Shown: piece by piece, positions 1 to 64,000 of the stretch
Position numbering within the stretch: position 1 is the first letter of the stretch
How the letters are laid out: each line of letters starts with the position of its first letter
Assembly (NCBI RefSeq): GCF_009914755.1
Contig: NC_060925.1
Reading direction: 5' to 3' (one strand)
DNA from: the human T2T-CHM13v2.0 reference genome, Homo sapiens
Length of the DNA stretch: 64,000 nucleotides
The notes under the pieces: model-generated
The model's input: only the letters and a program-made list of their open reading frames with translations
The model's database searches: none
What the model was told of the DNA's origin: nothing
Made by a program: the position numbers and the translations under genes

Positions 1-165
1 TGTATGTCTTTGCTTACCCATAGCTTAGCTCCCACTTAATAAGTGAGAACATACGGTATTTGGTTTTCCATACCTGATTTACTTCACTTAGAATAATGAC
101 CTCCAGCTCCATCCACATTGCTGCAAAAGACATCATTTTGTTCTTTTTTATGGCTGAGTAGTAAT
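1..165 (-). mobile_element. LINE-1 3' end fragment (L1PB/L1MA-like)
   Basis: CATAGCTTAGCTCCCACT...GTGAGAACATACGG; minus ORF reads like the L1 ORF2 C-terminus (YYSAIKKNKMMSFAAMWMELEVIILSEV). Confidence 0.9.
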
Positions 166-1289
166 GAATACCTAACTTTTGAAGGAGGCATTTATCAGAC
201 TTCAAGGAGCAGATGACGTGGCACCTGAACTTAATCTTGAAGGGTGAGGTTGGCCAGGCTGACATAGGAGAGGAAGAGAGTCTAAGTTTCAAGAAAATAT
301 ATGCAAAAGCACAGAAGCACCAAAGAGCACTTTTATGTAAAGAATGGCCAGTCACTGGGGTTGTCTTCAGGCTGATGTGCCTCTAGAGTTTACAAATAGG
401 ACAGGTGACCAGGATGTAAAATTTTCCAAGAATCTTTCACAGAGGAGACTGGAGTTGAGTTTATGCTTGGAAATGGCCAACTGAAGGGTAGACAAAAATG
501 AGAGAAGGGGGCATCCTAGATGGGGAAGGGATATCATCAGAGGCATGTTTCTCAAAGCTTTTTTGTCCTGCCACATGTTGAAAATATGAGTGTTCCTATT
601 GAAAGTGAATGCCAACTCCCCAAATACAACCTGTTGAGAAGACAAAGTTTAGTTTATAGTTTACCACCTATACAGAATTTTGACGGTATCTTCGAAGGTG
701 AAAGGCATGGTGAGAATTTACTGAGGATGGTAATTTTGGTTTAAGCCAAGTACTTCAATGCGGGGATTTTATTAGGATTGGGTAAGGATCATGACACAAC
801 AGTCCAGGATTGATGGAAACAGCAAGGCAAGGATTTTGAGGCAAGAGATTCAAAGAATCTTAGAGCACAGACTGTTTGTTAGTACTTTCCATTGAAGAGT
901 CAGTGGGCCCGTTTGGAAGTTTTGACATGAACAATCAAAGCAGTGGCCTGGACAACAGACATCTGGGAAGGTAAAGTAATGCTCGTGTAGTAGAATAGTA
1001 AAGTCATATGAATGTAGACAGTCACATCTGGTTTCCATTCTTGGTGTCCCTACTGAGGTTATTTAGGTTCTCATTTCATAGTGCACACTGGCATAAACAG
1101 GGGAAGCAGCCCGGGTAGAATGGACCACTGATGGGCTTCGGTCAACCTAAGCCCTGACCTAGCCAATGTGGGGGCAGGAGAATACATTCCTTGGCACATC
1201 TATAACCCCTCTGTGCCCCAAGTGATCAGCATACTGACTTAGTGTCTCTGCCTTACGGAAAGAGATAAAGACAGAGTCTTTGTGGAAGA

Positions 1290-1650
1290 ATTGTTTGTAA
1301 GAACATAAAATTGGAAATAACCTCAACATCCATCAACAAGAGAATGGATGGGTAAATTGTGGTATATTCAAATAAAATGAAATATTGTACAGTAATGAAG
1401 AAGAATGAGTAACAACTACAAATACCCATATATGACCTATAAACATACGCTTGAGGGAAAAAAGGATGTTGCCAAATATATATGCACTGTTTTAACCTTT
1501 ATATACTTAAAAGACTTCTATAGAATGTATGCGTGGACAATTATGAAAAGTATAATGAGATGCATGTAAAAAATAACAATCTGAATAGTGGTTACCCAGG
1601 GGACTTCAACTGCAATGGTAATGCTATTTTTAAAGCTAGGTGATAATTTC
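1290..1650 (+). mobile_element. Old L1M (L1ME-like) 3' fragment
   Basis: AAATTGGAAATAACCTCAACATCCATCAACAAGAGAATGGATGGGTAAATTGTGGTATATTCA resembles the L1 ORF2 end/3'UTR. Confidence 0.7.
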
Positions 1651-1669
1651 ATGTGTCCATTATATTCTA

Positions 1670-4600
1670 AAGTTGGGGGCATTAAGACCTTAAATTCTGA
1701 TGGGTTTTTTTTACTTGTGGAAGTGGCCCCCCGACTCCCAGCAAAAGTAGCATCCCACCCAGTGAAAAGTGGCCTTTTCCCTTCACTCTGAGAAGATTAC
1801 TTTACATTGCCTGAGGAAACAGTAATAGTCTCTGCTGAGGCAGACACCATACAAGACAATGCTGATTCTCTTCAGATCCAGCATTGGATCACCCCTCTTT
1901 GTTCTAGTCCTATAATGAGACTCAAGTCCCGGTAGACCCCTAAAGATGAGGTACAAAGCACCATGCATGAGGTAATGTGCTACATTTCAAAATAACTAGT
2001 TGAGTTTTCTAAGGTATATAAGTAGAAATCCAGGCATACATGTGGGAACGGATATTAATGGTGTTGGATAACAGTGGAAGGAACATAAAGTTAGATCAGG
2101 CTGAATTTATTGATAGAGGCTAACTAGGCAGAGATTCTGCATTTAATACTGCAGCTTGGAGAGTTAGAAAGGGCTCTCACATTTTGTTTGGTTTATTGGC
2201 TAAGACATGGATCAAAAGGTGTTCCACTGTGAGAAAATTGGAAATGGCTGTTCTGCCTTGGTTTAATGTAGAGAAGAGAATTCAAAGGCTTTTGGAGATT
2301 GGAATGTTAGAGTGGATTTGTAATTTAAGACCTATTCACCAACACTGGGATGGTCTGAAAAACATATCCTTACCAATACTTTGAGAAATAAATATGGGAG
2401 GAGAAATAAATATGTCTTCTTTGTACACCAGACCTTACAGTGAGAACCATAGCCATTCAGTTAAATTACCCAAATCAATGGGAGTAACTGGGATTCTGGT
2501 GTAGCAGGAGCTAAATGGTGGCACTCAACTACCGAAGGCAAAGTAGTTCTGGGTACTGTAATAGCAGAGTCAAAGCAGTAGTCAGAACAGTCTGATTTGC
2601 ACACACCTATGACACTGGCGAGTAATCATGGCATTCCTAGAAGTGAAACAGATAGGAAGCCTACTAAATTCTTTGTTGATTTGTGTAAGCAGAAAACTTC
2701 TAGGTCTTGTAAACAAAAGTCTAACTCAAATTGCAGAAACAAAGAATCATGGCCCTTCGGTCGGTTGCCAAACTTGAGCAAGTTTACAGACCCAGAAGCC
2801 ATTGAATAAAGGGGAGATTGAGTCCCCTCCAGAAAGGCCCTTGGTACACTACTACAAATTTAGACTGTTAATCTTTCTCCCAGCCTCTCCCAAAGGCACC
2901 TATGGCCTTTTATTAGGGTAACTGTGTGTTGGGAAAAGGAAATAATCAGAATTTTGGGGACTACTGGACACTGGCTCTGAACTGACATTGATTTCAGGAG
3001 ACCCAAAACATCACTGTGTCCCTCCAGTCACAGGAGAGGTTTATGGGGCTCAGGTGATCAATGGAGTTTTAGCTCAGGTCAGTCTCACAGTGGGTCCAGT
3101 GGGTCCCTGAGCCCATCCGGTGGTTATTTCCCCAGTGCCAGATGCACAATTAGAATAAACATACCTAGTAGTTGGCAAAATCCCCACATTGGGTCTCACC
3201 TGTTATGATGGGAAAGGCCAAATGGAAGCCATTATAACTACTTCTATCTGGGAAAATAGTAAATTAAAAACAATACCACATTCTTGGAGGCACTGCTGAC
3301 ATTAGTGCCACCAACAAGAACTTAAATGATGTAGCAGTGCTAATCCCCACAACATTCCCATTCAATTATGCTATTTGGCCTGTGCAGAAGACAGATGAAT
3401 CTTGGAGAATGACAGTGGATTACTGTAAACTATACCAAGTTATGACTCCAATTGAAGCTGTTATACCAGATGTGGTTTCATTGACTGAACAAATTAACAC
3501 ATCGTGGTACTTGTTATATAGCTGTTAATCTGACAATTGCTTTTTCCTCCATGTCTGTCCATAGGCCCACCAGAAACAGTTTGCTTTCAGCTAGCAAGGC
3601 CAGCAATACACCTTCTACCTCATGGGTATGTAAACAGGTAAACAGTTCAGTCCTAAGTTGTAACTTAGTTTGCAGGGATCTTGATTGCCCATTGCCCTTC
3701 CCTTCAGTAAGATACCACACTGCTCCATTACATTGATGACATTAAGCTGACTGGACCTAGTGAGCAAGAAGTAGCAGCTACTTTACACTTATTGATGAGA
3801 AATTTGCATGTCAGAAGTGGGAAATAAATATGACTAAAATTCAGGGACCCTCCTGAAATTGCCTTTGCAAAAATTATAACAGTGAGAAAAATCTGACATA
3901 AGAAATTATGACACTGGAAAAAATAGGACCTACCCAACTCCATCTTGCTTCTAACTTCCAAGCTATCCTTGTTCATCTGGGGCATAGGCCAGATGAACTA
4001 TTAGAATAATTTAGTTTGTAGTTTAACTTTGAAACAAAGATGATGACAGCCCCTTCCTAAAACAAACCCCCTCCTTGCCTGGGGACCAGACTGCCTTTGT
4101 AAAACTCACAAATTAGCCACAAGATTAGAAAATGTGGCTCCGCAGTTATGCAGCCGGAGGCCACAAGATTTCTAACCTTCTCAAATTTTCCTATAGATAA
4201 CATCACTATCATAAAACCCAAGATGGGTGTTTGAAGTATTTTTCAGACCCTGAATTCTGATAGACGAGCTAGCACCACCCAGAGTAGTAAACTGGCTCAT
4301 CTGGTCCTGTGGCTTCTACCCAGGATCTGACTCAGTGCAAGAAGACAAGCTCTGACTCCCTGTGATTTCCTCCCTAACCCGACCAGTTAGCATTCCCCAT
4401 TCTTCAGCCCCCTGCCTGCCAAAGTATCTCTAAAAAACTTTAGCCTCCAAATTTTCAGGGCTTCTGAAACTCCTGTCCTTCTGCTTACCTGGCTCTGTGT
4501 GTGTTAAACTCTTTCTTTACTGCAATGCCACTGTCTTGGCAAGTTGGCTGTATCTGTGCAGTGGTCAGTAAGAACTCATTGGGTGGTTATATTCTACCTC

Positions 4601-4685
4601 AGTGAAATTTAGGGGTCCAATGGTGTAGGGCATGTCAAGATATTTTTTCTGAGGTGAAGAATAAATTGCATCTGGCCTCCCAGTG
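1670..4685 (+). mobile_element. Degenerate ERVL internal region (gag-pro-RT remnant), interrupted by an LTR8-family LTR
   Basis: RT peptide IPTTFPFNYAIWPVQKTDESWRMTVDYCKL (3337-3528); TACATTGATGAC (YIDD) near 3729; protease-like CTACTGGACACTGGCTCT (LLDTGS) near 2961; many stops and frameshifts. Confidence 0.9.
3854..4591 (+). mobile_element. Solo ERV1 LTR, LTR8/8A/8B family
   Basis: Starts TGAAATTGCCTTTGCAAAAATTATAAC...CAACTCCATCTTGCTTCTAAC, ends GAACTCATTGGGTGGTTATA; ERVL RT resumes at 4592. Confidence 0.85.
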
Positions 4686-6539
4686 CTAGATTTTTTTGCA
4701 TCTGCAATTGTTGGCTGCAGAGATTAATGGTTGGTGTCATTCTCTGAGAACAACTGTCCTGAAAAAAGTTGGGGATAGACAAGGGTGGAAGGGAGATTGA
4801 ACCTCTTATTATTTTGTGAAACATAACCATAAATTGTTCCTTGTAATTGGAGAGAGTGTTCTAATTTGGGGGCCTGGGGCTATAGGTTGTCTGAGTGACA
4901 AGGTCTCACACCAGAAATCAACTTAGGGTAACATTAGTCAGGCTATAAATGTAACATTCAAATAATTAACATGAATAAAACAAGAAGAACACTTGGCTCA
5001 CATTTAAATTTTCGCTTAAATGTCCAGTAGAAATGCCTACTTGGTTCTTATTGATTTTTAAAATGAGTTTGGTAGTGTTTATCAAGGCTATTTAGTTCAA
5101 TGAATCTACCACTTAACTTTCTACAGCATAACAAAGGGGGTATAATTAAGTGTTCATGCAGAGACTGGCTTACCCAATTTGACATGGAATCAGTACAGTT
5201 GGAGCTCCAGCAAACTCTGGGTGACTGACAACACATGAATTAAGTAATTACTTTCAGTATCTCTACTTTGCAATTACCTTGAAATTTGAAAGTGGATAAT
5301 TAATTCCTAATTCCTTAGTCAATATAAAAAAAAAAAAACCTCAGAATTTGAGCTAGGCTAAGCCCGGCAGTCTTATTCTGAACCTTTCCAAATGTTTCAG
5401 TTAACCCGTCATATGCCAAGTGACTTGGCTCAAATAAAGTGTAAAGTATTTTTAAGATTATTACTAAGATCCTGCATTTAAACTTAGGTTTTTATTTTTA
5501 ATTAATTTCAGTCCACCAAAATTTTGAAAACAGTGGAATAAATGTTTATTTGAATTCCACTGGTTTATCTCAGATGGATTTGTCTCTGGGCATAGACAGA
5601 TGGGTCTATGTGCATTCAATGTATATGAAAGAACGATCTTTGTTTTGACCTCATAACCTAGTTAAGCCCCAATTCTTATGCACCATGAGTAGTTTATGAC
5701 CCAAAATATCCACAGATATGGCTTTGTGGAGGGACAAAGCCAGATTCCAGGAAATCACAGCAGTGCATCGTACAGAATGTTTGAGCTCAAGGAAAGATGG
5801 TGCATGCGAAGTCATGCTTCCTGCTCAGATGCTGCTACCCACAGTGATCTGTAGATTTTAACTGAGGGCGAGGGGACAAAAATGCAAATGTTCTTTGTAA
5901 TATGGGCTATATCAAATTTAAGATGAGTCTGTGAGAAGTTGATTGTTAAATAAAAGCTATCAAATAAAAATCAGCCGTAATGTGAAAGCATTTTCTATGA
6001 TGCTCTTCACTTAGAAATTTAGTAATAGAGGGGGATCTGGTATATTGTATAATACATTTTAGATATATTTAGCTGGAATTAACAAGGACTGTCAGTAACA
6101 TTGCATACAGAATGCTTGAAATATCTAGGCAAAAAATGGTACAATTCATTTGGAAGAAAATGCATCACTACTCTGACATTAATTACTAATTTCCAGGTTC
6201 CAATTTTTAGTCTATGTGCTGCCTGTCAGTGCAAGCCCCTAATTTCCCAGTTGCTTAATGTAGCACTAATAATTTTTAACTTGCAATATACTCAGGTAAT
6301 TTTATGTTAAAGTAAATAATCTCTTGAGTGTAAACTACTTCGCATGCACTGATTCTTTATTAAAATCCTCAATTTTACCTCTCTGTCTGTCCTTTTTTTC
6401 CTTTTTCCTTCCTTTCTTCTTTCTTGCCTTCCCTTTCTATCCATTCTTTGTGTCCCTCATCCATTTTTTTCCCTGCGGGTTTCATAAATAAATAAAATCT
6501 CAACTAGATAATAAATTCATATTTCCAACAGGTACTTAC

Positions 6540-6628
6540 TCTTCAATAAACAAAGTTGAGAGGGTGGGTGTGGTAAAAGATAGCAATCAGGAACCTGTTT
6601 CTACCTGGTTCCCAGGTTTATGGAACCC
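6540..6628 (-). other. Candidate spliced exon (89 nt, stops in all three frames; non-coding or terminal)
   Basis: Minus-strand acceptor TTTCTCCCTCCGCAG| and donor GAAGA|GTAAGT in non-repetitive sequence. Confidence 0.35.
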
Positions 6629-7719
6629 CTGCGGAGGGAGAAAGCTCCAATAATGGCTAATATTGTACTTGCCCATCTTGGTGAAATAGAGCTGGATTTC
6701 ATTTGACTTTTTAAAAAATTTCGTTTTTTGTAAGTCCTTTATTAGGAGACAATTTTATGTTTTGTATACATACACAAAACAAAACCCCGCAGAGCCTTGG
6801 AATATCTAAAAACTTCTAATTTGTCCCTTCTCATTAATAAGACTTACTTTATAATTTGAGACTGACAACACTCCGTACTACCAGATGATATAAGACATGA
6901 CTTCTGTTGACAGTGTGATTTCTCCTTGATGTTGGCTGGGACTCCCTTAGTGAATACTAACGTTATGCTTAGCTCAGAAAACGTAAATCGTTTAAGTATA
7001 ACAGTCTTTTGCCTTTTTTTTTTTTTTAGTAGGAAAAGGATTATCAGTTTTATTTAATTGGTTTCACTGTCTTCAAATCATTGTTGGCTCTTAGCATATA
7101 TTTAACTATGATTTTGAAGAAGGAAGTTGTAAGACAGAGGAGGGGAGTTAGGTGGCTTCTTATTATTCCAGAAAGATCAGTTTCTATCAGAAATGGACTT
7201 GCTTTGGCTTTCAGATATTTTGTAATCATTTATCCTCTTGAAATTTAAATAGATTATGTTAGAGACAGAGGACCTGAGTATTAAATTTAGATTGGAAAGG
7301 AACTAGCACAATTAAGAGAGCTATGCCTGGAATATGCAAAAGAAACAGGTATAATAGAAGAAGATCAACACCCAAATGGAAATTCTACAGTGAGTTATCC
7401 GGAACCTACAGTGATCCTTCAAAAATGATTTTATTTGTTCAAGCAACTTCTTAGACAATTTGATGACAGGCATGTGTCAAAGTTCAATTTCAAACTTTGG
7501 TAAGAGAAGATGCTTTTGAAAAAGCCAACTCAAAGACTCCTGCTTAATAGAGATATTTTACATGAATGTTTAAGTAAGGACCTTAAGACTGTCAGGCCGT
7601 CACGAGACCCACAGTCAGGTAGGTGGGTGATGAATTTCTTTTTCAGAAAGAATTTCTAATTTCAATAAAGTGTACCAGAAAGTTGTTTAAGTAAGCATTT
7701 TATCAGGGATTCTCTGTAA

Positions 7720-8139
<420 letters not shown>

Positions 8140-8190
8140 AAAATTCAAATTCTTACAGGACCCAATACATGGATGATGTCATTTCCTGCC

Positions 8191-8552
8191 TGATATAGTT
8201 TCGCTGTGTCCCCACCCAAATCTTGTCTTGAATTCCCACATGTTGTGGGAGGGACCCAGTGGGAGATGATTGAACCATGGGGGTGGGTCTTTCCCATGCT
8301 GTTCTCGTGATACTGAATGAATCTCAAGAGATCTGATGGTTTAAAAAAAGTGGGAGTTTCCCTGCACAAACTCTTTTTTTTTTTTGCCTGCCGCCATCCA
8401 CGTAAGGTGCGACTTGCTCCTCCTTGCCTTCCGCCATGATTGTGAGACCTCCCCAGCTATGTGGAACTGTATGTCCAATTAAACTTCTTTCTTTTGTAAA
8501 CTGCCCAGTCCCGGGTATGTCTTTATCAGCAGCGTGAAAATGGACTAATACT
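8191..8552 (+). mobile_element. Solo THE1 (THE1B-like) MaLR LTR
   Basis: TGATATAGTTT...GGACTAATACT; 5-bp TSD CTGCC at 8186-8190 and 8553-8557. Confidence 0.95.
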
Positions 8553-8599
8553 CTGCCATTCCTTTTCCTGACTCAGGGTCCTTCCTTTCTGTTTGTTGA

Positions 8600-8960
8600 A
8601 TATGCCTACCATAACCCTGCCTCAGATCTTTGCATGTGCTGTTCCCTTTGCCTAGAATGCAGGTCTCTTGCACAACTAGGTGGTTTGTCCCTCTCTTTAT
8701 TCATGTCTCTCTCTGTTCCATTCTGACCTCATTTAGAATTACAGCCCTCCCAGCTCCATCCCCTCTCTGGTACTCTCTATTTCTTTGCCCTGTTTGGATT
8801 CTAAATACTGTTTGCTGGCATTACAGCATATACTTACTGTTCATTGTTTATCTTCCCCTGTTTCCACTGGAGTGTAAATAAAGTCCATGAAGGGAGGGAC
8901 TTTGTTTCATTCACTTCTATATTCCCAGGGCTTAGAACAGTGACTGGCTTAGAGTATATG
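8600..8960 (+). mobile_element. L2 3' end fragment
   Basis: CTTTGCATGTGCTGTTCCCTTTGCCTAGAATGC...CCATGAAGGGAGGGACTTTG...CTTAGAACAGTGACTGGC. Confidence 0.75.
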
Positions 8961-8974
8961 TACATAAGACCGCC

Positions 8975-9400
8975 CTGAGGCTGAATGGTATCCCCACAAA
9001 AATACATATGTTGAAGTTCTAACCCCTAGTACCTTAGAATGTACCATATTTGGAGACAGGATCTTTACAGAGGCAATTAAATTAAAATGAAGCTATTAGA
9101 GTTATTAAGGGGGGCCCTAGTGCAATCTCACTTGTGGTCTTTTAAGAAGGGTAAATTTGGACACAGGCATGTACAGAGGGAAGATGATGTGAAGACACGG
9201 AGAGAAGATGGCCATCTACATGCTAAGGAGAGAGGCCTGGCCTGGAACAGATCCTCCCTCATGATCATCAGAAAGAACCAATCTTGATGACACCTTGATC
9301 TCAGATTTTGAGCCTCAAGAACCGTGAGAAAATGAATTTTTGTTGTTCAAGCTACCCAGTCTGTGGTACTCTGTTATGGCAGCCCTCACAAGCTAATATA
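8975..9400 (+). mobile_element. MLT1B/C-like MaLR LTR
   Basis: CATATGTTGAAGTTCTAACCCCTAGTACCTTAGAATG...TATGGCAGCCCTCACAAGCTAATATA. Confidence 0.85.
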
Positions 9401-9829
9401 GCACTATACATATTCTTAATATGGATTTGTTAAATTAATAATTAAATGGTATGGAACATTTTTGTAAGGACAAAAGGTAGTGGGCATTGTTGAACACTTA
9501 TGCAGGAAAGAAACACAGATGATGATTTCTTAATGGAAACTTCAAGGTCAGCATGGAAGCAAGGTGATATGATGGGAGGGTGAAGGTACTGGTGCTTTGT
9601 ATTTTTTGGATTACAGCTCCAAGCATCACTATGGGAGCATCTCAAGATGCTCTAATCCATCTTGCTGGGAGCTCTAATCCGACAAATACGGAGCACTAGA
9701 ATCCTCTTGTCTTGGAGATAATTCAGTCTCTCAGAAGTTTGAGAATACAATGCACTGCTACTTGGAGCTTAACTATGACCAACAAAGAAGAGAGCATATG
9801 AGTAAAGTAATGGTGATCTGAATTTTAAA

Positions 9830-10880
9830 AGAAATTGATCTTGGTATTCATGATTGTCAAGGATGCTGGTTATTATCAGACTTATAAACTGAACTTCAGG
9901 AAATCAGACTGAAAACTGTGAAGAGGAAAGATAGGCATTAACTCCATTATTACAAATAGTAACTGGCAAAAAAACACAGTGTAAAAAGCATTTCTCTGAC
10001 ATTGCAATTACAACTGACTTCAATAAGGATATAAAGAGGAGTTTATATAAAGGACCCATAGGCAGCATATTCACAAAACACAGAAGGAGGGACCCACGGC
10101 TAAGAGGGAATTCAAAAGATTGGCAGAAATCAATAAGACCAGTGTTAGGAAACCTGCAGGCACGCAGACTCCCCCAAATGCCAAGGACAGCAACATTTCA
10201 ACTTTGATTTAACATGTGGGAGACACAAAAACAAGGCATGTTTCTGACCTGAATGAAACAGATGGTGTAATGCTGACTGTCTATTACAAAGAGAAAGCAA
10301 AACTATTTAAGTCCTATTTTGTTTTCATATTCTTTGCCCACAAAAATAATTTCAGATTGGAAAGCCCAAACAAGTAATATTAAAAGGGAACGGCAATCCT
10401 CACTAGGTCAGCATAGTAAGAGAATTAGTTGTTTTTAATAAGATCGAATCTCCACCCCAGATGGATGATATCCCTGGGCTGTGAGAAGACATGCAGGGAA
10501 GCCAGACTGTCATCATTTATCTTCGAGGAATAATGGTCAATAACAAAATGAAGACATTTAGAGATGTGCAATGTTGTATTAATCTTCCAAAAAGGGCAAA
10601 AGATAATTTCTAAAAATGATGCAAAATTAGGCTAACCATTGGTTTTTATTATTAAACAGATTGTTAAGCAGATGGCTTGCAAACTGCAAAAAAAAAAGTG
10701 GTGGTCCTTCATTGTCATCTATTGTCACTACCCATTGTTGCATCCATTTTCATGACATCCATGCCACTTAAAGTAATTTATACCAAATCAAGCTCATTTT
10801 CTTTTTGGAAAAGACACCAACTGGAGGATGAGAGGAGCATTTGAGATGCACTTGATTTTGAATTTATTACGGTATTTGTA
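9830..10880 (+). mobile_element. Ancient L3/CR1 LINE ORF2 remnant
   Basis: CR1-like segments GAGAAAGCAAAACTATTTAAGTCCTATTTTG, AATCTCCACCCCAGATGG, GCAATGTTGTATTAATCTTCCAAAAAGGG, ACCAAATCAAGCTCATTTTCTTTTT. Confidence 0.65.
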
Positions 10881-11059
10881 TCTAATGATATCCCCTTTTA
10901 ACTGTCTAATGAATACATCATCCTCTCAAACACATCATGACCCAAGCTGAATTTAGTCTTCCCTCAGAGAAGAGTTTTCTCTTTTCAAGTTCTGTCCAAA
11001 TTTTCAGCCTTCTTTATTTAAAATTTAATTTTATAGTAACTTTTTTAAATAACTTTTTT

Positions 11060-14030
11060 ATAGTAACTTTTTTTCCAACTTTTATTTTAGATCCAGGAGG
11101 TACATGTACAGCTTTGTTACCTGGGTACATTGTGTGATGCTGAAGTTTGAGTATGAATGATCCTGTCACTCAGGTACTGAGCATATTACTCAATAGTTAG
11201 TTTTTCAACCCTCACCCCTCTCCCTCCAGTAGTCCTCAGTTTCTATTGTTGCCATATTTACGTCCGTGACTACCCAATGTTGAGCTCCCACTAAGTGAGA
11301 ACATGTGGTATATAGTTTTCTTTTCCTACATTAATTCGCTTAAGATAAACAACTAATTCTCTTACTTATGCTGACCTAGTAAGGCGGTTTTGATTTGCAT
11401 TTCTCTGATTAGTGATGTTAAACATTTTTTCATATGTTTGTTAGTAGCTTGTATGTCTTCTTTTGAGAAGCCAAAAGCATATGAAAAAAACCATAGTGAG
11501 ATAGCATCACATGCCAGTCAAAATGGCTATTACTTTAAAAATTACTAAAACAACAACAAAAAAAATAACAGATGTTGGTGAGATTGCAGGAAAAATGGAA
11601 TGGGCAATATGGCCATTTTAATGATATTGATTCTTCCCATCTATGAGCATAGAATGTTTTTCCAGTTTGTGTCATCTGTTTCTTTCAACAGTGTTTTATA
11701 GTTCTCCTTGTTGAGATCTTTCACCTCCTTCATTAGATATATTCCTAAGCATTTTTTTGTTTGTGTGTGTGGCTATCGTAAATAAGATTGTGTTCCTGAT
11801 TTGGCTCTCAGCTTAAATGTTAGTGGTGTCTAGAAATACTGCTGATTTTCTTACATTGATTTTGTGTCCTGAAACTTTACCAAAGGTGTTTATCATTTCC
11901 AGGAGCCTTTTGGTGGAGGCCTTAGAGTTTTCTAGGTATATCACTCTATCACAAAGAGAGATAGTTTCACTTTTGCTTTTCCTATTTGGATGCCTTTTAT
12001 TACCCTTTTTTTTTCTTTTGCCTGATTACTGTGGCTAGTACTTCCATTACTATGTGGACTAGGAGTGGTGGGAATGGGCATCCTTGTCTTGTTTCAGTTC
12101 TCAAGGGGAATGCTTCTAGTTTTTGCCCATTCGGTACAATGTTGGCTGTGGGTTTGTCATAGATGACTCTTACTATTTTATGGTATGTTCCTCTGATTCC
12201 TAGATTCTTGAGGATTTTTATCATGAAGAATGTTGGATTTTATCAAAAGCTTTTTCTGCATCTATTGAGATGACAATATGGTTTTGTTTTTAATTCTGTT
12301 TATGTGGTGAATCACATTTATTGATTTGTATATGTTGAACCAACCTTATATCACAGGAATGAAGCCTACTTGATCATGCTGAATTAACTTTCTGATGTGC
12401 TGCTGGATTTGGTTTGCTCATATTTGTTGAGGATTTTTGCATCTGTGTTCATTAGGGATATTGGTCTGTAGTTTCCTTTTTTTGTTTTGTCTTTGCCAGT
12501 TTAATATCAGAGTGATGCCGGCTTCACAGAATGAGTTAGGTAGGAGTCCTCCCTTCTTGATTTTTTGGAATGGTTTCCGTAGAATTGGTACCAGTTCTTC
12601 TTTGTACATCCAGTAGAATTTGGCTGTGAATCCATCTGGTCCAAAGCATTTTTTGGTTGGTAGGTTTTTTATTACTTATTCAATTCTGGAACTCAATATT
12701 GGGCTGTTCAGGGTTTCAATTTCTTCCTGATTCAATTCTGAGAGACTGTGTGTTTCCTGGAATTTACACATTTCCTCTAGATTTTCTAGTTTGTATAAGT
12801 AGAGGTGTTTATAATAGTCTCTGAGGATCCTTTTTATTTCTGTGGGATCAGTTATAATGTCACCTTTGTAATTTCTGATTGTGTTTTGTTGGATTTTCTC
12901 TCTTATATTTGTTTGTTAATATAGCTAGTGTTCTATCAATCCTGTTTATCCTTTTAAGGAACCAAATTTTAGTTTTGTTGTTTTTTTGTATGGATTTTTG
13001 TGTGCCAATTTCATTCAGTTTTGCTCTGATTTTAGTTATTTATTTTCTTCTTCTAGCTTTGGGGTTAGTTTGCTCTTGCTTTTGTAGTTCTTGTAGGTGT
13101 GATGTTAGATTGTTGATTTGAGATCTTTCTAGCTTTTTGAGGTGGGTGTTTAGCACTATAAACTTTCCTCTGAACACTGCTTTTGCTGCATCCCATAGAT
13201 TTTAGTATGTTGTGTCTATGTTTTCATTTATTTCAAATAATTTTTTTCTGCCTTGATTTAATTGTTTACCCAAAAGTCTTTCAGGGGAAAGCTGTTTAAT
13301 TCCCACGTAATTGTGTGGTTTTGAGAGATCATTTTGGTATCATTTTCTGTCTTTATTTCACTGTGATTTGAGAGTATGGCTGGTGTGCTTTCAATTTTTT
13401 TGAATTTATTGGGACTTGTTTTATGGCTAAGCATGTGGTCTATCTTAGAGTATGTTCTGTGTGCCAATGAGAAGAATGTATAATTTGTGATTGATGGGTG
13501 GAGTATTCAGTAGACGTGTATTAGGTCCAGTTGGTCAAGAGTTGAGTTTAAGTGAAGATTTTCTTTGTTAGTTTTCTTGCTCAGTGAGCTCTCTAATGTC
13601 AGTGGGGTATTGAAGTATCCCACTATTATTGTGTGACTAAGTCTTTTTGTAGATCTACAAGCATTTTTTGAAATGAATTTGGGTTCTTCAGTGTTTAGTA
13701 CATATACGTTTAGGATAGTTAAATCTTGTTGAATTGAATCTTTATCAATATGTAATGTTCTTCTTTGTGCTTTTTCTGTTGGTGGTTTAAAGTCTGTTTT
13801 ATCTGATATAAGAACAGTGACCTCCACCCTAAATGGAAAACAAAAAAGAGCAGAGGTCACTATTCTTATATCAGATAAAACAGACTTTAAACCAACAACA
13901 GTGAATCCTTTACTTTCAGCCTGTGGTTATCAGTAAGTGTGAGATGGATCTCTTGAAGACAGTAGACCGATGGGTCTTGTTTTTTTTTTTTTTTCTTTTT
14001 TCTCTAATCTGCTAGTGTGTGCTTTTTAAG
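11060..14030 (-). mobile_element. Rearranged L1 (L1PA/L1PB-age): 3'UTR plus ORF2 EN/RT remnants with internal deletion and two inverted segments
   Basis: Minus ORFs [58 protein letters not shown] match L1 ORF2p. Confidence 0.95.
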
Positions 14031-14716
14031 TCAAACTTCCAGTCTTCTAAGATGCTATCCTCCTAGTTACCCTTGGTGCTTTGCTCCTCACTTCTCCTAT
14101 ACTGCTGTGATAATGTCTCACCTTTCTCTCAACACTCTGAATCACACTCCATGTTGCTACCAGATTTATCTAAAAATAGAGCTGATTATACTTAGAACTT
14201 TGTTGGCTCTTTGATGTCCATTCACGAATTTATCCCAGCATCCTAGTTTAACCTGCAAATCTTTCATAGTCTGTTTCTGGCTTTCCTAGCAAAACAATTG
14301 CCTTACGGAGCATTGCATAAACCTCTGATTTTGCTTCCCTAATCATTTTGCTAGTCTTGTTTTGACACACTAAACTTTCAATTATTTGCCCTTATTAACA
14401 TTCTTTTTTCTGTTTACTATGTTCTGAACTCCTTTTCTACCTAGCAAATTCCTCCTCATACTTCAATGCAAAGCCAGTGTCACCTCTGTGTAAAGCCTTT
14501 TCTGACACCTTCAGGGAGAGCTAGGTATTCCCTTTCTTATGTTCATATAACAGCTTATATATATATCTTTATTATTGCACTTATTAGATAGCATAGAAGT
14601 TATTTCTTTACTCTTCCCCCCTTTTCTAGCCATTGAGATCTTCAGGAGCCAGACTTTGCCAAATGTATTTTTTCTCTTTCCACCTTACTAGCGTGTTACA
14701 TATAAATGCTCAATTA

Positions 14717-15024
14717 GGCCAAGTGTAGTGGCTCATTTCTGTAGTCCCAGCTCTTTGGGAGGCCAAGGCGGGAGACTCACTTGAAGCCAAGAGTTCAAGA
14801 CCAGCCTGGGCAACATAGTATGACTCCGTCTCTAGGTAGGTGTGCTGATGTGTGCCTATAGTCCCAGCTTGAAGCCTGTAGTCTTCAGCCTCAGGGGGCT
14901 GAAGCAGGAGGATCACTTGAGCCCAGGAGCTCAACACTGCAGTGAACTGAGATCAAGCCACTGTACTCCAGCCTGAGTGACAGAGTGAGACCTTGACTGT
15001 AAAACAAAACAAAACAAAACAAAC
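14717..15024 (+). mobile_element. AluJ with degraded central linker and (CAAAA)n tail
   Basis: GGCCAAGTGTAGTGGCTC...; 18-bp TSD CATATAAATGCT(C/T)AATTA at 14699-14716 and 15027-15044. Confidence 0.9.
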
Positions 15025-16019
15025 TCCATATAAATGCTTAATTAATGTTAATAAAGGACAAATGATTCTTTTTGCTGGCAAGATGGAAAAATTTGGATTC
15101 ATAGTTTGCTGAACAGTGATATCCAGAGTGTCTGGCTTAACAGATGATTGAGACCATGCTACCTGATCTTGTTGACTTCTTTTCCACATTGAGATTTCTA
15201 TTTATCTTCAGCCAATCTTTCTACCACCATCTCAACTCACCGTAAAAAGTATCTCATTTCTTCTCCATTATTAACCCATGTATTTTTACTTTCATCTTGT
15301 ATCCTTTTATTTTATTTTGGAAGCATATATATAACGTTTGCCCTTCCCATTCTTTCCGCCATCTCACTCCCCAGCTCCCACGTGAATCATTCAAGAGTTA
15401 AACAAGAGAAATGGTTCCTGTCAGTGCAGGTGATGAAAGAGATCATTACAACATAACTGAAGGTCAAGACAAGGATAAATACCAGCAAAATCATGTAAGA
15501 ATGATGCTATCAGGTAAGCCATGATTGTGTAAGAAAAACCAATGAAAGTTCATTTTTCCAGGACAGTTAATTTTTTGCAGTATGGGAAAGGCTATGTGTT
15601 ATAATAATTTTTAAGCTATTTAGGGAGAAACTGTAATCACTACTCTACCTTGGGACACCTTCATCCTACTATGAAGCACTGGAAATGGTGGTAGGTGAGA
15701 TTGATTGTATTTTCATAAGCCATGCCAGAGGCTAAATGCCTTTGCAAGAGTGGGCTTAGAAGTTATGTCAAGGAAAAACATAGCAGCTTTGGAACTGAAG
15801 GACACTAGAGAATTCTGAGAAGAAACAGAAAGTTTAAAAGGCCATGGAACCAGATGAAAGGAGAAAGGGTAGTGTATATAGAGAAAGAAGTTCTCTGAGC
15901 TGGCCTACCCAATGCCTATCAGGGACTTCCTGGAAGTCTGGCTATTGATACATTTGCTCTTTCATGCTGCAGTGAGATAAACTAGTTAATTAGAGGCTCA
16001 ACATCCAGTGTTCAACTTA

Positions 16020-16237
16020 AAAATATATATATATTTATGTATAATATATATAAGTATAACATATATAAATTATATATATTATATATTATATAAATATATA
16101 CAAATTATATACATTATATGAAATATTATATATAATATATTATATATTATATATTCTATATATAGAATATATTATATATTATATATTCTATATATAGAAT
16201 ATATTATATATTATAGATATAATATGCATATATATAC
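16020..16237. repeat. TA-rich low-complexity tract with duplicated palindromic unit
   Basis: Almost pure A/T; TATATTCTATATATAGAATATA occurs twice at a 32-bp period. Confidence 0.9.
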
Positions 16238-16522
16238 TTTTTTTGAGACAGAGTCTTGCTCTGTCGCCCAGGCTGGAGTGCAATGGTGCAATCTCGGCTC
16301 ACTGCAACTTCTGCCTTCTGGGTTCAAGTGATTCTTTTGCTTCAGCCTCCTGAGTAGCTGGGATTACAGGTGCCCGCCATCATGCCTGCATAATTTTTGT
16401 ATTTTTAGTAGAGTCGAGGTTTCACCATGTTGCCAGGTTGGCTTTGAACTCCTGACCTCGTGATCTGCCCACCCAGGCCTCCCAAAGTGCTGGGATTACA
16501 TGCATGAGCACTTTGCCTTGCC
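16238..16522 (-). mobile_element. AluS (Sg-like)
   Basis: Alu dimer with CCTGACCTCGTGATC. Confidence 0.95.
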
Positions 16523-16524
16523 TA

Positions 16525-16950
16525 AAATAATTTTTATCATGTTAAACATATATAAAATAATATTTTTCATTCTAATCATTTTTAAGTGTACAGTTCAGTG
16601 GGACTAATTACCTTTACAATGTTATGCAATCATCAGCACTATGTCCAAAACTTTTTCATCAACTGAAACAGAAACTCTATAACCATTAAGCAGTAATTCC
16701 CCTATTTTCCATCTAGCCCCTGGTAATGTCCAATTTTATTTCTGTCTCTTTTAATTTGCCTATTCTAGCTACCTCATGTAAATGGAACCATACAATATTT
16801 GTCCTTTTGTGTTTGGCATATTTCACTCAGCATGTCTTCAAAGTTCCTCCACGTTGTAAAATGTATCAAAAAACTTACTTCCTTTTTAAGGCAGAATAAT
16901 ATTTCATTGTATGTATATAATACATTTTGTTTATTCATTTATCTAGTGAC
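16525..16950 (-). mobile_element. L1MB-like 3' end
   Basis: CATTTTTAAGTGTACAGTTCAGTGG...TACCTCATGTAAATGGAACCATACAATATTTGTCC. Confidence 0.85.
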
Positions 16951-17206
16951 CATTGCCCAACTTTATAATTCCCCCACATGTAGTATCTTATTACTGGTAT
17001 CTCTGAGGACAAAGCTCTCTGAGCCTTCTGGGTAATTCTGTATGTGTGTGTTCTTTCTAGTAGGAAGGTGGGAACACAAGATGCCATCTCTCTGCCTCTC
17101 ACTTTATTTCAGTGTGGGTGTTGGATGGCAGTGTGAGCATCCACTCATGAAGATCACTTGACAAGAGACACAGATGGTTTTCTGTCTTTCCTCCCTTCTT
17201 TCCTAA

Positions 17207-17854
<648 letters not shown>

Positions 17855-18589
17855 TGAAGGTCACTAATAAAAGAGGTCATTCTGTCCAATGGCATTTTCT
17901 TGATCTTCATCCTTGTCTTTCTGTCTAGAGTATGAGACCTCACTTACACCAACCCTTGGAAACATTTTCCTTGTTATCTGTATATCCTAACCCTTACCAA
18001 GCTATAATCGCAACAATAACCTTTTATATTTGAATTATTATGCTTACCTGTAGGAATTCTAGTGTTTCACTGAATTTTCTTTCCCAACATCTTTGGAAAT
18101 TTCCAGGGAATTATTTTATGTTTCATAGATTTTTATTCTGTCATATAAATTCTGTTTTATTCTGTCGTGTAATACGACATTTATATGACTAAATAAAATC
18201 ATTTGTTTTTATAAGCATTTTATGCTTATGTTTAAAACATTTTTAATGTTTTAAAAACATATAAATGTTTAAAATCATTTATATGTTTTTATAAGCCTGC
18301 CACCTCAAATAACACAGTTGTATCAATTTCTGTACGTGTCTTCTTGCCATCTCGAGTTGGTTTACCCCAGGCTACTGCCTTTTTCCATATCCTGTTTTCT
18401 TGCCTCATTACCAGACTGCTGCCTCCACTGCCAGTGACCTTGGTGACATTCCATTTTCCTGAGCACCTATGTATCCTGCTGGTAACTCCTATTTACTCAT
18501 TTAATCAGCTTCAGGGAGGAGATCCTTCTTCTCTTAACTGTGTCCCCTCTAAAACATGGGGCAGATCCTTCAATTACTACTAAAAATGA

Positions 18590-19090
18590 CTTCTTGTGTC
18601 GTCCAAATGTAGGTCTAAGCTTGACCTCAGGAAACGTTACTGGGCTGGCACTTGGGGAATACCTTGCCCCATAAGGAGGGCTCCTGCAGAAATGTACACC
18701 CTTCACCGATGTCAAACAGTGCCTTCACTCAGGACTCTAACTCCACTTTTGTCTGTACCTCTCTGCTTTGCTATTTGGTTTTATTGGCTCAGGCTTATAC
18801 ATGGGCAGGGGATGTGTCCATGTGTCCACTGGCTCTTTCAGGGCCACATTCTTACAACACAGAGCACGAGGAGAAAAGCTTCTCTATTCTAGTTCCAGTT
18901 TTATAAAAGACCTCAGGGAAAGACTGATACTGGCTTGGCTTGGGTCATGAGCCCACCTGAGCTTCAGTCATTGTGGTAAAGCCTTGAGGCACTGTAATTA
19001 ATTTAACTGGGTAGGAACCAGCCTGTGATTTGGAGGATGGGGAATTTCATCAAAACAAAGGGATGTGGAATCCTTCTGAGCTAGGTGCTC
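18590..19090 (-). mobile_element. Old MaLR LTR (MLT1J/K-like)
   Basis: CTGGCTTGGCTTGGGTCATGAGCCCACC-type motif; highly diverged. Confidence 0.45.
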
Positions 19091-19528
19091 CTTCCAGTTT
19101 TTATCCATAACATCATGCAGAACAAAGGCCACCCCAAAATGATGCCTTAGAAAGCAGACCCAGCTGCTAAGTTTTAGAATGACTATTACAGTTTAGTTTC
19201 CATGGACTTCATATGAGAGCCACTTGTTTTTCTTCCTTCTTCTCTCTATCTCTCCTTCCTTTCTTCTGTTTATTTATTTTAAAAACTGTTCTTCATCTTT
19301 CTTCTTTTGTAATATTTCTACTTTCCATTTTCTAAAAGCAAGATTATTTCCCAGCTTCTCCTACTTCTGTATCTTTTTGCTCTTTGAACTCTATCTCAAG
19401 CCTAACCTTTGCACAGCTAATTAAATATATCCAGTTTTGACATTATCCCTGAGCCCCAAATAGACGTTTCTAGGTGTTTACTTGAAATCTCCACCCAAAT
19501 GTCTCTTTGAATTCAGTATTATCAGAGC

Positions 19529-19531
<3 letters not shown>

Positions 19532-19572
<41 letters not shown>

Positions 19573-19852
19573 AGACGGAGTCTTGCTCTATAGCCAAGGC
19601 TGGAGTGCAGTGGCGCGATCTCGGCTCACTGCAACCTCCGCCCCCGGGTTCATGCCATTATCCTGCCTCAGCCTCCCGAGTAGCTGGGACTACAGGCGCC
19701 CGCCACAATGCCTGGCTAATTTTTTTGTATTTTTAGTAGAGACGGGGTTTTACCCTGTTAGCCAGGATGATCTTGATCTCCTGACCTCGTGATCCGCCTG
19801 CCTTGGCCTCCCAAAGTGCTGGGATTACAGGCGTGAGCCACCACGCCCAGCC
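19532..19852 (-). mobile_element. AluY with 40-nt poly-A tail
   Basis: CpG-rich, Y-type TTCATGCCATT and TTAGCCAGGATG; TSD TATCAGAGCTACT at 19520-19532 and 19853-19865. Confidence 0.95.
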
Positions 19853-20491
19853 TATCAGAGCTACTTTTTTAGTTATAGACACCTGTGGCAAAATTGTATA
19901 TTCTGGGGCTTCCAAAACTATGTTGCAGGAAAGATATGACCTTTTTGCAAACTTACCTCTAGACCTGAACCAATGAAAATCCCTTGCCCCCTCTGTGTTT
20001 TGTACTTTTGCCTGATCCTGGGATTGGGGCTTTCACACCTTGCTTTGCCCATGGCTTTGCGCCCCGAGTGCAGGCTCTTAACCTTGTCTCCTGTTGGTTC
20101 CCTCTTTCTGCCTTTGCCCACAACTCCCAGCAACGGCGACCTTCAAGTCATCACCCGAAAATGTTTGGTGATAGCTTTAGTCAAGATTACTGTAGAGGGA
20201 ATTCTTGCACAGAGCAGAAGTTTGTACTAAATCTCTTTTAAGATTCCCACCAGTTTTAGGGATTGGTGATTTTATAGGATAAAATGTTTAGTGTTTTCTT
20301 ATATGGCCATATTCCCTTGATTGAGCTGAAAGTCTTTGTCATTTATATATGTTTGGAGCTGATGTTAAATTTTCTTTATGGATTTGCTTGAAACAAATGG
20401 GTCATTACTTGCAGCTTGGATAGTTTTTGGCTTCCATGGATTATTCTGGCTTTGCTATTTGTTTTGGTGGAGAAAAACTCCTAATTAGCTC

Positions 20492-20905
20492 TGTAGCGGA
20501 AACTGCCAGTTTTCTCCCATTCCTCCGTAGTAATAGGCTTTTCAGCTGACACATAGCAGCCTCCTTGACCTCTCAGCCTCCTTGGAGCTGAGTGACTGAA
20601 TTCTAAATATGAAGGAAGTGAGAGCTGTACAACTCTTGTGTGTCCTAAGCGGGAGGTGGCTTACCCTTCTTCTGTGCTTTTCCCTTTCTCCGATGGCTGC
20701 AATGCAGATATGGGAGCAGGCCCCTTGGACTTTAGAGACTAGTGCAATACTCTAGGATAGACAAGTGACAACATAAAAGGGGCCTGGGTCCCTGCATGCA
20801 GAGCTACTACCACCTGACTCGTTTGTGAGAGAAAAACTTTAACCTTGTTGAAGCCACTATTATTTTGGATAATAATAGGTCTTATCATTTAAAACTGTAT
20901 CCTAA
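20492..20905 (+). mobile_element. MLT1J-like MaLR LTR
   Basis: TGTAGCGGAAACTGCCAG...GCTGCAATGCAGATATG...GGCCTGGGTCCCTG...TTGTTGAAGCCACT. Confidence 0.65.
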
Positions 20906-21109
20906 AAAAAATACAAGTTTGCATTTTCTCATAATCCTGTAGTCAAACCTTTATCTTCTGTGTATCATATTGGTTATTGCTATTTAGATAAGTAAACCAA
21001 TAGAGCTATATATGGAAAGTGGATTAGACTGAGGGGCCCTGGAGCCTGGACAAACACAGATTTTAGAATGCAGGAGCCAGGCTTGAATAAAGGAGACAAG
21101 AAAAGGGAG

Positions 21110-21310
21110 CTAGCATTTACTGAGCATCTACTATATACCAAGTACTATGTCAGCGGCTTTACATATGACACCTCATTTAATTCTAAAGTTTACTACTGTT
21201 ATCCTCATTTTGTAGCTAAGGAAACTGAGTTAGCAAGGAGAATTTGGCCAGTGGCCAGTAAGGGTGGAACCGGAATTTAGCTGCAGTTCTGATCCCCAAA
21301 CCTAGCTCTT
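21110..21310 (-). mobile_element. MIR
   Basis: AGCATTTACTGAGCATCTACTAT...TATCCTCATTTTGTAGCTAAGGAAACTGAG. Confidence 0.8.
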
Positions 21311-21429
21311 CTCCCTGTATGCTCGAAGAGAGGGTGGAGGGAGATCTTGAGGGTGGTGAAGAGCTGGAGGGAGGACATCCCAGCGGTCACCAGTGGGGAG
21401 CCTCCTGGGGAAAATGGCACAAATGACTT

Positions 21430-22575
21430 TGTTAAAAATTGTAAATTGACACTTTATAATTGTATACATTTATGGGGTAAAACATATTATGATTTTTGAA
21501 TTCAATGTGGAATAATTAAATCAAGCCAATTAATGTATCTATTGATGCAAATTTTTTGTGTGTGTGTGCAGTAAAAGCCTTTGAAATTTACTCTGTCAGC
21601 AATTTTGAAATGTATAATACACTCTTATTAACTATATTCACCACACTATGCATTAGATTAAAAAAAAAAAACCAAACTTATTACTCCTGTCTGAGATTTT
21701 GCACCCTTTGGCTATAATCTCCCCATTCCCACACCCTCTTCAGCCGCCACACTCCGCGCCTTTGTAATCACCATTCTACTCTCTGCTTCTTTGAGTTTCA
21801 TTGTTTTAGATTCCCCATATGAATGAGAACATGAAATATTTGTGTTGTTTTTCTCTGCCTGACTTATTTCACTCTCTAATTACATCCATATTTTTGAAAA
21901 TGACAGAATTTCCTTATTTTACAAGGCTAAATAGTATTTCATTGTGTATTTACCACATCTGCTTTATCTATTCATCTGTTTTTGGACACCTAGGTTAATT
22001 CTATAACTTGGCTATTGTGAATAGTGTTGCAATGAACATGAGTGTGCAGAGACCTCTTCAAAAAACCGACTTCAATTTTGGGTAAATACTCGGAAGTGGG
22101 ATTGTTGGATCACCTGGTAATTCTAATTTTAGTTTTTTGAGGAACCTCCATACGTTTTTCCATAAGGGCTGTTTACATTCCCACTAACAGTATACAATGG
22201 TTCCCTTTTTTCCACATTCTCAGCAGCACTTGTTATCTTTTGCCTGTTTTGATAATAGCAATTCTGACAGGTATGAGGTGATTTCTCATTGTGGTTTTAG
22301 TTTGCACTTTCCTAATGATTAGTGATGTTGAGCATTTTTAAATATATCTTTTGGCCATTTGTATGTCTTCTTTTGAGAAATGTCTATTGCAGTCCCTTGC
22401 CTATTTTTTAATTTTTTTTTTTTTTTTGCTATTGAGCTGTTCGAGTTTCCGATATATTTTGAATACTAACCCCTTATCAGATGTATGGCTTGCAAATATT
22501 TCCCCCCAACCAGTAGATTGTATCTTCACACTGTTGTTTCTTTGCTGTGCAGAAGCCTTTTAGTTGGATGTAGTT
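21430..22575 (-). mobile_element. L1MA-like 3' fragment
   Basis: ATTGTATACATTTATGGGGTA 3'UTR followed by ORF2-end sequence. Confidence 0.9.
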
Positions 22576-23132
22576 TTAGTTTGACTTGTGACTAAAGGAT
22601 GCACCTGAGGATGTCAGAATGTACATCTTCCAGCAGGAGTCAGGGAACTGAATTTAAGTTAGGAGAGTCAAGGAGCCTGGATCCTGTCTTTAGGTCCTGG
22701 TTCACATTCAGTAGGAGAGGAGTCTCTTTTAAGTTCAATGAAGGCAGATGAGGCTCAAACATTCCTTTATGCAGATCCTTAAAAGAGGGGGGCATAAAAA
22801 CAGAGAGAGAAAAGCCTGCATTTGGAAGTCTGATACAGAGCAATATTCATTCCCACACTAGACTGAGGGAGAAACTCTCACAAATCTGATATCATCATCT
22901 TTTAAACCAGGAGTAGGGGAGAAGCTGTCAGAGAACAGTGCCACCATGTGGCAGAGTAAAGAATAGCAATAGTTGGGACAATAGACCAGCCAATAGGAGT
23001 CTGCAGTAGCTTGCAGGAGACTGGGGTTTTGGGGACAGGAGGCAAGCTGGAGGTGAAAGCATGATGGATAAAGCCTTTTTTTTTTTTTTCAGTACAATAC
23101 TAATGAAGGGTCACTGTGGCCTGGGAAAATAG

Positions 23133-23576
<444 letters not shown>

Positions 23577-24535
23577 TAGACAACCAGGAAAACTTGAATT
23601 TAGTGTTTATCCTTAACTGAGCTTTGTGGATCATGACTAACAATCGCCAATAGCTTGGGAAGTTTAAGAAGGACTTTTTGCGTTTAGGAAGTAGAGAGGG
23701 CAGAGATAAACAAAGGAACCAGAAACGGAGCATTGGGTTCCAGGAGGCACAAGAGGCAGCAGAAGTGACTGAACATTGATATCTTGAGCTCAAGAGCTCT
23801 AAATAAGCCCAGGCAGTTCAAAGCCGGGCTCTAACTGTGGCTGAAATTGCTGACCTGCGTATAGTTTATAATCTTTTATAACCTCACACTCTAGGAAAGT
23901 AATCTTGTGATTTTATCACAGCCAAAATGAACATTTTGTCTCATTGCTTTATACCTGAGGACAAAAGAACTAAGGCATTACATTAGAGATGTCAATCATG
24001 GAGGCTGCCGGCCCTCTGTCCTTCCTCAGTGAAACAGACCTGTGCGTAGCCACTGCTGAGCAGACTTTCCTGTGCTGCCAGGGCCATTCTGTTCTCCTCC
24101 CTTCCTTGCCTACTTTGTAACTATTATTTGGACAGAGACGAGCACTTGATCCACAATTAGCTAGTGACATATTAAATTATTGACTTGACATTAGACAGAG
24201 GTTGCCATCCAGTTGTATTTCTTCTTTCAGGTGTTTGAAATGGAAAATACTGAGAATATTAGATAGTCGGTGACTGTAGCTGAAGCTGAAAGTATGCATA
24301 GAGGCTCCATGTGGGGTTATGAAGAGAGGACAAGCAGGAGCTGGCAAAGATATCCTGCCAGAGACTATATCGCCGAGAGGAAAGTGCTAGAGAAAATTGA
24401 CGATCACTAGAATTGCCTTAGTTTCTGATGGCTTCCTGGTTCCAGGTCCAGTTCTAGTTCTGCTCTGCTCCACATCTGTGCTTACAAACAAACTCATCTT
24501 TTGAGGTCAATTGAATGTCTTTTCCTTGCAATGGA

Positions 24536-24972
24536 TGTATTAGTCAGGATTTTCTAGAGGGACAGAACTAGTAGGATATATATATACACAAAGAGGAGTT
24601 TATTAAGTATTAACTCACAGGATCACAAGGTCCCACAATAGGTTATCTGCAAGCTGAGAGGCAAGGAGGGCCAGTCCATGTCCCAAAACTGAAGAACTTG
24701 GAGTCTGATGTTTGAGGGCAGGAAGCATCCAGCACAGGAGAAGATGTAGGCTGAGAGGCTAGGTCCGTCTCTCCTTTTCATGTTTTTCTGCCTGCTTTAT
24801 ATTCACTGGCAGCTGATTAGATTGTGCTCACCAGATTAAGGGTGGATCTGCCTTTCCCAACTCACTGACTCAAATGTTAATCTCCTTTGGCAACACCCTT
24901 ACGGACACACCCAGGAGCAATACTTTGTATCCTTCAATCTAATCAAGTTGACACTCAGTACTAACCATCACA
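24536..24972 (-). mobile_element. MLT2A (MLT2A1-like) HERV-L 3' LTR
   Basis: TGTATTAGTCAGGATTTTCTAGAGGGACAGAAC...CAGTACTAACCATCACA, adjoining the polypurine tract (plus AGTCCACCCTTTGTC). Confidence 0.92.
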
Positions 24973-27960
24973 AGTCCACCCTTTGTCGACTTGAACCTAT
25001 ATGCATCTCCTGAGGTCATGCATAATCTTCAAATAAAGACAATAATAAGGTCATAATTATGCCTAACATAATACAACTATCCTTTGTACAACCAGAAACA
25101 CACCAATCCCCAACCCAAATACTATTACATAAAGTTAACAATACTTAAATGCTGATATGAAGTTAATAAATCTTATGTCACATGATAAAAGAAAAGGAAA
25201 TAAAATAAAGATTTTTTTCTTAGTACAAGTGTATATATACATGCACAAACATGTTTTTAGCAAAAGAAGGGGTAAATAGTCATGACAATTACAGTCCTCA
25301 TTTCTGCAGCTGGTCACATGGTCGTAGCTGGTATTGATAACTACCTTCTTCTACTACTTCTGTATTCCCTTTGCCTTCAATTAGCACCTCAGCAGGTTGT
25401 GGTTTTTGTACTGGTGGAGTGACCCAAACCTTCATTCCTGAGGGGTCTGGGCCTTTTATAGTCCTGCCTGGATCGCGCTGTTGTAGTTTCCCATTGACCT
25501 TAATCTCAGGGCATGGTAATACTAACGGATGCCCTAATGGGATCTCCTGTACTCCATGCATCCTCTTCCTTACCTCCATTGTGGAGTAGTAGACTGATTT
25601 CATCTTGATAGTCTGGGTCAATCACCCCAGCCAACACTGTAACTCCTTTCTTAGCCTGTTGACTTAAAGGTAGGAGGGTCCCAAAGTGTCCAGGTGGTAA
25701 TCTTAACTTCTAGTTAAATGGAATTGTTGTTGTGTCTCCTGGTGGCAGCGTTCCTCCCTCTAGAACTAAGACCTCTAGGCCAGCAGAACGTAAGATCACG
25801 GGAGCAGGAAGCAAAAATGTTGCTAGTTGATCACTAGGGGTGATGGTGAGTGGTGCCACTTCCACCACTTGATTTCTGGACCTGTGAATCTTGGCAATGG
25901 GAGAAACAGTACCATATGTTGGATGCTGATTCAGAGCATGCACAGCCTTCTGGAGAACTTTGCCCCAGCCCTGCAAAGTATTGTCATCTAGTAAGCATTG
26001 TAATTGTGACTTCAAAAGGCCATTCTACCGTTCTGTGAATCCAGCTGCTTCAGAATCATGAGGAACATGGTAAGACCAGTGAATTCCATGAGCATGATTC
26101 CACTGCCATGCTTCTTTAGCCACTTAAGTGAGTGCCTTGGTCAGAGACAATGCTGTGTGGAATACCATGACAGTGAACAAGGCATTCCATGAGTCCACGG
26201 ATTGTAGCCTTGGCAGAAGCATTGCATGGAGGATGGGCAAACCCATATCTGAAGTAAGTGTCTATTCCAGCGAGGACAAACCTCTGCCCTTTCCATGATG
26301 AGAGAGGTCTAGCATAATCAACCTGCCACCAGGTAGCTGCCTGATCACCCCAAGGAATGGTGCCATGTTGAGGGCTCAGTGTTGGTCTCTGCTGCTGGCA
26401 AATTGGGCACTCAGCAGTGGCTGTAGCCAGGTCAGCCTTCATGAGTGGAAGTTCATGTTGCTGAGTCCATGTGTAATTTCCATCCCTGCTACCATGGCTA
26501 CTTTGCTCATGGGTCCATTGAGTGATGACAGGGGAAAGAGGCTGAGTGGTGTCCACAGAGTGGGGCATCCCATGCACTTGATTATTAAACTCCTCCTCTG
26601 CTGAGGCCACCCGTTGGTGCATGTGGCATGCACTCACATGGCATACAAGTATCTTCACAGTTTTTGCCCACTCAGAGGGGTCCAGCCACATACCTCTTCC
26701 CCAGATTTCTTTGTCACCAATTTTCCAATCATGCTTCTTCCAAGTCCCTGACCATCCAGTCAAATCATTGGCTATTGCCCATGAATCAGTATATAATCAC
26801 ACATCTGGCCATTTATCCTTCCATGAAAATTGCCCAACCAAGTTCTGCCCACTGGGAAGATTTCCCTTCACCGTTGTCCTTCAGGGATGTCCTAGAAAGG
26901 GGCTGTAGTGCTGCAGCTGTCCACTTTCAGGTGGTGCCTGCATATTGTGCAGAACCATCTGTGAACCAGACCCTAGTCTTCTCTTCCTCTGTCAACTGAT
27001 CATAGGGAACTTCCCATGATTCCATCTGTGCAGGCTGGGGGAGAGAAGGCAGGGTGGCAGGAGTGGAGAACATGGGCATTTGAGCCACTTCCTTATGTAA
27101 CTTACTTGTGCCTTCAGGACCTGCCCAAAACTGATCACATATATACCACTTCCATTTGGTGATGGAATGCTGCTGTGCATGACCCACTTTATGGCTAGAT
27201 GGATCAGAAAGCTCCCAGTTCATGATAGGCAGTTCAGGTCGCATGGTGACTTGATGACCCGTAGTCAAAAGTTCAGTTTCCACCGAAGCCCAGTAACAGG
27301 CCAAGAGCTGTGTCTCAAAAGGAGAGTAGTTATCTGCAGAAGATGGCAGGGCCTTGCTCCAAAATCCTAGATGCTTCTGTTGAGATTCACCTATGGGAGC
27401 CTGCTAAAGGCTCCAAACAGCAACCCTATCTGCCACTGACACCTCAAGCACCATTGGATTTGCTGGGTCTTATGGCCCAAGTGGCAGAGCAGCTTGCACA
27501 GCAGCCCGGACCTGTTGCAGAGCCTTCTTCTGTTCTGGATCCCACTCAAAACTGGTAGCCTTTTAGGTCACTTGATAAATAGGCCTGAGTAACACACCCA
27601 AATGAGGAATGTGTTGCCTCCAAAATCCAAATAGGCTCACTCAGCATTGTGCCTCTTTCTTGGTTGTAGGAGGAGCCAAATGCACAACGTATCCTTCACC
27701 TTAGAAGGAGTATCTAGACAGGCCCCACACCACTGGGCCCCTAGAACTTTTACTGAGGTAGAAGGTCCCTGGATTTTAGTCAGATTTATTTCCCATCTTC
27801 TGGCAAGCAAATGTTTCACCAATAAGTCTAGTGTGTTTGCTGCTTCTTGCTCACTGGATCCAATCAGCATAATGTCATCAATGTAACGGACCACTGTAAT
27901 ATCTGGCGGAAGTGAAAAGCGATCAAAGCCTCGCCGAATAAGGTTATGACATAAAGCTGG
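24973..27960 (-). pseudogene. HERV-L internal 3' half: RT (YIDD), RNase H, integrase, dUTPase-like region; disrupted
   Basis: Minus ORFs RYIDDIMLIGSSEQ, VWFTDGSAQY, ECPICQQQRP...WWQVDY...IVSDQGTH, RSAGLEVLVLEGGTLPPGDTT. Confidence 0.95.
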
Positions 27961-28725
27961 AACTTCCACATGGTGTTGAGCCTGCAGGTGCACAGAAGTC
28001 AAGAATTGAGTTTTGAGAACCTCCGCCTAGACTTCAGAAGATGTATGGAAACGCCTGTATACCCAGGCAAAAGTTTGCTGCAGGGGCAGGGCCCTCATGG
28101 AGAACCTCCACTAGGGTAGTGCAGAAGGGAAATGTGGCGTGAGTGCCCCCCACACAGAGTCCCCACTGGGGCACTGCCTAGTGGAGCTGTGAGAAGAGGG
28201 CTACCGTCCTGAGCCCAGAATGGTAGATCCACCAACAGCTTTCACCATGCTCCTGGAAAAGCCACAGACACTCAATGCCAGCCCGTGAAAGCAGCTGGGA
28301 GGGAGGCTGTACCCTGCAAAGTCACAAAGGTGGAGATGCCCAAGACCAGAGGAAAGTTTTTGCATCAGCGTGACCTGGATATTAGAGCTGGAGTCAAAGG
28401 AGATCGTTTTGGAGCTTTAAAATTTGCCCCAATAGATTTCAGACTTGCATGGGCCCTGTAACCCCTTTGTTTTGGCTAATTTCTCCCATTTGGAACTTCT
28501 GTATTTACCCGATACCTATACCCTCATTGTGTCCAGGAAGTAACTAGCTTGCTTTTGATTTTACAGGCTCATAGGTGAAAGGGACTTGACTTGTCTCAGG
28601 TAAGCCTTTGGACTGTGGACTTTTGGATTAATGCTGAAATGAGTTAAGACTTTGGGGGACTGCTGGGAAGGCATGATTGGTTTTGAAATGTGAGGACATG
28701 AGATTTGGAGGGGCCAGGGGCAGAG
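27961..28725 (+). mobile_element. THE1 internal region, 3' portion only
   Basis: CTTCCACATGGTGTTGAGCCTGCAGGTGCACAGAAG...; colinear with the reverse complement of about 52007-52780; ends in polypurine tract GGAGGGGCCAGGGGCAGAG. Confidence 0.95.
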
Positions 28726-29079
28726 TGATATGGTTTGGCCATGTTCCCACCCAAATCTCAACTTGAATTGTATCTCCTAGGATTCTCACATGTTGTGGGA
28801 GGGACCCAGGGGTAGGTAGTTGAATCATGGGGGTCAGTCTTTCCCATGTTAATTTCGTGATAGTGAATAAGTCTCACGAGATCTGATGGGTTTATCAGGG
28901 GTTTCTGCTTTTGCTTCTTTCTCATTTTCTCTTGCTGCCACCATGTAAGAAGTGCATTTCACTTCCTGCCATGATTCTGAGGCCTTCCCAGTCATGTGGA
29001 ACTGTAAGTCCAATTAAACCTCTTTTTGTTCCCAGTTTTGGGTAAGTCTTTATCAGCAGCATGTAAATGAACTAATACA
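28726..29079 (+). mobile_element. THE1A-like 3' LTR
   Basis: TGATATGGTTTGG...GGGTTTATCAGGGGTTTCTGCTTTTGC...GAACTAATACA. Confidence 0.92.
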
Positions 29080-29224
29080 ATGGAAATAGCTGAGATCCAG
29101 CAGAGATAAGGGAAACACATGCCTTCCTGAGATCATAGACAAGGAAGGCCTCCAAGTCCTTGGATGGCGAGAGTGCAGGTCCCTCAAGTGGTCAACTGGA
29201 CAGAGCTGAGAGCTTTAAGGGCTG

Positions 29225-29410
29225 CAGACATGTCACAACTGTCATTTCATTTGCTCTTTATAATGACCTTAGAGGAGAGCAGAGCAGGCACTATTATTGT
29301 CTTCATTTTACTCATGAGAAAAGTGCCCAGGGTTTAATGAGTTATTCTGAGCCATGTGAATAACACTTGGCAGAGGTGTGACTTGAACCTAGGTATCCCC
29401 ACTCAAATTG
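29225..29410 (-). mobile_element. MIR
   Basis: CTATTATTGTCTTCATTTTACTCATGAGAAAAGTG core-like sequence. Confidence 0.6.
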
Positions 29411-29444
29411 CCTGATTTTTCTCATTAGGCCAGGCCTCTTGTCC

Positions 29445-29600
29445 AGGGCTATGCATCAGAATCACCTGGGGTGCTTGTGATACTTGTGCTTGAGCCTCAG
29501 CCTTTGAGAGTCTGATTCAGTAAATCTGGGAGCTGGGCCTGAGCCCCTGTGTTTTTTCACTTTCTGTGGGTGAATGTGAGGAGCTTCCCTTGCTAAGCAT
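29445..29600. mobile_element. MER5-family hAT-Charlie MITE remnant
   Basis: GCATCAGAATCACCTGGGGTGCTTG...CTGATTCAGTAAATCTGGG. Confidence 0.7.
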
Positions 29601-31362
29601 CTGCCTCAGACAATGCAGGCTCAGCAGCACCTCCATTGTGGTGTTACCCCAAGCTGGCTTATAGCCTTCAGCCCTGAGGAAATGCCATATGATGGGGGAG
29701 AAGTGAAGAAACTACTTTTCACTCAGTATATTCAGTGTCTAAGGAAAGACTGGAACCATGGTAGTAGTCAAGGGACGATTTAGGGCCTTTTACCTTCACA
29801 ATCTTCATGAATCGCCCATCCTTTGACAAAGACAATTAAAACAATGTTATGTATTATGTGTATTATATCCGTACAAAAATATAGTATCTTAAAAACTCAT
29901 TTGGAACATATAATCCACCCCTAAACCATGGACCTGCTATGCAAATGTAGTTTCACAGCCAGTCCCACAGCTCCCTTTTCAGGTTGACTGTCACCACTAA
30001 ACCCTTTCTCTAGATAAATCCTGGAGCTGTCAGGATGACTTATATGTGTTGCTGAAAGGGGAGTTATTTTAGTAGTGAGTGAAAAGACAGACAGCCTTAG
30101 AGAACTTCAGGGGTCTTCTGGTTGCAAGCCCTTGTTGATCTGGCACTAGGCTGGAGCTCCAGAGGCCAGGGGAACTGCTGGGTCAGGGGCTATAGAAGGA
30201 CAGTATCTCCCTAGTTTCTCCTAAAAAGGAAAAGAGATGAGCTGTCTGATGCTGAAATGCAGTGTAATTGTAATAGGAAACTGCCCAAGCAGTGACAAAA
30301 AAGATCACAGGACATATAAGGAGATGGAAGGATTAAGGAAATTGTCCATTGGCTCTTTCTCCAAGTGCTCTGCTGATTTTTCCACTCTGTTGTCACCTGA
30401 CCTCTCCTGTTGTGCAGCTCAGCATCTTAAATTGCAAAGCTGGCTTAGTCCCATGAAGGGTTTCCAACAAGATAAGCTTTTAGGAGGAAAAGGTAGACGT
30501 TAGGTGAGCAGGAAAAGGCCTCTAAGTCCCTCAACATTTGGGAAGTCCGTTTGTTTGGGTCCAGAGGGGGATAAGGAAGCTGAAAGGATGTCTACTCCAT
30601 GGGAGACAGGAGACAGGACACAAGGTGACATTAGAAAAGGGAGGATGTCCTGCAGACGGAGCTTGGAGGGGATGCCAGGATGGAAGAGCCATAACAAGAA
30701 TGTTAGTGTTAGAAAATAGGAATTTACTAAGACAAACATAACTCTTAGTTCTGAGTGTGAGCTCATGGAGGACCTAGAAGGAGATGCCAGCGTTTCAAAA
30801 CCACAGTGGAAAAGCTGGATACCATAAGCCTGGGCTCGGAACCACATAGCTTTGGAAAGACAGCTTTGTGCTGTGTTTCTTGAGTTTGAGGGCTGGCCTC
30901 TGGGTTTTGCCCCATTCTCCTTGGAACTACACTTACCTCCTACTGTGCTGGGAATAAAAAACAAATGGTTAAAGAAAGAAACAATTTAGTCTCCACTACT
31001 GATTTTAAAAAATAAATATCAAGTGACTGAGTGCTTTCTGAAGTTTAAAACTCTACCTTTACGTGGGTTAATAAGAACATTAGGACATAGCAAATGCTGC
31101 TTCCTGTGGGTCCTGCCTGATTGGAATTGAGTTTTTAAGTGGCCAAATCTGCTTGGGTTATTCTGCTTATGTAAGACATGACCCTGAAAGTGGATACATT
31201 GATATTTTAGTCTCAAGATGTATTTTTAATTCTCTAGTGATTGACTTATGCTTTGTCATGTACCAAGTACCCGGTATTAATAAATGGAATAAGTTGGACT
31301 AATGGTGCATCACTGAGGAATGGGGAGATCTGACTTCTTGGTAGGTAAAGACTTTTAATCCT

Positions 31363-31465
31363 TTTTTTTTTTTTTTTTTTTTTTTAAGATAGAGTTTCAC
31401 TCTGTGGCTCAGGCTGGAGTGCAGTGGCGTGATCATGGGTCACTGTAGCCTTAAATTCCTGGGCC
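31363..31465 (-). mobile_element. 5'-truncated AluJ/FLAM
   Basis: Poly-T followed by about 80 bp of Alu 3' end. Confidence 0.85.
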
Positions 31466-31779
31466 TTCTACATAGTTTGAAATATGCTTAGTAATTTCCC
31501 AAGGGGCATGTCATGTAGGTCAGATGGGAGGGTTCTCTTTCTGTGATTTTTTTTGAAGATTAATGTTTGTTTAACATGTTTGAGTTAGTATGCGATGACC
31601 AGGAACACAGAGAATCATTTGACCTTTAAAAGGTCAGGATGGAATAATGGCCTATTAAAGCAGTGGTATTTATCACTTTGAACAAAAACGCATCAATGGA
31701 AAGATCCTATCGTCTCATAACTAGGGTAGATATTTCAAATTGTGTATGTTCAAAAACTGAAGCTACCTATTGAAGTGAA

Positions 31780-31965
31780 ATTATACAAAGTCTGGAATTT
31801 TCTTTAGCATTTTCAAGCGAAATAGAAAAGGTGGAGGTAGACTAGATCAGCAAGATGATAATAACTGTGAAAGCTGTGTGACGGATAAACAGGGACTCAT
31901 TATACTTTGTTCTCTATTTTTGTGTAATTAGATTTTTTTTCTATAATACATTTTTTTTTAAAAAA
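31780..31965 (+). mobile_element. L1MC/ME-like 3' terminus
   Basis: CATTATACTTTGTTCTCTATTTTTGTGT...TATAATACATTTTTTTTAAAAAAG. Confidence 0.55.
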
Positions 31966-32831
31966 GTCAGAAACTAGGGACCAGAGAACTAGATAGAATC
32001 TTTGGCAAACTCTAGAGTCCTAACCCAGGAGAGCACCCTGATTTCATAAAGGTGCTGGTGAATCATATGTAGCAGAAACATGTAATGACCAGGAGTCTAG
32101 GCTGTCCTAGACAGGAGAGTCAGAGATGGTGGCCTGGGCAGGAAGGCAGGCCTCAGAGAGAGAAGCCAAATATGCCAGGCTACAAGTGCTTATTGCAGTC
32201 TGACTGTCTTCAAACTGGTCCATTTTCAGTTAGAGTGGAGAAATTGAGGCTCATGGCCTGCATTTCTGTATTTTGCATGAGGGTGATTGTAATAATTATA
32301 ATATAGTTCAAAATTAACTGTTTACATTTTTCTGTAGGAAAGCCTTCCTGGTATTTATTAGAGGACAAGTTAATCATCTGTAATTTTCCAGGCCAAAAAG
32401 GAAAATGATTCAAGGCAGATGGAATTTTGCCAGTGAGACAGCTTGGTTCTGCCCAACCAGACACCATCTCTTTTGAATAAGAGTTTATGATTTTTCTCAC
32501 AGGGGAGCTTTGAAAGTTAGGGAGGTACTTAGAGGTGCTACTTTCCTTCTGTTGGGCTTCTAAAATAATAAAGAAACATCCTGGGAAACAGAAAGTTTAT
32601 TAAAATGTCAGGGGCTTAAAGCAAAGTTACTGATGAAATTATGGTTCTCTGGTTATCATTCCAGACTCTGGAAGTATTAGAGTCTGGGTTTTGGAGTTTG
32701 ATTTTAAAAAGTATTGATGATACAGAACTAGGTGCATGCAGTCCAAAGCTTTGTAGAGGAAGGATTGTTCTCCCACTAGTTATATGTCTTAGAGGCCAAT
32801 ACTACCCAGTACACTTCGGGTACAAGTTCAT

Positions 32832-32990
32832 ATAACAGCTAATAGTTACTGCGTGTTTACCATGTGTTAAGAACTGTCAATGCAAAGTCAGTTACATAAA
32901 GGCTCTGGGATGAAGCTCATTAAGAAACATGCAGCTAGCAAATGGGAGAGCTGAGACTAGTGCACGGTGTGACATTAAAACCTATCATGA
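32832..32990 (-). mobile_element. MIR
   Basis: ATAACAGCTAATAGTTACTGCGTGTTTACCATGTG. Confidence 0.6.
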
Positions 32991-34102
32991 TGCTCAGCTA
33001 GCAATCAACAGAAGTTTCTCATGTTTCTTTTGCAGTCTCCTAACCATTTCAGTCTCTGTTCCCTCCTCACCAAGAAGCACCAATGCTAGAAGTGAGAGAG
33101 AAAAGTGCTATTTTGCTCCCAGAGAAGCCCAAACAGAGAGCAAAATGAACAACAATGGAGCACAGCTCAGATAACGAAATGCAGGACAGAGGACATACAC
33201 TGGGGACACGTGCTAGCCCATTATGAACTTTGAAAAGCAATTCTGTGGGCCTTTTCTTGCCGCCCTGCCCTGTGAGCTTTCTGCTTTCTGTGATTTGACT
33301 GTGGTGTCTGATGAAGCCCAGTGTTCACAATGGAAATTAAGTACAAGGGCTCAGTGACAGATGTTCCTTTTTGCCTTGAAGGAAGATAAACACGTAGTTT
33401 AATAGACCAAAATGTATGCGTTGGATTCTTCAGAGGGTAAGCATATAGATGCTCCCGCCCCCTCCAAATAGATCTTGTTTATCTAAAGCTTTGCTCCCAG
33501 TTGTCATTAATTGCAGATGACAGTCTCTGCCTTTGCCAGCCTGCTAGATGGTGAGTGTTGTGGCTTTTTAACCTGAAGTTTCATCTGGTCAGGGCCTGAA
33601 GTCAGACTTGATCATGGCAGCTGGAACATCATGAAGTAGTCTTGCTCTAGGCAGCTTGTTATCTTTGGAGTAACTGGGGTACGAGTGAGTCTCCCAGGCC
33701 TTGGGGTTCTTTTATCCTCCTATGCATGTGGCCTGTCTCTGGATTGCACCATAGTTCCCCCGCAGAGGCCAACATTCTGCCTAGCTCCCGAGGGTCTGGA
33801 CCTGTCTACTGTACTCTCATATCTTGGCTGAGTCTTGCGCTAAAATCTAACAAATCAGCTGGGTACAGTATTCTTCTACCCTGCTCCATCCCACCCATCA
33901 GCAAACCCCTTTGAGCACTGACCTTGATTTGTGGAATGACTGGGGCCTGGGATATGGACTACTAGCCACCTTTGAAGCAAATTCCTGTGCTGACCACTCA
34001 AGCCACTCTCATTTATAATTTTTCTTGACTCTTTCTTCTTTCCACTTACTACCGTACTCTGGTCTTTCCCCAATTCATCTCTTATTTCAAATTTGTACGG
34101 TT

Positions 34103-34560
34103 CATTCATTCATGAGTTATTTTGGGGAGCTCCACCTTCCATGTGTCGGACACTGTGCTAGGTCCTGATAGATCAAAGATAAGTAAGTCGTACCTCCTCA
34201 CAAGCAACTTACAGTGTAAGGGAGCATCTAGGCTTCTAAATAGATGATCACAATGTAAGTTGATGAGCACAAGGATCCATATATGTGTGGACAGAAGATC
34301 ATGAGTGGGGAGGGGCATATAGCTCGACAACCCATTTAATGCAAGAAAGACTTGGATATTAAAGAATGGGATGGACGTAATGTAAAGGAAACTCCAGACA
34401 GAGAGCAAATGTGAGCAAAGACTTGGAAGTAAAAACAACACGTTGAATGTAAGGAACCATAAGCATTTTTGTTATGCTAGTGAATAAAATTGAATCAGGG
34501 AATAATGAAGAGTGAGGCTGGAAAGGTAGGCAGGTGCCTTATCATGAAGAGTGTTAAAGG
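34103..34560 (-). mobile_element. L2 3' fragment
   Basis: CATTCATTCA tail, GGACACTGTGCTAGG, GAGGCTGGAAAGGTAGGCAGG. Confidence 0.7.
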
Positions 34561-35006
<446 letters not shown>

Positions 35007-35077
35007 CAATTATGACAAGTTAAAAGGCTTGGACTTTATGCTGCAGGCAATGAAAATGTATTGAAGAGTTTTGAGTT

Positions 35078-35500
35078 TGTGGCTGCTTGGCATCTGCATA
35101 TGCTTCCTGTTCATGGAATTGGATATTCTTTGCTATAGGGATTCTTTCCTATAGGAATAGATATCCCCTCCTACAGCTATCAGGCAGGTCGGGGGCAGGC
35201 ATGTGACCTGTCTCTGCCAGATAGATGCTGTGGCCCGGGACCTTAAGTTCTGAGGGAGAGAAGGGAGGAGTGTGAGCATGGTGGTGAGCTGTAGCACTGC
35301 CAGAGGTGGTGGTGTCTAGAACAAAGTTCTAAGCAGACCATTCCTGTGGCCCAGTCTTGGCTGTACCTTGTCTCCCCTGATACATGTTTGTTTCTGAGCC
35401 TGGTTCTCTAGGCTATGCATTGATTTACCTCTCTGTAATCCTTTCAGTAGAACTTTTGTTTGTAAGGTGAAGTCACAGTTGAGGCTTGTTTCAGTTGGAT
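35078..35500 (+). mobile_element. LTR33-like ERVL LTR
   Basis: GGGCAGGCATGTGACCTG...CAGACCATTCCTGTGGC...TTTCTGAGCCTGGTTCTC. Confidence 0.55.
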
Positions 35501-36198
35501 CACCCGGGTGGCATGGTCCTTCTGCTGTGTTCTGAGAGGAGTTGTGAAGACCATTTGCAATCATCCTCCTCTCTAAGCAAAGCATAAAGAGAACAAGACC
35601 TGCCCATGATTGTCCCTCTTAAGGCCTTGTGTAATCACAGAGAATGACAATATGCTGGAGGTGACCCCAGCTGGCCCTCCACTGCTGCTGTTGGACACAT
35701 TGATAGCACAGGGCAGAGAGTGTGATGGAGGCCTGTGGGGACATTTGGCTTGAACTTTTCAAAGCCCAAATGATGCTGGCCATAAAGGAAAGGCCCTGAA
35801 GTCTCCAGGGCTATTCCTTATGTGAATAGTAAATTCTCCTCAAGAAGAGGGGATAGAAAGCTGCATTAGGTAAGTATAAATAAAGATGCCATTTTGCTCT
35901 GATCTTTAAAGGATTAGCTTAATAAGAAAAAACAGTGTATATTTTCTGAACTTGCGTTAATTAAGAAAATCACTGAAGTTGTGCTTCCCATAGTTTTCCT
36001 TGTGTTTTGTCTGTTCCCTTTGTAATCCATTAAATTTTATGGCATTAGCAGGGATTTGAAGCCCAGGATTTAATCAGTAGTCATTTCTCCTGTATCAGCA
36101 CTTTTGCACAGTGCTTTGTGTATTAAGCAGTATTTTAGTGCATTGTCTGACCTTTATCTCTTGAATTGCACCACTTAATTATAACTTCTATTTTGCCA

Positions 36199-36200
<2 letters not shown>

Positions 36201-36242
<42 letters not shown>
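36201..36242. repeat. (AT)21 microsatellite
   Basis: Perfect AT run. Confidence 0.98.
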
Positions 36243-36245
<3 letters not shown>

Positions 36246-37271
36246 CAAAGGCTATGAATAGCACTTGTGAGTTTTTCCCAAAGGATCACAACAAAAGTCT
36301 AACGTGCAGAAATCAGAATTGTCCATGCATTTGGATCTGGGCAGATGCAGACTGGTAGTCTGTGCCCTCTGATGCTACGTAACTCTCCCCACGTCCTTTT
36401 TTTTTCCAACGTTAAATCATTTTAAATATGGTATTCAGGATTCTGGCTCACCCCTGGGTGCAATCCAAGTTTTGGACATGCTAGGCCATCAGATCTGAGG
36501 AAAATCATTCAATTGAATGGCATGCCCTGTTTTCCTACTGAAAGCTATGCTGATAATCCATTCTCCCTGTCTGACTGCCACACTGTCTTCTAGTGGCAGA
36601 AGTCTAAATCTTTAGGGACCCACTCTCTGTTTTCTCTCATGAGAACAGGGCTCCTCTCTTTGCACACAATGCTTTTCAGCATTGGAAGTGTTCAAACCCT
36701 TGTTCTCTTGGCCAGTACATCTGTGTTTGAGAGGATAGTAAGAAGCTCATTCATGTGGCCTCTGTCACCTCTCTGAGTCATATGGGAAAGCAAATCTAGG
36801 TTCACAGATTTGGCAACTGATAGGCTTAGTTTATTTCCAGAGCAGTTTCTCAGTATGAGTCATATCTGGGAGCATTTGATAGGACACCTTACTCTGAGCT
36901 CTGATGGGCAAATTTTGTTTTTGGGTGAGCCTGAAAGGTGAAGCTAATGGGTGAGCTGCAATCATAGCCTCCCTGATTCTATCTCTGCCTCTATCTCTCC
37001 TTCCTCTGACTTTGGTTCCCTTCCTTTCTTTCAAGACTGGTCTGTTCCTTTCCCTATTACATCTCTTTCAATAGAATCAATTTCCAAAATATGACTCTCT
37101 CCGACCTTCCTCTGCCTCAGTACTTTAGTCCAGTCTGTCCTGTCGAGTGCAAAGCTGGGTTTGGCCTCCAGAGCCAAAACGACTCATTTCACTGGGAAAA
37201 GTCCCATTGCTTCCCTTCCAGGCCTACTGGCTTCTGCACCTTAGTCAATGTATTATCTCAGAGGTATTTCT

Positions 37272-38570
37272 TTTCCTATTTGTATTTTTATTTCAATAGT
37301 GTTGGGGTAACAGATGGTGTTTGGTTGCATGAAAAAGAATAATGGTCTCCAACTCCATCCAGGTTGCTGTGAACGCCATAGTTTCATTCATTTTTTATGG
37401 CTGAGTAGTATTGCATGGTGTGTGTGTGTGGATATATATGTGTGTGTATATATATATATATACATATATATATATCACATTTTCTTTATCCACTTGTTGG
37501 TTGATAGGCACTTAGGCTGGTTCCATATTTTTGCAATTGCAAATTGTGTTGCTATAAACATGCACGTGCAAGTGTCTTTTTTATATAATGACTTCTTTTC
37601 TTCTGGGTAGTTACCCAGTGATGGAATTGCTGGATCAAATGGTAGTTCTACTTTTAGTTCTTTAAGGAGTCTGCATACTGTTTTCCATAGTGGTTGTACT
37701 AGTTTACATTCCCACCAGCAGTGTAAAAGTGTTCCCTTTTCACCACAACCACTCCAACATCTGCTTTTTTTTTTTTATTTTTAAATTATGGCCATTCTTG
37801 CAGGAGTAAAGTGGTATCTCATTGTGGTTTTGATATGCATTTCCCTGATCATTAGTGATGTTGAGCATTTTTTCATATGTTTGTTGGCCATTTGTATATC
37901 TTCTTTTGAGAATTGTCTATTCATGTTCTTTGCCCACTTGTTGGTGGGATTACTTGCTCTTTTCTTGCTGCTTTGAGTTTCTTGTAGCTTCTGAATATTA
38001 GTGCTTTGTAAGATGCATAGTTTGTGAATATTTTCTCCCACTCTGCTGATTATTTCTTTTGCTGTGCAGAAGCTTTTTAATTTAATTAGGTCCCATCTAT
38101 TTATCTTTGTTTTTGTTGCATTGCTTTTGGGTTCTTAGTCATGAACTCGTTGCCTAAGCCAATATCTAGGAGAGTTTTTTGGATGTTATCTTCTAGAATT
38201 TTTACAGTTTTGGATCTTAGACTTAAGTTTCTGATCTATGTTGTGTTTATTTTTGTATAAGGTGAGAGATGAAGATCCAGCTTCATTCTTCTACATGTAG
38301 CTTACCAATTATCCCAGCACCATTTGTTGGATAGGGTGTCCTTTCCCCACTTTATGTTTTTGTTTGCTTTGTTGAAGATCAGTTAGCTGTTAAGTATTTG
38401 GCTTTATTTCTGGATTCTCTATCCTGTTCCATTAGTCTACATGCCTATTTTTATACCAGTACCATACTGTTTTGGTAACTATAGCCTTGTAGTATAGTTT
38501 GAAGTCAGGTAATGTGATGCTTCCAGATTTGTTTTTTTATTTGCTTAGTCTTTTTTTGGCTATTAGGGTT

Positions 38571-38605
<35 letters not shown>

Positions 38606-38766
38606 TCCACATGAATTTTAGGATTAGTTTTTCTAGTTCTGTGGAGAATGATGATGGTATTTTGATGGAAATTGCATTGAATGTGTAGATTGCTTTTGGC
38701 AGTATGGTCATTTTCATAATACTGATTCTACCCATCCATGAGCATGGGACATGTTTTCATTTGTTT
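37272..38766 (-). mobile_element. 5'-truncated L1PB with a 3'UTR deletion
   Basis: ORF2 C-terminal peptides ([28 protein letters not shown]; [16 protein letters not shown]); TSD ATCTCAGAGG(T/G)ATTTCT at 37255-37271 and 38784-38800. Confidence 0.95.
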
Positions 38767-39016
38767 CCAAATACTTCTGAGGAATCTCAGAGGGATTTCT
38801 CACCCTCATACCCTTAGACTCTTTCGACCCGGGCTGGAATCAGGACATTCACTATGAACAAAAAATGTTGGGAAATGAGAGGGAGAAGACAGCTAAGTGA
38901 CCTTTAGCAGGTTCTTTAACATCTCTAAGCTTGAGAATCTTTATTATAAAATAGAAATAATATGAACAGGTTGCTGAGAAAATTCAGGGAAATCACATAT
39001 GTAAAATTCCTAGCAG

Positions 39017-39950
39017 TGTCAAGAACTAAGAAGGATCTGAGGTTTTACCCTACTTGTAAGCTAACAAGTTAGCCTGCTACATGTCCATGGATGCTGCCAA
39101 AAGACACAAGACTCCTGGGTCAGAGACAAATGACTTTATTATTCACAACCACAGTGGTAGCCAGAGGATCAGAAATTATGCTGGTCACTTGAGCTCCACT
39201 TCCCACAAGGCAAAGCTAGGAGGGCCAGATGATGCCTGCACATGCAATGGGGTTGTGTTACAGAGAGAAAGTCTGACTTTAGGGAGCCCCATTTTTATTT
39301 ATTTTTACTTTTTTATGCCTGATGTATCTTTTTTCTTTATTTTTTTTTTGTAAGTTTGTCTTTTATTTCAATAGGTTTTTGGGGAACAAGTGGTGTTTGG
39401 TTACATGAATAAGTTCTTTAGTGGTGATTTCTGAGATTTTGGTGCACCTATCACCCAAGTAATGTACACTGTACTCAGTGTGTAGTATTTTATCCCTTAC
39501 CACTATCCCACCATTTACACTGAGTCCCCAAAGTCCATTGTATCATTCTTATGCATTTGCATCCTCATAGCTTAGCTCCCAATTATGAGTGAGAACGTAT
39601 GATGTTTGGTTTTCCATTTCTGAGTTACTTCACTTAGAATAGTAGTTTCCAATTCCATCTAGGTTGCTTATGAATGCCATTATTTCATTCCTTTTTATGG
39701 CTGAGTAGTATTTCATGGTACATATATACCAGATTTTCTTTATCCACCACTTGGTTGATGGGAACCTCATTTTAAAATAATAGGCAGTAAGTAAACCTTT
39801 TTATTTTATTGGGAAGAAGATATCTCTATTTTTCAATGCTTGTAGTTTTACAAACATCAGAAAAAAAGCCCAGAACAAAAACAGCGAGGGGGCATTCATT
39901 TACAAGATTTGTAAGAATGCAAAAGAACATTTGAGAATTGTCTCTTAACA
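39017..39950 (-). mobile_element. LTR40-like ERVL solo LTR split by an L1
   Basis: TGTCAAGAAC...TTTTACCCTACTTGTAAGCTAACAAGTTAGCC ... GAGAATTGTCTCTTAACA. Confidence 0.75.
39292..39759 (-). mobile_element. Short L1PB 3' end
   Basis: TTTCAATAGGTTTTTGGGGAACAAGTGGTGTTTGG; degenerate TSD GGGAGCCCCATTTT/GGGAACCTCATTTT. Confidence 0.9.
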
Positions 39951-40035
39951 CAATACCTGGCATCTGATGAGCTCAATGAATTTTGGCTGTCTTTATTGTT
40001 AATAAAGTACCTAATATTGTACTAGCATATAATAA

Positions 40036-40377
<342 letters not shown>

Positions 40378-41026
40378 TGGTGGTGGACCTTTTCTTGAAA
40401 ATAATGAGACTCAAATTTCTGCTAGTGAGCAATTTAAGGTATATACAGAACCTATCTCAGAGTCTGATACGTAGTAGGCATTCAATATATATTACTGAAG
40501 GAATAAATAATATAATAATAAATAATATATAAATATATAAATCATATCTCATTCAATATATATGAAAGAATAAATAGTAACACTTTGGAAATTCTATAAA
40601 ACAAATATAAGGTGTGATTATCAACCTGCAAACCGTGTATGTTTTTCTGTTTTCCCTTTTATCATGTAATTTTTTTCCATAATATTTTACATATTGTAGG
40701 CTCCTCACAAATAATGTTTGAAAGGTTAATAGCAAAATAAATAAAATACAAAATTTTCCAATTTTAATTGTAACTGTGATTTATACTTCTTTCTCACCAT
40801 ATATAGTATCAAACTGATGAAGTAATTAGGATTTAAAATTTCTTTCCATACTATAAAATGGCAAAATATGTTCCTTGCCATGGTCTTGTAAAAGTTTTGA
40901 AGACATTGAAATGGCTAAAAATGTAAACGGCAAGAGAGAGGAGAATTAAAATATAAATAACACACAAACTGGATAAGCTACTATAGAGTAAATTGAAAGT
41001 TAATTAGCTCAGGAATAGAACTCCTA

Positions 41027-41440
<414 letters not shown>

Positions 41441-43184
41441 TTAAAATCTCCAAGGAAAACTCAGGAGTCACATTAAACCAATGGTTCAAACCTGGTCACC
41501 GTTTCCCATTGTCTGGATTTACTGAAGGATCCATTTGGTGGAGGTCAGAGAGGAATTAAGCTAGTGATGGAGGATTGAGGGTGGGGGATGAAGAGGTCAG
41601 GAGTAGGATGAGAGTGAAAGCGGGGAGGGCTTTAGGTATTTTTCTCCTCACAGGGCTTTCCTGTGTTCCTGGGAAGGTTTTCGTTTTCTGAAGCTCCAGA
41701 TTGCCTTATCTGCAAATCAGGGAGGGTGCTGCTGTGTGCTTTGAAGACCAGTACTGGATGTGGTGGGCAAAGCACAGAAGCGCAGACTGAGATTATTAGT
41801 GCAGATTTGGTATCTATCAGGTCAGATCGGGGCTGCTGTCTGTCAGTTTGGTTAGATTTTTAGGGGGTGTCTCTGAGGCAAATAATGAATAAAAAAGTAA
41901 TACTGTGCTGTTTATCACCTGCTGGTCTTTAAACTATAGTTAAATTTCCCCTGATAATTTCTTTTCCATTAATCTTTCTTCCTGTTAGGAAATCTTTGGA
42001 AAATTGCTGACTTGGCAGCTGAAAATATTTTCTTGGCAAGCCCTTTGAAATTGTAATTGTATTAAAGGGCCTTTTTCTTATCTTTGCCTTTAAATAACTT
42101 TTTTTCTCCCTGGTTCTCTGTTGGAGAAAGAAGAATAAAATGCATTGTTCATCCTTATCCTCAACACATCATTATTTTTGAACCTTTGAAGAGCAGTGAA
42201 ATTCTCTATTGTGAGGGATTTTAGTCTTAAATCAACAGCATGTCAGGAAGCATTAGTGAGGCACAACATCACATGCATATATGGACGGGTCTGGTCATCA
42301 AGCATAAACGAGCTGCCAGCAAACCAAGCTACAGAAACAAGAGTTCTTAATTCCCCTACCGCCATTCCCACACATTTAGACTCTAGGGATGCAAATACAA
42401 TATACCAATTATGGTAACACTTTCTGACCTCAACTCATCAAGAAATATAAAACTGCGTGTTCAATATTTTGTGGAGCCACTGTTTCAAAATTGATTTTTA
42501 AGCAATGGCTACTCGTGTGTTTTTTTGTCTCCTCTGGGAATCTGGGGTTCGGAAGGGCAGTGCATTTCTCTTGATGTCTCTCTGAGATAAATAAAAAGAA
42601 AATAGGAGGCCATTTTCAGGTTGGCCTCAAGGTCTCTCCCAGGCATCCAGACTCATTTTGTCATTCCTCTCCAGGGCTTATGCTTGGCCTACTGATCCCA
42701 GAGGAGAGAATCATAGAGAATTGTGGAATTGGAGAGCTGCAAATAGCCTGCCCTCATTTGTAAGTCACCCCTGATTCAGGCTACAGAGCTGCAGCTATTG
42801 ATGGCATCCATGGAAATGACTCTGGCCTTGAGGCTCAGCTTCTCACAGAGAAGCGGTTTTTCCCTTCTGCATCCAGTGCTTGATGGGAGACTTGACAAAG
42901 TGGTGGCAGAGCTGGAGCCTGAGGAAAACCCAACAGAGCTTGCATTTATTACAAAATACTGAATTGCTAAGTGCTAAATGAGATTGCCTCCATGTCCTGC
43001 TCATTGACTTACAGGAAAACAATGCACCCTCAAATAGCAGGTGGGGTTGGAATTAGGAGGAAGTGGTTGGAGACTGCACCAAAGAGCAGGGGGCCAACCA
43101 TGGTCCACACAAGGAGATGTGGAAGTGTTTCATTCTACCCAATGTTCTTGTGGAGTTAGTTGTTACTTAGCTAAAAAGAATGTT

Positions 43185-43375
43185 GGGGAGGACCCGAGTT
43201 TGGGTCTTAGTGCTGCCATTTTATTAGTTGGGTAACCTTGGGCAAGTTAACAGTTCTGTGCTTCAGTGTCTTCATCTATAAAGAGAAAATAACAATTTGC
43301 AGGGGCACTTAAAGATAAAATGAATGTTTATGTAATCTTTCTGGTGCACAGTAATGCTGAATTAATGTCTCTATT
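43185..43375 (+). mobile_element. MIR
   Basis: TAACCTTGGGCAAGTTAAC...CTTCAGTGTCTTCATCTATAAA. Confidence 0.75.
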
Positions 43376-43429
43376 CTTTTTCTTTTTTTTTTTTTTTTAA
43401 ACAACAAAAAAACCCCTCCTGTCTTTTCT

Positions 43430-44340
43430 GTTTTTCCTCAATCAACTTAGAGGTTTATTTTGCCAAGGTTAAGGACCATGGCCCATGACACAGCCTCAGG
43501 AGGTTCTGAGAACATGTGCCCAGGTTGGCTGAGTTATAGCTTGGCTTTATACACTTTAGACAGACAGAAGTTACAGGCAAAAATATAAATCAATATACAT
43601 AAAGCAAATATTGGTTTGGCCTGGAAAAAAGGGACATGATGGGGGCAGAGGGGGTAGGGGATTCCAGGTCATAGGTGGATTCAAAGATTTCCTAATTAGC
43701 AATTGGTTGAAAGACTTACATGCTGCCTGAAGAGTTGAAGTCAGTTCGAGTTCAGATAAAGGGGGTTTTGAAAGCCAAGGTTCTTGTCAAGTATATGAAA
43801 CCTCCAAGCAGCAGGCCTCAGAGAGAATATATGGTGAATGTCTCTGTTCACACCTCAAAAGGCAACAGACTCTCCAGAAAATATCTAGTCATGGAAGGAG
43901 ATTCTTTACAGAATGCAAATTTCCCCCACAAGAAACAGCTTTGCAGGGCCATTTCAAAATATGTCAAAGAAATAAAATACTTTGGTTTCCTTCAGAGCCT
44001 ACTGTTTGTCCTGTGATGTTATACCAGAGGCAGGTTGGAATTTTGTATGTCATTGCTACAAAGAGGCTGTTTTAAGATCTCCGTTTTCATGTTAATATTG
44101 GTCAGTTGTGTCTAAACTCTAAAAGCAGGAGAGTATAATGAGGCATGCCTGATTCTCATTTCCTGTCGTGACCTGAACTAGTTTTTCAGGTTAATTTGGA
44201 ATCCCGTTGGCCAAGGAGGGGAGGGTCATTCAGTCAGATGGGGAGCTTAGAACTTTATTTTCGGTTAACATTCTCCCTCTTCTGGCCAAGATTTGCCAGA
44301 GGCAACATCAGTGATCAAACTTTTATTTTTGTCCCATAGC
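43430..44340 (-). mobile_element. MER4-family ERV1 LTR with adjoining PPT/internal stub
   Basis: AGAGGTTTATTTTGCCAAGGTTAAGGAC...GACACAGCCTCAGGAGG...; LTR edge TTCGGTTAACA at 44270, then pyrimidine run. Confidence 0.85.
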
Positions 44341-44769
44341 TGAACTCATGTCTTAATGATTACTTATATTAATCGCATGAGACTGGCCCTCTAGAAGCCC
44401 ATTCTCTATCCCACTTAGAATGGGGCACCAACACTGCTTCTCTAGATTTCATAAGCAATGCTAGCTAGCTTCTGTGCCAAATTGCCAGTTGTTTCAAGTA
44501 ATGGAAATAGTTAGTAGGTACGTTCTTGGGAATGGGGAGTCCCCTACGGGTTGGGGGTAGGGAGTGAGGCTGTCAGTTACATGAAGACAGGGCAGAGGAC
44601 ACAAGGATACAGGACATAACAGACACACAGGAAGTGAATGAATGCATTTAAGTGTTTGGTGGCCAAAGTAGGGCAAGGAGAGAACTAATGAGGGCAAATA
44701 GAAAAGAAATGGCTTCTGTTTCTGTATCTTGACTTGCTTCTCATCAGTTTGTAAATGGAGGTAGGTTGT

Positions 44770-44774
<5 letters not shown>

Positions 44775-44816
<42 letters not shown>
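44775..44816. repeat. (AC)21 microsatellite
   Basis: Perfect AC run. Confidence 0.98.
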
Positions 44817-44818
<2 letters not shown>

Positions 44819-44986
44819 ACACCAAGAGCAATGACTAAGAAGAAGGAGGGACAGAGTTTTGAGTTTGGAAGAGCATGCTGGGCACAGAATTTGAAGTAGT
44901 CAATCAATTAGCATTTCACATTTTGTAATTTAGAATCATACATACATATCTCCTGGTCTAACCCTCATAGAATGTAGGATTTCTCC

Positions 44987-45475
44987 TGTATTAGTTTCCT
45001 ATTGCTGCTAGAACAAATTACCACAACTTTTGTGGCTTGAAACAAGACAAATGTATCGTCTTACAGTTCTGGAAGTCAGAAGCTGAACATGGATCTTATA
45101 GACTAAAATCAAGGCATTAACAGAACTGCATTTCTTCTGGAAGCTCTTTGGGAGAATCTGTCTCTTTGCCTTTTTCAGCTTCCAGAGGCTGCTCTCAGGG
45201 CTTAGCTTGTGGCCCCCTTCCTCCATCTTCAAAGCAAATTACTCAATTTCTGCTTCTATCAGCCAATCTCCTACTCTGACTGGTTCTCTACTTCCTTCCC
45301 TTATACAGACCTCTTATATGGGCCCGCTCAAATAATCCAGGATAATCTCCCATCTCAAGATTCCTACCCTAATCATATCTGCAAAGTCCATTTTTTACAT
45401 TTAAAGCAATGCATTTACATTTCTTGGTGTTTAAGACACAGACATATTTGGGGAGCCATAACTCATTCTGTCACA
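44987..45475 (-). mobile_element. MLT1C/D-like MaLR LTR
   Basis: TGTATTAGTTTCCTATTGCTGCT...TAATCCAGGATAATCTCCCATCTCAAGAT. Confidence 0.85.
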
Positions 45476-46559
45476 CTTCCCTAAATCACCCTTTCCTGAT
45501 GGTTAGGTGCACACCTCTTCCTGAGTACATTCTGAGGCAGCCCATTTCAATGTAAATGTTATCTGACTTTCTTTTGCTAGTTAAATGAATGACTGAGTGA
45601 GTAGAGGAAGCCACACGCTCTTTCTCTTTCTCTTTCTCTTCACTCATGGGTTGAAAGCGACCAGTAAGAAGTCAGACAAGAATAATTAGGAAAGTTTGCT
45701 AGGGTTTTTGTCATTACCTTGAGTCTTGACAGGCAGATCTCCAAGAGAACAGTAGCATGGCTACCTACCCCCTAGTCAAAAGGGCCATGCAGGAATACAA
45801 ATATACTCTTTTAGCTTCTGATGAAAGAACTGGGCATCATTATCCCTAAGGACAACATTGATTAATTGTAATGTATGCATAACTGCTTAGCCTATGTACA
45901 AATTCTTCCACTGTCATTGCAGGGTACAATACCAACATTGCCTTGAGCCAGTTCAGATAAACACCAATAAGAAGTAATGTATTTCTTCATTTACTTACTG
46001 CGGAATCAGTGGGTAGCCTCTTTCAACCCAAGGCTATCCATTTTCAAAGGGGAAATGGTACAATAAATGGAGGATCCCCATGGCTCAGACAAAGACTGTG
46101 TTCTTCTTCTTGATTATTTTTGTTATAGAGTTATGACTATTCAAACAATTCTAGAAAGCTCTTTCCTGTTGGCAATATCTCCAGGTAGCTCTCTCATTAA
46201 GCCCATTCAGTTCAGTGCTCTGATGTGTAAGACATCATACAGTATAAAATTGTCCCATGCAAAATCTACTTTCCCCTAAATATGTATTGTTGACTTGGCT
46301 AAAAACTTCTCATCAGACAGTGAACAGTGAAAAATACTTTACTCTTGCCATCTGCCCAATAAACAGAATCACACAGTGTGCTCAACTCCTCTAAGTGATC
46401 ATTTAAGGTGACTCCTGCTATTAACACATATAGCCGCTGGGCATACTGACTCCACCCCCTGTTCTTGCTGCTCTGGCTGTGGCACCCCCCTATACCCGCT
46501 TTAGTTTGATGGTCCTTTTATGCCCATTCTTCCCAGTTCCCAACATTTTATTAATCATT

Positions 46560-48310
46560 ATGTTTTAAAAGAAATCAGTTTCATTGGGTTATTATTTACA
46601 TACAAATGCATATATCAGTGTAAACATCACTGCAATTAAGATGCGGAATATTTCCATTCCTATAAAAAGTTCCCTCCTCCGCTTTTGCAATTAATTATTT
46701 GCTACCCTCCTGCCCCAAGCAGTCTTCTGTTACTATAGATTAGTTTCCCTTTTCTAGAATTTCATATAGATGGAATCATACAGTATATATTATTTTGTGT
46801 AGGCTTTTGTTTTAAAATTTAGCATCATGTTTTTGAAATTCATTCATATGGTATATATCAATCGTTTCTTCTCTTTTATTGCTTAGAAGTGTTCCATGGT
46901 ATGCATTTAACACATTTTGTGTGTCTGTTCACTGGTTATTGCCTATTTAGGTTGTTTCTTGTTTTGGGCTGCAATGAATGAAGTTACTGTGAATATTTGT
47001 ATACACAACCCTATGGATATATCGTTTCATTTTTAATTTTTTTGAGTAAATTCTGAGGAGTGGAATTGCTAGGCCATAGATAACTATGCAAGTAACTTTA
47101 TAAGAAATGGACAAAGTGTTTTCCAAAGTAGCTATACCATTCTATATTCCTACAAATTTTGTCTGAGAGTTCCAGTTATACCACATGCTGGGCAGCAGTT
47201 GGTATTATAATCTTTTAAATTTTAACCATTCAAATGGGTGTGCAGTAAGATTTCATTGTGGCTTTAATTTCTCATTTTCCATAACTAATCATTTTGAGCA
47301 CCTTTTCATGTGTTTATTGCTATCCACGTTTCTTCTTTTGTGAAGCATCTCTTAGCATTTTTTGCCCATTTTTAAATGGAGTTGTCTTATTGAATTGTAA
47401 GATTTCTTTATATATTCTGTGTACAAGCCTGTTATTAGATATATGCATTGTATTTGTTTTATACCAGTCTGTAGATTGACTTTTTATTTTCTTAACATTG
47501 ATTTTTAATTTTGCTGATGTCTAATGTATTAGTTTCCTTCTTATTGCTACTGTAACAAATTACCACAAATTTAGTGGCTTAAAACAACACAATTTGTCTT
47601 AAAGGTCTAGTGGTCAGAAGACCAATCTAAGTTGGCAGGGCTGCATTCGTTCTGGAGACTCCAGGGGAGAATCCATTGCCTTGCCTTTTCCCACCGCTAA
47701 TGGTTGCCTGCATTCTTTCCCTCAAGGTGCCACAGCACTCTGACCTTGGTTTCTTTTGTCAAAGGTGCCTCCTCTGACTCTGACTTCCTGCCGCCCTCTT
47801 TCAAGGACTCTTGTGATTACATTAGGCCTTCCCAGATAACCCATAGTAATCTCCCTATTTCAACATCCTTAACACAATTACATCTGCCAAGTCCCTTTTG
47901 CCATGTAAGGTAACCCATTCACAGGTTCTGGAGACAGGATGTGGACACTTTTGGGGGATCATTATTCAGTCTACTGCATGAAATTTATAATTCTTTTTCT
48001 TTTAGGGTTCATGATTTTTGCATCTTACCTAGAAAATTTTGCCCTGCCCCAAGATCATAAAAATTTTCTTCTATATTATGAAAGTTTTATACCTTTAGCT
48101 ATTATATGTAGGTATGCAATCTACTTCAAATTAATTTTTTGCATGGTTTTGAGGTAAGAGTCAGCTTTCATTTTGTTTTTTTTTTTTAAGTTTCCAGTTT
48201 CTCCAGCATCAGTGTTGAAAAGACTATCCTGTTGAATTACCTTGACATGTTTTTTGAAAATCAATTGATACTTAACACGTGTATTGATTTCTATTCTCTC
48301 TGTTCTGATT
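46560..48310 (-). mobile_element. Old L1M 3' fragment split by an MLT1 LTR
   Basis: TTCTAGAATTTCATATAGATGGAATCATACAGTAT; GAGTGGAATTGCT; resumes after 47978. Confidence 0.85.
47525..47978 (-). mobile_element. MLT1C/D-like MaLR LTR
   Basis: TGTATTAGTTTCC...ACAAATTACCACAAATTTAGTGGCTTAAAACAACAC...CATTATTCAGTCTACTGCA. Confidence 0.88.
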
Positions 48311-48319
48311 TTTTCTGAA

Positions 48320-48790
48320 AGCAAAACTGATTCAATCCTTGGCTTAGAATCATTGAATAGTTTCTAATATCTTATTTTTTTAAACATGATTTACAAGGCC
48401 CTTCATTATATGACCCTTTCTTCTCTTTCCAACGATATCTTTCACCCTCAATTGTACTGACCACCTTCTAGTTTCTTGAATACACCATACTCTTTTAACT
48501 CCTCTGCACACACTTCTCCCTCTGCCTTGAACACCCTTTCCTTCCTCTTTGCCTCACTTTTCTCTTCTCATTCATTAAGGGACCATCACTTTCTCCAGAA
48601 AACTTTTTCTGACTTCTTTCTTTATGCTATCAGAGCAGCTAACACACTGAATTCCAGCTGCCACTAGAGATACCTGTATCCCCTCTACATATGGTTTTCT
48701 GGGGCAGGTGGGTTGGGGTGAAGACCATGTGTTACCCATTTATATCTCCTAGCACCCAGCACATTGATTTGTTAAATGAATAATGATGAA
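48320..48790 (+). mobile_element. L2 fragment
   Basis: ACATGATTTACAAGGCCCTTCAT...CTCTGCCTTGAACACC...TTGTTAAATGAAT. Confidence 0.65.
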
Positions 48791-49109
48791 CCTTCTGTCA
48801 CACATATGGGGCTCGCCTCACAATGGAATTGCTGATTGATATTCACAGCAACTACACTCAACTATGAAGAATGGACTGGATGAAGAAAATGGAAAAGAGC
48901 CAATTTCTTATTTAGGCAAAGAGGGAATGAAGTATTGAGACACAAAGGAATATTCTAATAGATATACCAGAGTTTTGGTAAATAAATTTTACTATTTTAT
49001 ATGATAACCCTTAACTGGGGAATAGGTAATCTGATTAATAAAATATTCCGGTTAATAAAGATCCTTGTATACATTTTCAATTTAATAAGGGTAAAGGAGG
49101 AAAAAGAAC

Positions 49110-49315
49110 AAATGTTTACGTAGTACATTCAACAAACTTTGTACTGAACTATGCACTTTATAAATGTAATCTCATGAAACTCCCAAAACAACTCTGGGAT
49201 GTTAGGATGATTATGTTAATGCCCAGAGAGGTAATATAAATAACCATACAGTTAGTGGAGAAGACTTAGGTTTGAAACCTAGAGATATCTTCTTCTAGAG
49301 TCTGCACCTATTCTA
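49110..49315 (-). mobile_element. MIR
   Basis: TAATCTCATGAAACTCCCAAAACAAC...GCCCAGAGAGGTAA. Confidence 0.55.
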
Positions 49316-50314
49316 TTCCCTAGGAAAATGACTACATTTTCTTACCACTAAAGCTAATCCCCAGTTCCTCTGATAATTCATAAGGAATCAATGATGTTGT
49401 AATGACTTAGGGAATTATTGAACACAAGTTGCTATTTTACTTGAAAGGGGTAGATATATTTAAAAAGGTTTCCCAACTTTCCAATATATTTTTTGATTAT
49501 GTGGTATCCCGTTAACATAGACTTTGTCTTGGCAGTTGTTGGAATTTTAGGTTGGCTCTAAGATGCCATTATCCACAGGGATTCCAGAAAAGTGCCAAAT
49601 TAGCCCCAAACTGTGGTCATCCCTTCAACAAAATTCTCCCAAATGGTACATAAAACAGGAAGTATAACTCAGTGGAAACAGGAGGTAACTTTATTGTTAG
49701 CTACGGCCATAACTCTCAGGCAGAACTCAGGGAAGGATGGCCTAGTGGGGCCTTAACAGGGTTGGGAAATTCCTCTACCTTATATTCTTTGTTTTTAGTC
49801 CTTAACATTTGTTTTTAAATCCACTGGGATTTAATAGCCCAGTGAGGCTTGTTGCAGTGTTTTTTAGGGGAAGAAATCATCAGAGCATCAGGGAAGTCTA
49901 TGCCACAGCCCCATCTGATAGGTTCCTTTTCCTTGCTGCTCTGAACATGGGTGAGCATTTCAACTGAAGAAACAATGCCTCTAGTGTTACTCCCCAAAGT
50001 TTCTAAAATTGATCAAAAGAAGACATTAATTATTTCCAAGGCCACATTGGTTGAAATTTATTTTAGTATTTCCCGTCTCAAATTATGCTCTGCTTCAGTG
50101 TCCTGCCTAGGTTAGCAAAGAGGTTTATATATTAGGGACACATGATAGGATTCCCAAAATAAGAGGATGCCAAACAGAAAACTTCCCCAAATTGGAACAA
50201 AACATAATTCTCTACCTTTTGTTGCTAAAAGCAATTAAAACTGCCAAATAAAAATATTCTTTTTTATTGGAGAAATTACTAAGGAAATAACCTCTCGACC
50301 TCTCATTCATCTTC

Positions 50315-50603
50315 CTTTTTGTTTTTTATTTTTTGAGACCGGGTCTATGTCATGCAGACTGGAGTGCGGTGGCATGATCTGGGCTTCTTGTAACCTCCAC
50401 ATCCTGGGCTTAAGCAATCCTCCTACCTCAGCCTGCTGAATAGCTGGGACTACAGGTGTGAGCCAACATGCCTGGCTAATTTTTGTAGAGACTGGGTTTC
50501 ACCATGTTGCCCAGGCTAGTCTCAAACTCCTGGGCTCAAGCAATCCAACCACCTTGGCCTCCCAAAGTGCTGGGATTACAGGTGTGAGCCACCATGCCCT
50601 GCC
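50315..50603 (-). mobile_element. AluJ
   Basis: CTCCTGGGCTCAAGCAATCC J-type motifs. Confidence 0.92.
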
Positions 50604-51119
50604 ATTAATTTTCAATAAAAGACATGTGAGTATCTATGGGGGGCTTGGAGTCCCAGGTAGAGTTTGGTTCATCTTCCAATGAAGCTGGTGTTGTCTTACA
50701 GCATTTCTATATTTGGATCAACCCAACAATTAGTGTCTCAGATGTTTTACTTTCCCAAATCATGAAGTGTCAAATAAAACTGTGACCATGATTTCTATGT
50801 TGATGATACTGACTGGTCTTCTAAGAAATGTAGGAATAATTTACAACATATAAAGGAACTTTGAGAGAAAGGCAGGAGTTTAAGAAATATAAGAAACTTG
50901 AGCAGAGATAGATTTGTATTACACAAGTTTTAGGGGATTGAGGAAGCCAAAAGAGCACAATAACTTATCTGGCAAATCAGAGAAAAGGCAGCTGCTAGAA
51001 GGGATTTTGTCTAGGCAGATGTGGAGTCTGAATGCAGTGAACAAAGTGATGCTGGGCAGAATTCAGAAGAGAATAAACCAAAATTTAGGTGCCTTGAAGA
51101 ACAATTTTTTTTTAAATGG

Positions 51120-51637
51120 GGAAGTATTGTTTTTGGCTATAAATGCCAGACTACCCTGATTTGAACTGTTTTAAATATGAAGAGAATTTATTGTCTCAAG
51201 ATTGGAAGTACAGAGGTAGAAGATGGGGTGGGCCCAAGAACAGTACAATCTTGAGCTCATTGCCATTGTCAAGGACCTGGGATCTTATCTGCCTCCACTC
51301 TGCTGCCTCGGTGTGGGTACCATCCTAAGGGTGGATCCCCTGTGGTAGCAAGATGGATGCAGGTGGCAACAGGAGCTGTTTTCTTCCTTGTTTATGTCCA
51401 GTAGAAGAGAAAGAGGGAAGCCTTTTCCCTAAGCAGGGAATATAATTCATTCCTTTTCATCTGATTGGACAGATTATATGCTCATCTATTAGTCAAAAAT
51501 CATCCCTGGGTCATGTGATAATTGGCACATTGACTGATGTGTAATAGTCTCTGAAGGTAAAAATGGGGTAGATATCTGAACAGGAATTGAATTCTGTTGA
51601 GGATGGGGGAGGAGAGTCTATATGTTGGATATACAAC
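51120..51637 (-). mobile_element. MLT1J/K-like LTR, host of the THE1 insertion
   Basis: GGTAGCAAGATGGATGCAG...; GAATTCTGTTGAGG; continues after 53949. Confidence 0.55.
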
Positions 51638-53944
51638 TGTATTAGTTCATTTTCATGGTGCTGATAAAGGCATACCAAAGACCGGGCAACTTACAAAGGA
51701 AAGAGGCTTAATGGAGAACTCACAGTTTCACATGGCTAGGGAAGCCTCACAATCATGGTGGAAGGCAAGAAGGAGCAAGTCACATCTTACATGGATGGTG
51801 GCAGGTAAAGAGAGAGCTTGTGCAGAGAAACTCCTGTTTTTAAAACCTTCAGATCGTGTGAGACCCTTGCATTTTCACAAGAACAGCATGTTAAAGACCT
51901 GCCTGCATGATTTGATCATCTCTCCTTGGGTACCTCCCACAACATGTAGGAATTATGGGAGCTACAAGATGAGATTTGGATGGGGACACAGAGCCAAATC
52001 ATATCATTCCACCCCGACCTCTCCCAAATCTCATATCTTCACATTTCAAAACCAATCATGCCTTCCCAATAGTCTCCCAAGGTCTCAGCTCATTTCAGTG
52101 TTAACTCAAACGTCCACAGTCAAAAGTCTCATCTGAGACAAGGCAAGTCCCTTCTGCCTATGAGCCTGTAAAATCAAAGCAGGTTAGTTACTTACTAGAT
52201 AGAATGGAGGGTACAGGCATTAGGTAAATACAGCCATTCCAAATGGGAGAAATTGGCCAAAACAAAGGGGCTACAGGCCCCATGCAAGTCTGAAATCCAG
52301 CAGGGCTGTCAAATCTTAAAGCTCCAAAATGTTCTCCTTTGACTCTGTCTCACATCCAGGTCATGTGAGATGTAAGAGGTAGGTTCCAATAGTCTTGGGC
52401 AGCTCTGTCCCTGTGGCTTTGCAGGGTATAGCCCCTCTTCTGGCTGCTTTCATGGGCCGGCATTGAGTGTCTGGCTTTTCCAGGCACACAATGTAAGCAG
52501 TCAGTGGATCTACTGTTCTGGGGTCTGGAAGATGGTGGCTCTCTTCTCACAGCTCCACTAGATGGTGCCCCAGTAGGGACTCTGTGTGGGGGCTCTGACC
52601 CCACATTTCCCTTTTGCACTGACCTAGCAGAGGTTCTCCACGAGGGCCCTGCCCCTGCAGCAAACTTCTGCCTGGGTATCCAGATGTTTCCATACATCCT
52701 CTGAAATCTAGGCAGAGGTTCTCAAACCCCAGTTCTTGACTTGTGTGCACTTGCAGGCCCAACACCATGTGGAAGCTGCCAAGGCTTGGGGCTTCCACCC
52801 TCTGAGGCCATGGCCTGAGCTCTGCAATGAACCCTTTCAGCTACAGCTGTAGCAGCTGGAACACAGGGCACCAAGTCCCTAGGCTGCAAACAGCACAAGG
52901 ACCAAGGGCTCAGCCCATGAAGCCACTTTTTCCTCCTAGGCCTCCAGGCCTGTGATGAGAGGGGCTGCTGTGAAGACTTCTGACATGCTCTGGAGACATT
53001 TCCCCATTGTCCTAGGGATTAACATTCAGCTCCTTGTTACATATGCAAATTTCTGCAGCTGGCTTGAATTTCTCCTCAGAAAATGGGATTTTCTTTTCTA
53101 TCACATTGTCAGGATGCAAATTTTCCAAACATTTATGTTGTTTCCCTTATAAAACTCAATGTCTTTAATAGCACCCAAGTCACCTCTTGAATGCTTTGCT
53201 GCTTAACAATTTATTCTGCCAGATACCCTAAATCATCCCTCTCAAGTTCAAAGTTCCACAAATCTGTAGGACGGGGCAAAATGCTGCCAGTCTTTTTGCT
53301 AAAACATAACAAGAGTCACCTTTACTCCAGTTCCCAACAAGTTTCTCATCTCCATCTGAGACCACCTCAGGCTGGATTTCATTGTCCATATCATTATCAG
53401 CATTTTGGTCAAAGCCATTCAACAACTCTCTAGGGAGTTCCAAACTTTCCCACATTTTCCTGTCTTCTTCTGACCCCTCCAACCTGTTCCAACCCCTGCC
53501 TGTTACCCAGTTCCAAAGCCACTTCCACATTTTTGGATATCTTTTCAGCAGTGCCCCACTCTACTGGTACCAATTTACTGTATTAGTTCATTTTCATGCT
53601 GCTGATAAAGACATACCTGAGACTAGACAATTTACAAAGGAAACAGGTTTAATGGAAAACTCACAGTTCCACATGGCTGGAGAAGCCTCACAATCATGGT
53701 GGAAGGCAAGGAGGAGCAAGACACATCTTACATAGATGGCGGCAGGCAAAGACAGAAAGGAGGGAGCTTGTGTAGAGAAATTCCTGTTTATAAAACCATC
53801 AGATCTTGTGAGACCCATTTCCTATCATGAGAACAGCATGGGAAAGACCTGCCTCCATGATTCAATTACCTCCCACTGGGTCCCTCCCACAATACATGGG
53901 AATTCAAGATGAGATTTGGGTGGGGACACAGCCAAACCATATCA
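51638..53944 (-). mobile_element. Full-length THE1 (THE1B-like) provirus: 3' LTR 51638-52006, internal 52007-53578, 5' LTR 53579-53944
   Basis: Two LTRs TGTATTAG...ATATCA; 5-bp TSD ACAAC at 51633-51637 and 53945-53949; gag-derived ORF MWKWLWNWVTGRGWNRLEGSEEDRKMWESLE. Confidence 0.97.
53858..53868 (-). promoter_or_regulatory. DUX4-type motif TAATTGAATCA in THE1 5' LTR U3
   Basis: Plus strand TGATTCAATTA matches the TAAYBBAATCA consensus. Confidence 0.55.
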
Positions 53945-54387
53945 ACAACAAACAACATTACTACAGAGTCCAACAATGATAGACTGAGTCTGCAGATGTC
54001 AAGTTCAAGAGTTCTCAAAAGAAGCTGGGGTGAAACAGAATAATTGGATACCCCATTTAGGGCCAAGGGCACTCACCAGAGCGAATGTCTCTGGGGCCTG
54101 CTCTGAGAAACATGAGAACTAGGTAAGTTTTTACCCACCCACATTATGATTAGAGAGGGATGGATCCAAATGTATAAATCTGAATGTCAGGTGAAGGGTG
54201 GTAGAGAATAAATGACAAGGTTAGAATCCAGGAGGGTGGGAACAGGTTAGAGTCTGTGGTGAGAGATGAGTTAGTGGGATTGGTCGAGCACCCTGGATAA
54301 AATTCATGAAGGTTTTGGAGGCCTGTTTCCCATGGTGTTGGCAATGTGGGTCAGGCCTGAAAATGTCAAGATCACATTAGGTTAGAG

Positions 54388-54566
54388 CATTGGTTCTCAT
54401 ACTTTCATATGCATTAGAATCACCTCAGGGCTTGTTAAACTAAATTGTTGGGCCCCAGTCCCAGGGTTTCTGCTTCAGTAGATCTGGGGTAGGGTTTGAA
54501 AATTTGCATTTCTAACAAAGTTTCCAGGTGCTGCTAGCCTGGGGACCTCACTTTGAGAACCACTGG
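54388..54566. mobile_element. MER5A
   Basis: CATTGGTTCTCA...GCATTAGAATCACC...CACTTTGAGAACCACTG. Confidence 0.88.
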
Positions 54567-54597
54567 ATTAGAGAAACAGCTTGCCAAGGGCTGTTAA

Positions 54598-54795
54598 ACT
54601 GGTGTTTTTCAATGTATGGTGTGAGGGCCACCTGCTAAGAATCACTGGTGGAGGCTGTTCAAGATGCTAATCTTCTAAGCTCTATCCCCAGAGGTTTGTG
54701 TTAGGGGCCTTGGAGAAGAACCTGCAAATCTACTTTTTTTTTAAAACAAGTTCTCAAGATGATTCTTATGTTGCTATGGTTTGTGAACCACTCTA
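54598..54795. mobile_element. MER5B-like
   Basis: CCACCTGCTAAGAATCACTGG...GGTTTGTGAACCAC. Confidence 0.6.
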
Positions 54796-54889
54796 AGTCA
54801 TGTGAAGCTCATTTAAACCATCACTTATCTCTGTGTGCTTTGTGTAGTAAGCAGGCTACTGCAGTGACTCATCACCTTTTGTGGCTGCC

Positions 54890-55250
54890 ACAGTGGCATA
54901 GAATCAAGCACTGGGGTTTTGGGAGATTGACAGAGAGGGGTTCAGATCCTGTGTGTGCCACATTCTATTTGGGGGATCTTGGACAAAGAGATTTAATCAT
55001 TCTGGGCTTCAAGTTCATAATCTGAAAGATGGAATAATGAGACAAGTGTTATGTAATAGTCACCTAACATCATGTCTGATTTTTCTTTTTTAATTTACAA
55101 AGGGAAGAGGTTTAATTGACTCACAGTTCCACGTGGCTGAGGAGGCCTCACAATCATGGCAGAAGGCAAAGGAGGAGCAAAGTCACGTCTTACCTGGCAG
55201 CAGGCAAGAGGATGTCTGATTCTTAGTAAGCCCTCAATAAGCAGTAGCTC
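54890..55250 (+). mobile_element. MIR hosting a small retrocopy
   Basis: GGGTTCAGATCCTG...ATCTGAAAGATGGAATAAT...TAGTAAGCCCTCAATAAGCAGTAGCT. Confidence 0.7.
55080..55211 (-). mobile_element. Polyadenylated THE1/MST LTR fragment with TSD (L1-type retrocopy)
   Basis: T-tail 55080-55091, LTR segment 55092-55210, TSD ATGTCTGATT at 55072-55081 and 55212-55221. Confidence 0.8.
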
Positions 55251-57091
55251 CTCTATGATTTCTTCATATTCTTATTTCCAGCAGTATGATATGTATGATA
55301 TGCCAGTTGACCCACTGAACAGGCATCTTGCCAGAGGCAGTTTCATATGCTGCTTGACTTGAATCAAGAGAAGGCATCAGAGGAACACTATCACAGAAAA
55401 AGATTAAAAAGAACTTTGGGACTTAAAAGGCAGAAGGAGAAAAACTATTCTCTGGATAGTGCTGGTGAAAAGTGAGCAGACAGTGAGATATCATTGGAGC
55501 TTGTCTTCTGCATGTTTGGTTGTAACTCCTGTCTTCATTCATAATGCCTCACATCTCCTCCTGACACATGGCCGGGACTCTGTTTGTGATGAATGTTTGT
55601 ACACATGGAGGAGGGAGGTACATATGCTGTACATGCTTAGAGGTAGATACTTACAGGGAGCAGAAGAAGTGTGGGTGGTCAGCCAAAATGAGGAAAATAC
55701 TTCTGAAACTTAAAACAGACCATGAAATCAAATAAAGCCTGGAAATATTGTAAGTGTGGTCCCCAAATTTAGCACCACTGTGTTGACTTATTTTACTGCT
55801 CTGCGTCTATCTGGTCACACACATAAACAGGATAACTTTTTTTTTCTGAGTCTCTGCAGCACAAGGCCAAGTAGATGGACTGTGGTAAAGAGAGTAAGTG
55901 AATGTTTTGGAATTATCTATTCAATTGAACTTTCTCAAATGATCCAAATAGCTTCTCAAGAGCCATTATTTTATCTTGTCCTTTACATTTTCTATGAGTG
56001 TTTTCATGTCAAAATGCACTTGGAAGCTAAAGGACAAGGTATTCTGCTACTTTTGGCCTTAAGAACCCTTTCTAACTTTTGTCTGCAACTGTTCATGCTG
56101 AGGTTATTACGTGTTCAATATATTCTCTTTATGAATCCTGAATATTCATATTTCCAAATAAACGTGAGACAATGGGCCTAAAATTCAAAAGGAAGACAAA
56201 ACAAAAGAATTTCAAGCTTCTACTTTGTATTTTTATACTATGGCATTTCTCATGGGTAGCAAGTTCCAAATCATAGTATTTTCAAACTCGAAGGGAATTA
56301 AAACGAGCAAACTATGGCTCAGAACATTTAAGTCACATCCTAGTGTTGCATATTTAGTTGGAGTAAGAAACCAGATCTCATGGTTTCTATTTCAGTGCTC
56401 TTTCTATTCCACCAAGCTCACACTCCCACCCCTTGGATCCATTGCTACTAAAATCCTGAAAGGATTCAGAAAGGCATACTTGAGATTATAACACTATGTC
56501 TGTAAAACCTAATTCAAATAGATTAAACTTCCATGGATTTCTAAGCTATTCTATAAGCTGGGGGATTCGTTTATTGGAATAACATCTTCATTTAGGACCA
56601 CCCTTATTCTCCGCCGTGTGACAGGATAACTAAGAGCCCTCAGGGAAGTCTTTCTTTCCTGAACTTATTGATGCCTAATGATGATCTGTTGGAGACCCTG
56701 CCTTTCCCGGGTCAAAGGCAGACATTAGGGCTCATTTTCCCCAGTGTCTTTGATACTTTTCAAACTCTTGAGCTAAAGGATAAAACTAAACCAGCCGTTT
56801 CCAAGGACACATTTTTAAAAATTACTTAAAATTTTGGTTTTTCTTGGTTCATAAACTTAGTTTTACTCTTAAATAAATGTTGTCAATACAATACATGCAC
56901 AGTTACAAATATCACCCAAGGATTCTAATGAAAAGTGGCCGTTTCTGCCCTACTTCTCCCACATCAGAGTAGACCGCTTTTAACTCTTTTTACCCTCTGT
57001 TCTAATATTAATTTCAACATATTGTAATTACTTGAATCCAAAGTATTAGACATTTTCTATTGACTTCCTTTTATCACAGCTGATGATTTAA

Positions 57092-57269
<178 letters not shown>

Positions 57270-57934
57270 GAAATTTATTCCCTTCCTTTGTCTACTATAA
57301 TTAATTAGGCCACAATCTTACTGCAACAGCAACAAAATATCAGTCCTTACATGATTATGTAGAAAATAGATTTTACTGAATAGCTTGCTAATATACTATG
57401 ATTCCCTTTATTATGCTCGATAGTCTCTTTTTTACTACTTAAAAACTTTTTTTGGAATCAAAAACTGCTTTATGTGTTTTAGCTCCTTAGTCTCCTATAG
57501 ACCTATTCTTATCTTTTCCAAATGCTCCATTAGGTCTGCTCTACACAGTTAAGAAGCTTTCCCCAAATGGTTTAATCATGTCTGATGATCTGTCAATTAT
57601 TCCTGCCCTCACTGCCGCGTCGCTTTACTGTGGCGCATTGATCCTTCCGCTCCAGTCTGCTTTCCTCCAGGGCTGTTGCACACGGTCATCTTTGGACCAC
57701 ACCATTTTTATGTTCAGGACCTCTCCTCTGCTTGGTCATGTGCTTTCTTCTTCCTTATTTTAGTCCTTTATTTTTCTGGATCAATGCTTCATAAATTAAA
57801 ACTTAAATTTAAAAAGATTTGAAAAATTTAAAAACCCTAAAGTGTCTGGGAGAAGAATATAATGAATCCCTACATATTCATACTTATCACCCAGATTCAA
57901 CAGTTATCATGTTTCCACATTTATTGCATTTGTC

Positions 57935-58085
57935 TTTTTCTTTTTCTTCTACCCTTCTTTCTTTTCTCCCCTCCCTCTCCACTTCCGTTTCCCTCCCTCC
58001 TTCCTCTTGCCCTCCCCGACCCTTCTGTTCCACTCTCATCACCTCTCCCCGTCCCTAGTCCCTCTTCTTTCCTCTTCTTTTTACC
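57935..58085. repeat. CT-rich low-complexity (polypyrimidine) tract
   Basis: About 150 nt, almost all pyrimidines. Confidence 0.85.
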
Positions 58086-58930
58086 TGCTTGCTAAAGTGT
58101 TATAAAGCAAACCCCAGTGTTTCAAGCCAGGACACTGGAAGGGCTCTCCCTGAGAGAGAGACTACATTCAATACAGGCAGTGAAAGAGAGGCTATGATGA
58201 CATTATGTGAGTCGCTGACTCTGACTGCACTGAAAGATTTATCCTAGACCTTTTAGTTATATGAACAAACACTTGTGCTTTCAAGGGACATTAAGACAAG
58301 TCTGCCAGGAGTGAAATTTTCCAGCTGACTGGCAGTTTGGAAAATGATTTTTATAACTTTTTTGAGCAAAATCACAGTATCTTAGATTAATTACCAAATA
58401 AACTTTTATTTATCCTATTGTTATCCAATAGATGAAATGCCCATAATATTCGGGTATCAATACTTAAAAATAGAAAATAATGTGATGTTTAGCTCTTTTA
58501 AAAATATGCCTCCTATACAATACCAATATAAAGTTAGGATTTTACATTCCTAGTAAATCTCTTTTGTTTCATTAGGATTTGAACAAACGTGACAATATTG
58601 GCAAAGTGGTTTCTGTCTATTAATGACTCATTATATTGCTCAGTTAACTTTAATCCAATAGAGTGGATGTAGCAATTTTTGTACAACAAATCAGTAGCTG
58701 ATGGAACAGTTCATAACTAGAAATTTTGTCCATGAATTTACATGTCGGCCTTCATGCAATTATAAATTCTTTATTAGTATTTTGATTTAGGTATTCTTAT
58801 CTTCATTATTGAAAACATGACTATTTTTATAACTGAATATTCTGAATTGCATTAAAAGAATAACTGAGATCAATTTGTTGTAAATAATTCAGAAACGCTG
58901 ACAGAAATCTCTGCCTGATTACTTTCTTAC

Positions 58931-58999
58931 GTATGGCTGTATTCTCTATGGTGTCTTTTGCTTTTGTACAGTACACGAATCCCAGAAACTTGTAGCTTT
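58931..58999 (-). other. Candidate exon C (69 nt)
   Basis: Acceptor GTTATTTATTCAG|, donor TAC|GTAAGA; open in phase 1. Confidence 0.25.
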
Positions 59000-59457
59000 C
59001 TGAATAAATAACTTGGTTTACAGCCCTGTTTTCTCCTGTTAAATGTTTGCTCTGTTCCCAGAAGATAAGGAAATTAAGTTTATTATGAACAATTTATCAA
59101 TGTATTTCTAATAAAGTCTTCCCATTAATCTTATTTATACTGAACTTTACATGTTTTTAGTAATCAACTTCTGAAAAGATAAGGAAAAAAGTTTTGAGTA
59201 GTAGAGATCAGTGAACTTATTCATGTAAATCTTTATTAATATACATATTAAAGTGATATGAAGATGAGTAAAATGCTTCCCCTTAATGAAAAAGAAATAC
59301 GTGATTATAGCTTAATTTTAGACTCATTTCCACTTTTACTAGTAGTTTGGGTGAAAATATTTAAGTTGTAATTTTAACGATGGCAATAATAATTTTTAAT
59401 TCACAGGCATTTTGACAATATCCTTATTGCCCATTTTACTAGTCTCCTAAATCTGGT

Positions 59458-59998
59458 TGTGGCAGATTATATTTTCCAAAGAGATGCTAGGGATATATCC
59501 CATCCCCCACGTGCTTCTTAAAATAAGATACTCCTCCCACAAAGAGATGGGGATCTGTGTTCTTTCCCCTTGAATTTTTGTTAAGGGGCCTGTGACTGCT
59601 GCTTGTACTAACAGGGTACAGGAGAAGTGATGCTATAGGATTTCTGAGGCCATAAAGAGGATGCAGCTCATGGATGAGTCACTCTCTTGGCATAGGAACC
59701 TTGGAAGTCCTAAACTGTCATGGAAGACACACAGCTGAAGTGATCTTGCTGGAGAGACCATGCGGAGAGACAACATGGAGACAGAGAAACATGTGGGAGG
59801 ATCCTCAGCTGCTCTGGCCACCAGATGCCTCAGTCTCTCTGGGCCCAGGTACCAGACATGTGAATGAGCCACCTTCTGCCTAAAACCGTGTAAGAAAGTC
59901 TCAGGGAGAAGTGCCCCGCTGGAGCCTGTCAAATCCCAGCCCATGAGAGAACACGACACATTGTAGTTGTTATTTTAAGGCACTAAGTTTTGGGGTAT
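59458..59998 (+). mobile_element. MLT1G/H-like MaLR LTR
   Basis: TGTGGCAGATTATATTTTCCAAA...GAAGTGATGCTAT...GTTATTTTAAGGCACTAAGTTTTGGGGT. Confidence 0.8.
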
Positions 59999-60955
59999 TG
60001 TGATTTATAATAAGAAATATATATTTGGTTTCTGCTTCCAGTTCCTGAGACAGCTTCTAATATCCTTGGAGATGGGGTGCTAGGAGAACCTTTTCTTTTA
60101 ATATTTGAGTTAGAGCTCAAATATTCTGAGACAGGTTTCCCAAATTTTTTGTAATTTCCTGAGTGATAGGAGCATCTGACACTGAGCTCTAAATCTCTTG
60201 GTGTTTCCTGAGTGAAAGGTACATCTTTTTTTCTAATGAGGTGACTCTTCATGGGATCCTGGAGAGCCTTGGTTGGGGACTGGTTGCCACGGGAACCAAC
60301 CATGTGATTAGAGGGTTGGAACTTCCAGCCCCACCACCGGACCTCCAGGGAGGGGAGAGGAGCTGAAGGCTGAATTGATCACCAATGGCCAATGGTGTAA
60401 TCATTTATGACTACGTAATACAGCTTCCATAAAAGTTCAAAAAACAGGGTTTGGGGAGCTTCCAGATAGCTGAACACATGAAGGTGCCTGGAGGATGGTG
60501 TCCAGAGAGGGCATAGAAGCGCCACAACCCTTCCCACATACATTGACCTATGCTTCTCTTCCATCTGGATGCTCATCTGTATCATTTATCATATTTTTAA
60601 TTAATATAATAAACCAGAAAGTGTGTTTTGCTGAATTCTGTGAGCCATTCTAGCAAATTGAAGAAGGGGGTTTTGGGAACGTTGATGTATATCTAGTTTG
60701 TCGGAAGTGTAGGTGACAACCTACTACTTGCAATTGGCATCTGAAGTTGGGGAAATCTTGTGGGACTGAGCCCTTAACCTGTGGGATCTGACTCTAACTC
60801 CAAGGAGATAGTGTCAGAATTGAGTTAAATTATAGGACACCCAATTGGTGTCTGATGGAGAATTGCTTGGTGTGTGGGGAACCCCCGACACATCTGGTGT
60901 CAGAAGTGAAGTGGGATGTGTTTAGTGTTAACGTAGAAGGAAAAGCACTTTTTAT
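59999..60955 (+). mobile_element. MER21B/C-like LTR
   Basis: TGTGATTTATAATAAGAAATATATATTTGG...CATGTGATTAGAGGGTTGGAAC...GGGACTGAGCCCTTAACCTGTGGGATCTGAC. Confidence 0.85.
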
Positions 60956-61326
60956 TTATACATAGTCACAGTAACTGGTATGGTGGCCCATCTCCATGGT
61001 TCCCTGATTTAGAGAACAGCACCATCATTCATATGACAACCCCCAAATTTTTACATCACTTTATTTCAGACTTCTCTGAGATCCAGATGGGAAGTTCAAA
61101 TTGCCTATGTAAATTTCCACTCTCTCAGATGTACATATTGGGAGGAACTGCAAATCATACTGCAATAGACAAGGATGTGTGCTATCCTTTTAAGAAGGGA
61201 CCCAATAGTAGGCAACAACCATGTAATCTACCATAATCACCAAAGCTGTATTTCTCCATTAATACAATAAGAAGATCAAGGTTTTCTCTATATTTATATC
61301 CCAGTGGTGACATAAAAAAAGGACTA

Positions 61327-61640
<314 letters not shown>

Positions 61641-62139
61641 GTCTTCACAGAAACCCAACAAATTATTAACAGTTCAATCCTCGTTCGGTGTGGGGGTAAA
61701 AATGTAAGAGGTGAAGGAAGAGTCTAGCACTTCTGAAGCCTCTGTAGTGTTTGAATCTTTTACAGTAAGGCTTCAAATATCTGAGGGAGACTGAGGCTGA
61801 GAGCTGCTACATGTCAGATTCAAGTGAGTTAGCCACCAAAGTCACAAACCTGTACCTAATTCAGAATCTTATGTAATCTATTTTGCTTGGCACCTGATTT
61901 GCCCATCGACCTGTATGTGTCCCACATATGAGCACGTACAAAGAAAGATGACAATATGGAGTGTATTTCTGACTCTTTTCTTATAATTCTAGGCTCCACA
62001 TATGAGGTCATAGTTACTTATTGTTGCTTTACTGCATCTTCTTGTCCTTCAGATTACGACAAAGCGCTGATGCCAGGAAGATTAAAATAGTCTTTGTTGT
62101 TGTCAAAGAGAAGGAAGCTGCATGCCAGGTAGAACTGAC

Positions 62140-62201
62140 CAGTAGTCTTCTCAGAGAAATTAGCATCAGCAGTGGATTCCTGTTTCTCTTCATAGGACGA
62201 T
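62140..62201 (-). other. Candidate exon B (62 nt; the frame could instead run on to a stop at 62054)
   Basis: Acceptor TTTTTTTTTAATTCTGAAAATAG|, donor CTG|GTCAGT. Confidence 0.3.
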
Positions 62202-63163
62202 CTATTTTCAGAATTAAAAAAAAAATTATATGTATTAATCCTAAAAATACCTTGGTTGTAACTGAGAATTAGGACTCCTGATTCAACTGCAATTAATTTG
62301 CATTGTCTGAAGATATTTCCTTCTCTTTCCTTGCTTGTTTTTTATAGTTATATAACAAGAAACATAAAAATTTAGATGTATCCACTTCAAAAAGAACTCA
62401 CATTCTAAATGAGAAATGTGTAAGATAGATGAGTTACAATATTGGCCTGTATAATTCCTTAATTTCCAAGGGGCTTTTCTGCAAGAATTATTTTAAATAG
62501 AACAGATCTAATATACTTAGGATTTTATTTGTAGATTACAAAGAAATAGGAAATAGTGATGGTAGAGAAGAGAAGGTAAAGAAAGAGAAAATGTTTTAGG
62601 AAATAGTAGTGGTTAAAGATTAAAAAACTGAAAAAAATCCACTTGGAAAATGGTTAAGCCAAGGGAAAAATATGAAATTCACAATACATTTTAAAAATGT
62701 GACACAAAATGAAATTTTTTATGGTTTGTAAGATTTAACGTGCCTTTTCCCTTGTAATGGAAGCTATGTTTTTGCACAGAGGAGAAGTATGGTATTTTAT
62801 GAGAAGACATGCTATGAATGACGAAAGGCTCTATTTCAGCAAGTCACAGGCAGAAAAGTCCAAAACAATTGAATAGAACTGCAGCATTGTTGAAAGTAGG
62901 TACTTTTTTTTATTATTCAACATACACTTTAAAATCTAAATATTATTGCTATGTATAAAAATGTGGTCTGTACATTTCTATGCTAAATAGCATGACTTCT
63001 TAATAATGTCTTTTGATTGTTTGGTTGTAAGAGCATAGGTAGTCCTTGCTTTCATTTTTACTATCCAAAAAATTAAACCATCTATAAGGCCCTCTACGAC
63101 CAAAGCTCTCCTTTTTCCTGTGTCTATCACAAGCACAAGGTGGGCTCTTGGGGAAGGACTTAC

Positions 63164-63218
63164 CTTGCTTGTCTACTGCAGCAGCTCTGTTTTGCCCAGA
63201 TGGCTGCAGATACACAGG
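63164..63218 (-). other. Candidate exon A (55 nt)
   Basis: Strong acceptor TTATTTCCTGTGCAG| and consensus donor CAAG|GTAAGT; GC-richer than the flanks. Confidence 0.45.
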
Positions 63219-63439
63219 CTGCACAGGAAATAACAGGCTATGAATCAATGGGAAAACAGATTTAGAAATCTGGTTATTTGAATTTTTAGTTGGTTGGAAA
63301 TTTGGCCATAGCCTCAGGTCAGAAATGGAGAGATATAAACTGAGTCTGCTCTACCATAGGTATTTGCAAAAGCTTCCTTTCTTCCTTCATTTCTAAATAG
63401 AAACATCCTTACTGTTATTTCCTCACAAGTATAGACATA

Positions 63440-64000
63440 ATATATGCTTTTTTTGGAAAAAAATAATTATGTATAGAATAGAAAGTAAAATTCTCTCCCT
63501 ATCCCCAATGTCATCCCCTTCAGTCATAACCCACTGTTAATATTTTGTTATTAATCATTCCAAATATTTTCTATAAATGTTAACACAATTTTATTTTTTT
63601 GAAACAAAAACATATGGCAAGGTTATCTTTTGCCTTAACACTGTGAATATATTAGACATCTTTCTGGATCATTACCTACAGCACTATAGCTCATCCTTCA
63701 AATAGAAGTATTATTATTTATTCAACAAATAAATACTATCGTTGATGAGATTGCTCCTGTTACACATGGTGCTGCAAGGAGTGTCTTTTCACTTACATCT
63801 TTCCACACTTACCCTTTTATTTCCTATGATAAATTCCAACAACATGGAATTGCTGGATCAAATATTGAGTATAATTTATGTTGAACATATTGCCAATGGC
63901 CCTCCAGCAGTGTACTAAATACACTGCCACCAGATATGTACACTAATGTCAAGTCTCCCACATCTTGCCCACACTGGCTATTACCAATTTTTTTAACTTT
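63440..64000 (-). mobile_element. L1ME-like 3' fragment
   Basis: AACCCACTGTTAATATTTTG...ATGGAATTGCTGGATCAAA...CACATCTTGCCCACACTGG. Confidence 0.75.

What the first reader, a model, noticed from the sequence alone, without database searches (positions are those of the whole stretch)
24531..29084. Back-to-back HERV-L/THE1A chimera enclosed by one 5-bp target-site duplication
Seen directly: ATGGA (24531-24535) | MLT2A LTR (-) | HERV-L dUTPase-IN-RH-RT (-) | junction at 27960/27961 | THE1 internal (+) | THE1A LTR (+) | ATGGA (29080-29084). Both outer ends are 3'-LTR U5 termini (...CTAATACA) of different families facing outward, and neither 5' half is present. Established: ERVL/MaLR integration makes 5-bp TSDs (as at CTGCC and ACAAC in this window), and THE1 is non-autonomous and thought to use ERVL enzymes. 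Inference: one intasome joined the U5 ends of two different cDNAs into a single site (bimolecular concerted integration), and the free inner ends were then joined by repair. If so, this is physical evidence that HERV-L and THE1A shared particles and integrase. A chance 5-mer match is roughly 1 in 1000 for a single test.
Basis: partly seen in the sequence, partly recalled or inferred. Interest (0 to 1): 0.82.

Follow-up and report, generated by a model that had tools for sequence, protein, structure and literature searches.

The report
Two retroelement halves sharing one insertion site
Two old, broken retrovirus-like remnants of different families lie back to back in a human intron and share one five-base insertion scar, most simply read as both having been inserted in a single event about 30-50 million years ago.

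Summary
ATGGA sits at 24531-24535 and 29080-29084, flush with two outward-facing 3' LTR ends. The left half (24536-27961, minus strand) is an ERV-L-type remnant: LTR plus a 5'-truncated, much-broken pol in the order RT, RNase H, integrase, dUTPase. The right half (27963-29079, plus strand) is a THE1/MaLR-type internal piece plus LTR. The halves abut with one unassignable base, no host DNA and no middle ATGGA. No other genomic copy scored spans the junction. Kin flanks show that ATGGA is host DNA. Full-length kin of both families carry 5-bp duplications. Chance identity of two 5-mers here is about 1 in 657. Both halves show the same private divergence, about 0.065 substitutions per site. The test is weak, because sampled kin of both families are of similar age.

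My best reading (0.55) is one integrase event that used the U5 ends of two cDNAs. Rivals are a chance 5-mer match after a fusing deletion, and a double insertion into one target followed by a deletion. The decisive check, orthologous loci in other primates, could not be run. The family names MLT2A and THE1A are not testable here. The remnant is old, has no envelope gene and is of no concern.

The parts
24531..24535 (.). Left copy of the 5-bp host duplication (ATGGA)
   Evidence: Read directly. The 5-mers flanking the same LTR end in 9 of 9 ERV-L-type kin share only 1-3 of 5 bases with it, so it is host DNA and not part of the LTR.
24536..27961 (-). ERV-L-type (HERV-L-like) 3' half-element as a whole. 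It comprises the 3' LTR, a short non-coding stretch and a 5'-truncated, broken pol remnant in the order RT, RNase H, integrase, dUTPase. There is no gag, no protease, no 5' LTR and no envelope gene.
   Evidence: Pfam hits are. Kin proteins of macaque and baboon carry PF00665 and PF00692 in one protein. The 62 other genomic matches are 77-94% identical (83-87% for the long ones), and none runs past window 27965. Breaks: truncation at the 5' side; 9 indels private to this copy in the internal region, 6 of them not multiples of three; at least 1 frame change and 2 in-frame stops in the integrase-dUTPase part against kin proteins.
24536..24972 (-). Its U5 end faces the left flank.
   Evidence: The whole 437 bases align to both LTRs of the full-length kin L029, and partly or fully to the LTRs of L026, L027 and L030. 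The kin element ends at these positions are flanked by 5-bp duplications.
27962..27962 (.). Inner junction: one base that cannot be assigned to either half
   Evidence: BLAST ends of the ERV-L-type kin fall at 27957-27961 (9 of 9). BLAST starts of the THE1-type kin fall at 27963-27964 (9 of 9). Ungapped extension past the junction falls to background. There is no ATGGA at the junction.
27963..29079 (+). THE1/MaLR-type 3' half-element as a whole: the 3' part of the internal region plus the 3' LTR
   Evidence: 39 other genomic matches are 84-88% identical. All start at query 159-174, which is window 27958-27973, and none spans the junction. No Pfam family was found in 6 internal pieces. Full-length kin are 2262-2283 bp (4 of 5), so about half an element is present.
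28726..29079 (+). Its U5 end faces the right flank.
   Evidence: The 354 bases align end to end, or to within 2 bases of the end, with both LTRs of 4 of 5 full-length kin. In the fifth (L022) the 5' LTR match is split by a roughly 300-base insertion. 9 of 9 kin align to the last base, and 8 of 9 share the terminal dinucleotide.
29080..29084 (.). Right copy of the 5-bp host duplication (ATGGA)
   Evidence: Read directly. The 5-mers flanking the same LTR end in 9 of 9 THE1-type kin share 0-2 of 5 bases with it.

Best explanation
One integrase-mediated event inserted the U5 end of an ERV-L cDNA and the U5 end of a THE1 (MaLR) cDNA into the two strands of a single target, five bases apart. Each cDNA was represented only by its 3' half.

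Repair of the staggered cuts gave the single ATGGA duplication. The two inner ends were joined head to head, either before integration (strand switching or end joining inside one complex) or after it (host end joining).

Shown: the anatomy, the exact termini, the 5-bp duplication, the clean junction, the uniqueness of the junction, and the equal divergence of the halves.

Inferred: that a single intasome did it, and therefore that the integrase serving ERV-L also served THE1, which has no pol. The event dates to roughly 30-50 million years ago, in an anthropoid ancestor.
For: - ATGGA is flush with both outward LTR termini, and the match is exactly 5 bp.
- It is host DNA: 0 of 18 kin carry it next to the same LTR ends.
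- Five bases is the duplication length of both families. It is perfect in 4 of 5 THE1-type kin and in 2 of 4 ERV-L-type kin, with one more matching 4 of 5. It is also seen in 2 of 2 other MaLR-like elements of this window. PMC2836564 (passages) gives 5 bp for MaLR.
- Chance identity is about 1 in 657.
- Both halves are 3' halves whose inner ends abut, with one unassigned base and no host DNA.
- Neither flank has ERV-L or THE1 sequence within 3 kb, which excludes a nested insertion.
- The two outward termini are identical over 9 bases, so one integrase could plausibly read both.
- Private divergence is the same in all four segments. NJ terminal branch, K2P: 0.063 and 0.067 for the ERV-L half, 0.066 and 0.063 for the THE1 half. 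Non-CpG values are 0.057-0.060.
- In vitro, a retroviral integrase joins pairs of U5 ends from separate donor DNAs with the correct duplication, and prefers such pairs (PMC8742673, passages).
- MLT2 LTRs share the target-site base bias of MaLRs (PMC2836564, passages). MaLRs lack pol (PMC3769647, passages).
- My own arithmetic from the copy numbers in PMC3836709, Table 1: about 300 outward-facing MLT2A/THE1 LTR pairs within 5 kb are expected by random placement genome-wide. That gives under 0.5 chance 5-mer matches in the whole genome, and about 1e-5 in one 64-kb window.
Against: - No orthologous locus from another primate could be read. The empty site, the contiguity of the flanks and a same-branch origin are therefore untested.
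- The equal-age test has little power. Sampled kin of both families have similar branches (0.033-0.091). Their LTR-LTR distances overlap only at the edges: THE1-type 0.093-0.154, ERV-L-type 0.081-0.098.
- The inferred target fits the published weak T...A flanking bias on one side only (direct reading against PMC2836564).
- This is a single locus found after the fact by a scan, and I do not know how many windows that scan read.
- No in-vivo precedent for a two-family event turned up in the literature searches.
- The pair estimate assumes random placement and is my own rough arithmetic.
Confidence: 0.55

Rival explanations
1. Two independent insertions, an ERV-L provirus and a THE1 element, landed close together in divergent orientation. 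A later deletion of at least about 4 kb removed both 5' parts and the host DNA between them. The two surviving flanking 5-mers, one from each element's own duplication, are identical by chance.
For: Deletions that fuse neighbouring repeats are ordinary (established knowledge). The families overlapped in time, so both could have landed here independently (PMC11359688, passages). The finding was picked after the fact. The junction, with one unassigned base, fits any end-joining repair.
Against: It needs a 1-in-657 coincidence at exactly the family's duplication length, flush at both termini. It also needs a rare configuration. My estimate from the copy numbers in PMC3836709 gives under 0.5 such chance matches genome-wide, even when solo LTRs are counted and no direct internal-to-internal junction is required. 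The flanks are unique DNA in a repeat-poor stretch.
Confidence: 0.2
2. A double insertion into one target. One element inserted first and made the ATGGA duplication. The other later inserted precisely into one copy of that duplication, giving three ATGGA copies. A single internal deletion then removed both 5' parts and the middle copy.
For: Double insertions that reuse a target-site duplication are documented for other transposable elements, including an inverted LTR-retrotransposon pair with a target-length motif at its junction (PMC5932611, passages). The route yields exactly the observed outer junctions and allows different insertion times.
Against: No middle ATGGA is left. Exact reuse of one 5-bp site is very unlikely for elements with only a weak target bias (PMC2836564, passages), and a roughly 4.2-kb deletion confined to the two elements is needed as well. 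The equal divergence of the halves is not required by this model.
Confidence: 0.12
3. A nested insertion of THE1 into an ERV-L provirus that had its own ATGGA duplication, followed by two deletions. One of the deletions ran exactly from the THE1 LTR terminus to the provirus end.
For: MaLR-in-ERVL nesting is common, with 1,842 exact events listed in Table 1 of PMC2836564 (passages).
Against: It needs a base-exact deletion at both of its ends plus a second deletion. No ERV-L sequence remains right of the THE1 LTR within 3 kb.
Confidence: 0.03

Closest known systems
Concerted integration of two U5 ends from separate donor DNAs in vitro (PMC8742673, passages read)
   Same: Two U5 ends on separate molecules are joined to one target with the family-specific short duplication. 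In that assay, U5/U5 pairs were preferred over U3/U5 pairs.
   Different: That is a test-tube reaction with identical donors of one virus. Here the ends belong to two different element families, the event is in a germline genome, and the free inner ends have been joined.
Aberrant one-ended retroviral integrations completed by host repair (PMC5041404, passages read)
   Same: A normal integrase junction at one end. The other viral end is truncated and joined by host machinery, sometimes to further viral DNA in either orientation.
   Different: Those proviruses have only one integrase-type junction and usually carry host rearrangements. Here both outer junctions are integrase-type and share one intact 5-bp duplication. 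The table of structures for that paper is a supplement that I could not open.
Double insertion of transposable elements into one target site (PMC5932611, passages read)
   Same: Two elements sit at one target, and inverted LTR-retrotransposon pairs are reported.
   Different: Double insertions keep a copy of the duplication between the two elements, and both elements are whole. Here there is no middle copy and both elements are halves.
Chimeras made by template switching inside LTR-retrotransposon particles (PMC5131818, passages read) and collinear recombinant ERVs such as HARLEQUIN (PMC5753468, passages read)
   Same: Sequences of two different RNAs present in one particle end up in a single integrated DNA.
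   Different: Those chimeras are collinear, keep a 5' and a 3' LTR, and can amplify. This one is inverted, has two 3' LTRs and is single-copy: none of the 39 and 62 other matches spans the junction.
The proposal that MaLRs are moved in trans by ERV-L (PMC5131818, citing McCarthy and McDonald 2004 for mouse; PMC2836564; PMC3769647; passages read)
   Same: THE1 lacks pol. The LTR termini, duplication length and target bias resemble those of ERV-L, and the families were active in simian primates at overlapping times.
   Different: The published support is by similarity and statistics. This locus would be a physical joint product of the two families.

Membership tests
ERV-L (HERV-L, class III / ERV3) | pol encodes a dUTPase downstream of integrase (PMC5753468: the ERVL lineage encodes a dUTPase) | tested here: met
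   Pfam dUTPase (E 1.4e-6, above cut-off) lies LTR-side of the integrase-type piece, with the RT and RNase H pieces further in. Kin proteins carry PF00665 and PF00692 in one protein.
ERV-L (HERV-L, class III / ERV3) | No envelope gene between pol and the 3' LTR | tested here: met
   No Pfam family was found in the stop-to-stop pieces between the dUTPase piece and the LTR. This rests on Pfam alone. [quoted passage not shown]
ERV-L (HERV-L, class III / ERV3) | 5-bp target-site duplication | tested here: met
   In full-length kin it is perfect in 2 of 4, matches 4 of 5 bases in 1, and 1 has an unclear end. In this copy it is met only jointly with the THE1 half.
ERV-L (HERV-L, class III / ERV3) | LTR of the MLT2A subfamily; leucine-tRNA primer site; gag | not testable with these tools
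The 5' half, which would hold the primer site and gag, is absent.
MaLR / THE1 | LTRs of about 350 bp around a roughly 1.6-kb internal region without pol | tested here: met
   The LTR is 354 bp. Full-length kin are 2262-2283 bp in 4 of 5, and the fifth is 2608 bp with an Alu-like insertion. No Pfam family was found in 6 internal pieces.
MaLR / THE1 | 5-bp target-site duplication | tested here: met
   Perfect in 4 of 5 full-length kin and in 2 of 2 other MaLR-like elements of the window. PMC2836564 gives the same length.
MaLR / THE1 | Subfamily A rather than B, C or D | not testable with these tools
   No repeat library is on hand. Kin identity of 84-88% does not name a subfamily.
Canonical concerted retroviral integration | Both host junctions at exact LTR termini, with a duplication of the family's length | tested here: met
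Canonical concerted retroviral integration | The two inserted ends are the U3 and U5 ends of one DNA | tested here: not met
   Both are U5 ends of 3' LTRs, and they belong to two different families.
Double insertion into one target site | A copy of the duplication between the two elements | tested here: not met
   There is no ATGGA at or near the inner junction. A later deletion could have removed it.
Collinear recombinant ERV families (HARLEQUIN type) | Same-orientation mosaic that is present in several copies | tested here: not met
   The halves are inverted. No other match spans the junction among the 39 and 62 scored. Only the best 40 candidates were scored per search, and closed regions are not shown.

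The most novel reading that the evidence does not exclude
The locus is a fossil of a heterologous two-genome integration. Incomplete cDNAs of an ERV-L and of a pol-less THE1 element, present in one complex, each offered their U5 end to one intasome. That would be the first physical joint product showing that ERV-L machinery moved MaLR elements in primates. It would also show that U5/U5 pairing, known in the test tube, happened in a germline.
Probability: 0.5. Interest if true: 0.72.

Novelty: new variant of a known kind. Interest (0 to 1): 0.6.

Why it matters
MaLRs make up about 3.65% of the human genome and encode no polymerase or integrase (PMC3769647). Which element moved them has been argued only from similarity of LTRs, duplication length and target bias.

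A joint insertion product of an ERV-L and a THE1 element would tie the two physically to one integrase event. It would also give a search image: outward-facing 3' halves of two families sharing one 5-bp duplication. That image can be counted genome-wide and across mammals, which makes the question testable by description alone.

If instead the match is chance, the locus is an ordinary pair of decayed repeats in a lncRNA intron.

Tried and rejected
- Paralogous empty-site test. I hoped the flanks lay in an older repeat whose other copies would show the uninterrupted site. The flanks 23455-24532 and 29085-31349 are not repeat-masked. They hit only Alu-like stretches about 1-2 kb away, so the test is not possible.
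- Naming by protein search. One search with the longest open pol piece returned 8 proteins. They were predicted macaque and baboon proteins and one fungal-labelled entry, none named HERV-L. The name therefore rests on domain order and the literature.
- Pfam on first-ATG ORFs found only RT. Stop-to-stop pieces at a looser threshold were needed for the other domains, and the integrase and RNase H hits remain below Pfam's cut-offs.
- Target motif. The inferred site fits the published weak flanking bias on one side only, so I gave it no weight.
- Co-located kin. I looked through the match tables for an ERV-L-type and a THE1-type match lying close together elsewhere, and saw none. This is no census, because only the best 40 candidates of more than 10,000 were scored in each search.
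- Nested insertion was rejected. A collinear recombinant family was rejected.
- I did not date against a family consensus, which is barred. I used pairwise distances, star and NJ branches, and the LTR pairs of kin.
- Literature. Searches (listings, plus passages of nine papers) showed no report of a fossil back-to-back chimera of two LTR families sharing one duplication. Supplements were closed, including the structure table of PMC5041404, the inverted-tandem table of PMC5932611 and the duplication-length figure of PMC2836564. Such a case could be listed there unseen.

Full report
**Observation.** The window reads ATGGA at 24531-24535 and again at 29080-29084. Between the two copies lies a 4544-base block, 24536-29079. 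RefSeq's masking marks it as repeat in patches from 24533 to 29084, while about 1 kb to the left and 2 kb to the right are unmasked. The match is exactly five bases, because the next base outward on either side breaks a six-base match. From the window's own 5-mer composition, two random 5-mers are identical with probability 0.00152, about 1 in 657.

**What the two halves are.**

The left half is on the minus strand.
- Stop-to-stop pieces hit Pfam RVT_1 (C-terminal part of the model only, E 7.8e-9), RT_RNaseH_2 (E 1.4e-4, below cut-off), Integrase_H2C2 (E 0.11, weak) and dUTPase (E 1.4e-6, above cut-off). In the element's sense they run in that order toward the LTR.
- The longest open piece finds 8 proteins: predicted macaque and baboon proteins and one fungal-labelled entry, 57-75% identical. 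Three of them carry an integrase core and a dUTPase in one protein.
- A dUTPase behind integrase marks the ERV-L lineage (PMC5753468, passages). The same table links HERVL internal sequence to MLT2A1 and MLT2A2 LTRs.
- No Pfam family appears between the dUTPase piece and the LTR, so no envelope gene is seen.
- The pol remnant is cut off at its 5' side. The internal region carries 9 indels private to this copy, 6 of them not multiples of three. There are at least one frame change and two in-frame stops in the integrase-dUTPase part.

The right half is on the plus strand.
- It is 763 bases of internal sequence with no Pfam family in 6 pieces, followed by a 354-base LTR.
- Its relatives are elements of 2262-2283 bases with two such LTRs. 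That is the MaLR/THE1 build described in PMC3769647.

No repeat library was on hand to test them.

**Bounds and junction.**
- The LTR bounds 24536-24972 and 28726-29079 hold. Each stretch aligns end to end with both LTRs of full-length kin, and the kin elements end there next to their own duplications.
- A search of the reference with 27800-29079 gave 39 matches besides the window itself, 84-88% identical. All start at query 159-174, which is window 27958-27973.
- A search with 24536-28100 gave 62 other matches. None reaches past query 3430, which is window 27965.
- Among the 9+9 fetched kin, ERV-L-type alignments end at 27957-27961 and THE1-type alignments begin at 27963-27964. Ungapped extension across the junction falls to background.
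- So the halves abut with one unassignable base, no host DNA and no third ATGGA.
- No other scored copy in the open part of the reference spans the junction. Only the best 40 candidates of more than 10,000 were scored in each search.

**Is ATGGA host DNA, and is five the right length?**
- Next to the same LTR ends, the 9 THE1-type kin have 5-mers sharing 0-2 of 5 bases with ATGGA. The 9 ERV-L-type kin share 1-3 of 5. None of the 81 cross pairs of those kin 5-mers is identical (my reading of the lists).
- Full-length kin carry perfect 5-bp duplications in 4 of 5 THE1-type elements. The fifth has a decayed end.
- Among the ERV-L-type elements evaluated, 2 of 4 are perfect, one more matches 4 of 5 bases and one has an unclear end. 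The fifth cut held only one LTR.
- Two other MaLR-like elements of the window also have 5-bp duplications: ACAAC around 51638-53944 and CTGCC around 8191-8552.
- PMC2836564 (passages) gives 5 bp for MaLR. [quoted passage not shown]
- The two outward LTR termini of the finding are identical over their last 9 bases.

**Age.** I used K2P distances among this copy and nine kin per family.

| Segment | NJ terminal branch | Star-tree branch |
|---|---|---|
| ERV-L LTR | 0.063 | 0.070 |
| ERV-L internal | 0.067 | 0.067 |
| THE1 internal | 0.066 | 0.074 |
| THE1 LTR | 0.063 | 0.070 |

- Without CpG sites the NJ values are 0.057, 0.059, 0.060 and 0.059. The two halves are therefore equally diverged within sampling error, which is about 0.008 for the shorter half.
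- The test could have failed and did not, but it is weak. Kin branches are 0.033-0.091.
- LTR-LTR distances within full-length kin are 0.093-0.154 for 5 THE1-type elements and 0.081-0.098 for 4 ERV-L-type elements. Both families were therefore inserting at about the same period anyway.
- The terminal branch also includes source-lineage differences, so it is an upper bound.
- With recalled human-lineage rates of about 1.1-2.2e-9 per site per year, 0.05-0.07 corresponds to roughly 25-60 million years. I give 30-50.
- This agrees with PMC11359688 (passages): HERV-L waves in simian primates until about 40-30 million years ago, and THE1 amplified in simian primates.
- The remnant is old and half-sized, has no envelope gene and resembles no present virus of people or livestock, so nothing needed referral on that ground.

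**Mechanism.** Both outer junctions have the marks of integrase: exact LTR termini and a duplication of the family's length. Both ends are U5 ends of 3' LTRs, and each half is the part of a cDNA that is made first.

From established retroviral reverse transcription, the 3' LTR is the first LTR to become double-stranded, and minus-strand synthesis then proceeds toward the 5' end. An incomplete product is therefore a 3' half with a finished U5 end.

The simplest single history is that two such products, one ERV-L and one THE1, were paired in one intasome and inserted five bases apart. Their inner ends were joined either beforehand (strand switching onto the other cDNA, or end joining) or afterwards by host repair. 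The sequence cannot tell these apart.

Pairing of U5 ends from separate donors, with the correct duplication, is the preferred outcome in one in-vitro system (PMC8742673, passages). Joining of a truncated viral end to other viral DNA in either orientation is seen in aberrant integrations (PMC5041404, passages).

**Rivals.**
- (a) Independent neighbouring insertions fused by a deletion, with flanking 5-mers identical by chance. This costs 1 in 657 on top of a rare arrangement. From the copy numbers in PMC3836709 (MLT2A1 3,780, MLT2A2 3,898, THE1A-D 49,182), random placement gives about 300 outward-facing LTR pairs within 5 kb genome-wide. That means under 0.5 chance matches in the genome before even requiring internal parts and a direct junction. 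This is my own rough arithmetic.
- (b) A second insertion exactly into the first element's duplication, as in the double insertions of PMC5932611, followed by one deletion that took the middle copy. This is possible but needs base-exact reuse of a site by elements with weak target bias.
- (c) A nested insertion with a base-exact deletion. I reject this, since no ERV-L sequence lies right of the THE1 LTR.

I put the single-event reading at 0.55, (a) at 0.20, (b) at 0.12 and (c) at 0.03. The rest goes to histories I have not thought of.

**Comparison and novelty.** The parts are ordinary members of two abundant, long-dead families. The unusual thing is their joint, inverted, two-3'-LTR arrangement inside one duplication.

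It fails the definition of a canonical provirus, which has U3 and U5 ends of one DNA. It fails the definition of a double insertion, because there is no middle duplication. It fails the definition of a collinear recombinant family, because it is inverted and single-copy.

It works like U5/U5 concerted integration, which is known in vitro, so I rate it a new variant of a known kind. My searches found no report of such a fossil, though supplements were closed.

**Limits.**
- No other primate genome was reachable.
- Both reference searches and both cuts were used for naming, bounding and dating.
- No genome-wide census was possible.
- Matches in closed regions are not shown.
- Kin were the best-scoring copies, not a random sample.
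- Family names below the ERV-L and MaLR/THE1 level are untested.

Noticed in passing
window 51638-53944 (-): A full-length MaLR-like element with two LTRs and a perfect 5-bp duplication (ACAAC). Its LTRs are about 70% identical to the THE1-type LTR of the finding and its internal part is 82% identical, so it is an older relative.
   Followed up: partly
window 8191-8552 (+): A solo MaLR-like LTR with a perfect 5-bp duplication (CTGCC), 72% identical to the THE1-type LTR.
   Followed up: partly
window 3698-3852 and 4592-4676 (-): Two short fragments 79-81% identical to part of the ERV-L internal region. They are the remains of another, older ERV-L-like element.
   Followed up: no
window 23259-23558 and 31360-31451: Alu-like stretches. 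They match insertions of about 300 bases inside two of the fetched kin elements (L022, L028), not the kin elements themselves.
   Followed up: partly
protein P0006: A 154-aa 'hypothetical protein' filed under Rhizopus delemar, on a 770-base contig, is 71% identical to the primate ERV-L integrase piece. It looks like primate DNA carried into a fungal assembly.
   Followed up: no
window 24536-29079 relative to LINC01307; 29429-29498: The chimera lies in the LINC01307 intron between exons 15375-15513 and 42675-42730. The THE1 half is in the sense orientation and the ERV-L half is antisense. A RefSeq 'active region' enhancer lies about 350 bases to the right of the THE1 LTR.
   Followed up: no
loci L021-L030: In this small sample the LTR pairs of the THE1-type kin (0.093-0.154) are on average more diverged than those of the ERV-L-type kin (0.081-0.098). 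This is opposite to what one might expect if THE1A were the younger family. The kin may be of mixed subfamilies.
   Followed up: no
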